A stretch of DNA of 64,000 bases. Origin: Nitrosopumilus sp. (GTDB lineage: Archaea > Thermoproteota > Nitrososphaeria > Nitrososphaerales > Nitrosopumilaceae). A program made the position numbers and the translations under genes. Below the pieces are notes generated by a model. The model was given only the letters and a program-made list of their open reading frames with translations, had not been told where the DNA came from and ran no database searches. The stretch covers positions 928,001-992,000 of the forward strand of contig OZ240211.1 of assembly GCA_965197525.1 (NCBI GenBank), written 5' to 3'. How positions within the stretch are numbered: position 1 is the stretch's first letter; every line of letters begins with the position of its first letter. Below are positions 1-64,000 of this stretch, piece by piece.

Positions 1-9
1 GTACACATA

Positions 10-6480
<6,471 letters not shown>

Positions 6481-6596
6481 CGAGCATCAAAACTACGACG
6501 GTGAATCAAACCAAGTACCGTATCATCTGGCAGTTTGCGGAACTTGTATCCGTGGATGGGTATGGCCTGCGATGAAAGTTAATTTTGGCTACTATA

Positions 6597-7679
6597 GAGT
6601 GGCGTCATTAAGTCTTTGCAATTGATTTTCTGAATAGATACCGTTCAATATTTTGATTGAATGTAGCGGTTCTTAGATATTTCATTGCGGCTCGTGCACG
6701 TTCGCTAACATGTTCATGGCGTTCATACATGAAAGGTTGAATTTTTAACTGGTGCCAACATTCTTCAATTGCACTAAATTCAGGACATCCTGTAGGCAAA
6801 TACATTATTCGCAGTCGAGAACTGTTTTCTTTTACAAATTTTTTAAATGTCTTTGTTTTATGTTGGGATGCTGCATCCATGACAATGGCTACCTTGTCAG
6901 ATAGTTCCAATAGTTTTTTGACAAATTTGAGAAATGTCGAACCGTTGAATTTTTTTTTCTGTAAAAAATATTGATGTGAGTCTGATATTGCACCATAAAT
7001 TATACGTCTCCGATGTCTCCAAAATATGCTCTGAATATTTTTTGACCCACCGGAGACCATGGGCCGCGCTTTGTGACATAGTCATGCATCAGTTGTTTCA
7101 TCCTGTATATACATCTCAAAACCGTCCCGTTTTACGCATGAAATCCACCGTTTCAGGGATTTTTGCCACTCTTCCATCTGTTCACTAGATGCCTTGTTTT
7201 TGTGTGCGGAATCCTGGTACCTTTGGAGTAAAGTTATGACGACGCAGTATGTCGCGTATTCCAGATTCGGTGTATTTTACTCCTGTATCTTTTTTTATTT
7301 TATGTACGAGTTGTTTTGGAAAAATACCGTTTTTAACACCTGCAAAAAATTCTGTAATCTTATGATTTACTATTTTTGTCGGGCGTCCGGATCTTGGTTT
7401 TTCATACAATCCTGCAACTCCAAATTCTTTAAATCGCATAACCCAATTTTTAATTGTGTTGTAAGATTTGTAAAACAACTGTGCGATTATTGAAATCGTT
7501 TCGCCTTCCTCTATGACATTTAACACTGCAAGCATCCGTTCTTTTGCTTTTGGGTTTAATTCCCTCTTGTAGACACACATTAATTCCACATTCTGGTTTT
7601 TCACGATGGGCAGTAAATGCTTCAAGCTATAAATGTTTCTAGTGTTTTTGAAAATTGCAAAGACTTTTTGACGTCACTC
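6597..7679 (-). mobile_element. IS630-family element, copy 1 (1083 bp), transposase broken across frames
   Basis: Ends GAGTGGCGTCATTAAGTCTTTGCAATT and (rc) GAGTGACGTCAAAAAGTCTTTGCAATT; TA on both flanks (6595-6596, 7680-7681); HTH ORF 7185-7625 and DDE ORF 6608-7060 (MDAASQH, FSAIEECW). Confidence 0.92.
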
Positions 7680-7704
7680 TAGTATTAAAATTAATCAACT
7701 GTTA

Positions 7705-9067
7705 AACATTGTTTCCTAATTATCACCAACCACGCCTAACTAATCCAAAATCAGATCAGATTAGGCATAGAACAACTGAATTTGAACGTTGTATCAAACA
7801 CTTTCAATAGAAAACGGTATTGAGCAGAGAGGTGCATTATCAATCAGACTAACAATCATGACCAAAAACACATCCTCTCCAGACAAACTAGGCAAGCATG
7901 GTACTAAAAAATCTTCCAGTTCAAACGAATGCAGGCTCCAGTATGATAACCGCAAATACATAGATCGCGGCAAGTTGTTTATGCTTCAGATAAACGAGGA
8001 GCTCATGGTGCAGGGGCTTGAGAAGATGAACTGTGGAAAGGTAGGCCACCCGTTTACATTCTCAAACGCGTGCGTTGCAGCAGCTGTTCTGTTCCGAAAC
8101 GCCACCGGTATCCCATACAGACAGTTGGAGGGTGTGGCAGAGGCAATCGTCGGCAAGGAAAATGCGCCTACATACTCTGCATTTCAGAAAAGGATGACAA
8201 AACTCAACTGTACAATAGATGACAACGGTAGCGGTAACACTGCCGCTGCATGGTTTACAGACGGCAAAACGAGAACCGAGATAAGCCTGTTTGCGTTTGA
8301 TTCAACTGGGCTCAAGCCTACAAACCGCGGCGACTGGATGGCAGAAAAATGGGGAGTGAGGCGCGGATTCATAAAACTGCATGTCGGTGTAGATGCTAAA
8401 ACCAAGAAGATCTATGCAGTGGTCATAACTGACGACAAGTGTGGAGATTCCCCGCAGTTTGAAGAACTAGTGGAACAAGCTTTTGCAAACGCAGAAAAAT
8501 CACCAAACGTGGAGATGTCTGCCGATACCAAGGTTGCAGCCGATGGTGCGTATGATACACGAGATATTTACAACTACTGCAACAAAAACGAGATTAAACC
8601 ACTGATTCCGGTTCGCATTAATTTTGCTGGAAACGCAAACGGATGCATGTCTCGTAAGAAGGCTGGGTTCGAGCAGCTTGGCAGTTTTGAGCATATAGAT
8701 AAAAAGTCAGAACACAAGTTTGCAGATCTTACGCGCAAGGAAAAGAAGGAACGGCAGAATATGTGGCGCAGGGAATCAGGATACAACGACAGGTGGACAG
8801 TAGAGACTGCGTTCTCTACGTTCAAGCGGGTATTAGGGGAGTCTATAATGGCACGAAAATGGGAAAACGTCAAGACGGAGATATACGGAAAGGTGTGTTT
8901 GTACAATCAGATGATCGATACGGCAATTGAGAACGGATACGGCACGCCAAAGATAGTGTATCAGTCTAAAACCCGCCACAAAGACCGCAGTGTAGGAGGA
9001 AAGGCAATGACATAAGCAAAATCACCCAGATGGTGGTCTGTGTTGCATGTAATTAGGAAACAGAGTT
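7705..9067 (+). mobile_element. IS5-family element with intact transposase
   Basis: TIR AACATTGTTTCCTAATTA / rc AACTCTGTTTCCTAATTA; 8-bp TSD AACTGTTA at 7697-7704 and 9068-9075. Confidence 0.9.
7789..9015 (+). CDS. IS5-family DDE transposase (true start may be a downstream ATG)
   Basis: Motifs FDSTGLK, FIKLHVGVD, ADGAYD, RW.VETAFS.FK. Confidence 0.9.
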   Translation: MYQTLSIENGIEQRGALSIRLTIMTKNTSSPDKLGKHGTKKSSSSNECRLQYDNRKYIDRGKLFMLQINEELMVQGLEKMNCGKVGHPFTFSNACVAAAVLFRNATGIPYRQLEGVAEAIVGKENAPTYSAFQKRMTKLNCTIDDNGSGNTAAAWFTDGKTRTEISLFAFDSTGLKPTNRGDWMAEKWGVRRGFIKLHVGVDAKTKKIYAVVITDDKCGDSPQFEELVEQAFANAEKSPNVEMSADTKVAADGAYDTRDIYNYCNKNEIKPLIPVRINFAGNANGCMSRKKAGFEQLGSFEHIDKKSEHKFADLTRKEKKERQNMWRRESGYNDRWTVETAFSTFKRVLGESIMARKWENVKTEIYGKVCLYNQMIDTAIENGYGTPKIVYQSKTRHKDRSVGGKAMT

Positions 9068-9216
9068 AACTGTTAGATTTGAATAAATTATGCATAATCT
9101 AGATTACCCATAATCTCTATTATAATGAATTGCGTGACAATAATGATGCACTATCTTATGATTATGATGTAGTGATTGGTAATTATGAAGAACTACTTGA
9201 TCAGAATAGTGTACTA

Positions 9217-10299
9217 GAGTGACGTCAAAAAGTCTTTGCAATTTTCAAAAACACTAGAAACATTTATAGCTTGAAGCATTTACTGCCCATCGTGAAAAAC
9301 CAGAATGTGGAATTAATGTGTGTCTACAAGAGGGAATTAAACCCAAAAGCAAAAGAACGGATGCTTGCAGTGTTAAATGTCATAGAGGAAGGCGAAACGA
9401 TTTCAATAATCGCACAGTTGTTTTACAAATCTTACAACACAATTAAAAATTTGGTTATGCGATTTAAAGAATTTGGAGTTGCAGGATTGTATGAAAAACC
9501 AAGATCCGGACGCCCGACAAAAATAGTAAATCATAAGATTACAGAATTTTTTGCAGGTGTTAAAAACGGTATTTTTCCAAAACAACTCGTACATAAAATA
9601 AAAAAAGATACAGGAGTAAAATACACCGAATCTGGAATACGTGACATACTGCGTCGTCATAACTTTACTCCAAAGGTACCAGGATTCCGCACACAAAAAC
9701 AAGGCATCTAGTGAACAGATGGAAGAGTGGCAAAAATCCCTGAAACGGTGGATTTCATGCGTAAAACGGGACGGTTTTGAGATGTATATACAGGATGAAA
9801 CAACTGATGCATGACTATGTCACAAAGCGCGGCCCATGGTCTCCGGTGGGTCAAAAAATATTCAGAGCATATTTTGGAGACATCGGAGACGTATAATTTA
9901 TGGTGCAATATCAGACTCACATCAATATTTTTTACAGAAAAAAAAATTCAACGGTTCGACATTTCTCAAATTTGTCAAAAAACTATTGGAACTATCTGAC
10001 AAGGTAGCCATTGTCATGGATGCAGCATCCCAACATAAAACAAAGACATTTAAAAAATTTGTAAAAGAAAACAGTTCTCGACTGCGAATAATGTATTTGC
10101 CTACAGGATGTCCTGAATTTAGTGCAATTGAAGAATGTTGGCACCAGTTAAAAATTCAACCTTTCATGTATGAACGCCATGAACATGTTAGCGAACGTGC
10201 ACGAGCCGCAATGAAATATCTAAGAACCGCTACATTCAATCAAAATATTGAACGGTATCTATTCAGAAAATCAATTGCAAAGACTTAATGACGCCACTC
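9217..10299 (+). mobile_element. IS630-family element, copy 2 (1083 bp), inverted relative to copy 1
   Basis: Near-identical to rc of 6597-7679 (two substitutions noticed); TA flanks 9215-9216 and 10300-10301. Confidence 0.92.
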
Positions 10300-10904
10300 T
10301 ATCAAAAAAGAGACAAGAAAACACATCTTTTACATTATGCATAATTTGTTAATAAATACATGCTTTAAATACATCTAAAATAATAATGGTTTAAAATTAT
10401 GAATATTGATGGACGTTATTTGTTTATTTTTAAAGTTAGGTTTTCGGATATGAAATAATTTGGGCGCCGTTGCATCAATGACAATTACTACAACAATAAT
10501 GAATCCAAACTCAATATCTTGTTCGTGATTTTATAATACATACACTTGTTAGTATCAAAATTGAAAATTATAGTCTTTTATATTTACACAGAGATCATAT
10601 GATGTTAGAAAATTGACAACATGGATTACAAATGTATTTGATATAATCAAAATAAATACATAGAGATGATAATAATCCAATTTATCATCAGATATTGTGT
10701 TAGAGCATTTTGCTGTGTACCATTCATACCTGCTTGTTGAGGCAGATGACATCAATATGCAGACTGCCTTCTTTGGTATCATGCTAAAGATATTTGACAG
10801 TATTAGTACAGAATATCAAGATATTCGTCCTAGATTGTTAATGGGGTCAGAGGTTTTAGTAGGTTAATCACAAATCATACAGCCACCGTCTCATCATACC
10901 CCAA

Positions 10905-11414
10905 CTATTCTACTAGATCAAGTAGTGTCTGTGCTTTATTTCTAATTTCTGGAGTAATATTCACTATAACCAAACCTTGATTTGGCTGACCGTACAAGAG
11001 AACGGCATTTTCAGGCGCATAAATGCATGCTGGAAGTACCAAAAGGTCCTCTTCGCCATTAACACAAAGTCTTACAGGTAATGCAGACGTGGTAAATGCT
11101 GCTTTTATAGCAGATATGCTTTGAGGAGTAATTGTCGCTGCAGGATTATCCACAGTTATCTCCGTTGGACCGTCAAATTTTGGAGGCTCCCGTGCTTTTC
11201 TCTTTTCGTAACCGTCAATGATTTGTAGCGACGGAATTATACCAAATGAAATCAGGTTTTCTGTAGTCCTATCACCAACTGAGATTACATATTGGCTCTC
11301 TGTAAAATGCTCTGTAAAATGTCTCAGAATACTAGATCTATCAACTTGATTACTAGGTAGTAAGACGCCTAGAGGAATCTTCAACTGCTCTCTTAAAGAA
11401 TCAGATATAGTCAC
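10905..11414 (-). CDS. GTP-dependent dephospho-CoA kinase (DUF359 family)
   Basis: VISVGD.TT, IIDG...R, V.NPA.TIT, V.GEEDLL.LP, YGQP..G.V motifs. Confidence 0.85.
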   Translation of the reverse strand: MTISDSLREQLKIPLGVLLPSNQVDRSSILRHFTEHFTESQYVISVGDRTTENLISFGIIPSLQIIDGYEKRKAREPPKFDGPTEITVDNPAATITPQSISAIKAAFTTSALPVRLCVNGEEDLLVLPACIYAPENAVLLYGQPNQGLVIVNITPEIRNKAQTLLDLVE

Positions 11415-11434
11415 AGGAATCCATATTACTTGGG

Positions 11435-12574
11435 TTAGTTAGGAACAGAGGGAGACGGAGGCGAGGAAGAGGCAGAAGACGGAACAGGTTCTTCATCAGA
11501 TGTGTCAGCAGCCATCTCTTCTTGAAGTTTTGCTGCAAGAATACTGCACTGAGCTGCAATATTTTTGGCGCTATTTCTAAAAGCAACAGCGCTTGGCGAA
11601 TCAGCATTTGTAATCATAATCGGTTTACCAATATCAGAACCTTCCATGATTCCAGAGTTTAACGGAATCTCACCTAAGAAGGGCATGCCAAACTGCGCAC
11701 TAATCTTCTTTGCGCCACCCTGACCAAATATGTAATGCTTGTTATTGCAATCAGGACAGATAAAGTGACTCATATTTTCAACAACCCCGATGATTGGAAC
11801 GTTTAGCTTGTCAAACATGGATACAGCCTTGACTGCAACATTACTTGCGACATCCTGCGGAGTTGTGATAACAAGTATTCCGGTAATCGGAATGGTTTGC
11901 GCAAGGGTTAATGGAATATCACCTGTTCCAGGGGGCAAATCAACTATAAGATAATCCAAGTTGGACCAGTTTGTATCAACTAGAAATTGTTTTAAGATTC
12001 CAGATATGATTGGACCACGATAGATGGCTGCTTGGTTTGACTGGTCTGCAAAGAAACCAAACGATACAACTTTGAGACCATCTACATCTGCGGGTTGGAG
12101 TTTGTTGTCATCAACTTCCATAGAACCGTCTGTTAACCCAAGCATCAAAGGAATGCTAGGACCGTAAATATCAGCATCAAGTAAACCAACCTTTGCTCCT
12201 GTCTGTTGTAGTGCCAGAGCAAGATTCAATGAGACGGTAGATTTTCCCACGCCACCTTTGCCGCTTGCAACACCAATGATGTTTTTAACAGATGCCATTC
12301 CAGTATCTTCATCAAGTGAACGACCTTCCATGACTTTGGCAGTAACGTTCATATCAAAATTTTTTAGTTCAGATATTTCACCAATTGCCTTTCTAACATC
12401 GTCCTCAATCTCTACATTAAATGGACATGCAGGAGTTGTCAATTCTAGCGTAAATTTCAGATTATTATCATTGAGCTCTAAATCTTTTATCATTCCCATA
12501 GACACGATATCTTTCTTTAAATCGGGATCAATTACAGTACTGAGTTTTTCTAAGACCTGATCAATTCCAACCAT
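11435..12574 (-). CDS. Mrp/NBP35/ApbC Fe-S cluster carrier ATPase
   Basis: N-terminal MIP18-like domain (IDPDL..DIV, LTTPACP); SGKGGVGKST, DADIYGPS, DLPPGTGD, ENMS.F.CP.C. Confidence 0.93.
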   Translation of the reverse strand: MVGIDQVLEKLSTVIDPDLKKDIVSMGMIKDLELNDNNLKFTLELTTPACPFNVEIEDDVRKAIGEISELKNFDMNVTAKVMEGRSLDEDTGMASVKNIIGVASGKGGVGKSTVSLNLALALQQTGAKVGLLDADIYGPSIPLMLGLTDGSMEVDDNKLQPADVDGLKVVSFGFFADQSNQAAIYRGPIISGILKQFLVDTNWSNLDYLIVDLPPGTGDIPLTLAQTIPITGILVITTPQDVASNVAVKAVSMFDKLNVPIIGVVENMSHFICPDCNNKHYIFGQGGAKKISAQFGMPFLGEIPLNSGIMEGSDIGKPIMITNADSPSAVAFRNSAKNIAAQCSILAAKLQEEMAADTSDEEPVPSSASSSPPSPSVPN

Positions 12575-12717
12575 TGCGTCAAAAAGTCAGTACGCTTTAT
12601 TTAAACATAAGTTAGATAGTGGAAAACCATCTTTTTTGAGAAAAAAATGATATTTTCAAGCATTAAAGCTAAAATTACCCAAAGATTCATAAATTCAAAT
12701 TCAAGGAAAACGTATAG

Positions 12718-13344
12718 TTGTTTTCTATATCTACCCTAGTTGATGTTGTAAGAATCCCTCCAAGCCTGTTTGGAACTACACTCAAAAAAGCGGCTGTAAA
12801 TATTCTCAAAGAAAAGTATGAAAGTATGATAAATGCAGAGCTGGGATACATAATTATGATTTTAGATGCCAAAGTAAACGAGATGGGAAAGATGGTTGCA
12901 GGTGACGGAGGAACGTTTCATAAGGTTGAGTTTGAGGCATTAACATTTTATCCAAAGTTACAAGAGATCGTTCAAGGAGAGATTGTAGACGTTACAGACT
13001 TTGGAGCATTTGTAAGAATTGGACCTACTGATGCATTATTACACTTGTCACAAGTTATGGATGATTACCTAAAGAGTGATGTAAAATCGGGAATGATTTT
13101 GGCCAATCAAAGCGGCAGAACACTCAAAGTTGGTTCTACACTCCGTGCAAGAATTACGGCAGTTTCGCTAGGAAAAGCTGCCGCAATGGGAAAGATTGGA
13201 ATCACATGCAGACAGCCATTTTTAGGAGCAGGCGAATGGATTAAAGAAGAGATAGAGAAAGCAGGCGGAAGTGGCGATGGTAGTGGTAATAAGGATAATA
13301 GTTCAGAACAATCAACTAAAAAAGACAAAGGAGATGCAGGGTAA
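12718..13344 (+). CDS. rpoE1: RNA polymerase subunit E' (Rpo7)
   Basis: V.IPP..FG, GDG...H.V.F, S1 domain FGAFVRIGP.DALLH.SQ; followed by spt4. Confidence 0.95.
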   Translation: MFSISTLVDVVRIPPSLFGTTLKKAAVNILKEKYESMINAELGYIIMILDAKVNEMGKMVAGDGGTFHKVEFEALTFYPKLQEIVQGEIVDVTDFGAFVRIGPTDALLHLSQVMDDYLKSDVKSGMILANQSGRTLKVGSTLRARITAVSLGKAAAMGKIGITCRQPFLGAGEWIKEEIEKAGGSGDGSGNKDNSSEQSTKKDKGDAG

Positions 13345-13533
13345 ATGGCACGAGAGATGGCATGCCGTAAATGTAAATTTGTGACAGCTGGAAAGGTATG
13401 TCCGGTTTGCAAATCATCTGATTTGACGCCAGATTGGAATGGGATTGTACTAGTAGTTGACCCAACAAATTCAGAGATCTCAAAGACGTTAGGCATCACA
13501 AAAAAAGGCAAGTATGCAATCAAGGTAACATAA
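13345..13533 (+). CDS. spt4: Transcription elongation factor Spt4
   Basis: ACRKC, CPVC, W.G, KKGKYAIKV. Confidence 0.95.
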   Translation: MAREMACRKCKFVTAGKVCPVCKSSDLTPDWNGIVLVVDPTNSEISKTLGITKKGKYAIKVT

Positions 13534-13575
13534 AAAAAAATATTTTAATCAAAGTTACACAAGTGTACTAACATT

Positions 13576-14394
13576 ATGAAAGAATTTAATTCAAAAAAAC
13601 AGTTACAAAAGTTTCTTGCAGAAGACATAGGAAGAGGCGACATTACGAGTGCGCTTTTAACGAAGAGAGAGACATCCGCTAGAATTATCTCAAGGGAAGA
13701 TGCAGTGATAGCAGGAGTCTCCTTTGTCAAAGAAATATTCGAATTAAATAGATGCAAGGTGCGTATTTTAAAAAAAGATGGTTCCAAAATAGAATCAGAC
13801 CAGACAATAATGACTATTTCAGGTAATGCAAAAAACATACTAGAATGCGAGAGAACCGCATTAAACCTATTGACAAGAATGAGCGGGATTGCAACACTGA
13901 CGAACCGTTTGGTAAAAAAAATTCCAAAGACAACAAAGCTGTATGCTACAAGAAAGACAGCTCCCGGATTGAGATACTTTGATAAAAGAGCAGTAGAGAT
14001 AGGAGGAGGAAACAGGCATAGACTTCGATTAGACGAGATGGTAATGATAAAAGACAATCATATTGCAGTAGAGGGATCCATGATAGCGTTAATTGAAAAA
14101 GCAAAAAAACGATACAAAAAATTCGAGGTAGAGGTAGAGAGTATCACAGATGCCGTTGCTGCAGCACAGAGAGGTGCAACAGTTATTATGCTAGATAATT
14201 TTTCGCCTGCACGAATTAAAAAGACGATAAAGATTCTCAAAGAACAGAAACTACGAAACAAAGTAATGCTTGAAGCTTCAGGAGGAATCAACTATAAGAA
14301 TATCTCCAGATATGCACAAACAAAAGTGGACATAATCTCAGTTGGGAGTATTACAAATTCCGTAAAAGGAATTGATATGAGTTTGGAGATCTAA
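13576..14394 (+). CDS. nadC: Nicotinate-nucleotide pyrophosphorylase
   Basis: ED.G.GDIT, ER.ALN, TRKT.PGLR, HR..L, IKDNH, EVEV, MLDNF, EASGGI. Confidence 0.96.
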   Translation: MKEFNSKKQLQKFLAEDIGRGDITSALLTKRETSARIISREDAVIAGVSFVKEIFELNRCKVRILKKDGSKIESDQTIMTISGNAKNILECERTALNLLTRMSGIATLTNRLVKKIPKTTKLYATRKTAPGLRYFDKRAVEIGGGNRHRLRLDEMVMIKDNHIAVEGSMIALIEKAKKRYKKFEVEVESITDAVAAAQRGATVIMLDNFSPARIKKTIKILKEQKLRNKVMLEASGGINYKNISRYAQTKVDIISVGSITNSVKGIDMSLEI

Positions 14395-14783
14395 GTGTCC
14401 AGTTCTGCCAACAAGGCAAGAACTGCCTTATTTTTAGGATCAATCTCTTGAATTTTTTTACAGCATTTGACAGCTTTGCTGTTCTCAGATAACTTTTGAT
14501 GGGCATACGCCTTTAGCAACAATACATCAATGTCGTAAGACCCGATTGCAAGTGCTTTATCAAAATAAGAGATTGCGGTTCTGTACTGGTTTTTCATATA
14601 GTATATGCCGCCTACGGTAAACAAGACGTCATGATTGTTAGGAACTTTTTGTAGATATGCTGTGCCTAATTTCAAGGCCTCTGGATATTGTTTCTTCCGG
14701 ACTAGTCTTTTCACCTCTTTTAGTGTTTTGATGTTCTTCTTTAGTTGAGGATCTTTAGGGGATCTAGAGAATAATCCAGTCAT
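14391..14783 (-). CDS. Short TPR-repeat protein
   Basis: A..YFDKAL, A..CC.K..EIDP.N helical repeat patterns. Confidence 0.75.
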   Translation of the reverse strand: MTGLFSRSPKDPQLKKNIKTLKEVKRLVRKKQYPEALKLGTAYLQKVPNNHDVLFTVGGIYYMKNQYRTAISYFDKALAIGSYDIDVLLLKAYAHQKLSENSKAVKCCKKIQEIDPKNKAVLALLAELDT

Positions 14784-14801
14784 ATCTACAAAACACGGTA
14801 A

Positions 14802-15782
14802 TTAACTAATGGCAAGCATTCTGTCAATTGCCAGACGGGCCTTAGATGCAATCTCTTTAGGAACAGTAACTATATTTTTTTCATTGACTAGTGTATCATA
14901 TACCTTCTCCAATGTGATCATCTTCATGTACTGGCATTCTGCCTTATCTGATGCAGGAACAAATGTTTTGGTAGGATTTTGTTGTCTCATCTTGTAGAGT
15001 ATTCCAGTTTCAGTAGCAACGACAAAACGAGAAGATTTTGACTGACTGACATGATTAAGCATGCCTTCAGTTGAGAGAATTGATACTTTGTGATTATCAA
15101 AACTGCCGTCTGCTACATCGTACATCAGTGGCGTGGTACAACTGCATTCAGGATGAATAACGAATTCGGTATCGCGCATTTCATCCAATTTTTTAGTCAC
15201 GTCTTCAGGAGTGATCCCTGCATGAACATGGCATTCACCTGCCCAAATGTGCATGTTTTTTCTGCCAGTCATCTTTGCAACATATGCACCAAGAAACATG
15301 TCAGGCAAAAACAAGATCTCTTTGTTCTCTGGAATTGCTTTGATGACATTTACGGCATTTGATGAAGTACAACAATAGTCGAGTTCTGCTTTGATCTCTG
15401 CTGTAGTGTTAACATAGCCTACTGATATGGCATCAGGATGCTGCGCTTTCCAATTTCGTAACTCGCCTACTGTAATTGAGTCAGATAGTGAACATCCCGC
15501 ATCTAGATCAGGCAGTAACACCTTTTTCTCAGGACTGATTATAGCAGCAGTCTCTGCCATGAAATTTACACCACAAAATAAGATTGTCTTTTGACTCACA
15601 GTAGCTGCCTGTCTTGATAGACCTAGAGAATCACCTGTAAAATCAGCGATATCTTGAACATCGGGAATCTGATAGTTGTGTGCCAAGATTACCACATCTT
15701 TCTCTTTTTTAAGTCGCATGATCTCGTCTTTGAGGTTTAATGGCGATGAGGATGAAGGTGGTGGTTGTACTAGCATAAGCAA
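14802..15782 (-). CDS. nadA: Quinolinate synthase
   Basis: ILAHNYQ, GDSL.LS, FCGV.FMAE, AGCSL, C.VH, C.YMK. Confidence 0.96.
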   Translation of the reverse strand: MLMLVQPPPSSSSPLNLKDEIMRLKKEKDVVILAHNYQIPDVQDIADFTGDSLGLSRQAATVSQKTILFCGVNFMAETAAIISPEKKVLLPDLDAGCSLSDSITVGELRNWKAQHPDAISVGYVNTTAEIKAELDYCCTSSNAVNVIKAIPENKEILFLPDMFLGAYVAKMTGRKNMHIWAGECHVHAGITPEDVTKKLDEMRDTEFVIHPECSCTTPLMYDVADGSFDNHKVSILSTEGMLNHVSQSKSSRFVVATETGILYKMRQQNPTKTFVPASDKAECQYMKMITLEKVYDTLVNEKNIVTVPKEIASKARLAIDRMLAIS

Positions 15783-15944
15783 TAAAAAATTGCGTTTGTG
15801 GGAATTTAAAGAGTAGGAAATTGTCTAAAAATATCTAAAAATCATGTAAATGTGGCAATTATTGCCATTTACGGTTCTGTGAAGTTATCGGGGGTTATCT
15901 GTCAATCCCTAAAATGTATAAACCTCTAAACCGTAAGATATTCG

Positions 15945-17138
15945 TTGAGAGCGATAAAGTCAATATCACAGAAATATACGCCAAACTCTGATCTAATGGA
16001 TATGATGGCTATATTCACAAAGATGGTCAATCATTGCATCAAGACAGGATTGAAAGAAGACACTCACAATATGAAGAGGTTGTCCATGTTATGTTATCAT
16101 GAATTACGTAATTATGACATCCTGTCTTCATACAAACTAAATGCAATATCACGAGCTGCAGGCATATTATCAAACAGAAAACAATCAATCAAACGAGGTG
16201 TCAGAATAAGAGACCCAATAGTCAAAAATCCCTTTATGACAAACTGTTACGGTATACAACACAGCGGTGCACTATTAACAATCCCATACAAGAAACATAA
16301 CCCAATCAACATTTTACTCAACGTTCACACCCAAAAAATCCTATCTGATCCCGCCTTGACGGTGCGCTCGTTTTCATTGACTGCTCTGAACATCAGTCTT
16401 TGTGTTTCAAAAACAGTACAAGAGATAGAGTGCACCAATCAAGTGGGAATAGACAGAAACCTAAGAAATGTGACGTGTGGGAACAAGCAAGAGGTGACAG
16501 TCTACAAGACAAACAAACTGTTATCCATAAAGGAGAACACAATACACGCTAGGGCAGGATTCCACAGAAATGATCGCAGAAAGAAAGGTCAATTCTGGAA
16601 ACAAAGACAGAGACGAATGAGCAATAGAACAAAGCAGTACATCCACAGAATCTCAAAGGATATGGTATACAACGCAGTCAAAAACAAGACTGCAATCGTC
16701 ATGGAAAACCTGAAAGGAATAAGAAAATTGTACCGAAAAGGAAACAGTCAAGGTAACAAGTACAGGCGTAGATTGAACGGGTGGCAATTCTACGAGTTAC
16801 AACGCCAAATAGAATACAAAGCCCAATGGGTAGGGCTGCCTCCAGTCAAGACAGTAGACCCAGGAAACACGAGCACGCAGTGTCCACGATGCGGAAAGAG
16901 ACTCCAAGAGGACATGCAACAACATCGTAAAATGTCGTGTAATAATTGCGGTTTGTTTATGGACAGGGATATTATTGCTGCCATGAACATATCACGCAAG
17001 CTGCCCCCTAGGTTTAGGGGTAGTAGAGATGACATAGATGAAGCGCAGTCCGGCACTTTTGAGCAGGCGATGACGGAACCCGGCACACCATTGGTAATCC
17101 GAATAGTCGATATGTCAAAGTCAAGTTATAGGGGTTAA
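15945..17138 (+). CDS. tnpB: TnpB RNA-guided nuclease, RuvC catalytic motifs intact
   Basis: RuvC-I GIDRN, RuvC-II IVMENL, Zn finger CPRCG..CNNCG, RuvC-III DRD..AA.NI. Confidence 0.93.
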   Translation: MRAIKSISQKYTPNSDLMDMMAIFTKMVNHCIKTGLKEDTHNMKRLSMLCYHELRNYDILSSYKLNAISRAAGILSNRKQSIKRGVRIRDPIVKNPFMTNCYGIQHSGALLTIPYKKHNPINILLNVHTQKILSDPALTVRSFSLTALNISLCVSKTVQEIECTNQVGIDRNLRNVTCGNKQEVTVYKTNKLLSIKENTIHARAGFHRNDRRKKGQFWKQRQRRMSNRTKQYIHRISKDMVYNAVKNKTAIVMENLKGIRKLYRKGNSQGNKYRRRLNGWQFYELQRQIEYKAQWVGLPPVKTVDPGNTSTQCPRCGKRLQEDMQQHRKMSCNNCGLFMDRDIIAAMNISRKLPPRFRGSRDDIDEAQSGTFEQAMTEPGTPLVIRIVDMSKSSYRG

Positions 17139-17140
17139 CT
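16985..17140 (+). ncRNA. Predicted omegaRNA overlapping the tnpB 3' end (boundaries approximate)
   Basis: By analogy to characterised TnpBs; hairpin CCCCTA-GGTT-TAGGGG (17005-17020); similarity to the second tnpB element breaks down just after GTCGATATGTCAAAGTC (17106-17122). Confidence 0.45.
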
Positions 17141-17164
17141 CCCGATAACTTCACAGAACCCCAT

Positions 17165-17986
17165 TTACGTACCAATAGTGATATCATCTGTGCAGTATCG
17201 TCTCAGAGTTTCGATTGCAGACAGGATAGCCAGCCTGCTAGTCTTAGGATTTAGAGAATCAGGATAGTTTTCAATGGTAAAAATCATCGCACCAAATTTG
17301 CCTTTAGCCTGTATATGATGAGTATTTTTTGTAGAATCCGGATCTGCTACTATCTTTACAAACGTCTTTTCACTGCCAATTCCAGATAGTGATAATAGTG
17401 CTGCAACGTTAATGTTGGCAGGAAACAAATGTACTGCCTCTTTGGCAGCACCCTGAAAGATTGTCGTTGGTGTAGATATAGAGTCCAAGTCCATAGGACA
17501 TTTCTCAAAGAACTTTGCACCTTTAAGAGAACGAGGATGTTTGGTAGTGGTTATTGACAAAGTCTCCAGCTCTGATTTGACTGATTTGATCCCATCCAAT
17601 CCGGCAATAGCCCCTGATGGTAAAATTATTCTTTTCTTAAAATCCCTACAAGCATCAGACAGTATATCATAGACTGACTCGTCTAGCAATGCACCAACGC
17701 TCATAATCATTAGATCACGCTTGTTTTGCAAAACACTTAGTGCAACATCGCGTACGGCATCTTGAGATGCGGCCTCAACTACAATGTTGAGTGGATGGGA
17801 GGACAGTAAATGAGAGTTTTCAACAATTTCAGGTTTGTTTACTAGTTTTTCAACCAAAGACGTAGATGCCTCTTTTGAATCATCATATACATGGGTAATT
17901 ATTGCTGCTGGGATTTTACCAGAGTCAACTGCAAGAGCTATCTGGGTTCCAATTGCACCGCATCCTAAGAGGCCTATTCGTATCAA
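17165..17986 (-). CDS. nadX: L-aspartate dehydrogenase
   Basis: GLLGCGAIG, VEAAS, SVGAL, PSGAIAGLD, FPANINVAA, NPKTSRLA; next to nadA. Confidence 0.93.
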   Translation of the reverse strand: MIRIGLLGCGAIGTQIALAVDSGKIPAAIITHVYDDSKEASTSLVEKLVNKPEIVENSHLLSSHPLNIVVEAASQDAVRDVALSVLQNKRDLMIMSVGALLDESVYDILSDACRDFKKRIILPSGAIAGLDGIKSVKSELETLSITTTKHPRSLKGAKFFEKCPMDLDSISTPTTIFQGAAKEAVHLFPANINVAALLSLSGIGSEKTFVKIVADPDSTKNTHHIQAKGKFGAMIFTIENYPDSLNPKTSRLAILSAIETLRRYCTDDITIGT

Positions 17987-18053
17987 ACAATACTATTAGA
18001 GAAATGGGGTTATTAATAATTCACCCAAGTAGAAATGCGCTCCAACGTGGATA

Positions 18054-18620
18054 TCAACGTGGTTTTGGATTATGCTTGAGTGAGGGTCGGGCATGTTTTT
18101 TTAATACATATTCTGTAGTTTGTAATAGTGTTTGAGTTTGAGGATAGGATGTATCTTCAAGAAGACCGTCTTTGATTGCTGAGAGATAACGTCTATGGGG
18201 TTTGATTATTCGTGATTTTTTTGATGCTGATACATCACTATAGTTTTTTAGATCACTCAGGTCAGCTGAGATATCACATAGTTTGACTAATTTGGCAGCA
18301 GGAGAGGATTTTGCAAGTTGTTTTACATAGGCCTGCTCTCTCTTTTTTCTTGGTAATGACATGTCTTGAGTCAAATCAGATACCAATACCGTGATTTTGC
18401 TACCAAACTGCTCATACAGATCATCAAAACTGGTATTAGTGTGATACAGGATAGCGTGTAGCCAGCCAGAACAAAGGACATCTTCATCTACAACACCCAA
18501 ACTCTTAAGCCTGTTTACCACATCTTCCAGATGCTTAGAATAAGGAGTTTTTCCATCTATCGTGGTAATTCCAGAGTATCTCTTTTTTGCAAATAATTCA
18601 GCGCTTTTTAATAACTCCAA
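18054..18620 (-). CDS. HD-domain (RelA/SpoT hydrolase, Mesh1-like) protein with degenerate metal-binding motif
   Basis: PY..H...V, FG..I..LV..LT.D, A.LVKL.D...; expected LHD..ED reads LHAILYH. Confidence 0.7.
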   Translation of the reverse strand: MELLKSAELFAKKRYSGITTIDGKTPYSKHLEDVVNRLKSLGVVDEDVLCSGWLHAILYHTNTSFDDLYEQFGSKITVLVSDLTQDMSLPRKKREQAYVKQLAKSSPAAKLVKLCDISADLSDLKNYSDVSASKKSRIIKPHRRYLSAIKDGLLEDTSYPQTQTLLQTTEYVLKKHARPSLKHNPKPR

Positions 18621-18759
18621 ACTTCTAACATGTAAAATACAGCTAGGTAATATTATGTTAGAGAAGAGTCAAGGTAGTAGAATCAACCCAGCAGTAAAAT
18701 AATTGATAGTCAACAGGCTGCTGCTGTTTGTGGTTTGGTTACAGCAGAAGAAGAAATAT

Positions 18760-19215
18760 CTACTCAACATTAACTGTGCCGACCATCCATGGATGAACTA
18801 TACAAAAATACTCAAAAGTGCCGGGATCATCAAATGTATACTCAAAGGATTCTCCTGGAGGAAACAGTGAAGAATCAAAAATATCGGTAATACCAACATC
18901 GAAATTGCCGCTAGTTACAGTGTGTGCAATATTATCATCATTACTCCAAGAAACAGTCGTGCCCGCAGTAACGGTAGGGTTAGAATCTGAATAACAAGCA
19001 TCATCTACTTCACATCCAGGAAGTCCAGAATCCAAGAGAATTGAGATATGCAAAGTTGCTGGTAAGACTGGTACATCAACAGCGGGATCAACTGCAGGAT
19101 TAATTGCTACTGATTGTGGCACACTCTGAGGATCCATGGCAATGAATCCCAAAGATATCGCAACAAGAACACCAACAAAAGCTATTACACCGTATGCAAA
19201 ATTCATTTTATCCAC
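18760..19215 (-). CDS. Membrane-anchored blue-copper (plastocyanin/cupredoxin) protein
   Basis: N-terminal TM; W.N.D..AHTVTSG; YFCIVHPWM.G. Confidence 0.9.
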   Translation of the reverse strand: MDKMNFAYGVIAFVGVLVAISLGFIAMDPQSVPQSVAINPAVDPAVDVPVLPATLHISILLDSGLPGCEVDDACYSDSNPTVTAGTTVSWSNDDNIAHTVTSGNFDVGITDIFDSSLFPPGESFEYTFDDPGTFEYFCIVHPWMVGTVNVE

Positions 19216-19699
19216 CTGTCAGTTTGGCAAACTTTTCGTTCTTACCTAACTTTTCCATAAATTCAATATTAGACAAAGCTACGATTGCTGATTCTACAAC
19301 TGGTTTATCAGGATCGTTTAACGCTTTCTTTAATGCATCTTTTGCTTGTTTTGAACCAACTACACCTAAAGCAATAGCGGCTTCATGACGAACAAACATA
19401 CTAGAATCATTAAGTGTTGCGTCAGTTAAAGGAGGAATAGCGCTAGAATAGGACATTTGTCCTAATGAGAATGCGGCTTCATGACGAACTAGTTCGTTTT
19501 CGTCATCTTTTAAGACTTTGGCAATATGAGGAATTTTATCTTCCCCACCAAAGTCAACCAAGATACAAGTAGCTCTAGTTCTTACTACAAAATCGGGATG
19601 ATTTAACAAGGATACAAAATATTCAGTGTTACATTGTTCATAATTTTGTTCCATCTCAGATAATATGGCTAATCTATCATCAGTAGTTACAGTCTGCAA
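19208..19699 (-). CDS. HEAT/PBS-lyase repeat protein
   Basis: LVRHEAAFSLG and FVRHEAAIALG repeats. Confidence 0.85.
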   Translation of the reverse strand: MQTVTTDDRLAILSEMEQNYEQCNTEYFVSLLNHPDFVVRTRATCILVDFGGEDKIPHIAKVLKDDENELVRHEAAFSLGQMSYSSAIPPLTDATLNDSSMFVRHEAAIALGVVGSKQAKDALKKALNDPDKPVVESAIVALSNIEFMEKLGKNEKFAKLTGG

Positions 19700-19932
19700 T
19701 TTATTTTGAGATTTTTTGTGTCCTATATTAGGTTACTTGAAAAAAAACACAACTATAGTCGTATTATGATATTTTTGCTATATACAATTACTTAGTTTGT
19801 GCTGAGAGATTATAGTAGAACGCTACAAAGATAAAAAAATACAAAAAATTTGATGTGCGAGGATGGGTCAGTGTGTGAGAAGAGATCAAAGTTCAGAGCT
19901 ATGTATTTAATGGAAAAAATACAAATCACATT

Positions 19933-20598
19933 ATGAGCGTGGTAATTGGTCAACAAGCACCAAATTTTGGAGTATCAGAGTGGGTGCAAGGAACACCCAC
20001 AAATTTTGATAAAGAAAACGATCACATAGTGCTATTGGAGGTTTTTCAGGTAAACTGCCCCGGATGTTTCATGCATGCGATTCCTGAGGCAATCAACATT
20101 TACAACAAATACAAAGACGAGGGTGTCAGAGTTTTAGGACTTGCTACTGCTTTTGAGGATTTTGATAAAAATACGTTAGATAATCTAAAGATGCTTGCAG
20201 AGACAGGCAAGGTAATTGGTGAGACAAAATCAGCACTTGCTGCATATGGTAAGTTGCAAGATGGGGACAGACTAAGTTACAAGATTCCATTTCCACTAGG
20301 AATGGATAGCCTGACAAAGACCCCAGAAACTGCAAGTCAGGAAAAGATAATGGAGATCATCTACCAGCAGATTCCCGAATTTGATGCATATCAAAAAGAA
20401 CACAAGGAAGGGATCATACAAAGAGTGAGGGATTACTTGAGTGCAAAAGAGTATTCAGCTGAAACGTTTGAAAAATATTCGCTACGAGGGACCCCATCAA
20501 CTATTGTAGTTGACAGAAGAGGAATTCTCAGAGATGTATCATTTGGTCAGACCGGACATTTGGATTCTATGATTCAAAAGCTAATTAACGAAGGATGA
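19933..20598 (+). CDS. Thioredoxin-fold AhpC/TSA-like redoxin
   Basis: FQVNCPGC; GTPSTIVVDR.G.LR. Confidence 0.8.
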   Translation: MSVVIGQQAPNFGVSEWVQGTPTNFDKENDHIVLLEVFQVNCPGCFMHAIPEAINIYNKYKDEGVRVLGLATAFEDFDKNTLDNLKMLAETGKVIGETKSALAAYGKLQDGDRLSYKIPFPLGMDSLTKTPETASQEKIMEIIYQQIPEFDAYQKEHKEGIIQRVRDYLSAKEYSAETFEKYSLRGTPSTIVVDRRGILRDVSFGQTGHLDSMIQKLINEG

Positions 20599-20751
20599 GT
20601 CACCTTGTCAAGAAAAGCACTAGTGACAAGAGTGCAACGACAGCAAACCCGCTTACAAGAGCAATTTTTGCATTATCCATGCTGCTAATTTACCAAAGTG
20701 TAATAAAAATAAAGCTGAATTGTGCTACTACCGTTAAAAGACATACTGCAT

Positions 20752-21303
20752 CTATCTCTGTTTGTTCTTCTTTAGTTTTAGCAGATATAGTACTGCAATA
20801 ACGGCTGCGATAAGAGATAGAATTAGAACCAACAACTCCAAAGTAGCAGAATCATATTTCTCTGAGATTGGCATAACGGATTGCACAGTATTCGTAGGAA
20901 CTAGACCAAAGAGATGCGTAGTTCCAGTAATCGTTATAGTGTTTTCGCCAGAACCGATAAAATTCAAGGTTATAAAAGAAATTTTTTGGTTGTCGTGTAC
21001 GGTTGGGTGGTAGGCCTCTCCATTTAGAGAGAATGTCAAATTACCACCCAAGAGATCTTTTGGAAGAATAACTTCACCTAAATTATCTTCCAAACTACTA
21101 GAGATAAAAAGTGCTAATGTTTTTTCCTCCTCGTTAAACGTAAAATCAGGAATGCCGAAATTGGCAACTACTTGAACCGGAAAAACATATCCGCTTGCAG
21201 ATACATCCAGATTATGTACAAATCCAGTGGCATCAGACAGTTGGCCATACACAGGTGTCACGGTAACTACTGAAAGCAATACTAGAAGTATTATGATCTT
21301 CAA
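20752..21303 (-). CDS. Exported protein with C-terminal membrane anchor, function unknown
   Basis: Signal peptide; LGEV..P..LLGG motif; TM helix plus basic tail. Confidence 0.7.
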   Translation of the reverse strand: MKIIILLVLLSVVTVTPVYGQLSDATGFVHNLDVSASGYVFPVQVVANFGIPDFTFNEEEKTLALFISSSLEDNLGEVILPKDLLGGNLTFSLNGEAYHPTVHDNQKISFITLNFIGSGENTITITGTTHLFGLVPTNTVQSVMPISEKYDSATLELLVLILSLIAAVIAVLYLLKLKKNKQR

Positions 21304-21304
21304 T

Positions 21305-21763
21305 TTATACAGCGCTAGCTACGACTCTTTTGCTAAGCTCTTTATCCTGTACAATTCTAGGATGGGAAGGATCAGCTAGAATAACTTCAAACCAGTAATG
21401 CTTTCCATCTTTATAGATAAAGTAAGATCCCAGTAATTTCATGTTCGGATATCTCTGAAGAACCCTTCTATCAGCAACTGTCTTCATGTTATCGTCTGCT
21501 TTGATTCTTGTAACACCCAAATGTTTTGGCCTTCTACCTCCAGTGGGTCTCTGCTTCCTCATACCACCTGTACCAACTCTCATTCGAACAACAACAATGC
21601 CTTGTTTGGCTTTGTAACCCAGTCTTCTAGCCCTCTGTAATCGACTAGGTTTGTCAATACGAGTGACAGCTGGCTGTTTACGCCATCCTACTACGCGTTG
21701 ACGAATATCAATAGAGTTCTCTCTCCACAATCTAATCCAAGTTTGATCCTGGTAACTAGGCAT
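21305..21763 (-). CDS. rpl15e: 50S ribosomal protein L15e
   Basis: RL.RARRLGYKAKQG.VVVR.RV; YPN...LGSY; W.EVIL.DP.HP. Confidence 0.96.
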   Translation of the reverse strand: MPSYQDQTWIRLWRENSIDIRQRVVGWRKQPAVTRIDKPSRLQRARRLGYKAKQGIVVVRMRVGTGGMRKQRPTGGRRPKHLGVTRIKADDNMKTVADRRVLQRYPNMKLLGSYFIYKDGKHYWFEVILADPSHPRIVQDKELSKRVVASAV

Positions 21764-22048
21764 ATCCTAAATTAAAAAACGCCCTTTAATAACTGTAAAT
21801 CGAGAGATAGGCATGCCGTGATTTATTGAATTAAAACCTCTTTGAGCATGAAGTGTAATTTACACACTCAAAGAGAGATCGTCTCCGCAGAAAACACGAT
21901 AAACAAGGTATGCAGACACAATTAAAAAAGATTTGCAAATAATCGTAACGAAACATAGTCCGGTATTCAAATAAAATTTGGGAACAGATAGATATTATAC
22001 AAAATTATACCGATCTGAGATTTTTATTGAACAACATATCCAGAGATA

Positions 22049-22711
22049 TTGATGAAGATAACAAGAGGAGTGTCGTTAGTATTTTTAGCAATAATAACCA
22101 TGGTGTCTCTCCCACCAGTTTATGCAGAGCAGACAGTAGCAATAGTAATGGAAAAAACAGTGTATGAGTATTGCGAAAAACTATTTTACACTATCCAAGT
22201 CTCAGAAGTCACAGGAGATTCTGCAATTATCCATATCAGAGATGAGTCAGGTGGACAGAGCAGTGCGATTCCAATTCCAATAACAGGCCTACAAACCCCA
22301 GTCCCATCGGTAGTTGCTTTTGAAGCAGAAATTTTTCCGCTAGGAAAATATTTCATTGATGTAGAGTATTCAGGGGCAAAATCTAGTGCAGAATTTGAAC
22401 TAGTAGAATCCAATGCAAGTTGCATTCCACAAGTAATGAAAACGATAACGGCAAACTGGTTATCAGGAAAAATTTCAGATGGATTTTTACTTGATGCGTT
22501 TAAGAAATATGTGGATGATGAATTAATAGACATACCTTTAGAGATCACTAGAGACAATGTTTACAAGTTAGACATACCAGAGTGGGTAAAAAACTTGGGA
22601 TATTGGTGGCTAACAGAAGAGATAACAGAGAATGCCTTTGTTGAGGCGATCAATTACATGATAAAGAATAACATTATAGGATTTCCAATGGATGTAGGAA
22701 ATAAGACATGA
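22049..22711 (+). CDS. Secreted protein with thaumarchaeal IPEWVKN..YWW C-terminal module
   Basis: Signal peptide; IPEWVKNLGYWW...F..AI.Y.I..NII. Confidence 0.7.
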   Translation: MMKITRGVSLVFLAIITMVSLPPVYAEQTVAIVMEKTVYEYCEKLFYTIQVSEVTGDSAIIHIRDESGGQSSAIPIPITGLQTPVPSVVAFEAEIFPLGKYFIDVEYSGAKSSAEFELVESNASCIPQVMKTITANWLSGKISDGFLLDAFKKYVDDELIDIPLEITRDNVYKLDIPEWVKNLGYWWLTEEITENAFVEAINYMIKNNIIGFPMDVGNKT

Positions 22712-23223
22712 ACAAATATTCGGTTATCACAGTCATAGCAATAATAGTTATTATTATTCCATTTGCACATTCAGGATGGAATATTTTTGCAGGACAGCAG
22801 CTAGAGTACAGATGGGATAGTCCGGGTCTGTTTTCATTTTTTACATTTTCTAATCATGGAGAGATAGAATTCTGCAACGCGATGCCATTTTGGACAAATG
22901 TTCAGCAATTTGAAATTTTAACATTCTATGACGAAGTATATCTTGGATCATTTGTGATAAATCCATTTACAGTCAACCCGTATTCATCGACCATACAGAC
23001 AGGGGATTTTATTGCAGAGGATCTCTTGGCAGCACAGCATGTTTTTATGACAATGGATTTTGAGTTCGATGGTGGAGATATAAGGCTTGATCCTAACAAG
23101 ATGATTGTCATAACAGAGATAGATACTCCAATAATGGGAATAATTCCGTATTCATCTACAAATCAGATATCGGGATTTGAGTTGGACAGAATTATGAATT
23201 CAGAAGATCTGTCTTGTAATTAA
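22708..23223 (+). CDS. Hypothetical membrane-anchored protein
   Basis: N-terminal TM; ATGA overlap with upstream gene. Confidence 0.65.
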   Translation: MNKYSVITVIAIIVIIIPFAHSGWNIFAGQQLEYRWDSPGLFSFFTFSNHGEIEFCNAMPFWTNVQQFEILTFYDEVYLGSFVINPFTVNPYSSTIQTGDFIAEDLLAAQHVFMTMDFEFDGGDIRLDPNKMIVITEIDTPIMGIIPYSSTNQISGFELDRIMNSEDLSCN

Positions 23224-23254
23224 ATCAGATTAGCAAGTGTTACACTACCGGCAA

Positions 23255-24145
23255 TTATTTACGTTGATGTGCTTTGGATATCAATCCAATAAAAACTGCA
23301 ATGGCACCTGCAATTATAAATGCAGCAACGGCACCAAGAACAAGTCCTTTATCTGATACAGACTTGGAAGATGTTGGTTGTTGTGTGGACTCTGAAGCAA
23401 GAACACATACACCATCTTCTAGAATAGTGCCAGGTCCGCATCGCTCATCTAATACACATACACCATCTTCTAGAATAGTGCCAGGTCCGCATTTTGATTC
23501 AGATGTTTCATCCATAGAGAGATCAGAATCCATAGACGTTGAGTCTTTCTCTCCGGTATCTGACATTGCGCCAGATTGCTCTGCATCTGAGGGTATGGTG
23601 TCCGGAATCACAGGATCTTCTTCTAGTTGATCAGTAACGGTATCCTCGATAGATGGAGGAGGTGGTGGTGGAGCAGGAATATCAGGACCAAGTTTGGATC
23701 CAATAATCTCTAATTCTTCAGAACCGCTAGGTAGTCGAATGGATAAAGTTCTATACTCATCAGTACTTTCAGTTTCTGTATAACGTAGTTCGTCACCGTC
23801 AATTAAAATGAAAAATGGTTCACCTAATCCACTAGTATCAAAAAATTCACGGTCAAACGTAATAGTTAAGAATCCAGCTAGATCAATCAAGTTGACATCT
23901 ATGATCAAAGAGTTGGCAGGCAGATCAGGTGTAATGTCAGTTACAGTCATTCCAAGTACTGTGTACTCGATATCAAATGATTCACCTCGAACATCAACAG
24001 TGATGGTTTCAGCATATACTGACGCAAAAGGAATTAACGTAAGAAGAGCAAGTCCGAGTGAGAGCGTCAATACAAGATTACTGTTAACAGGATAGCGTGT
24101 TAGTATGGACTGTAACATAGTTGTATCGTGATTCTCACTCATCAT
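23255..24145 (-). CDS. Surface protein with two CGPGTILEDGVCVL repeats and C-terminal TM anchor
   Basis: Signal peptide, Pro/acidic linker, duplicated Cys motif. Confidence 0.75.
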   Translation of the reverse strand: MMSENHDTTMLQSILTRYPVNSNLVLTLSLGLALLTLIPFASVYAETITVDVRGESFDIEYTVLGMTVTDITPDLPANSLIIDVNLIDLAGFLTITFDREFFDTSGLGEPFFILIDGDELRYTETESTDEYRTLSIRLPSGSEELEIIGSKLGPDIPAPPPPPPSIEDTVTDQLEEDPVIPDTIPSDAEQSGAMSDTGEKDSTSMDSDLSMDETSESKCGPGTILEDGVCVLDERCGPGTILEDGVCVLASESTQQPTSSKSVSDKGLVLGAVAAFIIAGAIAVFIGLISKAHQRK

Positions 24146-24247
24146 ATTTTAAACTTTGAATTGATCTTAAAATGAATAGTATATAATAAATTACACAAGA
24201 GTCAAACTTTTTCACTTATTTGGGAATAGATCCAAGTCATTAAAAGA

Positions 24248-25186
24248 CTAGATGACACCACGCAGTATCTGAACAATCTTTTCAGCTATAACGTTTGCTG
24301 CCAGAGATTGGGCTTCTTTTGTTTGGGCACCGATATGAGGTGTTAAAATAACACTGTCTAGTTGGGCTAGTTTATTCCCAATTGCAGGTTCTTTCTCAAA
24401 GACATCAAGAGCTGCACCGCCCAAAGTGCCATTGCTGAGGGCATCATACAAAGCATCTTCATCAACAACACCGCCTCTAGAGGTATTGATGATCTTGGCA
24501 GTGTCCTTCATCATAGACATCTTTTCTGCATTAAGAAGATGGTATGTAGAGTCAAGCAAGGGAACGTGAATTGAGATATAGTCTGAGCTTTGTAATAAAG
24601 TGTCAAGGTCAGCCTTCATTAGACCAACCTCTTTTGAAAATTCGGCATCAATAGGAATCACATCATAGCCAATAATGTTCATATTAAATCCACGGGCAAG
24701 TCTTGCCAATCTCTTTCCGATGTTTCCCAGACCTATAATTCCAAGATACTTTCCGCGCAGTTCAGTTCCCTTTAGTTCTTTTTTGAGCCATTGTTGATTC
24801 CTTATTGCTCTATCGCCCCTTGCAGTCTGTCTTGCAAGTGATAACATTAAACCTAAAACCAGTTCTGCGACAGCATTCATCGCTCCTTCTACAGCGTTAA
24901 TTACACGAATATCTTTTGCGTTAGCTGCTTTTTGATCTATGTTGTCGAGTCCAACCCCAACACGAGCAATAATCTTACAATTATCAGCTTTTTCAATCAT
25001 CTCTTGGGTAATGGTAGTTCTACTACGAACAATTATAATATTAAACTCAGAGATCGTATCGAGAATTTGTGTAGCAGTAATTTCAGGTTGATAAGACACG
25101 CGTAGTCCATTATCTGATAAAATTTTTTCAAGTATTGGATCAACCTGATCACATATCAGAACAGAATCATCAAATCCCATAATCAA
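24248..25186 (-). CDS. serA: D-isomer 2-hydroxyacid dehydrogenase (D-3-phosphoglycerate dehydrogenase-like)
   Basis: ARVGVGLDNID, GIIGLGNIG, INTSRG, LDVF..EP, TPHIGAQT. Confidence 0.85.
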   Translation of the reverse strand: MIMGFDDSVLICDQVDPILEKILSDNGLRVSYQPEITATQILDTISEFNIIIVRSRTTITQEMIEKADNCKIIARVGVGLDNIDQKAANAKDIRVINAVEGAMNAVAELVLGLMLSLARQTARGDRAIRNQQWLKKELKGTELRGKYLGIIGLGNIGKRLARLARGFNMNIIGYDVIPIDAEFSKEVGLMKADLDTLLQSSDYISIHVPLLDSTYHLLNAEKMSMMKDTAKIINTSRGGVVDEDALYDALSNGTLGGAALDVFEKEPAIGNKLAQLDSVILTPHIGAQTKEAQSLAANVIAEKIVQILRGVI

Positions 25187-25215
25187 ATGATGTGTAATAC
25201 AGCATATATTTCATA

Positions 25216-26529
25216 GGTTCTGTTGCATTAACGAGTGGTGTTATTAACAATAACAATCACTCAGAACACTGGACTTTGACATATCGACTATCTGGATTAC
25301 CGGTATACAGGGTTCCATCATAGCTGACTCAAAAACGTCAGACTGCGCTTCACTTATGCCATCTCTACTATCCCTAAACCTAGGGGACAGTTTGCGTGAT
25401 ATGTTCATGGCAGCTATAATGTCTCTGTCCATGAATAATCCGCAATTATTACACGACATTTTACGATGTTGTTGCATGTCCTCTTGGAGTTTCTTTCCGC
25501 ATCTTGGACATTGCGTGCTCGTGCGTTTTGGGTATACAAATTTGACTGGGAGCCCGACCCATTGGGCTTTGTATTCTATTTGGCGTTGTAACTCGTAGAA
25601 TTGCCAGCCATTCAATCTACGTCTATACTTGTTTCCTTGACCATTTCCTTTCTTGTACAATTTTCTTATTCCTTTCAAGTTTTCTAACACAATTACAGCC
25701 TTTTTACTAACGGCATTATCCACAATATCTTTTGATATTTTGTGTATGTATTGTTTTGTTCTATTGGCCATTCTTTGCTGTTTTATCTTCCAGAATTGAC
25801 CTTTTTTTCTATTGTCATTTCTGTGAAAACCAGCTCTTGCATGTATTGTGTTCTCTTTGATAGATAACAGTTTGTTAGTTTTATAGAACATTACTTTTTC
25901 ATCATTCCCACATGTGACATTTCTAAGGTTTCTGTCTATACCTATTACATTAGAGCACTCTATCTCTTCTATTTGTTTTGAGACACAAATACTAATGGTA
26001 CCATCATTTAATGAAAATGAACGTATAGTTAATTCAGGGTCAGATAGAATATTTTGAGTGTGATCATTTAACAGTATATTGATAGGTTGTCTGTTCTTGA
26101 ATGGTATTGTTAGTAGTGCACCATTGTGTTTTATACCGTAACAATTAGTGATAAATGGCTTTTTTATTTTTGGATATTTAACTTTGACGCCACGTTTTAT
26201 TGATTGCCTTCTGTTTGATAGCATGCCGGCAGCCCTTGATATTGCACAGATTTTATATGTTGATAAAATATCGTATTGATTTAACTCATGATAACACAGA
26301 TAGGACAACCGTTTCATATTGCACACATCTTCTTTTAGTCCTATTCTAATGGAAAGGTTTACCATTTCTATGAATGTATCCATCAACTCTTTTAGTTCAG
26401 AGTTTGGCGTATGCTTTTGTGTTATTGATTTTATGGCTTGCACGTTATAAATTACAAGGTTTGTTTTTAATAAAAGTGCTTTTTTTATTTATTTGGTTCT
26501 ATTTTACCACTAGTGAATGCAACAGAGCC
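25216..26529 (-). mobile_element. TIR/TSD-bounded non-autonomous element carrying only tnpB (element B, 1314 bp)
   Basis: TIR GGTTCTGTTGCATTAACGAGTGGT / rc GGCTCTGTTGCATTCACTAGTGGT (21/24); 8-bp TSD ATTTCATA at 25208-25215 and 26530-26537. Confidence 0.92.
25244..26443 (-). CDS. tnpB: TnpB RNA-guided nuclease, RuvC catalytic motifs intact
   Basis: GIDRN, IVLENL, CPRCG..CNNCG, DRD..AA.NI; homologous along its whole length to 15945-17138. Confidence 0.93.
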   Translation of the reverse strand: MQAIKSITQKHTPNSELKELMDTFIEMVNLSIRIGLKEDVCNMKRLSYLCYHELNQYDILSTYKICAISRAAGMLSNRRQSIKRGVKVKYPKIKKPFITNCYGIKHNGALLTIPFKNRQPINILLNDHTQNILSDPELTIRSFSLNDGTISICVSKQIEEIECSNVIGIDRNLRNVTCGNDEKVMFYKTNKLLSIKENTIHARAGFHRNDNRKKGQFWKIKQQRMANRTKQYIHKISKDIVDNAVSKKAVIVLENLKGIRKLYKKGNGQGNKYRRRLNGWQFYELQRQIEYKAQWVGLPVKFVYPKRTSTQCPRCGKKLQEDMQQHRKMSCNNCGLFMDRDIIAAMNISRKLSPRFRDSRDGISEAQSDVFESAMMEPCIPVIQIVDMSKSSVLSDCYC

Positions 26530-26573
26530 ATTTCATACAAAATAATAAAAAAGAAAAAAAGATGTTTATACAA

Positions 26574-27995
26574 TCAAGAAGTCAGGATTTCAGCAACTAC
26601 TGGAATTACTTCCCATAGTGCAAGATAGTCTGGATGTTCTTCTTGTATTTCGGAAACTCTATCATCACTGTATAGGCCATGAATGTTTATTTTAGGATGA
26701 GCAATACTGTCTGCCCCCATTGGTGGGACAGCATCGCTTGGATTACCTAAAACATGTGCATATGATGCTACAGGCTCTTCGATGATTCCTGCTTCAACTA
26801 GAACTGGGTTCAAGCCAAATGGATCACCGGCTACAAATACTGAAGCTGCACCTGTATATAGTGCTGCATAGTCATGGTTTACTAGTGCATATGCACCTGG
26901 TTCATCAAATACCAAATCTACTATCATGTTCTGTGATCCTCCTAGTAGCCATGTTTCAGTGGCTGCAGATTGTACTCTGTTGCCTTGTGTAACTCTATCC
27001 AATATCTCTCCAACAATATGGAAGTATACTGGTTCGTTACCATGGTTTTCAGTAAAGATTCTCACGTGTTGATTAGTTTCAACAAACAAGAGTTGTGATT
27101 GGTACTGCTTGAGATCAAGTCCGTTCCATGGTTGTGCAACAAAGATGTTTCTATTGACATCCCCATTGACAAGTAAGTTGTGAGCCATGTTTGGTACATA
27201 ACCAAATGACATACCATTAACAACTGTTGCAGTGTTCTTATGTGCGAACATTGCTGTGGCATCATATGTGCCTTCAGGTGTTAGGTACAATTGGTTGTAT
27301 TGCATCTGGAACTCCAATGCATCTGCATCGTAGAACTTTCTATCTAGTTCACCGCTTCCGCTTGTCTTCTCAACCATTAATTTCTTGTATCCGTTTGCAG
27401 GATCAACAATTGCAATTCCGTACATGCCGGAAAATACGTGTTGGTCCATGCCAACTAGTTTGACACCAGAACAGTGATATTTGAAAACACCTGCGGCTTC
27501 AGCAATGTAACAATACTGACTTGTTTCACCAGGATTAACTGATTCAAAAGCGCTAGATGAGATTTGTGATGAGTGCATGTCGTTACCGTGTCCGGTAACT
27601 TCATCTGCTGGAATTTCTAGTGTCATTTTTACAACGTCGCCCTGAGTAACTCTCAGTGTAGGTCCTGGAACTTGTTCGTTAAAGACCATTGCGCTGAAAG
27701 TCTTGCCTCCCATGATTGGAAGTTCAATACTTTCGCCAACTAGGTTGAATTCAACTACGTTGCGTCCACTATTCTCCAATACACCACAATCAGTTTCTGC
27801 GAATGCCTGAGGCATTACAAGCTTTAAACCTCCCATTTGATGGATTTGTTCTAGTACATCGATATCCATTTCTTCGATATCAATGGACTGTCCAACAATC
27901 TGGGTTTGTGTATATGTGCTTCCGAATAAGGTAGCTCCCATTACAGCTACTGCCATAATTGTAAAGAGCATACTAACACGCTTATTCATGAACAA
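26574..27995 (-). CDS. nirK: Copper-containing nitrite reductase, thaumarchaeal type
   Basis: PGPTLRVTQGD, GHGNDMH, FKYHCSG...MDQH..SGMYG, FHIVGE, YALVNH. Confidence 0.93.
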   Translation of the reverse strand: MFMNKRVSMLFTIMAVAVMGATLFGSTYTQTQIVGQSIDIEEMDIDVLEQIHQMGGLKLVMPQAFAETDCGVLENSGRNVVEFNLVGESIELPIMGGKTFSAMVFNEQVPGPTLRVTQGDVVKMTLEIPADEVTGHGNDMHSSQISSSAFESVNPGETSQYCYIAEAAGVFKYHCSGVKLVGMDQHVFSGMYGIAIVDPANGYKKLMVEKTSGSGELDRKFYDADALEFQMQYNQLYLTPEGTYDATAMFAHKNTATVVNGMSFGYVPNMAHNLLVNGDVNRNIFVAQPWNGLDLKQYQSQLLFVETNQHVRIFTENHGNEPVYFHIVGEILDRVTQGNRVQSAATETWLLGGSQNMIVDLVFDEPGAYALVNHDYAALYTGAASVFVAGDPFGLNPVLVEAGIIEEPVASYAHVLGNPSDAVPPMGADSIAHPKINIHGLYSDDRVSEIQEEHPDYLALWEVIPVVAEILTS

Positions 27996-28089
27996 AATGG
28001 CTTACAGTTCCTATATAATAATTGCCATTGATAAAGGTGTAATTTTATAAGAATGTCAAAAAAAGAAGAAATATTGAAGGATAAGAGGT

Positions 28090-29460
28090 GTGATTGTTAT
28101 GAAATTTAGATTAGATCAAGATTCGCTTGGAAAAGTCAAGGTTCCAGCTGACGCATATTATGGAGCGTTTACAGGGCGAGCCGTCAAACAGTATCATGTA
28201 ACAGGCAGTAAAAGTCATGAAAATTTGACAAGGGCGTTTGTAATGATAAAACGCTCTGCAGCAGTTGCAAACGTAAAGACGGGCGCCATTGATGCAAAGC
28301 GCGGGGATGCAATAGTGACGGCGTGTGACAAGATACTGGCTGGAAAATATATGGATCAGTTCGTCGTAGACATGATAAACTCGGGGGCAGGTACTGCATT
28401 TAACATGAATGCCAATGAGGTAGTTGCAAATGTAGCACTGGAGATACTGCACAAGAAGAGAGGCCAGTACGAGTTTCTACATCCAAATGATCACGTCAAC
28501 ATGTCGCAGTCAAGTAATGATACATATCCTACTGCGATGCATATTGCAATTCTGATGAATTTAAACGAGACAATTCCAGCTACAGATGTTTTAATAGAAT
28601 CGCTTGCCAAAAAAGCAAAGGAGTTTTCTGCATTCAAAAAAATTGGAAGAACACACCTTATGGATGCGTTGCCTGTAACACTGGGCGGGGAATTCCAAGC
28701 TTTTGTTACAGCAATAAAGAAAGCGCAAAGCGGTATAGTACAATCACAAAAGGAGTTACAACATGTTGCTTTAGGCGGTACGGCTGTGGGCACGGGCGCC
28801 AATACACCAAAAGGTTATAGAAAGATTGCAATATCAGAATTAGGAAAGATATCAGGATTGCAGCTAAAACCAGAAAAAGATATGCAATATAGTTTGCAAA
28901 GCAAATTCGCAATAACTAATCTATCAGGTGCGTTACGAAATCTGGCATTAGAGATAGGAAAGATTGCAAATGATATCAGACTAATGGCCTCAGGCCCGAT
29001 TGCAGGATTGGCAGAACTAGGAATTCCTGCAGTACATGCGGGATCATCTATTATGCCAGGAAAAGTAAACCCGTCTTTGGCAGAATGTATGAACATGATA
29101 TGTTTTAATATTATCGGAAATGATACGGCAGTCTCCTTGGCAGGGCAGGCAGGGCAGCTTGAGCTAAATGTCATGCTGCCAGGTATGCTAAAGTGCATAC
29201 TAGAGTCTACTGACATGCTAAAAAACTTTTTGCCAATATTTGCGTTGAATCTAATCGACGGTTTAACTACAAACAAGGACAAATTACGAGCAGATATTGA
29301 GAACAGCCCGGTAATTGTCACGCTACTGACCCCAAAGATTGGATATCTCAAATCTGCAGAACTCTTCAAAGAGTCGCTAAAGACTGGAAAGACCATTAGA
29401 GAACTAGTTGTTTCAAAAGGGCTGATGAGTAACAAAGAAATTGATTCTTTATTTGAATAG
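28090..29460 (+). CDS. Class II fumarase / aspartate ammonia-lyase
   Basis: GSSIMPGKVNP signature; HPNDHVNMSQSSND; KIGRTHLMDA. Confidence 0.9.
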   Translation: MIVMKFRLDQDSLGKVKVPADAYYGAFTGRAVKQYHVTGSKSHENLTRAFVMIKRSAAVANVKTGAIDAKRGDAIVTACDKILAGKYMDQFVVDMINSGAGTAFNMNANEVVANVALEILHKKRGQYEFLHPNDHVNMSQSSNDTYPTAMHIAILMNLNETIPATDVLIESLAKKAKEFSAFKKIGRTHLMDALPVTLGGEFQAFVTAIKKAQSGIVQSQKELQHVALGGTAVGTGANTPKGYRKIAISELGKISGLQLKPEKDMQYSLQSKFAITNLSGALRNLALEIGKIANDIRLMASGPIAGLAELGIPAVHAGSSIMPGKVNPSLAECMNMICFNIIGNDTAVSLAGQAGQLELNVMLPGMLKCILESTDMLKNFLPIFALNLIDGLTTNKDKLRADIENSPVIVTLLTPKIGYLKSAELFKESLKTGKTIRELVVSKGLMSNKEIDSLFE

Positions 29461-29466
29461 AACGTA

Positions 29467-30735
29467 ATGGCCAAGATCTTTGTAGAAGCGTACGGGTGCT
29501 CTGCTAGCTTTGCAGATTCGGAGATGATCTCAGGGTTAATACAGAATGGAGGGCATGTTCTAGCAGATGATTCGGCAGACTCTGATTTAAACATCATAGT
29601 AACGTGCTCAGTCAAAGATGCAACTGCAAACAAGATGGTTAATAGAATAAAATCACTAAAAGCAAAACCGTTGGTCGTGGCAGGATGTCTGCCAAAAGCA
29701 GAGAGGGATAACGTAGAGAGATTCTCAGAGAATGCTAGTTTGTTGGGACCTAACTCACTAGGCAAAACGTTGCAAGTAGTTGATACTGCACTAAGAGGAG
29801 GAAAACAGATTGCGTTAGATGACTCAGATTTATCCAAAGTAGGGCTGCCAAAAGTCAGACTAAATCCAACGGTAGGGATTGTCGAGATTGCAAGTGGGTG
29901 TATGAGTGAATGTACATTTTGTCAGACGAAATTAGCCAAAGGAGATCTAACAAGTTATAGACTAGGGGATATTGTAAGACAGGTTCAAACTGAAGTTAGA
30001 GAGGGATGTAAAGAGATATGGTTAACGTCTACAGATAATGGATGCTATGGATTTGACATAGGAACTGACTTGCCAGCACTAGTAAATACAGTGGCAGATA
30101 TTCCAGACAAGTTTATGATCAGAGTAGGCATGATGAACCCAATGTATGTGCCAAGAATCAAAGAAGGATTGATTGAGTCTTTTGGCAATGACAAAGTCTT
30201 CAAATTTCTTCACGTTCCAGTACAAAGCGGAAATAACAAAGTATTACAAAATATGAAGAGAGGACATACATCTGAGACGTTTAGAAGAGTGGTAAAAGAC
30301 GTAAGAGAAAGATTTGGAGATTTTACCATCTCAACTGACGTTATAGTGGGCTTTCCATCAGAGACTGAAGATGATTTTCAAGATACGGTATCGCTACTTG
30401 CAGAAACAAGACCGGATGTGGTAAACCTGTCAAGGTATAGTGCAAGACCGGGAACAGATGCTGCAACATGGAAGCAGATTGACGTTGTAGAGATAAAGAG
30501 AAGAAGCAAAATAATTTTTGAGCAGATAAGCGAGATATCAGTAGAAAATAACAAAAGATGGCTAGGTTGGGAAGGCGAGGTGCTCTTTGATGAGAGAACC
30601 GAGGAAGGCATCAAAGGAAGAAACTTTGCATACAAGCCTGTATTTGTAAGAGAAGACGTAGACATAGGACAGGTGCACACAGTAAAGATTACCAATGTGT
30701 CTAAGAGTACGCTATCAGGTAAGATTACAAGCTAA
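29467..30735 (+). CDS. mtaB: tRNA t6A37 methylthiotransferase (MiaB-like radical SAM, archaeal type)
   Basis: YGC...., GC.SEC.FC, UPF0004 N-terminus, TRAM C-terminus. Confidence 0.85.
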   Translation: MAKIFVEAYGCSASFADSEMISGLIQNGGHVLADDSADSDLNIIVTCSVKDATANKMVNRIKSLKAKPLVVAGCLPKAERDNVERFSENASLLGPNSLGKTLQVVDTALRGGKQIALDDSDLSKVGLPKVRLNPTVGIVEIASGCMSECTFCQTKLAKGDLTSYRLGDIVRQVQTEVREGCKEIWLTSTDNGCYGFDIGTDLPALVNTVADIPDKFMIRVGMMNPMYVPRIKEGLIESFGNDKVFKFLHVPVQSGNNKVLQNMKRGHTSETFRRVVKDVRERFGDFTISTDVIVGFPSETEDDFQDTVSLLAETRPDVVNLSRYSARPGTDAATWKQIDVVEIKRRSKIIFEQISEISVENNKRWLGWEGEVLFDERTEEGIKGRNFAYKPVFVREDVDIGQVHTVKITNVSKSTLSGKITS

Positions 30736-30807
30736 ATTTTTTCAATCGACTATTTGACTAAAATAACGTTAGAAGGTTTTTTATCTAGATGATTAGCATA
30801 GTTAGTA

Positions 30808-31773
30808 ATGAACCTTCAAGAGCCAATTCTAGTAATAGGTTTAGGCGGGGTGTGCTCAAAGTTAGCAGCAAAGGCAAAAGACTCGCTAAAGTCAGACTGC
30901 CTGCTGATTAGTAATGATGCAAAAGATCTCATATCAGATAACAGTAATAATAATAATAGCTCATCTATTCACATATCAACAAAGCCGATAATCAATCCAT
31001 CTATACAGTTGATCAGAGGTTCAACTTTTAAGGTTGCAGACAAGATAGAATCAAAGATATCCGAATACTCTACAATTGTATTATTAGGTAATTTGGCAGG
31101 CAAGGCAGGAACAGCGATAGCACCCGTAGTATCAAAGATGTGTAAAGATGCAGGTAAAGGACTGATATCGTTTGTTATCATGCCTTTCAAATATGAAAAA
31201 GACAGAATCTTTAACTCGGGAGTAGCGCTCAAAAGAGTCAAAGAGTATTCCGAGTGTACAATAGTTTTGGACAATGATGCATTACTAGAGAGCAATCCAG
31301 ATCTTAGCCCCAAAGCATGTTACAATATTGCAAATTCTGCAATGATGCATGTTGTAGATTCATTTGGTTCATCAGAGATACCCAAGGAAACAAATATTCT
31401 TACTACTAGCAGAGATGACGAGGGTATCGAAGATTCACTCAGAGATTCACTAAAGATGTTATACGATAATGCTCCACCAAACTCAATTAAGCAATCAATG
31501 TTGCATATAGTCGGAGGAGATAATGTACCTACAAGAGTACTAAATTCAATTAATGATCTTACAAAGGGAGTTTTAAGCCAAAAAAGTAACTCACAGATTA
31601 ATACAGAGTCAACTACAAACGAGTCCAAGATTGTAATGCTATCATCTGTTCAAGGGACTACAAAATTTGATAGATATGATCCATTAGGAGTTATTCCACA
31701 AAAAGATACTCTTGACTGGGATACCCCAGATTGTAGTATTAATTGCGAACTAGATCTTTATCAATTAGAATAA
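30808..31773 (+). CDS. ftsZ: Divergent thaumarchaeal FtsZ/tubulin-family protein
   Basis: VIGLGG..S, LAGKAGTAIAP, MPFKYE, LDND; C-terminal YDPL..IP...LDWD.PD. Confidence 0.75.
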   Translation: MNLQEPILVIGLGGVCSKLAAKAKDSLKSDCLLISNDAKDLISDNSNNNNSSSIHISTKPIINPSIQLIRGSTFKVADKIESKISEYSTIVLLGNLAGKAGTAIAPVVSKMCKDAGKGLISFVIMPFKYEKDRIFNSGVALKRVKEYSECTIVLDNDALLESNPDLSPKACYNIANSAMMHVVDSFGSSEIPKETNILTTSRDDEGIEDSLRDSLKMLYDNAPPNSIKQSMLHIVGGDNVPTRVLNSINDLTKGVLSQKSNSQINTESTTNESKIVMLSSVQGTTKFDRYDPLGVIPQKDTLDWDTPDCSINCELDLYQLE

Positions 31774-31809
31774 AGGAATCGATAAAATTCAGACTTGTAA
31801 AAACGATAC

Positions 31810-32598
31810 TTATTGTTTAGCTGATGTGTCTCTAGTTTCAGAGGAGGTTTCTTCTTTTGTGGTTTTAGTATTATCGTCTGCAGGGGTTTCTTCTTTTGTG
31901 GTTTTAGTATTATCGTCTGCAGGGGTTTCTTCTTTTGTGGTTTTAGTATTATCGTCTGCAGGGGTTTCTTCTTTTGTGGTTTTAGTATTATCGTCTGCAG
32001 GGGTTTCTTCTTTTGTGGTTTTAGTATTATCGTCTGCAGGGGTTTCTTCTTTTGTGGTTTTAGTATTATCGTCTGCAGGGGTTTCTTCTTTTGTGGTTTT
32101 AGTATTATCGTCTGCAGGGGTCTCTTCGCTCTTGTCTTCTGATGCCTCGTTTTTCTTGTCTTCATCTTGTTCTTCTTCTTGCTCTTCGTCTTGTTCTTCT
32201 TCTTGCTCTTCTTCGTCTTTTGTTGTAGCTAGTTTATCATCTGCCGTATCTAGTTCCTCGGTATTTGCTGTAACAGATTCATCTACGGCTGCTTCTTTGT
32301 CAGTAGTATCTTTTTCTACAGTTTCATCCAAAACAACATCGTCATCATATCTAGAAACAATGACATGTCCTTCATCAGTTTTTTGCATTCTGACTCTTAC
32401 TTTTCGTGGAGGACGTCTAACACCTCTTGCCCAAATTTCATGAGCTAACTCTTCTTCGATTTTAATGGTTTCAACTTTCATATGATGACGAGCAAACTCT
32501 CTAATCATGTTAATTGCTCTAACAGCCCTATGTTGAGATTGAGAGATTAAGGCTTTGCCTAAATTAATCGTATAAACTCGTTCGACATCTTCAGACAT
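31810..32598 (-). CDS. rpl31e: 50S ribosomal protein L31e with long acidic repeat tail
   Basis: ERVYTINL, RA.RAI..IREF..HHMK, IW.RG...PPRKVRV; next to rpl39e. Confidence 0.93.
   Translation of the reverse strand: MSEDVERVYTINLGKALISQSQHRAVRAINMIREFARHHMKVETIKIEEELAHEIWARGVRRPPRKVRVRMQKTDEGHVIVSRYDDDVVLDETVEKDTTDKEAAVDESVTANTEELDTADDKLATTKDEEEQEEEQDEEQEEEQDEDKKNEASEDKSEETPADDNTKTTKEETPADDNTKTTKEETPADDNTKTTKEETPADDNTKTTKEETPADDNTKTTKEETPADDNTKTTKEETPADDNTKTTKEETSSETRDTSAKQ
31846..32118 (-). repeat. 7 x 39-bp perfect tandem repeat (EETPADDNTKTTK)
   Basis: Unit ggtttcttcttttgtggttttagtattatcgtctgcagg. Confidence 0.97.
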
Positions 32599-32602
32599 AT
32601 AA

Positions 32603-32761
32603 CTATCCTACCTCCACGTCAGTTGATCTCCAAGCCCTACGTTTTGGATTAGTTCGAACACCCCTCTTTGTTTTGAGAATAATCCACGCAGGTACAGGCG
32701 AGGCTTGTTTGGTTTTTTTAAGTAGACGTATCTTTCTTGAAGAGGGTTTACGTGCAGCCAT
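32603..32761 (-). CDS. rpl39e: 50S ribosomal protein L39e (not in ORF track)
   Basis: Hand translation MAARKPSSRKIRLLKKTKQASPVPAWIILKTKRGVRTNPKRRAWRSTDVEVG. Confidence 0.93.
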   Translation of the reverse strand: MAARKPSSRKIRLLKKTKQASPVPAWIILKTKRGVRTNPKRRAWRSTDVEVG

Positions 32762-32798
32762 AAAATTTGAGATGCGAAGAGCTCTTTTTAAATGAATC

Positions 32799-33347
32799 TC
32801 ATGTTTTTAAACGATTTTGAATTTGTTTTAAAATTCTAGCAGAAGCTCCCCAAACAATTTGATGATTATATTCAAAAGTGTACATTTCGTTGATAATGTT
32901 ATGGGTAGGATCTAAATCTTGAGTGCCAGTTTTTAAAAAAGATTCCAAAGGAATACGAAAGATGTCTTCAACTTCACAGTTAGCTACAAGTGTTGGAATT
33001 TCATCAATAACTGCAACAAATGGCAAGATCAGAAAACCAGAATTCAGTGTAACCACAGGCTCGAGTTGACCTATCACTTGCTCTTTAGGGATTACAAGTC
33101 CTATCTCTTCACGAGTCTCACGCAATGCAGTCTGCAATAGATCAGAATCTCTAGGATCTAACTTTCCACCCGGAAATGAAATTTCACCTGCATGAAATTT
33201 CATATATTTGGGTTTCTTAGTCATTACAACAAGTGGGTCTTTACCATAAATTATCACCAATACAGATGCCAAACGATATGAATTATCAGTTTTTACTGTT
33301 GGATTAACAGCAGTGGAGAGTACGGATTTTAATTCATCTAATAGCAT
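32799..33347 (-). CDS. Nudix hydrolase, CoA pyrophosphatase-like
   Basis: HAGEISFPGG, ALRETREEIG, VWGASA. Confidence 0.9.
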   Translation of the reverse strand: MLLDELKSVLSTAVNPTVKTDNSYRLASVLVIIYGKDPLVVMTKKPKYMKFHAGEISFPGGKLDPRDSDLLQTALRETREEIGLVIPKEQVIGQLEPVVTLNSGFLILPFVAVIDEIPTLVANCEVEDIFRIPLESFLKTGTQDLDPTHNIINEMYTFEYNHQIVWGASARILKQIQNRLKT

Positions 33348-33421
33348 GATAGTTCATAGGAATCATTACATATTGGTTTTAGTATTCAAAGGTTTTAACC
33401 AAGGATAAAAGAAATCAAAAT

Positions 33422-34159
33422 ATGACAATTAGATACGAGGCTAATCCACCTAAAATTTTATCTGGTGTTGACACAGATGAATCAATTCAAAAATTTGTAA
33501 AAAGAATACAGACCATTGTAAAAAAATGTGATGCGATACACTTGACTGAAAACGTACTGGGACATCAAAGGGTATCACCCATCAAAGTTGGGGAGATGAT
33601 TAAAAGAGAGATTCCAGATCTGCCGATCACTGTAAGCCTACGAGTCAGAGACAAAGACGAAGATGAGATTGTTAAATTTGTAGAAGAGTGTATTAGAATA
33701 AACTTTTCTGGAATTTTAGTATTGATGGGCGATCCATCACAGACAGGAAAACAAGATTCAGGTCAGATTCCAAGCAGTGTAGTTAAGAGATTGAAAGATA
33801 AAGGTTATGATTCAAAGATTGATCTATATCTATCAATCTCAAACAGACCTAACTTGGAAAAAGCTGCAAAAAAAATAAAAACAAATCCCAAAGGATTCAT
33901 GACACAAGTAGTTCAGAACATACAGCAAGTAAGAGATTTGTCAGAGAATCTCAAAGAGTTCAAAGTGATTCCCATTATACTATTTCCATCTAAAAAGAAT
34001 GAGAGATCAGCAAAATTTTTGAAGTTAGATTTGGACACATACAGTCAAAAATTTGAAGAATTTGTAAAAGAGATACATGATATTACAGGCGATATCATAA
34101 TAACATCGCCTAATGATTTTAGTGGGGTAGATGGATTTTTAGAAAGGCTGTCTATGTAG
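33422..34159 (+). CDS. Short methylenetetrahydrofolate reductase-like protein
   Basis: YEANPPK, LRVRD, LVLMGDP; adjacent to methionine synthase genes. Confidence 0.7.
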   Translation: MTIRYEANPPKILSGVDTDESIQKFVKRIQTIVKKCDAIHLTENVLGHQRVSPIKVGEMIKREIPDLPITVSLRVRDKDEDEIVKFVEECIRINFSGILVLMGDPSQTGKQDSGQIPSSVVKRLKDKGYDSKIDLYLSISNRPNLEKAAKKIKTNPKGFMTQVVQNIQQVRDLSENLKEFKVIPIILFPSKKNERSAKFLKLDLDTYSQKFEEFVKEIHDITGDIIITSPNDFSGVDGFLERLSM

Positions 34160-34192
34160 TGATGGCAATGAACTCAGATAATACAAAGACAG

Positions 34193-36703
34193 TTAGATTA
34201 CAAAATATTTGACTAGAGGGTGATGAACTACTATTGCTGCAGTAGACTGTTCAGGAATTATCTGTCCTGATTCGGCCAGTTTCATTCCAGATTTGTCAGG
34301 TTGTAGCAACTTCCACACGAGATGATGCTGTGTTACATCAGGACAGCTAGGAAATCCCCAGCTAAATCGCAGACCTCCTTGGGTTATGTTTAATTCAGAT
34401 TTAATCTTTTGATTTATCCATTCTGCAAGAGCTTCGGCTACCTCAACTGCTAATCCGTGTAGATAATACGCATCTGTATACTTGTCTTCTTTGTTCCATT
34501 GGTCAATAGTGTTAGTTATCTTTGTGCCTACAGTTACAGCCTGGAATGCAACGATGTCATCATCGCCAAAATAATCAGTCAGACATAGATGTTCGGATTT
34601 TGTAGAACGTGGAAACTCCAATTCTACGTCATCACCGAGAGGGTTCTCTACATGGAGTAGTCTGCCTTTGTTATGACATCTGAAATAGCCATAAACAATT
34701 TCAGGCTCAAACAACTCTTCTTGAATAATTCTGAGCTTCCATTCTTTGAGTAACTCTTCATGTTCTGTCTCAAGTTTAGAACCTGCTTTACCCCTCAAGC
34801 CCCAAGATAATTTGAAGAGAGATTTCTTATCAATTAATGTCCATACTTTGTCCATATCGATTTGATCAGATTTGAGACGTATTGGTTTGCCAAGTGTTTG
34901 AGGAGCAGATGAAATTACAGCTGGTTTGATGTCACTCCTAGGAAGAGTATCAGGATCTACTGCAACACTTGATTTATCTTGCCAATTCTCTAATTTCTTT
35001 CTCCAATCATCCAAAAGTGTTTGCCTTTGATCAGATAGCAAGGCATCCATTGTCTTTAAGCCCTCAAACATCGTGTTGCAATAAAACATACCAGATGTGT
35101 ATATTCCATCCTCTTTTGCTATTCTATTGATGTAGTTGCTGTTAATGGCAGCGCCTCCACAGAGAATTGGGATAGTCATCTTGTTGTTTCTTGCATGGTC
35201 TACAAACAGTTTCATCTGTTTTGATGTTACAACCAGTAATGCAGATAGTCCTACAGCATCAGGTTTGACTTGATCAATCTTATCAAGAAATTTCTGTAGT
35301 GGAACTTGTTTTCCCAAATCATAAACAGTGTAACCGTTGTTCTGAAAGATGGTCTTGACGAGATTTTTTCCAATGTCATGCACATCGCCGTAAACGGTAC
35401 CCAGAACAAGTGTTCCTTTGCTTGTTCCTTCCTCTTTTACCAGATACTTTTCTAGTTCACTGACTGCTGCCTTCATACATTCGGCAGATTTTAGGACAAA
35501 TGGCAAGATTAGTTCTCCTGCGCCAAATTTGTCACCTACCTCTTTCATGGCAGGAAGCAAGTCTTCATTGAGTGTTTGAATTGCGCCGTCGTGGGTAGCC
35601 TCGGGAGGAGCATCGATGGACAGGGCACCGTTATTATCATCTTGTACTGCCACATCATTGCCAAGCTTTTCTGCAATGGCTGACACGACATCATTTTCAA
35701 TGCCGTTTTTGAGCCTGTGCACGATTCTATAGTTTGCGCGCTTGCCTGCAGGCAAGGAAGGATCAACATATTCCTTCTTTTTCAAATCAGTTTTATCAGT
35801 AGTAGATGTATTCTCAAAATATGCAATCAAGTCAGATAAAGCATTAGTATGTGTGTTAAAGATCAGATCTTCTGCAAGCTTGCGTTCTTTTTTGTCAATC
35901 TCGCCATAAGGAATAATCTCTTTTGCATTTACAATTGCAGAATCAAGGCCTGATTTGACTGCATGGTACAAAAATGTCGAGTTTATGATTTTTCTAGCAG
36001 GTGGTGTTAGGCCAAAACTAATGTTGCTAAGACCCAATGTAGTAAAACAGTTGGGAAATTTTTCTTTAACGAGTTTGATTCCTTGCAGAGTATTGTTACC
36101 GGCGTCAAGAAATTCTTCTTCTCCTGTAGCTAGAGTAAATGTAAGAACATCAAAGATGAATTGTTCAATCTTTAATCCATATTTTTTTCCAGTCTCATAA
36201 AGAAGCTCGGCAGTTTCTAATTTCTGCTGAGGAGTTTTGGCCATACCATCAGGTCCAATGCATAATGCAATTGCAGGTAAGCCGTATTTTGCCATTAGAG
36301 GAGCTAACTGCGCAAACTTACTGCCGTCTCCTTCAAGATTAATAGAGTTGATTATGGGTCTGCCGGGAATCTGAGTTACAGTAGATCGAATCACCTCAGG
36401 ATCAGTAGAGTCAATTACAAGAGGGGCGCTAATTATCAGACTCAGTTTTTTAACCAGAGTCAACATAAACTCACGCTCATCTGCACGTTCAGTAGTTGCA
36501 ACACAGACATCAAGACAATGAGCACCGTCATCCTCAACTTGAACTCTTGCCAGATCAACTAGTCCGTCATAATCGTCAGCTAAGACTAGGTTCTTTGCCT
36601 TACGGGAGCCTTGGGTATTAAGCCGTTCTCCAATAATTAATGGCGGAGGAATCTGTTTTAGATCAACTGCATTTAATGCAGAACTTACTCGCGGAGTCTT
36701 CAA
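34193..36703 (-). CDS. metH: Cobalamin-dependent methionine synthase: pterin-binding, B12-binding and activation domains
   Basis: IIGERLN..GS, GDVHDIGKNLV, RFSWGFPSCPD, PEQSTAA.V.HHP. Confidence 0.93.
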   Translation of the reverse strand: MKTPRVSSALNAVDLKQIPPPLIIGERLNTQGSRKAKNLVLADDYDGLVDLARVQVEDDGAHCLDVCVATTERADEREFMLTLVKKLSLIISAPLVIDSTDPEVIRSTVTQIPGRPIINSINLEGDGSKFAQLAPLMAKYGLPAIALCIGPDGMAKTPQQKLETAELLYETGKKYGLKIEQFIFDVLTFTLATGEEEFLDAGNNTLQGIKLVKEKFPNCFTTLGLSNISFGLTPPARKIINSTFLYHAVKSGLDSAIVNAKEIIPYGEIDKKERKLAEDLIFNTHTNALSDLIAYFENTSTTDKTDLKKKEYVDPSLPAGKRANYRIVHRLKNGIENDVVSAIAEKLGNDVAVQDDNNGALSIDAPPEATHDGAIQTLNEDLLPAMKEVGDKFGAGELILPFVLKSAECMKAAVSELEKYLVKEEGTSKGTLVLGTVYGDVHDIGKNLVKTIFQNNGYTVYDLGKQVPLQKFLDKIDQVKPDAVGLSALLVVTSKQMKLFVDHARNNKMTIPILCGGAAINSNYINRIAKEDGIYTSGMFYCNTMFEGLKTMDALLSDQRQTLLDDWRKKLENWQDKSSVAVDPDTLPRSDIKPAVISSAPQTLGKPIRLKSDQIDMDKVWTLIDKKSLFKLSWGLRGKAGSKLETEHEELLKEWKLRIIQEELFEPEIVYGYFRCHNKGRLLHVENPLGDDVELEFPRSTKSEHLCLTDYFGDDDIVAFQAVTVGTKITNTIDQWNKEDKYTDAYYLHGLAVEVAEALAEWINQKIKSELNITQGGLRFSWGFPSCPDVTQHHLVWKLLQPDKSGMKLAESGQIIPEQSTAAIVVHHPLVKYFVI

Positions 36704-36727
36704 TACTATAAAATCACACCCATTCGT

Positions 36728-37708
36728 CTAAATAGTTGACTCTTTAGAGTCAGCGACAGTCTTCTTCTTATCATCAATTACCTGTCTTAAGATTTTGATA
36801 TGTTCAGGATTTGTTCCACAACATCCACCGATAATTCGAATCTTTTTGTAGCCATCAAGAAAATCACCCAGGATAGACCCCATATCAGAGGGAGTCATCT
36901 TGTAGAGGGCTTGTCCACCATCATTTTCAGGCATGCCAGCATTAGGAACTACTAGCAGATTATGATCGTCTTGTTCATCAAGCCATCTAATACTAGGGAT
37001 CATCTCAGTAGGACCAGTAGAACAGTTGAGCCCGAACACGTCAATTCCCATATCAGAGACAGTTGTATATGCAGACTGAATATCAGTACCAAGTAGCATC
37101 TTGCCGTATGGATCCAATGTCGTGTTTGCAATAATTGGAACTTTTTTGCCAGTTTTTGCCATAGCGTTATGACATGCCTCAATGACTAGCTTCACCTCTA
37201 GTATATCCTGGCTAGTCTCAATGAGTAACGCATCAACACCTCCAAGGATCAGCCCTTGTGCTTGTAGCTCAAAGGCCTCCCGTATCTCATCAAGAGGCTT
37301 CGTACCCAGATCAGGATCATCTGAGCTGGGAAGAAAGCCAGACGGTCCCATCGAACCTATAACGTACCTTGGTTTATCAGAGTATTCTAAAGAGACATCA
37401 TGCGCAAGTTGGGCAATTTTTTGGTTAAAACCAACTGTATCATCACCAAAACCGTATTCGTCAAGTTTGATCTTGTTTGAACCAAAGGAGTTTGTCTCAA
37501 TACAGTCAGCGCCTGCATCAAGATAATTTTTATGGATTTGCCTAATCCATTCAGGATGTGTCAACACTAAACCGTCGTTGAACCCATCTTGGTTATTAGG
37601 AAAGTCATCAGGACTTGGGTTGTATCGTTGGATCTCAGTACCCATTGCACCGTCAAAGAGCAGTACCCTATCTTTTAATGCATCAACGAATGGTTGTTTT
37701 TCTGCCAA
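36728..37708 (-). CDS. Methionine synthase homocysteine-binding module (split MetH N-terminus)
   Basis: DGAMGT, AGADCIETNSFG, GLNCSTGP, PNAG.P, IGGCCGT.PEHI. Confidence 0.93.
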   Translation of the reverse strand: MAEKQPFVDALKDRVLLFDGAMGTEIQRYNPSPDDFPNNQDGFNDGLVLTHPEWIRQIHKNYLDAGADCIETNSFGSNKIKLDEYGFGDDTVGFNQKIAQLAHDVSLEYSDKPRYVIGSMGPSGFLPSSDDPDLGTKPLDEIREAFELQAQGLILGGVDALLIETSQDILEVKLVIEACHNAMAKTGKKVPIIANTTLDPYGKMLLGTDIQSAYTTVSDMGIDVFGLNCSTGPTEMIPSIRWLDEQDDHNLLVVPNAGMPENDGGQALYKMTPSDMGSILGDFLDGYKKIRIIGGCCGTNPEHIKILRQVIDDKKKTVADSKESTI

Positions 37709-37814
37709 TGTAATATTAAGAAGAGGTTAGATAGTTTAACTCTTTTCAGAAAAAACAGCAATTATTGGTAGTGCGCATGAATAACTCATGCTTCTTTGCA
37801 GCTCATAAAAAAAA

Positions 37815-38573
37815 TTATCCCAATCCCCAACGGTACATCACTTTGGACTCTACTCGTTTGAAGATAAGGCCGTCGATTACAAGACCTATCAGCATGATTA
37901 CTAGCATTATTGCGATTACTTGGGATACATCAGTAAGAGAACGCCCTACATTAAGCAAGAATCCCAGTCCTAGGTACGAAAATAACAGCTCTGCCCCAAT
38001 CACACCTCTCCACGCAAATGCCCATCCTTGTTTGAATCCAGAGATCATATATGGAAATGCGGCAGGTATTAGTACAGATGTAATCAGCTGAGTGCCCTTT
38101 GCACCCATATTTCTTGCAGCCTCAATATATTGGGGATGAATATTTTTGACGCCGGTATACGTGTTGATTGTAACTGCGAATACTGCACCAATTGCTGTAA
38201 CAAAGATTATCCCAGCATCAGTCAGACCGAACCAGAGTATTGCAATTGGTACCCAAGCAATAGAAGGAATCGATTGCAGTCCCAATACCAAAGAACCTAC
38301 AGTTTGGTTTACAGCTTCTACTCTTGCCATAAAGATTCCCAAGACAATACCTCCGGTAATTGCAAATGCCAATCCTACTGAGAGTCTCCACATACTAGTT
38401 GCAATACCATAGAACAGACTTCCGTCTGATGCAGTATGCACCAAGTCTCGGGCCACATCATATGGAGAAGGGAAGATGTTCTCAGGCCATATCCCCAACA
38501 TTGCAGTTATCTGCCAAACTGCAACAATCCCGATGTAGAATATTATACGATAAAGCGTAAAATTTTTTGCCAT
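37815..38573 (-). CDS. ABC transporter permease (SsuC/TauC-like)
   Basis: LQSIPSIAW.P, EAARNMGA, AW..VIGAEL. Confidence 0.9.
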   Translation of the reverse strand: MAKNFTLYRIIFYIGIVAVWQITAMLGIWPENIFPSPYDVARDLVHTASDGSLFYGIATSMWRLSVGLAFAITGGIVLGIFMARVEAVNQTVGSLVLGLQSIPSIAWVPIAILWFGLTDAGIIFVTAIGAVFAVTINTYTGVKNIHPQYIEAARNMGAKGTQLITSVLIPAAFPYMISGFKQGWAFAWRGVIGAELLFSYLGLGFLLNVGRSLTDVSQVIAIMLVIMLIGLVIDGLIFKRVESKVMYRWGLG

Positions 38574-38582
38574 GGTTTATCC

Positions 38583-38891
38583 CTATGTTGTTGTTACCTC
38601 TAGTAAAAGTGCATTATTCTTCTTCTTCTTCTCCTCCTTCTTATTCTGAATTAATAATGTCTCAACTGGCAAGAGAACATATACACGCGTCTTAGAGGCT
38701 GTAAACAGTCTTCTAAATCCTGCAACTAGGCATAAAAACGTAGGTCTCTTACAGGCAACATAGATGACCAAGTATGCAGTATCACGTGGTCCAACCAGAG
38801 AATCAGTACCAGATAACACCTCATAGGCGTAAGAGGCATCATAAAGATATTCTGCAGTGTTTTTGACTTCTTCTTCTTCTAATCTGGTCAT
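38583..38891 (-). pseudogene. Decayed ABC ATPase remnant (still an open 102-codon frame)
   Basis: Sits in the ATPase slot between binding protein and permease; LV-IYVACKRP-TFL..VAG matches the LV-GPSGCGKS-TFL..VAG Walker A context. Confidence 0.6.
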
Positions 38892-39970
38892 TAGGTATCA
38901 CCAGACTCCTCAACTAAATTTGTATCAGAGAAATAAAAGATTTCAGATATATCATACCCGTCTCGTCCAAGATATCCCAACACATCAGCTCGTTGAGCAA
39001 ACGTGTAAATAGATTCCGGTATATAATCGGATGTAATTACAAGATTAGATAAAGCAATGTCAACTACATCATCAGACAGTGATTGGCCAAAATAAGAGTC
39101 TAGGAAATTATTAAAGACGATTCGGGTTTCAAGAGGATTTTGGTTTATCCAATCTGCTGTTGCATTATGTGCATCTAACAGATTTGCAATTAATACTGGA
39201 TGTCGGTTTACATAATCAACATTCCCAATCAAGATAACAGAAGCAAATTCGTTGTTTGGCCACAGTTCTTCTTCATGAAATAAACGTGTGCCGTTTAACT
39301 GAGTCTCCAAAATGGTTGCCCAGGGTTCTGCAACCCACGCCCCATCTATGTCACCCTTTACAAATAACGTATAGATATCAGGATTGGCAATATTATAGAC
39401 TGTGACAGAACCTCCCTTATCAGACGACTGTAGTCCATTCTCAGACAGATAGTTACGCAAGGAAACATCTTGTGTATTGCCAATTGGAAGAGTTGCAATC
39501 TTTTTGCCTGCAAAATCTAAAGCGGAGTTTATCTCAGATGTGGGATGAACTATGAAACTTGCGCCACCACTTGCAGCGCCTGCAAGAATCTGTACATTGT
39601 TATCTTTTGAATTTAAAAAACCAGTTATAGCAGGTCCTGGTCCAACATATGCAAGATCAATCGAGTTAGCAAATAATGCCTCTATTGCCTGAGGTCCGCT
39701 ATCAAATATGCGAGTTTCAATAGGTGTAGCGTGATCAACTATTACAACGCTACCAGTTGCGTTAAAGCCATCAATACCATTTTGAAAGAAACCTTTCTCC
39801 ATTCCCACTATCGGAATAGCGTGACCGATGTTGGGAAAGTATGCGATGCGGATTTTATTATCAGGATACGAACTAGCATTACTGCTACCATTAAAACTAG
39901 ACACAATGCCTAATGTCGATAGCAAAACAACGCCTACAACACTTGTAATAACTATCGTTTTAGTTTTCAT
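38891..39970 (-). CDS. ABC substrate-binding protein (SsuA-like)
   Basis: RIAYFPNI.HA, GP..IEAL, AYVGPGPA, GNTQD.SLR, W..EPW. Confidence 0.88.
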   Translation of the reverse strand: MKTKTIVITSVVGVVLLSTLGIVSSFNGSSNASSYPDNKIRIAYFPNIGHAIPIVGMEKGFFQNGIDGFNATGSVVIVDHATPIETRIFDSGPQAIEALFANSIDLAYVGPGPAITGFLNSKDNNVQILAGAASGGASFIVHPTSEINSALDFAGKKIATLPIGNTQDVSLRNYLSENGLQSSDKGGSVTVYNIANPDIYTLFVKGDIDGAWVAEPWATILETQLNGTRLFHEEELWPNNEFASVILIGNVDYVNRHPVLIANLLDAHNATADWINQNPLETRIVFNNFLDSYFGQSLSDDVVDIALSNLVITSDYIPESIYTFAQRADVLGYLGRDGYDISEIFYFSDTNLVEESGDT

Positions 39971-40113
39971 AAAACAGCGTTATATTGGACGGTTAAAAAA
40001 TCATCGAATTTTAGCTCAAGCTAGTAACAGAATTTTGAGGGTAAGACACAATTCAAGCATTAATTCCAATATCACAAAAGATAAATTCTAAAAAAGACCA
40101 GCAAATTTGCATT

Positions 40114-41316
40114 ATGGCTCAAAAAGGAATTCTTGCATTTTCAGGCGGACTTGATACATCAGTTGTGGTAAAATATCTACAAGATGAACACGACATGGAT
40201 GTCATTACAGTTACAGTTGATGTCGGACAGGGAGATAACAACAAAAAGATCGCATCCAAAGCCAAGAAACTAGGTGTGAAAAAACATTACAACATTGATG
40301 CAAAGACAGAGTTTGTTAATGATTACATATTTCCATCTATCAAAGCAAACGCTCTTTATCAAAAGAAGTATTGTCTTGCAACAGCACTTGCGCGACCATT
40401 AATTGCACAAAAAGTTTTAGAGATAGCAAAGAAAGAGAATGTAACAGCACTTGCGCATGGTTGTTCAGGTAAGGGAAATGATCAAGTACGTTTTGATATT
40501 ACGTTACGAGCAGGTTCAGAGTTGCCAATTATAGCACCAATTCGAGATAAAAACTTGGATAGGGTTACAGAATTGGAGTTTGCCAAAAAGCATGGAATTG
40601 AGATTGATGCTGTAGCAAAAAAATTTAGCATTGATCAGAATTTATGGGGACGTGCAATAGAAGGAGGAGTATTAGAGGATCCATACAATGAGCCACCAGA
40701 TGACGCATTCATCTGGGTCAAGACAAAAGACTTGCCAGACAAACCAACATACATGGAAATTACATTTGAGCGAGGTGTGCCAATCAAGGTAGATGACAAG
40801 AAGATGATGGAACCCCAGAAACTAATCCAGTACATTAACAGAAAGGCAGGCAATGCAGGTGTCGGAATAGCTGATCATATTGAGGACAGGGTTGTAGGAA
40901 TAAAATCACGTGAAGTATACGAGACACCTGCTGCAACATGTCTAATTGAGGCACATGCGGATTTGGAGAAGATGGTTCATACAAAACACGAGAACAAGTT
41001 CAAATCACAGATTGATGACGAATGGGCATATCTTGTATATTCAGGACTTTGGCAGGATCCACTAAGGGCAGATCTGGACGGATTCATAGAAGCATCACAA
41101 AAGGCAGTATCAGGAACTGTAAGGCTAAAGATGCACAAAGGAAGCATGAGGGTCGTTGGAAGAAAGTCAGAGAACTCACTTTACAGTCACAGTATTGCCA
41201 CTTATGGTACAGAATCTACATTTGATCAGAGATTAGCTGACGGATTTGTCAAGTTGTGGGGCATGCAGTCAACAGAAGCTAATAAATTACAAAAGAAAAG
41301 GTCAACAAGAATATGA
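40114..41316 (+). CDS. argG: Argininosuccinate synthase
   Basis: LAFSGGLDTS, HGCSGKGNDQVRF, SIDQNLWGR, IKSREVYE.P. Confidence 0.97.
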   Translation: MAQKGILAFSGGLDTSVVVKYLQDEHDMDVITVTVDVGQGDNNKKIASKAKKLGVKKHYNIDAKTEFVNDYIFPSIKANALYQKKYCLATALARPLIAQKVLEIAKKENVTALAHGCSGKGNDQVRFDITLRAGSELPIIAPIRDKNLDRVTELEFAKKHGIEIDAVAKKFSIDQNLWGRAIEGGVLEDPYNEPPDDAFIWVKTKDLPDKPTYMEITFERGVPIKVDDKKMMEPQKLIQYINRKAGNAGVGIADHIEDRVVGIKSREVYETPAATCLIEAHADLEKMVHTKHENKFKSQIDDEWAYLVYSGLWQDPLRADLDGFIEASQKAVSGTVRLKMHKGSMRVVGRKSENSLYSHSIATYGTESTFDQRLADGFVKLWGMQSTEANKLQKKRSTRI

Positions 41317-41480
41317 ACTGTCCTGAATGTGATGCAACACTAAGTATCCCAGAAGATGCTTCAGTAGGAGAGATTGTCTCCTGTCCTGATTGTGGGGCCG
41401 ACTTTGAGATCGCAAAGAAAGATGGATCAAATGTTGAGCTTAAACAAGCAGAAACTGTAGGCGAAGACTGGGGAGAGTAA
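41313..41480 (+). CDS. lysW: LysW/ArgW amino-group carrier protein (not in ORF track)
   Basis: Hand translation MNCPECDATLSIPEDASVGEIVSCPDCG...VGEDWGE. Confidence 0.95.
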   Translation: MNCPECDATLSIPEDASVGEIVSCPDCGADFEIAKKDGSNVELKQAETVGEDWGE

Positions 41481-42337
41481 TGTCAAAAATTTCTATCATC
41501 TTTGATCGTCTAAGAGCAGAGGAGAAGATGTTAGAGAAAGAGGCATTAGCGCTAGGTTGCGATATAATATTGCTAGATGCAAAAGATACCGTATTTAGTA
41601 CAGATAGCAACAAAGAAGACTATGACTTTGGAGACGTTGTCCTTGAGAGATGCGTAAGTTATTTTCGAGGACTTCATTTTACTGCGAATTTAGAGTTTCT
41701 GGATATTCCGGTTCTAAACAGATTCGATGTTGCAAAGATTTGTGGAAACAAGATGTTCATGACTCTGCAGTTGAAGAAGAACAACGTACCAACACCCAAG
41801 ACGTATTTTTCATTTTCAAGTCAGAGTGCTGCTGCTAACATAAACGACGTAGGATATCCACTAGTTATCAAACCGGTGATCGGTAGTTGGGGAAGAGGAA
41901 TAATACCAATCACAGACAAGGATACGATGGATGCAGTCTTTGAGATAAGAGACATAACAGATGGACCATATGATAGAACGTATTATCTACAAGAACTAGT
42001 CAAAAGACCCCCAAGGGATATCAGAGTAATCACAGTGAACAATGAACCGATTGCGGCAATGTACAGAAGATCCTCGGGCGGATTTAAGACAAATATTGCA
42101 CTAGGCGCAGATCCTGAGATCTGCGAGATTACAAAGGAGATGGAAGATATTGCAGCAAATGCATCAAAGGCCATGGGCGGAGGAATCTTGGGAGTAGATA
42201 TGATGGAAGATGAAACTAGAGGTCTGGTAGTCCACGAAGTTAACAACACAGTAGAGTTTAAAGGAATATCAAAAGTTACACCGCGAAACATACCAAAAGA
42301 GATCGTAAAGTACGCATTAGATTACGCTAGAAGATAA
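41480..42337 (+). CDS. LysX/ArgX ATP-grasp ligase (ArgX by context)
   Basis: GNK..M, KP..GSWGR, RPPRDIRV, EVN..VEFKG; follows argG-lysW. Confidence 0.9.
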   Translation: MSKISIIFDRLRAEEKMLEKEALALGCDIILLDAKDTVFSTDSNKEDYDFGDVVLERCVSYFRGLHFTANLEFLDIPVLNRFDVAKICGNKMFMTLQLKKNNVPTPKTYFSFSSQSAAANINDVGYPLVIKPVIGSWGRGIIPITDKDTMDAVFEIRDITDGPYDRTYYLQELVKRPPRDIRVITVNNEPIAAMYRRSSGGFKTNIALGADPEICEITKEMEDIAANASKAMGGGILGVDMMEDETRGLVVHEVNNTVEFKGISKVTPRNIPKEIVKYALDYARR

Positions 42338-42366
42338 ATTTTGTCTGTTCGGTTTGAGAGTAATAT

Positions 42367-44160
42367 TTACGAATATAGTTTTCCCGGTTTTGCCCGGGAA
42401 ACGGCAACCACTGTAATGATTGAGATCGCAACAATTAAAATTCCAATAACACCGAATTCGGGAACAGATTTGGCAAATTTCATTTTAAGAAAATTACCTT
42501 GTCCCTCTGTTGGATACATAATGTATTGTCCATCAGGGCTGATTATGAAAGGGGTAGGAGGACGGTTGTTGTAAGGCACCAAAACCTCATAAAATGAGCC
42601 ATCGTCAGATGTAATGTGTAATGAGCTGCCCGGCGCGCCTTTGCCACAGGAGTCACGCTCGTAAATAATCAAAGTATCGCCGGGAGACCAAACAAGAGAA
42701 CTACCGCATCCCGGATCGCGGTCTATCTCATATACGGTGCCTTTGGTGTCAAGATACGCCAAAGTGTTATCAGACCACCCATATCCACCATCCAGCGTTC
42801 TTATAAACAAAATTCGTGATCCGTCAGAGTTCAAATCAAAATACGGTGCTTCAAAACCATGCACCATGATCTCCCCATCCCTGACATCGGAAACCAGAGA
42901 ATCAGGAGGGCCTAAATTGATAAGAGAGTAAAGATCAGAATCGGTAGGATTTTCCTCAGACCATGATTCATTGTGTAAAGACGCTATCAAATTAAAATCC
43001 CCCGTATCCAAAGGCAAAAAATCAAAATGTATGATCGGATGCTCTTCATAATATATCACGTGCATCTCGGAAGTATCAATCGAGTATCGCATAAGACGGT
43101 CTTCAACTATTGCAAAAAGATACCTTCCGTCAGGAGAAAATTTTGCGGTATCGACGTGTTCTCCGACGCCAGTCTCCCACAGCTTGACCACATTTTGACC
43201 ATCAGCATCCATCAAGCCTAAAAAAGAAGTCCTGGGATAGTCTCCTTCCAGGATATAACGCATTGCAATGCGTTCTCCGTCAGGACTCCAATCCAAAAGA
43301 GTAAGTAATCCCAAGTTTTCAACAAACACGGAAATTGGCTCAATTTCAGAACCGGAAAAAACAGGCTCAAGAACTGTAATTTCTGTTGTGTCGCCATATA
43401 TCTCACGAACTGACTGCCCGTCATACCATCTGAGCATGATATTCACAGTCCAAATACCAGGTTCGACGGCACGAAATCCGGCATTGTATTCATATCCACA
43501 TTCAACAGTATTGTCGTTTGGTTCTTCAACAACGATTCCGCTTGGGGATACAGTCTTGTAGATAATCAATGCCTGCCCTTCCTTTACTATGCTGCGGGTC
43601 TGAACATCGGCAAATTCTTTGAGAGTAGAAGGATCAATCTGCTGACATACTGTCCATGGCATTGAGGCAAAATCTCCAAACTGTGCGGTAGGTTCGTAAG
43701 GCAGAGTGTTGATTTTGTAGTTCTGTTCGACGCCGTAATCTTTTGGAGTAGGAGGCGGAGACACATACAAAAATCTATGATCCGCTCCGAATTTTCCGTA
43801 TTCGTCGTTGAAAATCTCTACAAAAATTTGATATCGCCCGACTTTGGCATCTGCTGGCAGTTCGACAACATGTTCCGTGTTGCCCTGACTGTCAGAGAGG
43901 ATGGACTCTTTGAAAAAATCCAGACCGTCAGGATCTAATACGGTGATCCGGAACTCGGAATCAGGGGTTACAAAAATCCCGCCCCAGTCTTGATATGCGC
44001 CGGACCAGCCGGAAAGCAAGATGGAATCTCCCTGCCCGAATATGTTGTCACCGTTTGATGACCATGCCTGAACATCTCCATGAAAGTGAATGGAGGGGTC
44101 TTCCTGAGCAAAAGCAGGCAAAAAGACAAACCCAATTAAGAGAAAAATCACCAACCTCAT
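42367..44160 (-). CDS. Exported protein with TolB/WD40-like propeller region and PEFG-CTERM anchor
   Basis: Signal peptide; WSPDG, FSPDG, ISPDG repeats; VPEFG plus TM plus basic tail. Confidence 0.8.
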   Translation of the reverse strand: MRLVIFLLIGFVFLPAFAQEDPSIHFHGDVQAWSSNGDNIFGQGDSILLSGWSGAYQDWGGIFVTPDSEFRITVLDPDGLDFFKESILSDSQGNTEHVVELPADAKVGRYQIFVEIFNDEYGKFGADHRFLYVSPPPTPKDYGVEQNYKINTLPYEPTAQFGDFASMPWTVCQQIDPSTLKEFADVQTRSIVKEGQALIIYKTVSPSGIVVEEPNDNTVECGYEYNAGFRAVEPGIWTVNIMLRWYDGQSVREIYGDTTEITVLEPVFSGSEIEPISVFVENLGLLTLLDWSPDGERIAMRYILEGDYPRTSFLGLMDADGQNVVKLWETGVGEHVDTAKFSPDGRYLFAIVEDRLMRYSIDTSEMHVIYYEEHPIIHFDFLPLDTGDFNLIASLHNESWSEENPTDSDLYSLINLGPPDSLVSDVRDGEIMVHGFEAPYFDLNSDGSRILFIRTLDGGYGWSDNTLAYLDTKGTVYEIDRDPGCGSSLVWSPGDTLIIYERDSCGKGAPGSSLHITSDDGSFYEVLVPYNNRPPTPFIISPDGQYIMYPTEGQGNFLKMKFAKSVPEFGVIGILIVAISIITVVAVSRAKPGKLYS

Positions 44161-44191
44161 GTACCCGCTTTAGGAATCGTCTACTCATAAA

Positions 44192-44320
44192 TCATCTCAT
44201 TAAACTCTGTTTAAAATGTGAATCAAGGGACTGCCTTGTATAGAGTGGTTTTGTTATGACGTTGTCTAGATTCTTGAATTGTCTGTTGAATATTGGTCTG
44301 CGTGACACATACCAAGTCAT
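44192..44320 (-). pseudogene. Possible truncated RelE/ParE-like toxin
   Basis: ATGA overlap with upstream ORF; MTWYVSRRPIFNRQFKNLD resembles RelE N-termini; stops after 42 codons. Confidence 0.4.
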
Positions 44321-44556
44321 TGTTTACGTAATTCTTTTAGGAACTCATCAAGTGTCATAGTCTTCCAATCACAACTGTTTCTTGATTCTATGATATCCAA
44401 TACCTCTTCAGGTATTAGTTCATCTGCATGCAGTGATTTTAGATGCTCTTCAAAACTGTTGGATCTATAGCTTCCTTCCTCAAAATCTTTTCGTATTATC
44501 TCCAGCTTGTATTTTGGGAGATGGTAAAAAGGATTCACAATTTTTGTCTCAGACAT
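44317..44556 (-). CDS. Small acidic protein, possible antitoxin
   Basis: 79 aa; C-terminal TMTLDEFLKEL; coupled to the RelE-like fragment. Confidence 0.45.
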   Translation of the reverse strand: MSETKIVNPFYHLPKYKLEIIRKDFEEGSYRSNSFEEHLKSLHADELIPEEVLDIIESRNSCDWKTMTLDEFLKELRKQ

Positions 44557-44807
44557 GTCTTCTGTGTTATCTGCATCATAAAAAAAGGTTAGTAATCAAG
44601 AATTTTTTTGCAATCATGGCGACAGATGTTAGCTGAAGACAGAGTTTGAGCAGGGCCGATTGTAAGAGGCCAGTACTTTACTGATAAAAATTCAAACGTA
44701 TGTTCGTATGAGGTGTTTTTTCCATTTTGTTATGTATCTATATCTATAAAAGAAAATTTGAGCACTAGGCAGAAATTAAATTATACCCCATTATAAGAGA
44801 ATTCATA

Positions 44808-45854
44808 ATGAACGTAGGAGTAGTTGGCGCGTCAGGTTACGTAGGAGGAGAGACGCTACGACTTTTAGTAAATCATCCCAATGTAGAGATTACAACAGTA
44901 ACATCAAGACAACACGTGGGCGAGTATCTCCACAGAGTACAACCAAGTTTGAAGGGATTCACGGACATGACATTCTCAGAATTAGACTATGACAGACTAA
45001 CTGACAAGTGTGATCTGGTCTTTACAGCTGTGCCACACGGAACTGCAACTGAGATAGTACGGGCACTGTATGATAGAGGTGTCAAGATAATTGACTTGAG
45101 CGCAGATTACAGACTGCACAACCAGGAAGCATACGACAAATGGTACGGATGGACACACTCACACCCTGACTATCTGCAAAAGTCAGTCTTTGGAGTGCCA
45201 GAACTGCACAGGGAGGAGATTAAAAAGTCACAACTAGTCAGTTGCCCCGGATGCATGGCAGTAACATCAATACTTGCACTTGCGCCACTGATTCGAAATG
45301 ACATTATTGATAAAGAGCACATCATAGTTGATTCTAAAATCGGCTCATCAGGTGCAGGTTCAGGTTCAGGGACCGCGCATGCAATGAGAGCTGGAGTGAT
45401 TAGACCATACAAGCCAGCAAAGCACAGGCATACAGGTGAGATTGAACAAGAGCTCAGTGAGATTGCAAAGGAGAAGATCCGGGTCTCTATGAGTCCGCAC
45501 GCAGTAGATGTAGTCCGTGGAATTTTATGTACAAATCATACATTCTTGAAGAAGGATATAGATGAGAAGGAACTGTGGAAGTTGTATCGCCAAGCATATG
45601 GTGATGAACGTTTTGTCAGACTGATCAGAGACAAGAAAGGGTTGTACAAATTCCCAGATCCAAAATTCCTAGTAGGTTCTAATTTTTGTGACATCGGATT
45701 TGATTTAGACCAAGATAACAACAGATTGATTGCATTATCAGCATCAGATAACCTAATGAAAGGAGCTGCAGGATCTGCTATTCAGAACATGAATGTAATG
45801 TGCGGCTTCGATGAGATGGATGGATTAAAATACACACCGTTGACTCCGGTTTAG
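44808..45854 (+). CDS. argC: LysW-gamma-phosphate reductase (ArgC/LysY)
   Basis: GASGYVG, DLSADYRL, VSCPGC, DNLMKGAAG.A.QNMN. Confidence 0.95.
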   Translation: MNVGVVGASGYVGGETLRLLVNHPNVEITTVTSRQHVGEYLHRVQPSLKGFTDMTFSELDYDRLTDKCDLVFTAVPHGTATEIVRALYDRGVKIIDLSADYRLHNQEAYDKWYGWTHSHPDYLQKSVFGVPELHREEIKKSQLVSCPGCMAVTSILALAPLIRNDIIDKEHIIVDSKIGSSGAGSGSGTAHAMRAGVIRPYKPAKHRHTGEIEQELSEIAKEKIRVSMSPHAVDVVRGILCTNHTFLKKDIDEKELWKLYRQAYGDERFVRLIRDKKGLYKFPDPKFLVGSNFCDIGFDLDQDNNRLIALSASDNLMKGAAGSAIQNMNVMCGFDEMDGLKYTPLTPV

Positions 45855-45856
45855 AG

Positions 45857-46660
45857 ATGATCACAATTAAAATCGGGGGAAGCGTAGTCGAAGATTTACA
45901 CCCATCCACAATTTCAGATATTAAAAAGACAGCAGAATCAGAAGGGGTGATACTAGTACACGGGGGAGGAAAAGAGGTTACCAAAGTATGCTCACAATTA
46001 GGAAAAGAACCCAAGTTCATAACCTCTCCTAGCGGAATCAAAAGCAGGTACACTGACAAAGAGACTGCAGATATATTCACTATGGTGCTTTCAGGCAGAA
46101 TAAACAAGACAATCGTTCAGATGCTTCAAAAAAACGGCATTAATGCAATAGGTCTGTCAGGTGTTGATGCCAGGATAATCAGGGCAGATAGAAAGAAGAG
46201 ATTGCTAATAGTCAATGAAAAGGGCAGAAAACAGGCAATTGATGGAGGATACACAGGAAAGATAACAGAGATAAATGCCGAATTTATAAAACTGCTGCTA
46301 GAGCAAGGTCTTACACCTGTAATATCACCGATAGCCATCAGTGAAGAGTCAGAATTCCTAAATGTTGACGGAGACAGGGCAGCAGCGTATATAGCAGGAA
46401 AGGTAGGATGCGACAAAGTATTATTTATCACCAATGTGGACGGGTTATTGATGGATGAAAAACTTGTTCCGAAAATGACGCTAGAGTATGCCAAAGAGAT
46501 AAGACCAAAGATAGGTCCGGGCATGGAAAAGAAGATACTTGCATCAACTGAGGCGTTAGACATGGGGGTCAGGGAAGCATTAATTGCAAATGGCCAAAAG
46601 AACAACCCGATATCTGCAGCAATTGCGCATGATAACTGTACGGTAATTGAACATGAGTGA
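45857..46660 (+). CDS. argB: LysW-amino acid kinase (ArgB/LysZ)
   Basis: IKIGGS, LVHGGG, LNVDGDRAA, GM..KI.A. Confidence 0.93.
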   Translation: MITIKIGGSVVEDLHPSTISDIKKTAESEGVILVHGGGKEVTKVCSQLGKEPKFITSPSGIKSRYTDKETADIFTMVLSGRINKTIVQMLQKNGINAIGLSGVDARIIRADRKKRLLIVNEKGRKQAIDGGYTGKITEINAEFIKLLLEQGLTPVISPIAISEESEFLNVDGDRAAAYIAGKVGCDKVLFITNVDGLLMDEKLVPKMTLEYAKEIRPKIGPGMEKKILASTEALDMGVREALIANGQKNNPISAAIAHDNCTVIEHE

Positions 46661-47837
46661 AGATCAATTTATGGGAAATCTGTATCAAAGATTTCCAGTT
46701 ACAGTAGAGAAAGGAGTTGGCGCCCGTGTGTGGGATACCAATGGAAAAGAGTACATTGATTGTATGGGAGGTTACGGCGTGGCACTAGTAGGCCATAAAA
46801 ACCAAAAAGTTAATAACGCAATAACAGATCAAATAGACAAGATAATTACAGTACACAGTTCGTTATACAATAAAACAAGAGAGGAATTTTTAAAGACATT
46901 AATCGAGTTGGCGCCTGACGGCCTCACACAGGTACATCTAAACAATAGTGGTGCAGAAGCAGTCGAAGCTGCAATGAAGTTTGCAAGAAAGTTTACTGGT
47001 AAAAAGAAGATGATTGCAATGAAGGGATCATATCATGGAAAGTCGTTTGGTGCATTATCAGTAACATTCAGCCCAAAATATAGAAAGGCCTTTGAACCGC
47101 TAGTTCAGAGCGTCTCTTTTGTGTCTTTTGGAGATATCGAGGCATTACAACAGAGTATTGATGATGATACGGCATGTGTAATTTTAGAGCCAATACAAGG
47201 AGAGAGCGGAATCATCGTTGCACCCGATGGATTCTTACAAAAGGTAAGAAAAATTTGTGATGAGAGAAAGATAGTGCTAATATTTGACGAGATACAGGCA
47301 GGATTAGGAAGAACAGGACGATTATGGGCCTGTGATCACTGGAATACGGCACCGGACATCTTGTGTCTTGCAAAAGGAATTGCAGGAGGTGTACCCATGG
47401 GTGCAACACTGGTAAGACCAGATATACTAGCATCAATGAACAAAGGCGAGCACTCGTCAACGTTTGGAGGAAACCCTCTATCGTGTGCTGCAGCAACGGC
47501 TACACTAAAAACATTGACTGATGACGGACTAGTTGAGAACGCAAAAGCTATGGGAGACATATTCAGAGAGGGGCTAGAAAAGATAAAAGAAAAACACAGT
47601 ATAATAAGAGAAATTCGCGGCAAGGGACTGATGATAGGCATAGAGATGAAGTTTGAGATCAGAGACATTTTAATGGCATTAATAGACAGAGGTGTCTTAA
47701 TGCTATACTCTGGAAGAAACATACTGCGAATCCTCCCACCACTAGTAATATCAAAAGAAGACGTAGCAAAAGTTTTAGATATTCTTGATTCTGTAATAAC
47801 TGAAGAGGAGGAGGAGAAGAGAGATGTACAAAGATAA
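46647..47837 (+). CDS. argD: LysW-semialdehyde transaminase (ArgD/LysJ)
   Basis: NSGAEAVEAA, EPIQGESG, DEIQ.G.GRTG, AKGIAGG, STFGGNP. Confidence 0.93.
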   Translation: MNMSEDQFMGNLYQRFPVTVEKGVGARVWDTNGKEYIDCMGGYGVALVGHKNQKVNNAITDQIDKIITVHSSLYNKTREEFLKTLIELAPDGLTQVHLNNSGAEAVEAAMKFARKFTGKKKMIAMKGSYHGKSFGALSVTFSPKYRKAFEPLVQSVSFVSFGDIEALQQSIDDDTACVILEPIQGESGIIVAPDGFLQKVRKICDERKIVLIFDEIQAGLGRTGRLWACDHWNTAPDILCLAKGIAGGVPMGATLVRPDILASMNKGEHSSTFGGNPLSCAAATATLKTLTDDGLVENAKAMGDIFREGLEKIKEKHSIIREIRGKGLMIGIEMKFEIRDILMALIDRGVLMLYSGRNILRILPPLVISKEDVAKVLDILDSVITEEEEEKRDVQR

Positions 47838-48243
47838 AATTGACGAAAAGATCATAGAGCACCTAAAACAAGATTCCAGAGAATCATTTGTAGACATTGG
47901 CAAAAAACTCAAACTATCAGAGTCAGCAATCAGAAGACGTGTAAAAAACCTCACAGACAACAAGACCATAAAAAAATTCACAGTTGAGATTGGAGAAGAC
48001 AATTCGACCAGTGCCATCGTGTTGATCTCAGTAGATTCTGCAACAGATACTGCCAAAGTATCTGCAAAACTCTCTACCCTGCAGGGAATAAAGACAGTGT
48101 ACGAGATTACTGGGCAGTACGACATTACTACAATTATCAGCGCACCAAACATTGCAGAGATTAATGATTGTATTGACGCATTAAGAAAGATTACAGGTGT
48201 AGTGGACACAAACACTGTTATCATCTTGAGAAAAGTGTTGTAA
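47824..48243 (+). CDS. Lrp/AsnC regulator (LysM-like)
   Basis: D.KI...L..D.R, LS...IRRRV..L, ITGQYD. Confidence 0.9.
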   Translation: MYKDKIDEKIIEHLKQDSRESFVDIGKKLKLSESAIRRRVKNLTDNKTIKKFTVEIGEDNSTSAIVLISVDSATDTAKVSAKLSTLQGIKTVYEITGQYDITTIISAPNIAEINDCIDALRKITGVVDTNTVIILRKVL

Positions 48244-48323
48244 AAACGAATTTCGCAACATAATTTTAGTTTTTAGCGAAGATAGAAACAATGTATATTG
48301 TTTTTAACGAATAAAGTACGAAT

Positions 48324-49526
48324 ATGTTTATATTCCGAGTAATATTAACGATATTAGCAATGAAAGATCCGAATCATTATGCAGATATGTACAATACGTA
48401 CGACAATAGCTCAAAGAAGATAAGAGTTTTGGACAGTACGCTAAGGGAGGGTGAACAACATCCTGGTGTCTCATTTACAGTGAAACAACGAATCCAAATT
48501 GCGTGGATGTTAGATAATTTTGGAGTAGACCAGATTGAGATATCACCTGTGGTATCAGACGATCACAAGCAAGCAACAAAGACGATAATCAAACAGGGAT
48601 TTTCAGCAGACATTGTCTCTCACGGACGAGCATTAAAGCAAGATATCGATGTTTCACTTGACTGCGATGCAGAATGGTGTGCGGCATATTTAGGAATTTC
48701 AGACATACATCTGAAGGATAAACTACGAATCTCAAAAAAAGAGGCCCTAAACAGGGCAATAGAGACAGTAGAATACGCAAAGTCTCATGGCCTTAAGATC
48801 AGATTTACCGTAGAAGATGGAAGCAGGGCAGAACCAGAATTTCTAATCAAGGTCTGCAAGTCCATAGAAAGAGCAGGAGTGGACAGGATTAGTTTGCCTG
48901 ACACCGTTGGAATTTTACGCCCCGTAGGAATGTACAACTTTGTAAAGAAGATCAGAGATGTTGTAGATGTGCCTTTGGATGCGCACGTTCATAATGATAT
49001 AGGTTTTGCAGTAGCTAACGCGTTTGCGGCGTGTGATGCGGGAGTGGATCAGATTCATACTACTATTGATGGGATTGGAGAAAGAACAGGCATACCTGCA
49101 TTAGCCGAAGTAGCAGTTGCATTGACATATCTGTACAAGTCACCAAACGATTTTAGATTAGATATGCTGCAAGACTTGTCAAGATTAATTGAGATGTATA
49201 CAACGATTAAACCATATGACTCAAAACCCATTGTTGGAACAGCAGCGTACAAGCACAAAGCCGGCACACATCTTGCAGCAATACTCAGGAATCCGGCAGC
49301 ATATGAACCAATTCCTCCTAGAGCAGTGGGGAATAGAAGAAGAATAGTGTTCGGAGAGCTAGCAGGAAAGACAGGAGCAGGATATCTGATGTCAGTATTA
49401 GGATTAGAGAAGAATGAAAAAGAAGCAAAGGCAATTGCATCAGGCTTGAAGAATCTCAGAATAGGTGATGTTATGGAGATTCCACTAGATGACAGATTGG
49501 AGAAAAAGATAGCTAATGATAAATAA
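48324..49526 (+). CDS. Homocitrate synthase / LeuA-family (true start probably the ATG at 48360)
   Basis: DSTLREGEQ, LPDTVG, HVHND.G, GIGERTG, HKAGTH. Confidence 0.9.
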   Translation: MFIFRVILTILAMKDPNHYADMYNTYDNSSKKIRVLDSTLREGEQHPGVSFTVKQRIQIAWMLDNFGVDQIEISPVVSDDHKQATKTIIKQGFSADIVSHGRALKQDIDVSLDCDAEWCAAYLGISDIHLKDKLRISKKEALNRAIETVEYAKSHGLKIRFTVEDGSRAEPEFLIKVCKSIERAGVDRISLPDTVGILRPVGMYNFVKKIRDVVDVPLDAHVHNDIGFAVANAFAACDAGVDQIHTTIDGIGERTGIPALAEVAVALTYLYKSPNDFRLDMLQDLSRLIEMYTTIKPYDSKPIVGTAAYKHKAGTHLAAILRNPAAYEPIPPRAVGNRRRIVFGELAGKTGAGYLMSVLGLEKNEKEAKAIASGLKNLRIGDVMEIPLDDRLEKKIANDK

Positions 49527-49548
49527 AGAAGGATAACCGATAAGAGAT

Positions 49549-49716
49549 ATGTCAAAATGTGAAGAATGCGATGCAGATATTTCCATACCAAACGACGCAC
49601 TAGTAGGCGAGATTGTAACGTGTCCTGAATGTGGTTCGAGTTTTGAGCTGACAAAAGGTTCAGAGGGTTTTGATCTAAAGCCTACCGTCACAGTCGGTGA
49701 GGACTGGGGACAGTGA
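49549..49716 (+). CDS. lysW: Second LysW-family carrier ending EDWGQ (not in ORF track)
   Basis: Hand translation MSKCEECDADISIPNDALVGEIVTCPECG...VGEDWGQ. Confidence 0.9.
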   Translation: MSKCEECDADISIPNDALVGEIVTCPECGSSFELTKGSEGFDLKPTVTVGEDWGQ

Positions 49717-50564
49717 ACTCTGAGGTCACAATTCTTTATGATATCATCCGTTGGGAAGAAAAAGCTCTGCTAAAGGCAGCTGAGACAAAGAATGTTAATG
49801 TACAGATGATGGATTGTAAGAAATTGTCAATAGATTTGGATGGCACCTCCAATAATTCAGGGATAGTTGTACAGAGATGTGTAAGCTATTATAGAAACTT
49901 GCATTCTACTGCAGCGCTAGAAGGATTAGGGGTCAGAGTGATCAATCCTTTGAATACTGCAATTTATGCCGGAAATAAATTATTTACACATATGTTGCTA
50001 AGGAAGTTTGATGTGCCAACACCGGATGCAACAGTCGCGTTTTCAAAAGATTCAGCATTAGAGATGTTAGATGCACAAGGGTATCCAAGAGTGATAAAGC
50101 CCACAGTTGGTAGTTGGGGCAGAATGATCTCAAAGCTAAATACAAAAGAGACTGCAGAGGGAATTATCGAGAGCAGGGAGAAGATGTATCCTATATATCA
50201 AGTTCATTATCTAGAAGAGTTTGTAAAGAGACCTCCAAGGGACATCAGAGTAATCATGGTAGGAGATGAGGCAGTTGCGGCAATTTATCGCAGCTCAAAG
50301 GGAGGAAACTGGAAGACGAACATGGCATTAGATGGTGTTGCAACACCTTGTAAAGTTACACAAGAGATGGAAGAGATATGTATAAAAGCAAAACAGGCAG
50401 TAAAAGGGGATATTGTAGGAATAGACCTAATGGAGAGTGAAGATAAGGGATTGGTGGTACACGAAGTAAACAATACAACAGAATACAAGAACACAGTAAA
50501 AGTATGTCAAGTTGATATTCCGTCACTGATTATAGACTATGCATTATCAAAGGTAGCAAAATAA
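49713..50564 (+). CDS. lysX: Alpha-aminoadipate--LysW ligase
   Basis: GNKL.T, KPTVGSWGR, RPPRDIR, WKTN.ALDG, EVN.T.EYK. Confidence 0.9.
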   Translation: MNSEVTILYDIIRWEEKALLKAAETKNVNVQMMDCKKLSIDLDGTSNNSGIVVQRCVSYYRNLHSTAALEGLGVRVINPLNTAIYAGNKLFTHMLLRKFDVPTPDATVAFSKDSALEMLDAQGYPRVIKPTVGSWGRMISKLNTKETAEGIIESREKMYPIYQVHYLEEFVKRPPRDIRVIMVGDEAVAAIYRSSKGGNWKTNMALDGVATPCKVTQEMEEICIKAKQAVKGDIVGIDLMESEDKGLVVHEVNNTTEYKNTVKVCQVDIPSLIIDYALSKVAK

Positions 50565-50566
50565 AA

Positions 50567-51694
50567 TTGGACACTAATTATACGGTAACACCAAGATTTG
50601 CAGTTAAAATGTTAGAAAAAGCATTAAGATTGTACACCCCATCAATGGATGAAAAACCAATGGCAGAATTTTTAGCAGACAAGTGCGATGACTTGGGATT
50701 TGAGGATATTCAAATTGACGAGGTAGGTAATCTGATAGCAAAGAAGGGTTCTGGCGCACCAAAGGTTATGTTGTGTGGACATATGGACGTAGTTCCAGGT
50801 AAGATCAAAGTCAGGAAAGAAGGAGATGCGTTGTACGGGCGCGGAGCATCAGATGCAAAAGCCCCATTAATGGCAATGTTGTTTGCAGCAGCATCAATTG
50901 GCAAGAATGAAGGAACGGTGATTTTTGTGGGTGCAGTAGACGAAGAAGGAAATGCCACGGGAATAAAAAATCTCGTAAAAAAAGATATGGATGTAGATTA
51001 TGCAGTATTTGGAGAGCCAAGTGGAATTAAACAGGTTACAATCGCATACAAAGGTAGATTAGCAATCAATTTAAAAATTAATTTAGACAATAGCTCTCAT
51101 GCAAGTGCGCCATGGCTCTCAAAGAACGCAATCGAGGAGTCGTTGATCTTTGCAAAGGAGCTAAAAGACAGACTAGAGACAGGTCAAGAGGACAAGACTA
51201 AAGGAATGCTGTTAACTGTAACGATGACTGAGATCAAAGGAGGGGCAAGCCACAATATAACTCCAAAAGAGTGCGAGACAACATTTGATATCAGAATTCC
51301 AGTAGATATGAACTGCAAGACAGTTGAACAAAATATCTCAACAATCGTAAAAGAGACATCACAGAAGAGGGACGTAGAGGCGTTTTATTCAATTCTTGAT
51401 GAGACTGAACCATTTGAGGCACCACATAAATCATCAATCGTGCGAGCATTTACGTTAGGGATCATGGATGTAGAGGGGGAAAGACCAACGTTGATTAGAA
51501 AGACAGGTACAGGAGACATGAACGTATTGGGTAATCAATGGGAGATTCCGGTAGTTACATACGGTCCGGGTGACCCACATGAGGCACACACAATTGATGA
51601 AAAGGTATCAATAGAGGAGTACCTCAAAGGAATCGAGATTCACAAAAAGGCACTACAGCATTTAAAAAGACTACATGATAAAAAGATAAAGTAA
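50567..51694 (+). CDS. lysK: LysW-lysine/ornithine hydrolase (M20)
   Basis: GHMDVVPG, GRGASDAK, DEE, GTGDMN, YGPGD..AHT.DE. Confidence 0.92.
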   Translation: MDTNYTVTPRFAVKMLEKALRLYTPSMDEKPMAEFLADKCDDLGFEDIQIDEVGNLIAKKGSGAPKVMLCGHMDVVPGKIKVRKEGDALYGRGASDAKAPLMAMLFAAASIGKNEGTVIFVGAVDEEGNATGIKNLVKKDMDVDYAVFGEPSGIKQVTIAYKGRLAINLKINLDNSSHASAPWLSKNAIEESLIFAKELKDRLETGQEDKTKGMLLTVTMTEIKGGASHNITPKECETTFDIRIPVDMNCKTVEQNISTIVKETSQKRDVEAFYSILDETEPFEAPHKSSIVRAFTLGIMDVEGERPTLIRKTGTGDMNVLGNQWEIPVVTYGPGDPHEAHTIDEKVSIEEYLKGIEIHKKALQHLKRLHDKKIK

Positions 51695-52731
51695 TGCTGT
51701 GGTTTGTAGGATTAGGGATATCAGGATTCAAGTCTCTCCCTAATGAGGCACTAGACGTGCTATTACATGCAGACAAAGTATACCTAGAGGAATTTACAAG
51801 CCCTATTGCAAGGTCAGATCTTGAGAAGATCAAAGGTATGATACGCGGAGAGTTTGTACTTGCAAAGAGATGGCAGGTAGAGGACGGATCTCAGATTTTA
51901 GAAGATGCAAAAGACAATAGAGTGGTGTTGCTAGCTTATGGTGACCCATACATTGCAACAACGCATGTCGAATTAAGAGTCAGGGCAACAGAACAGGGCA
52001 TAAAGACGCATTCCATTCACGCATCATCGTCTCTTACCTCTATGATTGGGGAATGCGGCCTGCATTTTTACAAGATAGGAAGAGTCGCTACAATAATGAG
52101 TGATGCAAAATCGCTTACAACACCATACTATGTAATCTATAAAAACATCATAGAAGGTAATCATACCGTATTGTTATTAGAGTACGATCAAGCCAATGAT
52201 TTCTTTTTAGATCCAAAAGAGGCGTTTGACGGACTGCTAAAGACAGAGGATGGTCAGAACAGACATGTAGTTAGTGGATCAACGTTTGGTATAGTTGCAT
52301 CAAGGATTGGCTTTGATGACCAAGAGATTGTCGCAGGCAGCATAACAAGTCTAAAAGAGAGGGATTTTGGTAGACCGCCGCACACAATAATCATTCCTGG
52401 CAGGTTACACTTTACAGAGTCAGACGCTTTGAAGATATTTTGCCAATGCATTGATGAACCAACAAACAATACTGAAAATACACCCAAGATATCTACCCAG
52501 ATGATAAAAAAATACGTGCCAATGGTAAGAGAGGCGTTAGAGGAGGTAAAGCCGTTGTATGATGGTCAAAAAGAGTTCCAGATAATTTTAGAGAATGCTG
52601 AACTGTACGTTGCAGATGCTGAAAAATTTCTACAAGACGATCAAGGGGAGGTGGCAGTACTGAGTATAGGATATGCTGACGGTCTAGTTGATGCATTAAG
52701 ACTAGCAAAAGGTTTGGAACCCAAGATGTAG
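51694..52731 (+). CDS. dph5: Diphthine synthase with C-terminal DUF357-like extension
   Basis: FVGLG, VYLE.FTS, GDP.IATTH.EL, HT..LL; tail A.LYV.DA..F...G....A...GYADG..DA. Confidence 0.9.
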   Translation: MLWFVGLGISGFKSLPNEALDVLLHADKVYLEEFTSPIARSDLEKIKGMIRGEFVLAKRWQVEDGSQILEDAKDNRVVLLAYGDPYIATTHVELRVRATEQGIKTHSIHASSSLTSMIGECGLHFYKIGRVATIMSDAKSLTTPYYVIYKNIIEGNHTVLLLEYDQANDFFLDPKEAFDGLLKTEDGQNRHVVSGSTFGIVASRIGFDDQEIVAGSITSLKERDFGRPPHTIIIPGRLHFTESDALKIFCQCIDEPTNNTENTPKISTQMIKKYVPMVREALEEVKPLYDGQKEFQIILENAELYVADAEKFLQDDQGEVAVLSIGYADGLVDALRLAKGLEPKM

Positions 52732-53255
52732 TTTGGGAATAGTAAGGTAAAGGGAATTTTTGAGAATTATGTATGAATTGATGGAATTGGTCCTGACTGT
52801 CAGATATTTGGCTAATTGGGTAAAAAGATGATCCTCAAGACGATAAACCATGTAAAACTCGTCTTCAAGCACCTAATATAACAAAAAAATACCCATAACC
52901 AGCCAAGCGAAATGTACTCCAAATCTGACATCAGGTAGGCGGTTTGGGCTCGCGCATCAGATGTGATTCCACCTGTATCTTAAATGTAAGCATGGTCATG
53001 CTCTGTCGGATAACCCTGCCTAAAATTTCCCAAAACTAGTTGTATGAACAAAATTTGAACTATAACATCACAAAATATGTTCGACGGTCTCAAATAGTAG
53101 GCGTACCCACCCACCTCTAACGTGCATGAAAAAGATGGCAGGCAAACCCAATAACAAAACAGCAACCAGGTTTATCATCTTTCGTAATGCTAATAGAATC
53201 TCACATAGGAGGCTGTATAGCAACGTGCATAAGTTTCTGTACATGACATTTTAGG

Positions 53256-53364
53256 ACTATCAATATGCATAATGCCTATTGTCTGTGGAATAATACCTCA
53301 TATATTCAATCAGACCGGAGATGATCAACTATCAATATGCATAATGCCTATTGTCTGTGGAATA
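53256..53364 (+). repeat. Two 37-bp perfect direct repeats separated by 35 bp, inside the IS630 end
   Basis: ACTATCAATATGCATAATGCCTATTGTCTGTGGAATA at 53256 and 53328. Confidence 0.9.
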
Positions 53365-53489
53365 TACCAAAAACACAAAGTAAAATGCATAGAAAATTAA
53401 AATTCGGATTAATGTGTGGCTATACGTATCACATTGGAAAAAAATACAGGCATCGACATGACACACACAAAAGATCAAACTTCGTACAA

Positions 53490-54581
53490 TCATTGTTTTT
53501 GTGCATGTTTAGACGATACCTGATGTGATACAATGTCCGGATTTGGTGGACCTTCAATCTTTATGAATGGCCGCATGACTCCCTTGGGCGGTTTTCTCTT
53601 CTGGAATTTCTTAAAATCATAATCAAACTTGTGTACTCGGATAAACTCATACACTGCTGCCAGATGTGTATCCTTGTCTGCATAACGTATGGAGTGATTC
53701 ATTGCGCGTTTGAGCACGCTCCATACCTCCTCTACGGGATTCAGATACGGATGTCCGGTAGGATACCACAGGACAACAATGTCGCGATCTGCAAAGAATT
53801 CTTCTGCATCTTTGGATGTATGCCACGGTGCCTTGTCTAGTATCAGGACCATCTTGCCTACCTCCCTGTACACCTTGTCCATATGTTCTAGAAAGGAGAC
53901 GGTGTTGACAGTCTGACAGTGATTAAAAAACTGTCTGCCGTCTTGTGTCATGCTGCATATCATTGAGAATCTATGAAATCCTCCACTCCATAACATGAAT
54001 ATGCGTAGGCATGTTTTTGCCCAATATTTTGCAGACATTACAGCGTCCTTGAAGTGTGATTCATCCTGGGTTACAATTGTATATCCCATCTTTGTGTACC
54101 TTGCAATCTTTTGATACAGGCTGTTCCTCCATTTGTTCACCTCTTCTATTGGTGCTCTATTAACCATGACTGGCTGTGTCTTTTTTCTAGAGTATCCCCA
54201 TTGTATGGTATATCGCCTTATCTGCGACATGCTAAGGCTTTCTCCAGACATCTCTTCTAGTTTGTCGTGCAGTTCTACTAGTGTAAATGCGCGTCCCTTG
54301 CACCAACGCCTTGCCTTGTTTAGAATTTTTCTGTCTATTTTTGGTGGACATCCTGACCGTGGTTTGTCTGAGAGGGCCTGTCGTACCCCCTGAAATGATT
54401 TTGTAGCACATGCAAACCTGCAATACCACAGGGCAACAGTACGACGATCACAATAAGATATTTTGGCAGTATTGGCAAATGTTTTGATTACCATAAATTC
54501 CAACAGCATGGATAACCGACGTGATATACAGCCTACATGCTCTACTTTTTGCACTTGTTTTAGCATTTTACGTTCGTGCAT
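53490..54581 (-). CDS. IS630-family transposase, single intact ORF
   Basis: HTH with PRSGCPPK; QDESHF, LDKAPWH, P.LNPVEEVW. Confidence 0.9.
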   Translation of the reverse strand: MHERKMLKQVQKVEHVGCISRRLSMLLEFMVIKTFANTAKISYCDRRTVALWYCRFACATKSFQGVRQALSDKPRSGCPPKIDRKILNKARRWCKGRAFTLVELHDKLEEMSGESLSMSQIRRYTIQWGYSRKKTQPVMVNRAPIEEVNKWRNSLYQKIARYTKMGYTIVTQDESHFKDAVMSAKYWAKTCLRIFMLWSGGFHRFSMICSMTQDGRQFFNHCQTVNTVSFLEHMDKVYREVGKMVLILDKAPWHTSKDAEEFFADRDIVVLWYPTGHPYLNPVEEVWSVLKRAMNHSIRYADKDTHLAAVYEFIRVHKFDYDFKKFQKRKPPKGVMRPFIKIEGPPNPDIVSHQVSSKHAQKQ

Positions 54582-55261
54582 ATGTACATTTAAAGAAACG
54601 CGTTTTTGACTTTTCCTATTGGGTTAGTAACCGTACGGTTAAATTGACGTTCGTGTGTAATGCTGAGCTAGTCCAAGTCTACAAATTTGTGTAAAAAAAA
54701 ATACGTTGTAGGTATACAGATGCTGTTCGGAATGCAGGAGGCGGTGATTTACACATGATGTGATGGTCAAGGGACGACGATGTCCAGAAATTAGCTGTAC
54801 AGAAACTTATTCACATTGCTATATATGCGTGGGTTGTTTATCATATTGCGGCTCTGTTTGGTTTTTTGTCTCGACAACAAAAATCATCAGGCCGTATCCT
54901 TGTTGATCTGTTTGGATTTTTTTGTCGTATCTGGTCTAAATCAGAGTACATTTCGCTTAGCGGTAGCTGTGTGTATACACACTTGAAACCAGACAATCTT
55001 TAAAAAGATCTCACATAGATACTTTTAGGACAATACAATCTACAATACACAATCTACTGGAATACACAATCTTTTTAAATAGCCCTAAGGGAGTATTATG
55101 TGATAATGGTGAAAATATGATATGAATATATTAAGAATTCATCATATGATGACAGTCATGGCCATTGTGGTAGTGACTGCATCTTTGTTACTTTTCCAGT
55201 ACTATGATGTCAGTTTTGCGTCTGCCTATATGACTGACCCTGTGATCACGATAACTGACAG

Positions 55262-55273
55262 CCCCCCCCCCCC
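55262..55273 (+). repeat. Poly-C(12) tract in the 5' coding region
   Basis: acag-cccccccccccc-acct, encoding SPPPPP. Confidence 0.95.
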
Positions 55274-56921
55274 ACCTGTAACGGTAACTACCTCAGAGAT
55301 ACAGCAGTCGGCAGCCAGTTTTCTGAACCGTGAGTACGGGCGAATCGACGTACTCAACCCGCAGTCCTATCCTGTAGTGGGCGGGGAGTGGACGATAAAC
55401 TTTAGGACATACGGTACCCATAACCTAACAATCTCTGTAATAAACGGCACCACGTTTGGGGACTCTTCTCCTGACGACGTGGGGTTTGTGGGGGTATTGT
55501 GCGGCAACGACTCCATACTGGATGCTACAGCACATGATGGGATCATTACGTTTGAGGACTATCAGTGCGACGGCATCGCAAGCCTCGTGCTATCGGTTCA
55601 CACCCCTGGCATACACGACATACATCTAAGCTTTGGTGTGGGTACTGCGTACGCATCAAACAACGCGTATCCAAACTCCGTAGTGGAGATAAACGACTCC
55701 ACTACAAACGGTCCCACGCTATCAAACAATGACCGTTTCGGCGTCTCCGTTACTCCCATAGGCGACCTTGACGGCGACGGGGTGACAGACCTTGCAGTTG
55801 GTGCTTATCGAGACGACGGCGGCGGACTAGACCGCGGCGCCGTACACATAATGTTTATGAATACTGACGGCACGGTAACAGCACAGTAGAGATAAACGAC
55901 TCCACTGCAAACGGTCCCACGCTATTAAGCAATGACTATTTCGGCATCTCCGTTGCTTCCATAGGCGACCTTGACGGCGACGGGGTGACAGACCTTGCAG
56001 TTGGTGCTTATGGAGATGACAACCGCGGATCAAGCCGCGGCGCAGTACACATAATGTTTATGAATACAAACGGTACGGTAAACAACACAGTAGAGATAAA
56101 CGACTCCACTACAAACGGTCCCAGGCTATCAAACAGTGACTATTTCGGCTTCTCCGTTGCTTCCATAGGCGACCTTGACGGCGACGGGGTGACAGACCTT
56201 GCAGTTGGCGCTTATCAAGACGACGGCGGCGGATCAAACCGCGGCGCAGTACACATAATGTTTATGAATGCAAACGGCACGGTAACAGCACAGTAGAGAT
56301 AAACGACTCCACTGCAAACGGTCCCACGATATCAAGCTTTGACAATTTCGGCATCTCCGTTGCTGCCATAGGCGACCTTGACGGCGACGGGGTGACAGAC
56401 CTTGCAGTTGGTGCTTATCGAGATGACGACGGCGGATCAGACCGCGGCGCAGTACACATAATGTTTATGAATATGGACGGTACGGTAGACAGCACAGTAG
56501 AGATAAACGACTCCACTACAAACGGTCCCACGCTATCAAACAATGACCGTTTCGGCGCCTCCGTTACTCCCATAGGCGACCTTGACGGCGACGGGGTGAC
56601 AGACCTTGCAGTTGGTGCTGCTCAAGATGACGACGGCGGATCAAACCGCGGCGCCGTACACATAATGTTTATGAATACAAACGGTACGGTAAACAGCACA
56701 GTAGAGATAAACGACTCCACTACAAACGGTCCCACGCTATCAAACAGTGACTTTTTCGGCGTCTCCGTTGCTTCCATAGGCGACCTTGACGGCGACGGGG
56801 TGACAGACCTTGCAGTTGGCGCTTATCGAGACGACGACGGCGGACCAGACCGCGGCGCCATCAATGTCATATATCTTGACAAGGAAGTAGAGCAAAACAA
56901 AGATATTGATCCCACCGCCCC

Positions 56922-57616
56922 CACGGTAACAGACACCACTCCGCCCCGCGTTGCCTCCATACTGCGTGGTACCCCTCTAGCTCAATCCACAACTGATACC
57001 ACCTTGGTGTTTGCTGTCACGTTTGATGAACCAGTAACCAATGTGGATGATGCCGATTTTACAGTAACGGGCTCCGGTACAGGTACAATATCTAATGTAT
57101 CAGGTTCCGGTACATCATACCGAGTAACAGTCACAGTAGATAATGTTGGAACCATAGGATTGGATATCGCACAAAACCACGACATACAGGATACTGCAAC
57201 CAACCGTTTGGCCAACCTGACACCTACCGGCTCTGATCAGACCTACACAGTCACGGTAACAGACACCACTCCGCCCCGCGTTGCCTCCATACTGCGTGGT
57301 ACCCCTCTAGCTCAATCCACAACTGATACCACCTTGGTGTTTGCTGTCACGTTTGATGAACCAGTAACCAATGTGGATGATGCCGATTTTACAGTAACGG
57401 GCTCCGGTACAGGTACAATATCTAATGTATCAGGTTCCGGTACATCATACCGAGTAACAGTCACAGTAGATAATGTTGGAACCATAGGATTGGATATCGC
57501 ACAAAACCACGACATACAGGATACTGCAACCAACCGTTTGGCCAACCTGACACCTACCGGCTCTGATCAGACCTACATAGTCACGGTAACAGACACCACT
57601 CCGCCCCGCGTTGCCT
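56922..57616 (+). repeat. 330-bp tandem duplication (Ig-like domain) plus partial third copy
   Basis: cacggtaacagacaccactccgcc at 56922, 57252, 57582. Confidence 0.95.
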
Positions 57617-59361
57617 TCATTGTTGACAGGACAGTAGAGATAAACAGCTCCACTACAAACGGCCCCACGCTATCAGACACTGACCGTTTCGGCTTCTCCG
57701 TTGCTTCCATAGGCGACCTTGACGGCGACGGGGTGACAGACCTTGCAGTTGGTGCTTATCGAGATGACGACAGCGGATCAAGCCGCGGCGCAGTACACAT
57801 AATGTTTATGAATACTGACGGTACGGTAGACAGCACAGTAGAGATAAACGACTCCACTACAAACGGTCCCACGCTATCAGGCTATGACAGTTTCGGCATC
57901 TCCGTTGCTTCCATAGGCGACCTTGACGGCGACGGGGTGACAGACCTTGCAGTTGGTGCTTATCGAGATGACGACGGCGGATCAAACCGCGGCGCAGTAC
58001 ACATAATGTTTATGAATACAAACGGTACGGTAGACAGCACAGTAGAGATAAACGACTCCACTACAAACGGTCCCACGCTATCAGACTATGACAGTTTCGG
58101 CTTCTCCGTTGCTTCCATAGGCGACCTTGACGGCGACGGGGTGACAGACCTTGCAGTTGGTGCTTTTCTAGATGAGGACGGCGGATCAAACCGCGGCGCA
58201 GTACACATAATGTTTATGAATACAAACGGTACGGTAGACAGCACAGTAGAGATAAACGACTCCACTACAAACGGTCCCACGCTATCAGGCTATGACAGTT
58301 TCGGCATCTCCGTTGCTTCCATAGGCGACCTTGACGGCGACGGGGTGACAGACCTTGCAGTTGGTGCTCATCAAGATGACGACGGCGGATCAAACCGCGG
58401 CGCAGTACACATAATGTTTATGAATACAAACGGTACGGTAGACAGCACAGTAGAGATAAACGACTCCACTACAAACGGTCCCACGCTATCAAACGGTGAC
58501 CGTTTCGGCAGATCCGTTGCTTCCATAGGCGACTTTGACGGCGACGGGGTGACAGACCTTGCAGTTGGTGCTTATCGAGATGACGACGGCGGACAAGACC
58601 GCGGCGCAGTACACATAATGTTTATGAATACAAACGGTACGGTAAACAGCACAGTAGAGATAAACGACTCCACTACAAACGGTCCCACGCTATCAAACAG
58701 TGACTTTTTCGGCGTCTCCGTTGCTTCCATAGGCGACCTTGACGGCGACGGGGTGACAGACCTTGCAGTTGGCGCTTATCGAGACGACGACGGCGGACCA
58801 GACCGCGGCGCCATCAATGTCATATATCTTGACAAGGAGGTAGACGAGTCAGGCAAACCTTTGGAATCATTTGTTGATGCGGCCATACTGCTCAAGTCCA
58901 AAAAGTCAGGTACCGCACCACCATCTGTGGATACACTTGAGATAAACGGCCAGAGTTACAATGTTCAAAACAGGGTAAACCATCATCCCACGCCGCTAGA
59001 GGTTGCAGTAGACCAACCCATATTCATGAGTTTTACGGCACACGACAGACTTGACATACTCTACTTTGCAGTATACCTGAACCTGCAAGATGATGACATA
59101 TCATACACGAACAGTGATACATACGTGGAATACAACAGAGGCAAGACCAACATAGTTGATCCTCATAACCTGTTCTCAGATGCCTCCATCACTATATCAA
59201 CTGACCCTGATGATCGCAATAAAAAGACAGTCACACTTGATATCACGTTTGCAGATGCGATAGGGAATACCAACATGGTAATCAGAACTTGGAACGCAGA
59301 TCAAAAATCTTCAATCGTCATAATCACTGATGTGTTAAATGTCATACATCTGCAAGTAGGC

Positions 59362-59451
59362 CCAGAGCCCCAAGTAACAGGGGTGGACCCAGAGCCCCAA
59401 GTAACAGGGGTGGATCCAGAGCCCCAAGTAACAGGGGTGGACCCAGAGCCA
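59362..59451 (+). repeat. 27-bp repeat (PEPQVTGVD) x3 plus partial
   Basis: ccagagccccaagtaacaggggtgga(c/t). Confidence 0.92.
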
Positions 59452-59795
59452 CAGTTACCGGCAGTACCTAATCCGGAACTTGGGACTGAGACTTTTGCAG
59501 ATGACTTTGACTATGACCGTGCATTGCTTGTACTGCGCATGTGGTCTGGATTTGAATCTGAGATAGCAGATGACAATCAACTGCTAGCTGTTATGGGCCT
59601 GACTCACATGGGAACAGACATACCTGCCTGGGTCATGACTGATCTTGCACCACTAGTGGTAAAAGGACTGATAACCCTAGATGAGTTTAGAGTTGCATTA
59701 GAGTACGTGATGGGGAATACCTGAAGAAGCATCTAGTTTTTCAGATACTATTTTAAAAAATCTCATTGATGATTCTTTTTTTACATTTACAAGCG

Positions 59796-61021
59796 GCGTT
59801 GTCCAAGCTTTGAACCCAAAATCGATGAAAAGCTCAAAGATCAGATCACACGCCGCTTGATGAACAAAAAACGTGATACAAACACGAAACACAGCAAGAG
59901 CAAGAAACGACGCAAAAGCAAGAGCGCCAACGACAAGAAATGGGAACACCACGCCGGATACTACAAGGAATACGAGACATGGAGGAGTGGGGGAGGGAGA
60001 GGGCCACGTAACTAGATTGCAAATCAAGGCCCTCACTGCCATGCTGTATGAAATCTACCCATCTGCCACTCCTCCTAGCAAGGTGCGTATGATCCCATAC
60101 ATGGTATGCCTTACAGACCGGGAGTTCTGCTGCTATTCATACCGTCAACATGTCTCATACCTGCAGACACATCAGGGAACACTGCACATGTATGGATTAA
60201 AAACCATTCCATCAAAATCCTGCCTGCATCATGCGGCCACCATAATGACAGATTATGAGTGGCTACACGAGATAATAGAAAGGCAGACAAGATCCCATGC
60301 ACACGGATCACTACTCGGCGATGCCACAGGGATTGCCATCATCAGGTATGCAGAGTGGGATGATGCCAAAAAGGGTCATCTCTAGGCGTGAATTCGTCAA
60401 ACTGCACATAGTTACCGATGTAAAGGGAAGAAAAATCGTATCCTGCGTAGTTACCCCCGGACGGGCGCATGACTCGCCAGTGTTCCGGGATATGATCAAA
60501 AAGGTTCCTGACGGCACAGGATGCGTGATGCTTGATGCAGGATATGACGCACACAAGAACTACAAGATGATTCGTAATACTGGCAGGAAGCCTGTGATCT
60601 GTACCCGCAAGAACCATGTGGTAAAAGGATTCGGTCCAAGGGCAGAGATGCTCAGGTGGCAGGAGAGGAATCCCAAGGAGTTTGAAGATACGTACCACCA
60701 GCGTAGTATAGTGGAATCGGTGTTCTCATCATTCAAGCACAGGTTTACTGCGGTTGTTCGTGCAAAGAAGAAGATGGCAACGCAGAGACTGCAGCTGCTC
60801 CTCCGGTGCATCTGTTACAACCTGCTGTCATAGTGGAACGGCGTAAAAAACACGTGTTGTGTGTCTAGCGTATGCTGTACAACCATGCAACGTTTTGGTG
60901 CAAGATGCACCCCATCATATCCTGCTGCTAGAAAATTCCGCCACATACAGGGAATCAAAAGCAATAAAGTGCAGATAAAATGACATCTAATAGACTTGAA
61001 AAAATAAGATTTGGACAACGC
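59796..61021 (+). mobile_element. IS5-family element with frameshifted transposase (ORFs 59873-60385 and 60297-60833); ends tentative
   Basis: GDATGI, FVKLH, LDAGYD, RS.VESVFS..K motifs; 11-bp inverted repeat GCGTTGTCCAA at 59796 and 61011-61021; no TSD found. Confidence 0.7.
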
Positions 61022-61363
61022 TCCGTAGATGGAAAAACTCTTAAGAATTCTGCCATTCAATACAATATCAAACTAGATAAAAAAGGATCTCAAATTTTAG
61101 AAGAGTTGGAACAAAAACAAGATTCAGACAAAGATGACATTGACGATGCCATATATTTTGCTTATAATTTGTTAAATGGAAAAACTCCACGTGAAATGGA
61201 GATTATATCTTCAGTTCATTACATACACTCATATTATAATTCTATAACTGCTGAAAGAATTTGGGAAACAATTAACATGTTAAAGCCTACTGCAAATTTT
61301 AAACAAGTTGACGTTGAATATGCATTAAAAAAATTACGTGCAAAGAAGATAATTAAACATTAA
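60980..61363 (+). CDS. Hypothetical protein, possibly the 3' part of an IS-interrupted gene
   Basis: AT-rich ORF; EMEIISSVHYI segment; first 14 codons fall inside the tentative IS end. Confidence 0.4.
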   Translation: MTSNRLEKIRFGQRSVDGKTLKNSAIQYNIKLDKKGSQILEELEQKQDSDKDDIDDAIYFAYNLLNGKTPREMEIISSVHYIHSYYNSITAERIWETINMLKPTANFKQVDVEYALKKLRAKKIIKH

Positions 61364-61539
61364 ATGAATTTCTTCCCAGATAACTATATGTAAGGAATAC
61401 GAAAAGCAATTATTTCGGTATTTGACATTAATATCTCGGGTGCTTGTGTTTCAAGTTACCATAGACACTAACAAAAACTAGAGATTGCAATCTCGTATAT
61501 CTTAACCGTCCACTCGAAGATCAAAAAGAATACAAAAAA

Positions 61540-62235
61540 TCAATCCACAGAATCAGAGTTAACCTGTATCTTAATTGATACTCTTGAACCGTCTCGTAAT
61601 TTTGCAGTATCCCTCAGACAGACATCAGATATTAACTCCACGATGGTATCATCATGATGTGTGCGCTCAAGTATGATCAGCTGACATCCTACCGTATCAT
61701 TGAGACGGGCATTAAAACATTTGACCCAACCATATGTACGCTTTCCATCAGAGAAGCTCTTGATTTTAATACCGTCAAGGATATCAAACTGTCTTACTGC
61801 CTCTTGGTGAATTTTTTGAGTTAGTTTAACATTAAGGGTCCCAGGGAATGGAACGTATCCAATCTTTGATTTGAATTGTTTGGTATACCCACTTAATCCC
61901 ATATAGTATGCACCTTCACCCATTCCAGAAACTAGTGTGCCTTTCAGTTCTACGACAGATGGCGCAGAGTCCAGACTTTTTTGTAAAATAGACGAGAGTT
62001 TGACCATCTCAGATAACCCCTTTGGTGTAATTTTGACAGATATGTGTCGTCCGGTAATTATTCGCTCTATGAACTTGTTTTGCTCTAATTCAAGAAGATG
62101 TTTTGATACTGCCTGCTGTGATTTGGAGATATTTTTTCCGATAATAGAGGTGGTAGTATTAACATAGTTGTATTTTGCACCTTGAGACAGTAGGTAGGAT
62201 AGAGTTAGAATGTGCTGAATCTTCAGTTCAGTCAT
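61540..62235 (-). CDS. ribK: CTP-dependent riboflavin kinase with N-terminal wHTH
   Basis: G.LVSGMGEG.YY, GYVPFPGTLN, ERTHH...VELIS..CLR. Confidence 0.92.
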   Translation of the reverse strand: MTELKIQHILTLSYLLSQGAKYNYVNTTTSIIGKNISKSQQAVSKHLLELEQNKFIERIITGRHISVKITPKGLSEMVKLSSILQKSLDSAPSVVELKGTLVSGMGEGAYYMGLSGYTKQFKSKIGYVPFPGTLNVKLTQKIHQEAVRQFDILDGIKIKSFSDGKRTYGWVKCFNARLNDTVGCQLIILERTHHDDTIVELISDVCLRDTAKLRDGSRVSIKIQVNSDSVD

Positions 62236-62244
62236 TTATACACT

Positions 62245-63387
62245 CTAAGATATGCCAAGATCGGTGAATGTTTTAAGTGTCAGCCCATCAGAGTTTGATA
62301 GTTTAGCAATTCTATGCCCAACGACATATTCGATATCAGCATTTCGTGCGCCTTCTAACAGTCTTTGAGTGATAATACCGTCTAGTAACAAGTATTTGAT
62401 GCCAGATTGTGTGGATAATTTGCTAACGACTTCACTGATTGGGACTTTAAAGATCTCAGTTTGATCACTGTCTAATGCAACCGCCTCTAGTGTTTCATTG
62501 AGAGCCGGGAAGACTTTGTTTGCCATATCTGCAAGAGACTGGTCGTCTGCATTCTGTAACACAGGTGAAGGTTTCCCATCTCTGATCTCATCTGCAACGG
62601 GTCTTAAGATTTCATCAATTCTCTGAGGAGTTAATTCCTCGACTTCTACACCTGTATCTGCTTGTAATTCATAGTCTAGGGTTACAACAGACTTTAGCTC
62701 CTTGAGAATAAATCCACCTGCTCTGTCACCATCAAGAAATGCAACAACCGTATCCTTAGAGTTACACAACTCTTTGATAGATTCATCTATCTTTGCGCCC
62801 TCGATTGCAAGTACGTTATCATATCCAGCTCGTAAGAGATTGATAACATCAGCTCTTCCTTCAACTAGTATTACCCAGTTTGAATCAAAGACGCCGGAAC
62901 TACAAGTTAATTTTGATGGGCCGTATGTAGATAGTTTCCCAGTATCGCCTTGATGAACGTCATTTAACATGCTCTCGCCTTCACTAACAGTTTTAGTTGC
63001 CCATTTTTGCTTGATCTCTTTTGCACGTTTTACAATCTCATCTTTCTTTGCAGCGCGTACATCATCGATAGCATCTAATTGGAATTTGCAATCAAATGGG
63101 CCTACTTTGTCAATGCTCTCAATTCCTGCAGCAATTAATGCACATGTATCAATATCGGTGCTCATTGGAATTAACGCATCACCGTTAGTAGTGTTAGATG
63201 TAGATCGAGTATTGACTTCGATACGACCTACTTTGGACACTCTCTGAAGCTCATTAAGATTCATCTCTGGGCCTAACAGTCCTTCTGTTTGACCAAAGAT
63301 GGCTCCGATTATGTCTGCTCGTTCAACGAGTCCATCAACGTCATAGGAAAGTTTAACATGATATTTGACAATTCCTGATTGAGGCAT
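62245..63387 (-). CDS. dnaG: Archaeal DnaG-like primase / exosome-associated protein
   Basis: G.VE.ADIIGAIFGQTEGLLG, VEGRADV, DGDRAG (TOPRIM). Confidence 0.95.
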   Translation of the reverse strand: MPQSGIVKYHVKLSYDVDGLVERADIIGAIFGQTEGLLGPEMNLNELQRVSKVGRIEVNTRSTSNTTNGDALIPMSTDIDTCALIAAGIESIDKVGPFDCKFQLDAIDDVRAAKKDEIVKRAKEIKQKWATKTVSEGESMLNDVHQGDTGKLSTYGPSKLTCSSGVFDSNWVILVEGRADVINLLRAGYDNVLAIEGAKIDESIKELCNSKDTVVAFLDGDRAGGFILKELKSVVTLDYELQADTGVEVEELTPQRIDEILRPVADEIRDGKPSPVLQNADDQSLADMANKVFPALNETLEAVALDSDQTEIFKVPISEVVSKLSTQSGIKYLLLDGIITQRLLEGARNADIEYVVGHRIAKLSNSDGLTLKTFTDLGIS

Positions 63388-63534
63388 AAATTCTTCATCT
63401 CCTTTATCATTATACAGTTAGTCACTTTTCTGGATATATGAGGGTATCGCATTAGTTTGTCTAAAATTAAAAATTTTTTGAAAAATGCAGTAAAAAGTAG
63501 AAGTATAGAAAAATGAAAAATAGCGATTTTGTGA

Positions 63535-63885
63535 TTATTCAGTACTAAAAGAGTGACCGCATGAACAGGACTTTGTAACATTTGGATTGTTAATCTTAAA
63601 TCCAGAGCCCATAAGGCTTTCAATATAGTCTACGCTTGCACCTTGTAGATGATCAACACTGTAGCTGTCGACGAGTAGCTTCACTCCGTTCTCTTCCATG
63701 ACTATGTCATCATCTTCTGGTGCTTTCTCAAAGCCCATTCCATAAGATAGACCGGAACAGCCGCCACCTTGTACGTACACTCTAAGGTACTCTGGAGATT
63801 CGGCTTCTTCCTTCATAAACTCATGAATCTTTTCAGCTGCTTTGGCAGTGACTGTGATCATTTTTTGTGTTTGCTCAGTTGCCAT
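63535..63885 (-). CDS. IscA/ErpA/HesB Fe-S assembly accessory protein
   Basis: GGGCSG.SY, F.INNPN..KSCSCG.SF. Confidence 0.95.
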   Translation of the reverse strand: MATEQTQKMITVTAKAAEKIHEFMKEEAESPEYLRVYVQGGGCSGLSYGMGFEKAPEDDDIVMEENGVKLLVDSYSVDHLQGASVDYIESLMGSGFKINNPNVTKSCSCGHSFSTE

Positions 63886-64000
63886 TATAAGTAAAAATAG
63901 CGATTTAAATTATAATAATCTTTTCCTACGAGGTAGGCGGTGTAAATGTAGCGTAGAGCAAGACGTGATCTGTGCTCAAAGTCGCACGCTCAGATCATGG

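Follow-up and report, generated by a model that had tools for sequence, protein, structure and literature searches.

A TnpB gene and predicted guide RNA as cargo of non-autonomous IS6-type transposons in Nitrosopumilus, with a one-sided T-purine motif at the insertion sites

Introduction

TnpB, the ancestor of Cas12, is accepted to cut the scarless empty site that is left after excision of an IS200/IS605 or IS607 element, and repair then restores the element. The locus described here raises the question of what such a nuclease does in a transposon of a different kind. In a 64,000-nucleotide stretch of the Nitrosopumilus contig OZ240211.1 (the window, i.e. the whole stretch of DNA that was analysed), tnpB lies between terminal inverted repeats that are flanked by 8-bp target duplications. 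A 2026 review poses the role of TnpB for DDE transposons explicitly as a question (PMC13565253); these elements make target duplications and, in the IS6 type, are thought not to excise. That TnpB occurs in DDE/inverted-repeat elements has been known in general terms since 2023; what is new here is a one-sided T-purine rule, obeyed at 47 of 48 intact insertions. No report of this motif rule, or of a link between TnpB and IS6, was found in the literature.

Architecture and copies of the element

The coordinates of the element at this locus (element A) and of its parts are collected in Table 1. Its inverted-repeat arms are 25 nt long and differ at a single position, with a perfect match over the outer 20 nt, and none of 100 shuffles yielded a repeat match of comparable kind. 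The sole long open reading frame is tnpB, which begins with TTG 72 nt from the left end and stops within the right repeat. The first-pass annotation had described perfect 20-bp repeats around tnpB as the only gene, an 8-bp duplication and a start codon 72 bp from the left end, all of which were reproduced. The RuvC D-E-D triad and the zinc finger that it had read in the protein agree with profile searches (Pfam PF07282, E 4.5e-20; NCBIfam NF040570, "RNA-guided endonuclease TnpB family", 121 bits at a cut-off of 100) and with an alignment to solved TnpB/Cas12f chains across the RuvC-II, zinc-finger and RuvC-III region, including the ...ENL..., CxxC...CxxC and DRD..AA.NI motifs. The first RuvC aspartate (GIDRN) was read off the sequence and the alignment to the solved chains.

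Table 1. Features of element A and of a second tnpB element; positions refer to the window unless marked as genome positions.
Feature	Position	Strand	Remarks
Element A, non-autonomous IS6-type transposon with tnpB and guide-RNA scaffold	15873..17160	+	1288 bp; 16 end-to-end copies
Left terminal inverted repeat	15873..15897	+	begins GGTTCTGT, the IS6/IS26 consensus tip
Right terminal inverted repeat	17136..17160	-	tnpB stops inside it, at 17136-17138
Left copy of the 8-bp target-site duplication, CCATTTAC	15865..15872	.	single copy at the run X6 empty site
Right copy of the 8-bp duplication, CCATTTAC	17161..17168	.	proposed first 8 nt of the guide
TTG, (T/A)-T-purine motif	15862..15864	+	proposed TnpB TAM; directly 5' of the left target duplication
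tnpB, 397 aa	15945..17138	+	TTG start; alternative ATG start at 15997 possible
Guide-RNA (omegaRNA) scaffold, predicted	16994..17160	+	overlaps the last ~45 tnpB codons and extends to the final base of the element
Scaffold helix H1	17000-17006 with 17018-17024	+	
Scaffold helix H2	17030-17036 with 17111-17117	+	
Scaffold helix H3	17050-17054 with 17063-17067	+	
Scaffold helix H4	17074-17077 with 17098-17101	+	
Scaffold terminal hairpin	17120-17133 with 17141-17154	+	
Possible pseudoknot	17011-17015 (GGUUU) with 17156-17160 (GAACC)	+	
Second tnpB element, same superfamily	25216..26529	-	genome 953216-954529; ends GGYTCTGTTGCATT...; duplication TATGAAAT; TTG 5' of the left duplication

Close copies of element A, 16 of them end to end and 94-100% identical, are present in the same 2.21-Mb genome. 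Perfect 8-bp duplications flank 12 of the 16 and all of these differ from one another; some copies have no duplication. Over all subfamilies the genome holds 34 full-length tnpB elements, about 10 miniatures and 51 sites at which nhmmer detected the guide-RNA core, most with distinct perfect duplications. The full-length elements and miniatures fall into at least six end subfamilies, and 27 of 42 have duplications that agree at 7-8 of 8 positions, each different from the others. The insertion itself was resolved at an empty site. In run X6, which represents another strain, one contig fuses window position 15864 to 17161, so that 1296 bases (1288 + 8) are missing and one CCATTTAC is left. Distinct duplications at many loci and an empty site with a single 8-mer were two of the checks proposed in the first-pass annotation, and both came out as it had anticipated.

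The cargo appears to be maintained. A frame of about 400 aa is kept in roughly 30 of the 34 full-length copies, and the substitutions private to single copies of tnpB (16 copies compared) amount to 48 synonymous and 28 non-synonymous changes with no stops (dN/dS 0.15). The family extends to cultured Nitrosopumilus ureiphilus, which has a copy (CP026995.1, ~1.4114-1.4126 Mb, TTG + ACTATTCG). Comparison with a related Nitrosopumilus MAG (OZ245003.1) gave no insertion site in common with the source genome, orthologous sites being empty or not alignable. One element pair in this MAG has reciprocally swapped flanks, which fits recombination between a pair of simple insertions in inverted orientation and is no proof of replicative transposition; among the duplication-less copies of the source genome no convincing pair of this kind was found. 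As a side observation, the genome also contains a second, longer TnpB family with open frames of 450-580 aa, GGGAATTA... ends and 8-bp duplications. The triplets upstream of its four intact copies are AAG, GTA, AAT and TGC, too few for inference.

IS6-type ends and candidate transposases

In all subfamilies the repeat tip GGTTCTGT matches the IS6/IS26 repeat consensus, GGTTCTGTTGCAAA (PMC6807381), with GG at positions 1-2 and G at position 7; the tip of one subfamily, GGTTCTGTTGCATT, agrees at 12 of 14 consensus positions. The first-pass annotation had already called the GG-starting ends DDE- or IS6-like. The source genome also contains elements with the same kind of ends that encode IS6-like DDE transposases. 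These proteins match PF13610 at 42-53 bits (threshold 27), and their top NCBIfam match is "IS6 family transposase" over the full length, at 102.8-120.6 bits and hence below the cut-off of 125. The closest correspondence is found for a tnpB subfamily (genome positions 724290, 838811 and 1567235), whose first 18 repeat nucleotides are those of the transposase element at 746475-748444 (18/18; IS6-like transposase at 746963-748096); beyond ~18-26 nt there is no similarity between the two. A transposase-bearing element with the exact subfamily-A repeat (GGTTCTGTGAAGTTATCG) was not found in the source genome, so that trans-mobilisation of subfamily A rests on the shared 8-nt tip. The search for a cognate transposase that had been suggested earlier gave same-ended IS6-like elements as candidates, and none with the exact repeat of element A.

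A Y1 (PF01797) or serine-recombinase (PF00239) TnpA had no match in the 99%-complete single-contig genome, while control genomes were matched. Judged from these sequence comparisons, the family is in all likelihood mobilised as an IS6-type transposon. The proposal of a non-autonomous DDE-type transposon with TnpB as sole protein cargo is thereby supported by copies, empty site, ends and same-ended transposases alike: element A is one of about 45 non-autonomous IS6-type copies with GGTTCTGT inverted ends and an 8-bp target duplication. It should be noted that Harmer and Hall doubt whether archaeal "IS6" elements belong in the family (PMC6807381).

A structured RNA reaching the right end

Apart from the TnpB gene, the cargo is a structured RNA that overlaps the 3' end of the gene and reaches the right end of the element. 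Covariation was evaluated in an alignment of 18 sequences from five genomes and three genera, in which pairs were counted with our own script. Pairing was found in 126 of 126 cells for H1 and in 124 of 126 for H2, with both sides changed in 5 of 7 and 6 of 7 pairs, respectively; controls slid by one column paired in 28-59 of 126 cells. Taken together, H1-H4 are 92-100% paired and both sides have changed in 16 of 23 pairs. The terminal hairpin is formed from the terminal repeat itself and carries matching changes across subfamilies A, C and D. A pseudoknot is possible, as suggested by invariant columns alone. At least eight miniatures of 208-497 bp derive from tnpB elements, and 8 of 8 keep the 3' part of the scaffold. 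An Rfam scan of 15700-17400 returned no RNA family match, only a chance match at E 0.94. From its conservation and covariation, the RNA is very probably a functional omegaRNA.

In two sponge metatranscriptome runs (X1 and X2) the summed contig depth across 16980-17147 far exceeded that of the 5' part of tnpB, and one RNA contig continues beyond the right end into a different flank. As evidence of expression these observations were set aside, because the contigs mix organisms and copies and cannot show levels, ends or strand.

A T-purine motif 5' of the left duplication

A short motif, (T/A)-T-purine, lies directly outside the left duplication at nearly all intact insertions. Among own-genome elements with an intact duplication, T occupies position -2 in 27 of 27 and a purine position -1 in 27 of 27. 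Pooled across about ten genomes, T-purine is present at 47 of 48 intact insertions, compared to a background of 0.145 (binomial, 2e-38). The 11 transposase-bearing relatives have the motif at 2 of 22 half-sites (Fisher test against 47/48, 3e-14), and on the right side of the own-genome elements the mirrored TTR occurs in 6 of 42. A symmetric target signature, TR-N8-YA, was tried and rejected, since Y (13/27) and A (11/27) after the right duplication are at background genome-wide. The rule recurs in OZ245003.1, the related Nitrosopumilus MAG, and in the cultured N. ureiphilus, as well as outside the genus, in G094 and a Nitrosotalea MAG; a distant relative, G112 (36% identity), has TAT instead. 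Guide-RNA-only miniatures that lack tnpB obey the same one-sided rule.

We consider that the motif is probably the TAM of TnpB, judging by its position and by its association with the nuclease and its RNA. Against this reading, 3 nt with two strict positions only is short for a TnpB. Known TnpB systems have a scaffold that stops at the right end, and they take their guide from the adjoining flank; on this basis we infer that the guide would consist of the right duplication and the flank beyond, to about 17180.

Proposed mechanism and alternative explanations

The explanation that we regard as best overall, with a probability of roughly 0.6, combines IS6-type movement in trans, an omegaRNA, the motif as TAM and TnpB-driven retention. 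The tnpB element would be mobilised by IS6-like DDE transposases from other loci of the genome; movement in trans is deduced from the fact that such transposases sit in elements with the same ends. A transcript that passes the right end would take its guide from the right copy of the duplication and the adjoining flank, and (T/A)-T-purine 5' of the left duplication would act as TAM. With this layout of scaffold, guide and TAM the empty site, consisting of TAM, duplication and right flank, would therefore be a perfect target (candidate sequence 3' of the TAM position, CCATTTACGTACCAATAG), and the filled site would be spared because only 8 nt match before the element starts. TnpB may then cleave empty copies of its own site, whether these lie on a sister chromosome or incoming DNA or result from slippage between the duplications that removes the element, and repair off the filled copy would restore or spread the element. 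Only correctly oriented insertions beside a TAM would persist, which would explain the rule in nearly all survivors as well as its absence in transposase-only relatives. The usual benefit of restoring an excised donor does not directly apply here, because IS6-family elements are thought to transpose replicatively and without excision (PMC7986276). The family must descend from an IS6-type element that took up tnpB long ago; this belongs to the main explanation and is not a rival to it.

The cause of the bias is the least settled part of this proposal. Homing alone seems too weak to arrive at ~98% compliance from a ~15% background in a largely clonal, low-ploidy archaeon, and retention or homing is put forward as the cause tentatively, at rather less than even odds. 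That simple homing brings only a small advantage in such an organism, which was argued and not computed, also speaks for a motif set at integration. Here TnpB, with or without RNA, would bind the TAM and open or bend the adjoining downstream DNA, where an IS6-type transpososome would preferentially make its 8-bp staggered transfer, its left end towards the TAM. Such licensing would account for near-absolute compliance (47/48) that includes the youngest copies (99.2-99.5% identical to the nearest relative), for a motif of fixed orientation that sits directly at the staggered cut, without any spacing, and for its absence from transposase-only elements with similar ends. Still, we consider it unlikely. 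Guide-independent, TAM-directed targeting of a DDE transposase is without known precedent, and the RNA-guided CAST transposons insert tens of bp from their target and need dedicated adaptor proteins; no copy exceeds 99.5% identity, which leaves time for selection on every one, and TnpB would have to act in trans on the guide-RNA-only miniatures that follow the rule. More generally, the notion that the cargo sets the location of a DDE transposon, be it that TnpB licenses insertion beside a TAM or that only TAM-adjacent insertions survive, is given similarly low credence.

Less probable again is a motif unrelated to TnpB that reflects an asymmetric intrinsic target preference of the mobilising transposase, e.g. 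due to differing sub-end sequences. The inner parts of the ends do differ, with a hairpin at the right end and a promoter-like region at the left, the genome offers no exact-repeat candidate for the subfamily-A transposase, and the control set is small (11 elements) with transposases 35-100% identical to one another. Where the comparison is closest, however, it goes the other way: tnpB elements with the 18-nt-identical repeat comply (ATG, TTA and TTA, with TTA also in a relative whose right arm varies), whereas both transposase elements of that repeat fail on either side (ACA/CAA and TGA/ATT). Moreover, the rule spans TnpB lineages down to ~45-50% identity and many repeat subfamilies, and the IS6-family review that was searched gives no target specificity. 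The alternative raised in the first-pass annotation, in which an IS1341-type tnpB-only element once entered a small MITE of the IS6 type, after which the composite spread, has become hardly credible. MITEs with the same ends do occur in the genome, yet the miniatures are internal-deletion derivatives that retain the 3' end of tnpB and not empty, tnpB-less ancestors. Repeat-to-tnpB distances are constant across all subfamilies and several genera, and the architecture is common to genera with TnpBs only ~50% identical; no IS200/IS605-like junctions lie within the ends, the structured RNA extends to the outermost bases of the repeat, and the repeat itself forms the terminal hairpin, which shows matching changes across subfamilies A, C and D. 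The lack of a Y1 or serine transposase match in the genome points in the same direction.

Comparison with known systems

The first-pass annotation did not recognise the element as belonging to a described prokaryotic class, which overstated its novelty: the 2023 PNAS report by Altae-Tran et al. describes DDE-linked TnpB branches, DDE-1 to DDE-6, that have inverted terminal repeats, as well as solo TnpBs mobilised in trans (PMC10691335). The likeness extends to a prokaryotic TnpB within inverted-terminal-repeat transposons, a tnpB 3' end less than 250 bp from the transposon end, and solo TnpBs whose ends are almost the same as those of elements with a transposase, which implies movement in trans (PMC10691335). 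In the present family, tnpB likewise lies inside inverted terminal repeats shared with a DDE-transposase-bearing element, over 18 of 18 nt in one subfamily. By contrast, their main text names IS630 and not IS6 and gives no TAM-like motif rule outside the target duplication (PMC10691335); the DDE families with TnpB listed in the 2026 review are ISL2, IS630 and IS1031 (PMC13565253).

With IS6/IS26 elements such as IS26 and IS257, the family shares the consensus tip, the 8-bp duplication and, in the candidate cognate elements, a PF13610-type DDE transposase (PMC6807381, PMC7986276). Typical members are ~800 bp long and encode a transposase only, and one passenger-gene member and two MITEs were on record for the IS6 family in 2021 (PMC7986276). 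Element A, on the other hand, has no transposase and carries TnpB and RNA, and the candidate cognate transposases, at 378-383 aa, are long and have a zinc-binding or SWIM part at the N-terminus.

The functional logic resembles that of IS200/IS605 modules (ISDra2, IS608, IS1341), which employ the same nuclease family and a scaffold that overlaps the 3' end of tnpB and stops at the right end. A TAM 5' of the left end (as proposed here), a guide from the right flank and the rationale of homing and retention are further parallels (PMC13565253). IS200/IS605 elements, however, have hairpin ends without inverted repeats, insert 3' of a short target that they leave unduplicated, and are moved by a Y1 TnpA (IS607 by a serine recombinase), the target site of the Y1 TnpA being the TAM, whereas element A is of DDE type with a 25-nt inverted repeat and an 8-bp duplication, and the IS6-like transposase itself shows no TAM preference. 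As the DDE-type insertion duplicates 8 bp, the proposed TAM falls outside the duplication, which would form the start of the guide. Fanzor in TIR/TSD DNA transposons is likewise an RNA-guided, TnpB-type nuclease carried by DDE transposons that make target duplications. There, the 5' duplication (e.g. TA or TTAA) is read within the TAM and the 3' duplication in the scaffold, while the duplications of the present family have unrelated sequences and it is just outside them that a motif is conserved. The miniatures, finally, are short and protein-less and keep the ends and an RNA part, much like PATE-like IS200/IS605 miniatures, but differ by IS6-type inverted ends, 8-bp duplications and the same one-sided motif rule.

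Implications

If licensing at integration were true, the family would represent a natural minimal, guide-independent coupling of TnpB to a DDE transposase and a possible stepping stone toward RNA-guided transposons. The nuclease is also an added candidate editor, being archaeal, compact at 397 aa and predicted to recognise a short TAM. With about 45 copies, a candidate transposase in the same genome and a covarying scaffold fused to the transposon end, the family provides a handle on what TnpB does for DDE transposons. The sharp, one-sided and cargo-dependent site rule predicts both TAM and guide, and as a cultured ammonia-oxidising archaeon carries the family, these predictions are directly testable.

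Structure, copy number and mobility of element A

Re-reading and a repeat search bore out the first-pass description of element A as tnpB alone between inverted repeats, with a flanking duplication (see table). The ORF matches Pfam PF07282 (E 4.5e-20) and NCBIfam NF040570 (121 bits; cut-off 100), and its product aligns with solved TnpB and Cas12f chains over the RuvC-II, zinc-finger and RuvC-III region. The neighbours, both on the minus strand, are an aspartate dehydrogenase gene (nadX) on one side and nadA (quinolinate synthase) on the other. This apparent gene pair, adjacent in a related strain, is split by the element, and the stop codon of nadX falls within the duplicated 8-mer.

The host genome is a single contig of 2.21 Mb with 39.6% G+C, of which the window covers bases 928001–992000. 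Multiple loci with distinct 8-bp duplications and an empty site with one 8-mer had been named as checks in the first-pass annotation, and both were found. Sixteen copies in the genome match element A end to end (94–100% identity), and 12 of these carry perfect 8-bp duplications, none alike. A public run from a related organism includes a 5.7-kb contig in which window position 15864 is followed directly by 17161, with exactly 1288 + 8 bases missing; thus, an empty element A site with a single CCATTTAC exists in nature. That element A is a real, mobile, multi-copy element is well supported.

Searching the whole genome for the repeat tip revealed a superfamily with GGTTCTGT ends, comprising 34 full-length tnpB elements (1280–1454 bp, at least six end subfamilies), 8 miniatures retaining only the last 90–116 tnpB codons, and a few smaller ones; the conserved RNA core, used as nhmmer query, located 51 sites. 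The initial alternative, insertion of an IS1341 element into a MITE, was rejected, as the architecture is constant over subfamilies and genera and the tnpB-less miniatures are deletion derivatives. Two tnpB copies of Nitrosopumilus sp. MAG OZ245003.1 (loci L111 and L113) are inverted relative to each other and have exchanged flanks reciprocally (TAGAAACT / TTATGTTA), as is characteristic when two simple insertions recombine and invert the DNA between them, here ~126 kb. Recombination of this sort offers a simple account of why some copies lack matching duplications.

Coordinates of element A and of other loci mentioned in the text
Feature	Frame	Position	Remark
Element A	window	15873-17160	1288 bp
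Flanking duplications	window	15865-15872; 17161-17168	CCATTTAC
Inverted repeat	window	15873-15897; 17136-17160	25 nt, one mismatch; outer 20 nt perfect
tnpB	window	15945-17138 (+)	sole long ORF
nadX-nadA, split	window	15782-17165	minus strand
RNA scaffold	window	~16994-17160	shares sequence with last ~45 tnpB codons
H1 loop GGUUU	window	17011-17015	invariant
Core-to-repeat stretch	window	~17128-17140	0 to ~90 nt among subfamilies
Last bases GAACC	window	17156-17160	invariant
Transposase element	genome	746475-748444	1970 bp; duplication CTATTGTG; intact 378-aa transposase
tnpB subfamily sharing its repeat	genome	724290; 838811; 1567235	first 18 nt of repeat identical
L032, IS6-type element	genome, outside window	699962-703151	GGTTCTGTTAAC ends; three genes
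Counterpart of L124	genome	1955750-1961052	
18-mer GGTGATGTGACGTTAGCG	genome, outside window	755583-767608	seven occurrences, one strand, often ~1572 bp apart
Second TnpB family	genome, outside window	51692; 546736; 875842; 880668; 1029469; 1330305; 1984997	~1.64-kb elements
L111; L113	MAG OZ245003.1	~1.32 Mb; ~1.45 Mb	inverted tnpB copies

Transposases with matching ends

Transposases with the same ends, which the first-pass annotation had proposed to look for, are encoded in larger elements of the same genome. These DDE enzymes match Pfam PF13610 (IS240/IS6 type), and their best NCBIfam match is "IS6 family transposase", over the full model length with a score just under the curated cut-off. 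The genome has five or more open transposase genes of IS6-like type. One such element shares the beginning of its repeat with a tnpB subfamily (see table), and the similarity ends there. The tip GGTTCTGT is the beginning of the published IS6/IS26 repeat consensus GGTTCTGTTGCAAA (PMC6807381), and 8-bp duplications are a mark of the IS6 family (PMC7986276). No match to Y1 transposase or resolvase families was found in the genome (99% complete).

Locus L032 encodes a SWIM/DDE transposase, an N6/N4 DNA methyltransferase (PF01555) and an HNH endonuclease (PF01844); its cargo looks like a restriction–modification-like passenger module of an IS6-type transposon. At locus L124 of N. ureiphilus (CP026995.1), an intergenic region holds a tnpB element, and its counterpart in this genome has a 4.1-kb IS6-type transposase element ~160 bp away; the region may be an insertion hot spot. 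The recurrence of GGTGATGTGACGTTAGCG probably reflects a large tandem repeat within a giant gene, unrelated to the transposon.

A predicted guide-RNA scaffold

The alignment comprised the last 140–230 nt of 18 elements, drawn from this genome plus four others that belong to two further genera. RNAalifold returned two helices with a combined 14 pairs, 11 of which remain paired through changes on both sides. In our own count, 126/126 cells are paired in H1 and 124/126 in H2; a one-column shift of the partner leaves only 28–59 of 126. Pairing in the additional helices H3 and H4 reaches 92–93%. A stretch of variable length 3' of the conserved core pairs with the inner part of the element's own right repeat in subfamilies A (which includes element A), C and D, grouped by terminal repeat. 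In some subfamilies this stretch forms its own hairpin instead; core and repeat tip are conserved. The H1 loop could pair with the last bases of the element, both being invariant, a candidate pairing reminiscent of the 3' pseudoknot known from prokaryotic omegaRNAs. Taken together, the conserved helices, the pairing with the right repeat and this candidate pseudoknot suggest that the scaffold extends to the element's final base, so that the guide would begin in the flank.

A one-sided motif next to the duplication

Either tnpB or the RNA core served to orient each element. In the 27 elements of this genome with an intact duplication, the three-base stretch next to the left duplication on its 5' side reads T or A, T (27/27) and a purine (27/27). 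TTR occurs there in 29 of all 42 elements (background 4.4–4.9%), and at the right mirror position in 6/42. The rule is kept in another genus (G094, 6/6), in MAG OZ245003.1 (6/6), in a second MAG (1/1), by single copies in three further genomes, and in cultured N. ureiphilus, a Nitrosotalea MAG and a further Thaumarchaeota MAG (JAPPIP); a 208-bp RNA-only miniature also follows it. The exception is one distant relative (36% identity) with TAT in place of the motif. In the pooled set of 48 independent insertions, 47 have T-purine, for which the background frequency is 0.145 (binomial 2e-38).

The control comprised 11 IS6-like transposase-bearing elements with perfect duplications, collected from this genome and nine related ones; the motif stands at 2/22 of their half-sites, the background level (Fisher 3e-14 versus tnpB elements). 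The two transposase elements with the same repeat as a rule-following tnpB subfamily lack it on both sides. The motif is therefore associated with the cargo rather than the ends. A second, longer TnpB family (450–580 aa open frames, ~12-nt inverted ends GGGAATTA..., 8-bp duplications) has no (T/A)-T-purine motif at its four intact copies.

Proposed mechanism

Characterised TnpB systems have their TAM 5' of the left end and take the guide from the right flank (PMC13565253). Applying this geometry, (T/A)-T-purine is read as the predicted TAM, and the element as a putative IS6-mobilised homing module. An empty site (TAM, 8-mer and right flank) would fully match a guide made of right duplication and flank; a filled site would offer only 8 matching bases, followed by GGTTCTGT, and would thus be spared.

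Near-total motif compliance would follow if retention or homing filtered random insertions, and as nearest-neighbour identity is at most 99.5%, all copies are old enough for this. Purifying selection on single copies (48 synonymous, 28 non-synonymous and 0 stop changes among private substitutions of individual tnpB copies; dN/dS 0.15) fits a nuclease that matters to each copy. Still, the expected advantage seems small in a clonal, low-ploidy archaeon. We know of no excision by IS6-type elements. The zero spacing and fixed orientation of the motif would also be accounted for if TAM-bound TnpB marked the insertion spot for the transpososome, but no precedent for this is known, and it appears unlikely.

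Relation to known systems

Altae-Tran et al. (2023; PMC10691335) described six TnpB branches that are linked to DDE transposases and have inverted terminal repeats, as well as solo TnpBs sharing these ends; ISL2, IS630 and IS1031 are listed in a 2026 review (PMC13565253). A TnpB–IS6 link was not found in the literature searched; the 2021 IS6 review has just one passenger-carrying member and two MITEs on record (PMC7986276). For Fanzors of eukaryotic TIR transposons, the TAM includes the duplication, whereas the motif here lies outside a duplication of variable sequence. Element A is a variant, not previously reported in the literature found, of the already known TnpB-in-DDE-element kind. The one-sided motif outside the duplication, a feature reported in none of the papers found, makes the role of TnpB in such a transposon directly testable.

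What the first reader, a model, noticed from the sequence alone, without database searches (positions are those of the whole stretch)
25208..26537. Second, diverged tnpB with a different TIR of the same type (element B)
Seen: 24-bp TIRs (21/24) and an 8-bp TSD ATTTCATA around a second intact tnpB. Its TIR shares only the first 8 nt with element A, and the proteins differ substantially in the N-terminal half. Established, from memory: GGTTCTGTTGCA and GGCTCTGTTGCA match the termini of IS6-family elements such as IS257/IS1216 and IS6100, which make 8-bp duplications. Inference: two diverged examples with the same layout argue for a persistent TIR-tnpB lineage, or repeated targeting of IS6-like ends, rather than one accident.
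Basis: partly seen in the sequence, partly recalled or inferred. Interest (0 to 1): 0.87.

Follow-up and report, generated by a model that had tools for sequence, protein, structure and literature searches.

The report
TnpB guide-RNA element on IS6-like ends
This is one of about fifty copies, in a Nitrosopumilus archaeon, of a small jumping element that carries only the RNA-guided nuclease TnpB and its guide RNA between the inverted ends of an IS6-like transposon; every datable insertion sits just after the same three-letter motif, which suggests the nuclease is set to cut the still-empty copy of its own insertion site.

Summary
Window 25216-26529 is a 1,314-bp element with 24-nt inverted ends (21/24), an exact 8-bp duplication ATTTCATA, and one intact gene, tnpB, on the minus strand. 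Relatives that lack the element show the uninterrupted site.

It is not an accident. The 2.21-Mb genome holds 33 intact copies and about 50 guide-RNA scaffolds in at least 8 subfamilies. Each subfamily has its own end variant, and the variants track the TnpB tree. TnpB is under strong purifying selection (dN/dS 0.05-0.11). The genome has no Y1 or serine TnpA. It does have IS6-like DDE transposases whose elements carry the same GGTTCTGT ends and 8-bp duplications.

New here: in tnpB orientation, the three bases just 5' of the left duplication are W-T-R in 50 of 50 independent insertions (own genome, other genomes, metagenomes). The mirror position shows it in 7 of 50, and DDE-only relatives on 1 of 18 sides. 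That is where a TAM must lie if the guide is read from the right end into the flank. The guide would then start with the duplicated 8 bases and match only the empty site.

The kind is published (DDE-associated TnpB, Altae-Tran 2023). This scan has also noted IS6-like TnpB elements before, in this genome and in at least 11 others. The IS6-like partner, the flank motif and the guide-RNA-only miniatures are new variants.

The parts
25196..25215 (-). Predicted guide template: the flank just past the right end in tnpB orientation. Its first 8 nt (25208-25215) are the right-hand copy of the TSD. Read on the minus strand it begins TATGAAATATATGCTG.
   Evidence: This is an inference from the layout. 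The TSD copy is exact. One RNA contig of another copy stops 16 nt past this end, which is only a weak hint.
25216..25239 (-). Right-end TIR in tnpB orientation. On the plus strand it reads GGTTCTGTTGCATTAACGAGTGGT.
   Evidence: (I1). It matches IS6-family IR starts.
25222..25272 (-). Terminal hairpin. The segment after the conserved scaffold core pairs with the inner part of the right TIR and leaves the last 6 nt (AGAACC) free before the flank.
   Evidence: MFE folds show it in every subfamily although the sequences differ. A 6-nt tail remains in 22 of 32 distinct tails.
25273..25394 (-). Core of the guide-RNA (omega-RNA) scaffold, lying inside the 3' end of the tnpB ORF.
   Evidence: The covariance model R1 matches at G000 953273-953394, minus strand, 145.6 bits. 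Of 33 pairs, 13 show changes on both sides and 98.3% of cells are paired; 0 of 500 shuffles reach this, and slid controls give 1-4 pairs. dS falls about threefold here.
25244..26443 (-). tnpB, 399 aa, intact RuvC D170/E254/D341 and zinc finger.
   Evidence: dN/dS against other subfamilies is 0.05-0.11.
26444..26505 (-). A/T-rich leader between the left TIR and the tnpB start. It presumably holds the promoter.
   Evidence: Sequence only. Not tested.
26506..26529 (-). Left-end TIR in tnpB orientation. Read inward it is GGCTCTGTTGCATTCACTAGTGGT.
   Evidence: (I1).
26530..26537 (-). Left-hand copy of the 8-bp TSD (TATGAAAT on the minus strand).
   Evidence: The empty site is seen in relatives.
26538..26540 (-). 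TTG on the minus strand: this copy's instance of the invariant W-T-R motif, the predicted TAM.
   Evidence: 50 of 50 insertions. The homologous position in the uninterrupted relative G066 reads TTA.
15862..17168 (+). Element A, a sister subfamily. TTG lies at 15862-15864, the TSD CCATTTAC at 15865-15872 and 17161-17168, the element at 15873-17160 and tnpB at 15945-17138.

Best explanation
Element B is a non-autonomous DNA transposon of an IS6-like (DDE) type whose only cargo is a working OMEGA module: TnpB plus its guide-RNA scaffold.

Shown:
- It has 24-nt inverted ends and an 8-bp target duplication, and relatives show the empty site.
- tnpB is intact and under purifying selection.
- A structured RNA with compensatory changes overlaps the gene's 3' end.
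- The genome holds about 50 such modules in at least 8 co-diverging subfamilies. They include 208-497-bp miniatures that keep only the two ends and the RNA part.
- IS6-like SWIM/zinc-ribbon DDE transposases sit in elements with the same termini and the same 8-bp duplications.
- The genome has no Y1 or serine TnpA.

Inferred:
- The DDE transposases move these elements in trans.
- The RNA is read through the right end into the flank. The guide is then the right copy of the duplication plus the DNA beyond it.
- The invariant W-T-R just 5' of the left copy is the TAM.
- If so, TnpB with this guide recognises TAM + 8 bp + flank, a sequence that exists only in an allele without the element. The occupied left junction offers the TAM but only 8 matching bases. 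The right junction is preceded by ACC, not a TAM.
- Cutting the empty allele and repairing it from an occupied copy would restore or spread the element (homing, or drive).

This explains why TnpB is kept. It does not yet explain whether the motif is imposed at integration or by survival afterwards.
For: - Anatomy. Empty site in relatives.
- TnpB identity and catalytic residues.
- Copy number, ends and duplications. Of the 33 full copies, 22 have perfect 8-bp TSDs and 2 have 7/8.
- Purifying selection, and lower dS over the RNA.
- RNA structure: 17 of 28 pairs with double changes; 13 of 33 pairs, 0 of 500 shuffles, slid controls 1-4. The model finds 50 strong copies in the genome.
- Miniatures keep the left end plus the last 300-340 nt (one only about 95 nt), and most are only about 80-86% identical to any full copy, so they are old lineages.
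- Partner transposase: PF13610 scores above its cut-off, and the best NCBIfam hit is the IS6 family, aligned end to end. One intact 1,970-bp element has 24/24 TIRs and the TSD CTATTGTG. Its ends match subfamily E tnpB elements at 20 of 22 positions. The family is found in 27 of 81 genomes of the genus.
- No PF01797 or PF00239 in the 99%-complete single-contig genome.
- Flank motif: T at -10 and R at -9 in 50 of 50 insertions, W at -11 in 48 of 50. The mirror side shows it in 7 of 50. Background is 0.146, binomial p about 1e-42. It also holds in guide-RNA-only miniatures and in metagenome relatives down to about 45% TnpB identity. DDE-only elements with TSDs show it on 1 of 18 sides, and none of them holds tnpB.
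Against: - Nothing here shows cleavage, the RNA's 3' end or the TAM directly.
- Scaffold sequence conservation stops 35-100 nt before the terminus. The claim that the RNA runs to the end rests on the terminal hairpin and on the flank motif.
- IS6-family elements are thought to move by copying without excision (my knowledge of IS26). That would leave no empty donor site for restorative homing. Only spread to unoccupied homologous chromosomes would then pay, and the ploidy and DNA exchange of this archaeon are unknown.
- Random insertion would give the motif about 15% of the time. Fifty of fifty therefore needs very strong selection or coupling at integration, and neither is demonstrated.
- The DDE-only control uses transposases that are only 28-70% identical to one another. 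Only two of those copies (four sides) share near-identical ends with a tnpB subfamily.
- Two more distant TnpB elements with IS6-like ends (34-36% identity) have TAT and TTT at this position (strand-corrected).
Confidence: 0.7

Rival explanations
1. W-T-R is simply the target preference of the transposase that moves these elements, with no link to TnpB. The orientation would come from asymmetric ends, because the right end carries a second, internal TIR-like copy.
For: In every subfamily the right end has an internal segment that mirrors the TIR interior. This could be an extra transposase-binding site that tells right from left. In IS605 and IS607 the transposase's own target motif doubles as the TAM (review PMC13565253), so a transposase preference and a TAM need not exclude each other.
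Against: DDE-only IS6-like elements with intact TSDs show the motif on 1 of 18 sides. The two copies whose ends are near-identical to tnpB subfamily E show ACA/CAA and TGA/ATT. The motif follows the orientation of the RNA remnant even in miniatures without tnpB. It is constant across end variants that differ at most inner positions.
Confidence: 0.17
2. The guide is hard-wired inside the element. The scaffold would end at ...GTCAAAGTC, and the next 16-20 nt, which resemble the element's own TIR interior, would be the guide. TnpB would then cut the element's ends and act as part of the transposition machinery.
For: Scaffold conservation stops at that point. The following segment tracks each subfamily's TIR interior. 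Other first-stage notes on this genome proposed this reading.
Against: The match to the TIR has bulges, mismatches and positions that pair only as G-U, especially in subfamily B. A hairpin tolerates these, but a TnpB seed would not. The bases 5' of the would-be target in the TIR differ between subfamilies (GTGAA, GTTGC, GTTGG, GTGTA...), although the TnpBs are 76% or more identical, so there is no common TAM. This reading also gives no reason for the flank motif.
Confidence: 0.1
3. Chance arrangement or decaying relic: a stand-alone IS1341-type tnpB that happens to lie between two IS6-type ends, with no life as a unit.
For: None beyond the fact that tnpB-only elements are common.
Against: There are 33 intact copies with unit-length ends and different TSDs. 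Ends and protein are congruent on the tree. Selection is purifying. The same layout occurs in other genomes and in metagenomes.
Confidence: 0.02

Closest known systems
DDE-transposase-associated TnpB branches (DDE-1 to DDE-6) and solo TnpBs with the same ends (Altae-Tran et al. 2023, PNAS, PMC10691335)
   Same: TnpB sits between inverted terminal repeats, with its 3' end within 250 bp of the transposon end. Solo TnpBs are flanked by ends like those of transposase-bearing elements, implying mobilisation in trans.
   Different: The DDE partners named in that paper and in a 2026 review are IS630, ISL2 and IS1031. An IS6-like partner is not listed, and I found no paper joining TnpB with IS6 or with Nitrosopumilus. 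I found no report of a TAM-like motif outside an 8-bp TSD, or of guide-RNA-only miniatures. Their supplementary tables were not available to me, so this clade may be one of their branches.
IS6 family (IS26, IS257/IS431, IS1216, IS6100)
   Same: The ends begin GG(T/C)TCTGTTGCA and the duplications are 8 bp. The partner transposase's best family hit is IS6, over the whole model.
   Different: The partner transposase is 374-383 aa, with an added SWIM domain and an IS1/IS1595-type zinc ribbon. It scores just under NCBIfam's IS6 cut-off (103-121 against 125). The autonomous elements are about 2-3.3 kb and often carry extra genes. Classical IS6 elements do not carry tnpB.
IS200/IS605 tnpB-only elements (IS1341 group) and ISDra2-type TnpB homing
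   Same: The nuclease family is the same, with the canonical RuvC layout. The guide RNA overlaps the gene's 3' end. The predicted logic is also the same: a guide from the right flank and a TAM at the left flank together spell the empty site (review PMC13565253).
   Different: There are no subterminal hairpin ends and no Y1 or serine TnpA anywhere in the genome. TIRs and TSDs are present. Because the target is duplicated, the TAM sits 8 bp away from the left end and the guide would begin with the duplicated bases.
Fanzor (eukaryotic TnpB) inside DDE transposons
   Same: An RNA-guided nuclease is carried as cargo of TIR/TSD transposons, with the RNA running towards the TIR.
   Different: In Fanzors the short, fixed 5' TSD (TA, TTAA) is read as part of the TAM (review PMC13565253). 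Here the TSD is 8 bp of any sequence and the conserved motif lies outside it. The catalytic glutamate is at the canonical TnpB position, not the Fanzor-type rearranged one (E254, 58 residues before the zinc finger).

Membership tests
TnpB (RNA-guided nuclease, OMEGA) | RuvC-I/II/III acidic residues and a C4 zinc finger; a match to curated TnpB models | tested here: met
   NF040570 scores 136.5 bits (cut-off 100) and PF07282 3.6e-21. D170, E254, D341, C312/C315/C331/C334 are invariant in relatives.
TnpB (RNA-guided nuclease, OMEGA) | A structured guide-RNA scaffold overlapping the 3' end of the gene | tested here: met
   Covariation: 13 of 33 pairs change on both sides, 98.3% of cells pair, 0 of 500 shuffles reach this. 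dS is depressed over this stretch. Transcription and RNA ends are not shown (one search was inconclusive).
TnpB (RNA-guided nuclease, OMEGA) | TAM-dependent, guide-dependent DNA cleavage | not testable with these tools
   Only the predicted TAM (W-T-R in 50 of 50 insertions) and the predicted guide are given.
IS200/IS605 or IS607 element | No TIRs, no TSD, and mobilisation by a Y1 (HUH) or serine TnpA | tested here: not met
   TIRs and 8-bp TSDs are present. PF01797 and PF00239 are not found in the 99%-complete genome.
IS6 family (the element's ends and its presumed transposase) | Terminal IRs beginning GG(T/C/A)(T/A)CTGTTGCA | tested here: met
   GGTTCTGTTGCA and GGCTCTGTTGCA, compared with the IS6100 and IS431-like IRs in papers. 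Other subfamilies share only GGTTCTGT.
IS6 family (the element's ends and its presumed transposase) | 8-bp target duplication | tested here: met
IS6 family (the element's ends and its presumed transposase) | An IS6-type DDE transposase passing the curated family threshold | tested here: inconclusive
   NF033587 is the best hit and aligns over positions 1-200 of 202, but scores 102.8-120.6 bits against a cut-off of 125. PF13610 scores 42-61 against a cut-off of 27. There is an extra N-terminal SWIM domain and zinc ribbon. No ISfinder comparison was possible.
IS6 family (the element's ends and its presumed transposase) | Replicative, cointegrate-forming transposition | not testable with these tools
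   No test was possible. Eleven of the 33 copies lack matching TSDs. In another genome one pair of copies has swapped TSDs. Both fit recombination between copies as well as they fit any transposition route.
DDE-associated TnpB (Altae-Tran 2023) | TnpB within inverted terminal repeats shared with DDE-transposase elements | tested here: met
   No element holding both genes was found among 9 complete DDE elements.

The most novel reading that the evidence does not exclude
TAM recognition by TnpB, with or without seed pairing over the 8 bp that become the duplication, takes part in choosing the integration site of a DDE transposon. These elements would then be a primitive, CRISPR-free form of nuclease-coupled transposition. 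On this reading the invariant, orientation-specific W-T-R abutting the TSD is imposed at integration and not by later survival.
Probability: 0.15. Interest if true: 0.92.

Novelty: new variant of a known kind. Interest (0 to 1): 0.72.

Why it matters
What TnpB does for a transposon is understood only for elements that excise without a scar (IS605, IS607). A 2026 review calls the pairing with DDE transposons relatively rare and offers only possible reasons for it.

Here a large, active-looking archaeal family shows the pairing with an IS6-like partner. It also gives a sharp, countable signature: every insertion with an intact duplication lies 8 bp downstream of W-T-R, on the tnpB-upstream side only.

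That signature turns an open question into experiments. It predicts the TAM, the guide (which begins with the duplicated bases) and the immunity of occupied sites. It also asks whether the nuclease shapes where a DDE transposon lands or only which insertions persist.

The family supplies dozens of natural, compact (about 400 aa) TnpB variants with a short predicted TAM, plus natural guide-RNA-only elements. It shows as well how a symbiont-type Nitrosopumilus genome came to carry about 50 guide-RNA modules.

Tried and rejected
- RNA evidence. Two sponge metatranscriptome runs hold the element, but only as contigs. Depth is highest over the last 200 nt of the element, yet the DNA runs show the same excess because the repeat is collapsed. 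Nothing can therefore be said about expression level. One RNA contig of another copy stops 16 nt past the right end while DNA contigs run on, and another RNA contig runs more than 200 nt past an A-type end. No RNA 3' end is established.
- Metagenome scans. The first scan, with the single protein, found nothing. The scan with an alignment worked.
- TIR/TSD finder. My first version on metagenome loci rewarded chance 7/8 repeats and gave nonsense. I replaced it with a terminus-anchored search.
- Strand of the terminal hairpin. Counting G-U pairs on the sense and antisense folds did not discriminate.
- Wrong strand. Loci from the genome search are not turned to the match strand. Row X_L040 in alignment A1 and my first flank reading of L040, L042 and L050 were therefore on the wrong strand. 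Corrected, L040 reads TTG and L050 reads ATA, and alignment A3 omits that row.
- An element holding both the DDE gene and tnpB: none among 9 complete DDE elements.
- Supplementary tables of Altae-Tran 2023 are not held, so I could not place this clade among their DDE branches.
- dN/dS for subfamilies F2 and G failed for a trivial parsing reason.
- Structure prediction and complex prediction were not run. They would not have changed the reading.

Full report
**1. The observation**

- The arms 25216-25239 and 26506-26529 are 24 nt and 21/24 complementary.
- ATTTCATA lies directly outside both arms.
- GGYTCTGTTGCA occurs nowhere else in the window.
- Between the arms is one gene on the minus strand (26443..25244, 399 aa). 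It matches curated TnpB models above threshold. It keeps RuvC D170, E254, D341 and the zinc finger.
- In three relatives of the same genus the orthologous spacer is uninterrupted and holds one copy of the duplicated bases. The spacer lies between a 2-hydroxyacid dehydrogenase gene and a multicopper oxidase gene. This is therefore a true insertion with an 8-bp target duplication.

**2. Scale and organism**

The window lies in a single-contig genome of 2.21 Mb with 39.6% G+C. Relatives found by protein are labelled Nitrosopumilus or Thaumarchaeota. Sponge metatranscriptome contigs cover the neighbouring gene with few differences.

The genome holds 33 full-length copies with open tnpB frames, plus fragments. 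A covariance model of the RNA scaffold finds 50 strong copies.
- Nearly all full copies end in GGTTCTGT-type inverted repeats of about 22-25 nt.
- 22 of the 33 have perfect 8-bp duplications and 2 have 7/8, each duplication different.
- Eleven shorter derivatives exist. Nine are 208-497 bp. They keep the left end and the last 300-340 nt, in one case only about 95 nt. Most are only about 80-86% identical to any full copy, so they are lineages of their own.

**3. One unit, long kept**

The copies fall into at least 8 subfamilies, and each has its own inner-TIR sequence. On a maximum-likelihood tree of the 33 proteins, the end types need the minimum possible number of changes, and 0 of 200 shuffles were as low.

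Between subfamilies, the first 270 codons have dS of 0.9-1.5 and dN/dS of 0.05-0.11. Elements A and B of this window are two such subfamilies, 76% identical in protein.

The same layout is found elsewhere:
- in two other genomes of the genus searched as relatives;
- in two Nitrosopumilus-labelled assemblies and a Thaumarchaeota-labelled contig from the public genome collection;
- in 34 of 80 metagenome loci whose TnpB is 41-64% identical.

Congruence by itself is only what co-inheritance gives. It argues against repeated capture, not for any mechanism.

**4. Who moves it**

The 99%-complete genome has no Y1 transposase and no serine recombinase. It has eight matches to the IS6-type DDE domain.
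- The proteins are 374-383 aa.
- Their best NCBIfam hit is the IS6 family, aligned end to end but just under the cut-off.
- They carry an added N-terminal SWIM domain and an IS1/IS1595-type zinc ribbon.
- One element is complete: 1,970 bp, 24/24 TIRs, TSD CTATTGTG. Its ends match tnpB subfamily E at 20 of 22 positions.
- The ends of another DDE element match subfamily B at about 20 of 24 positions.
- The transposase family occurs in 27 of 81 genomes of the genus.
- None of 9 complete DDE elements holds tnpB. Mobilisation in trans is therefore inferred, not shown.

**5. The RNA**

The last third of tnpB is the best-conserved DNA of the element. RNAalifold predicts nested helices there.

On a clean 125-column alignment, 98.3% of cells pair and 13 of 33 pairs change on both sides. 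No shuffle out of 500 reaches this, and sliding the partners by 1-3 columns gives 1-4 such pairs and 26-38% pairing. Some compensatory changes alter the protein (LPPRFRG against LSPRFRD). dS drops about threefold over this stretch.

After the conserved core (...ATATGTCAAAGTC) the sequence differs between subfamilies. In each one it pairs with the inner part of the right TIR, and usually the last 6 nt, AGAACC, stay free. I read this as the terminal stem of the scaffold.

Other first-stage notes on this genome read the same segment as a hard-wired guide against the element's own TIR. The pairing has bulges and G-U positions. The would-be target has no common adjacent motif. That reading also leaves the next finding unexplained.

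**6. The flank motif**

When all copies are oriented by tnpB, the three bases just 5' of the left duplication are W-T-R. I pooled independent insertions with TSDs of 7/8 or better: 29 from this genome and 21 from other genomes and metagenomes.

| Position or control | Result |
|---|---|
| T at -10 | 50 of 50 |
| R at -9 | 50 of 50 |
| W at -11 | 48 of 50 |
| N-T-R at the mirror position beyond the right duplication | 7 of 50 |
| Background frequency | 0.146 |
| Binomial p | about 1e-42 |

- The duplicated 8 bases themselves show no preference.
- The motif follows the orientation of the RNA remnant in the miniatures.
- IS6-like elements that carry only the transposase, also with intact TSDs, show it on 1 of 18 sides. 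The two whose ends are closest to a tnpB subfamily have ACA/CAA and TGA/ATT.
- The three full copies in this genome that lack the motif also lack a matching TSD or an intact left end.

**7. Reading**

A TnpB guide is the DNA just past the right end. The TAM lies 5' of the matching target (review PMC13565253).

In an element that duplicates 8 bp, the empty allele reads [left flank][8 bp][right flank]. A guide read from the right end begins with those 8 bp. Its TAM must therefore be the bases just 5' of the left copy, which is where W-T-R sits.
- The occupied left junction offers the TAM but only 8 matching bases.
- The right junction is preceded by ACC.

For element B the predicted TAM is TTG (26540-26538, minus strand). 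The guide begins TATGAAATATATGCTG.

This extends the homing logic of IS605 and IS607 to a TSD-making transposon. It differs from Fanzors, where the short fixed TSD is part of the TAM.

It does not settle how the motif becomes universal. Three routes remain open: survival of TAM-flanked insertions through homing, a transposase preference that co-evolved with the TAM, or TnpB taking part in site choice. The DDE-only control speaks against a plain transposase preference, but it rests on few closely matched copies.

**8. What is known**

Altae-Tran et al. 2023 (PMC10691335) described six DDE-associated TnpB branches with inverted terminal repeats. They also described solo TnpBs with the same ends. 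A 2026 review names the partners as ISL2, IS630 and IS1031.

I found no paper linking TnpB to IS6-type elements or to Nitrosopumilus.

This scan has already noted TnpB on IS6-like ends in this genome and in at least 11 others, including Asgard, Bathyarchaeia and Nitrososphaera. One note proposed a TSD-seeded guide.
- the count that makes W-T-R a rule;
- the controls;
- the empty site;
- the formal covariation test;
- the guide-RNA-only miniatures;
- the selection figures.

**9. Verdict**

It is a new variant of a published kind. The insertion-site rule is worth an experiment.

Noticed in passing
L199 (G000 699962-703151): A 3,190-bp element with identical 24-nt IS6-like TIRs carries the DDE transposase plus an N6/N4 DNA methylase and an HNH endonuclease, which looks like restriction-modification cargo. 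It has no matching TSD. TnpB is therefore one of several cargo types on these ends.
   Followed up: partly
L086 (G000 1394563-1396016): A 1,454-bp element has subfamily B ends, the TSD TATTTTTC and TTG upstream. It keeps only the first 83 nt and the last 169 nt of a B-type element. The middle is unrelated DNA with a weak IS1595-type zinc-ribbon fragment fused in frame to the tnpB tail.
   Followed up: partly
L062 and L064 (Nitrosopumilus MAG OZ245003.1, about 1.45 and 1.33 Mb): Two inverted copies carry swapped 8-mers (TTATGTTA/TAGAAACT and TAGAAACT/TTATGTTA). This fits an inversion of about 125 kb by recombination between copies. In the window's own genome 11 of 33 copies also lack matching TSDs.
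   Followed up: partly
window 25186-25216: Element B's right end lies 30 nt upstream of the start of the 2-hydroxyacid dehydrogenase gene (24248-25186, minus strand), and tnpB reads towards it. Read-through from the element could affect that gene.
   Followed up: no
flanks of all copies, positions -16 to -14 and -20: A weaker A-rich or A/T-rich preference lies 3-9 nt upstream of W-T-R (A in 25-28 of 50 at -16 to -14). It may be part of an extended TAM or just intergenic composition.
   Followed up: no
window 25216 (run X5): A 104-nt contig from a sponge metatranscriptome covers the last 88 nt of the element and stops 16 nt into a different flank. DNA contigs at the same junction run on for about 145 nt. 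A 16-nt guide would fit this, but it is one contig only.
   Followed up: partly
G000 479387 and 738455: Two closely related subfamily A copies have TSDs that share their first five bases (CTATCAAC, CTATCGGT). This may be chance, at roughly 6% among 66 pairs.
   Followed up: no
window 7789-9015: An unrelated transposase gene (408 aa; DDE_Tnp_1 PF01609 and PF13737, IS4/IS5-type) lies in the same window.
   Followed up: no
L087 (G000 883991-884841): An 851-bp element has perfect 24-nt IS6-like TIRs and the TSD TATTACTG, but no tnpB, no RNA scaffold and no recognisable gene. One orientation has TTA at the motif position.
   Followed up: partly
DDE-only elements L092, L094, L104-L107, L112, L118: Autonomous IS6-like elements in other genomes of the genus are 2.35-3.3 kb. 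They carry a second ORF of about 100-220 aa, which I did not characterise, next to the transposase.
   Followed up: no
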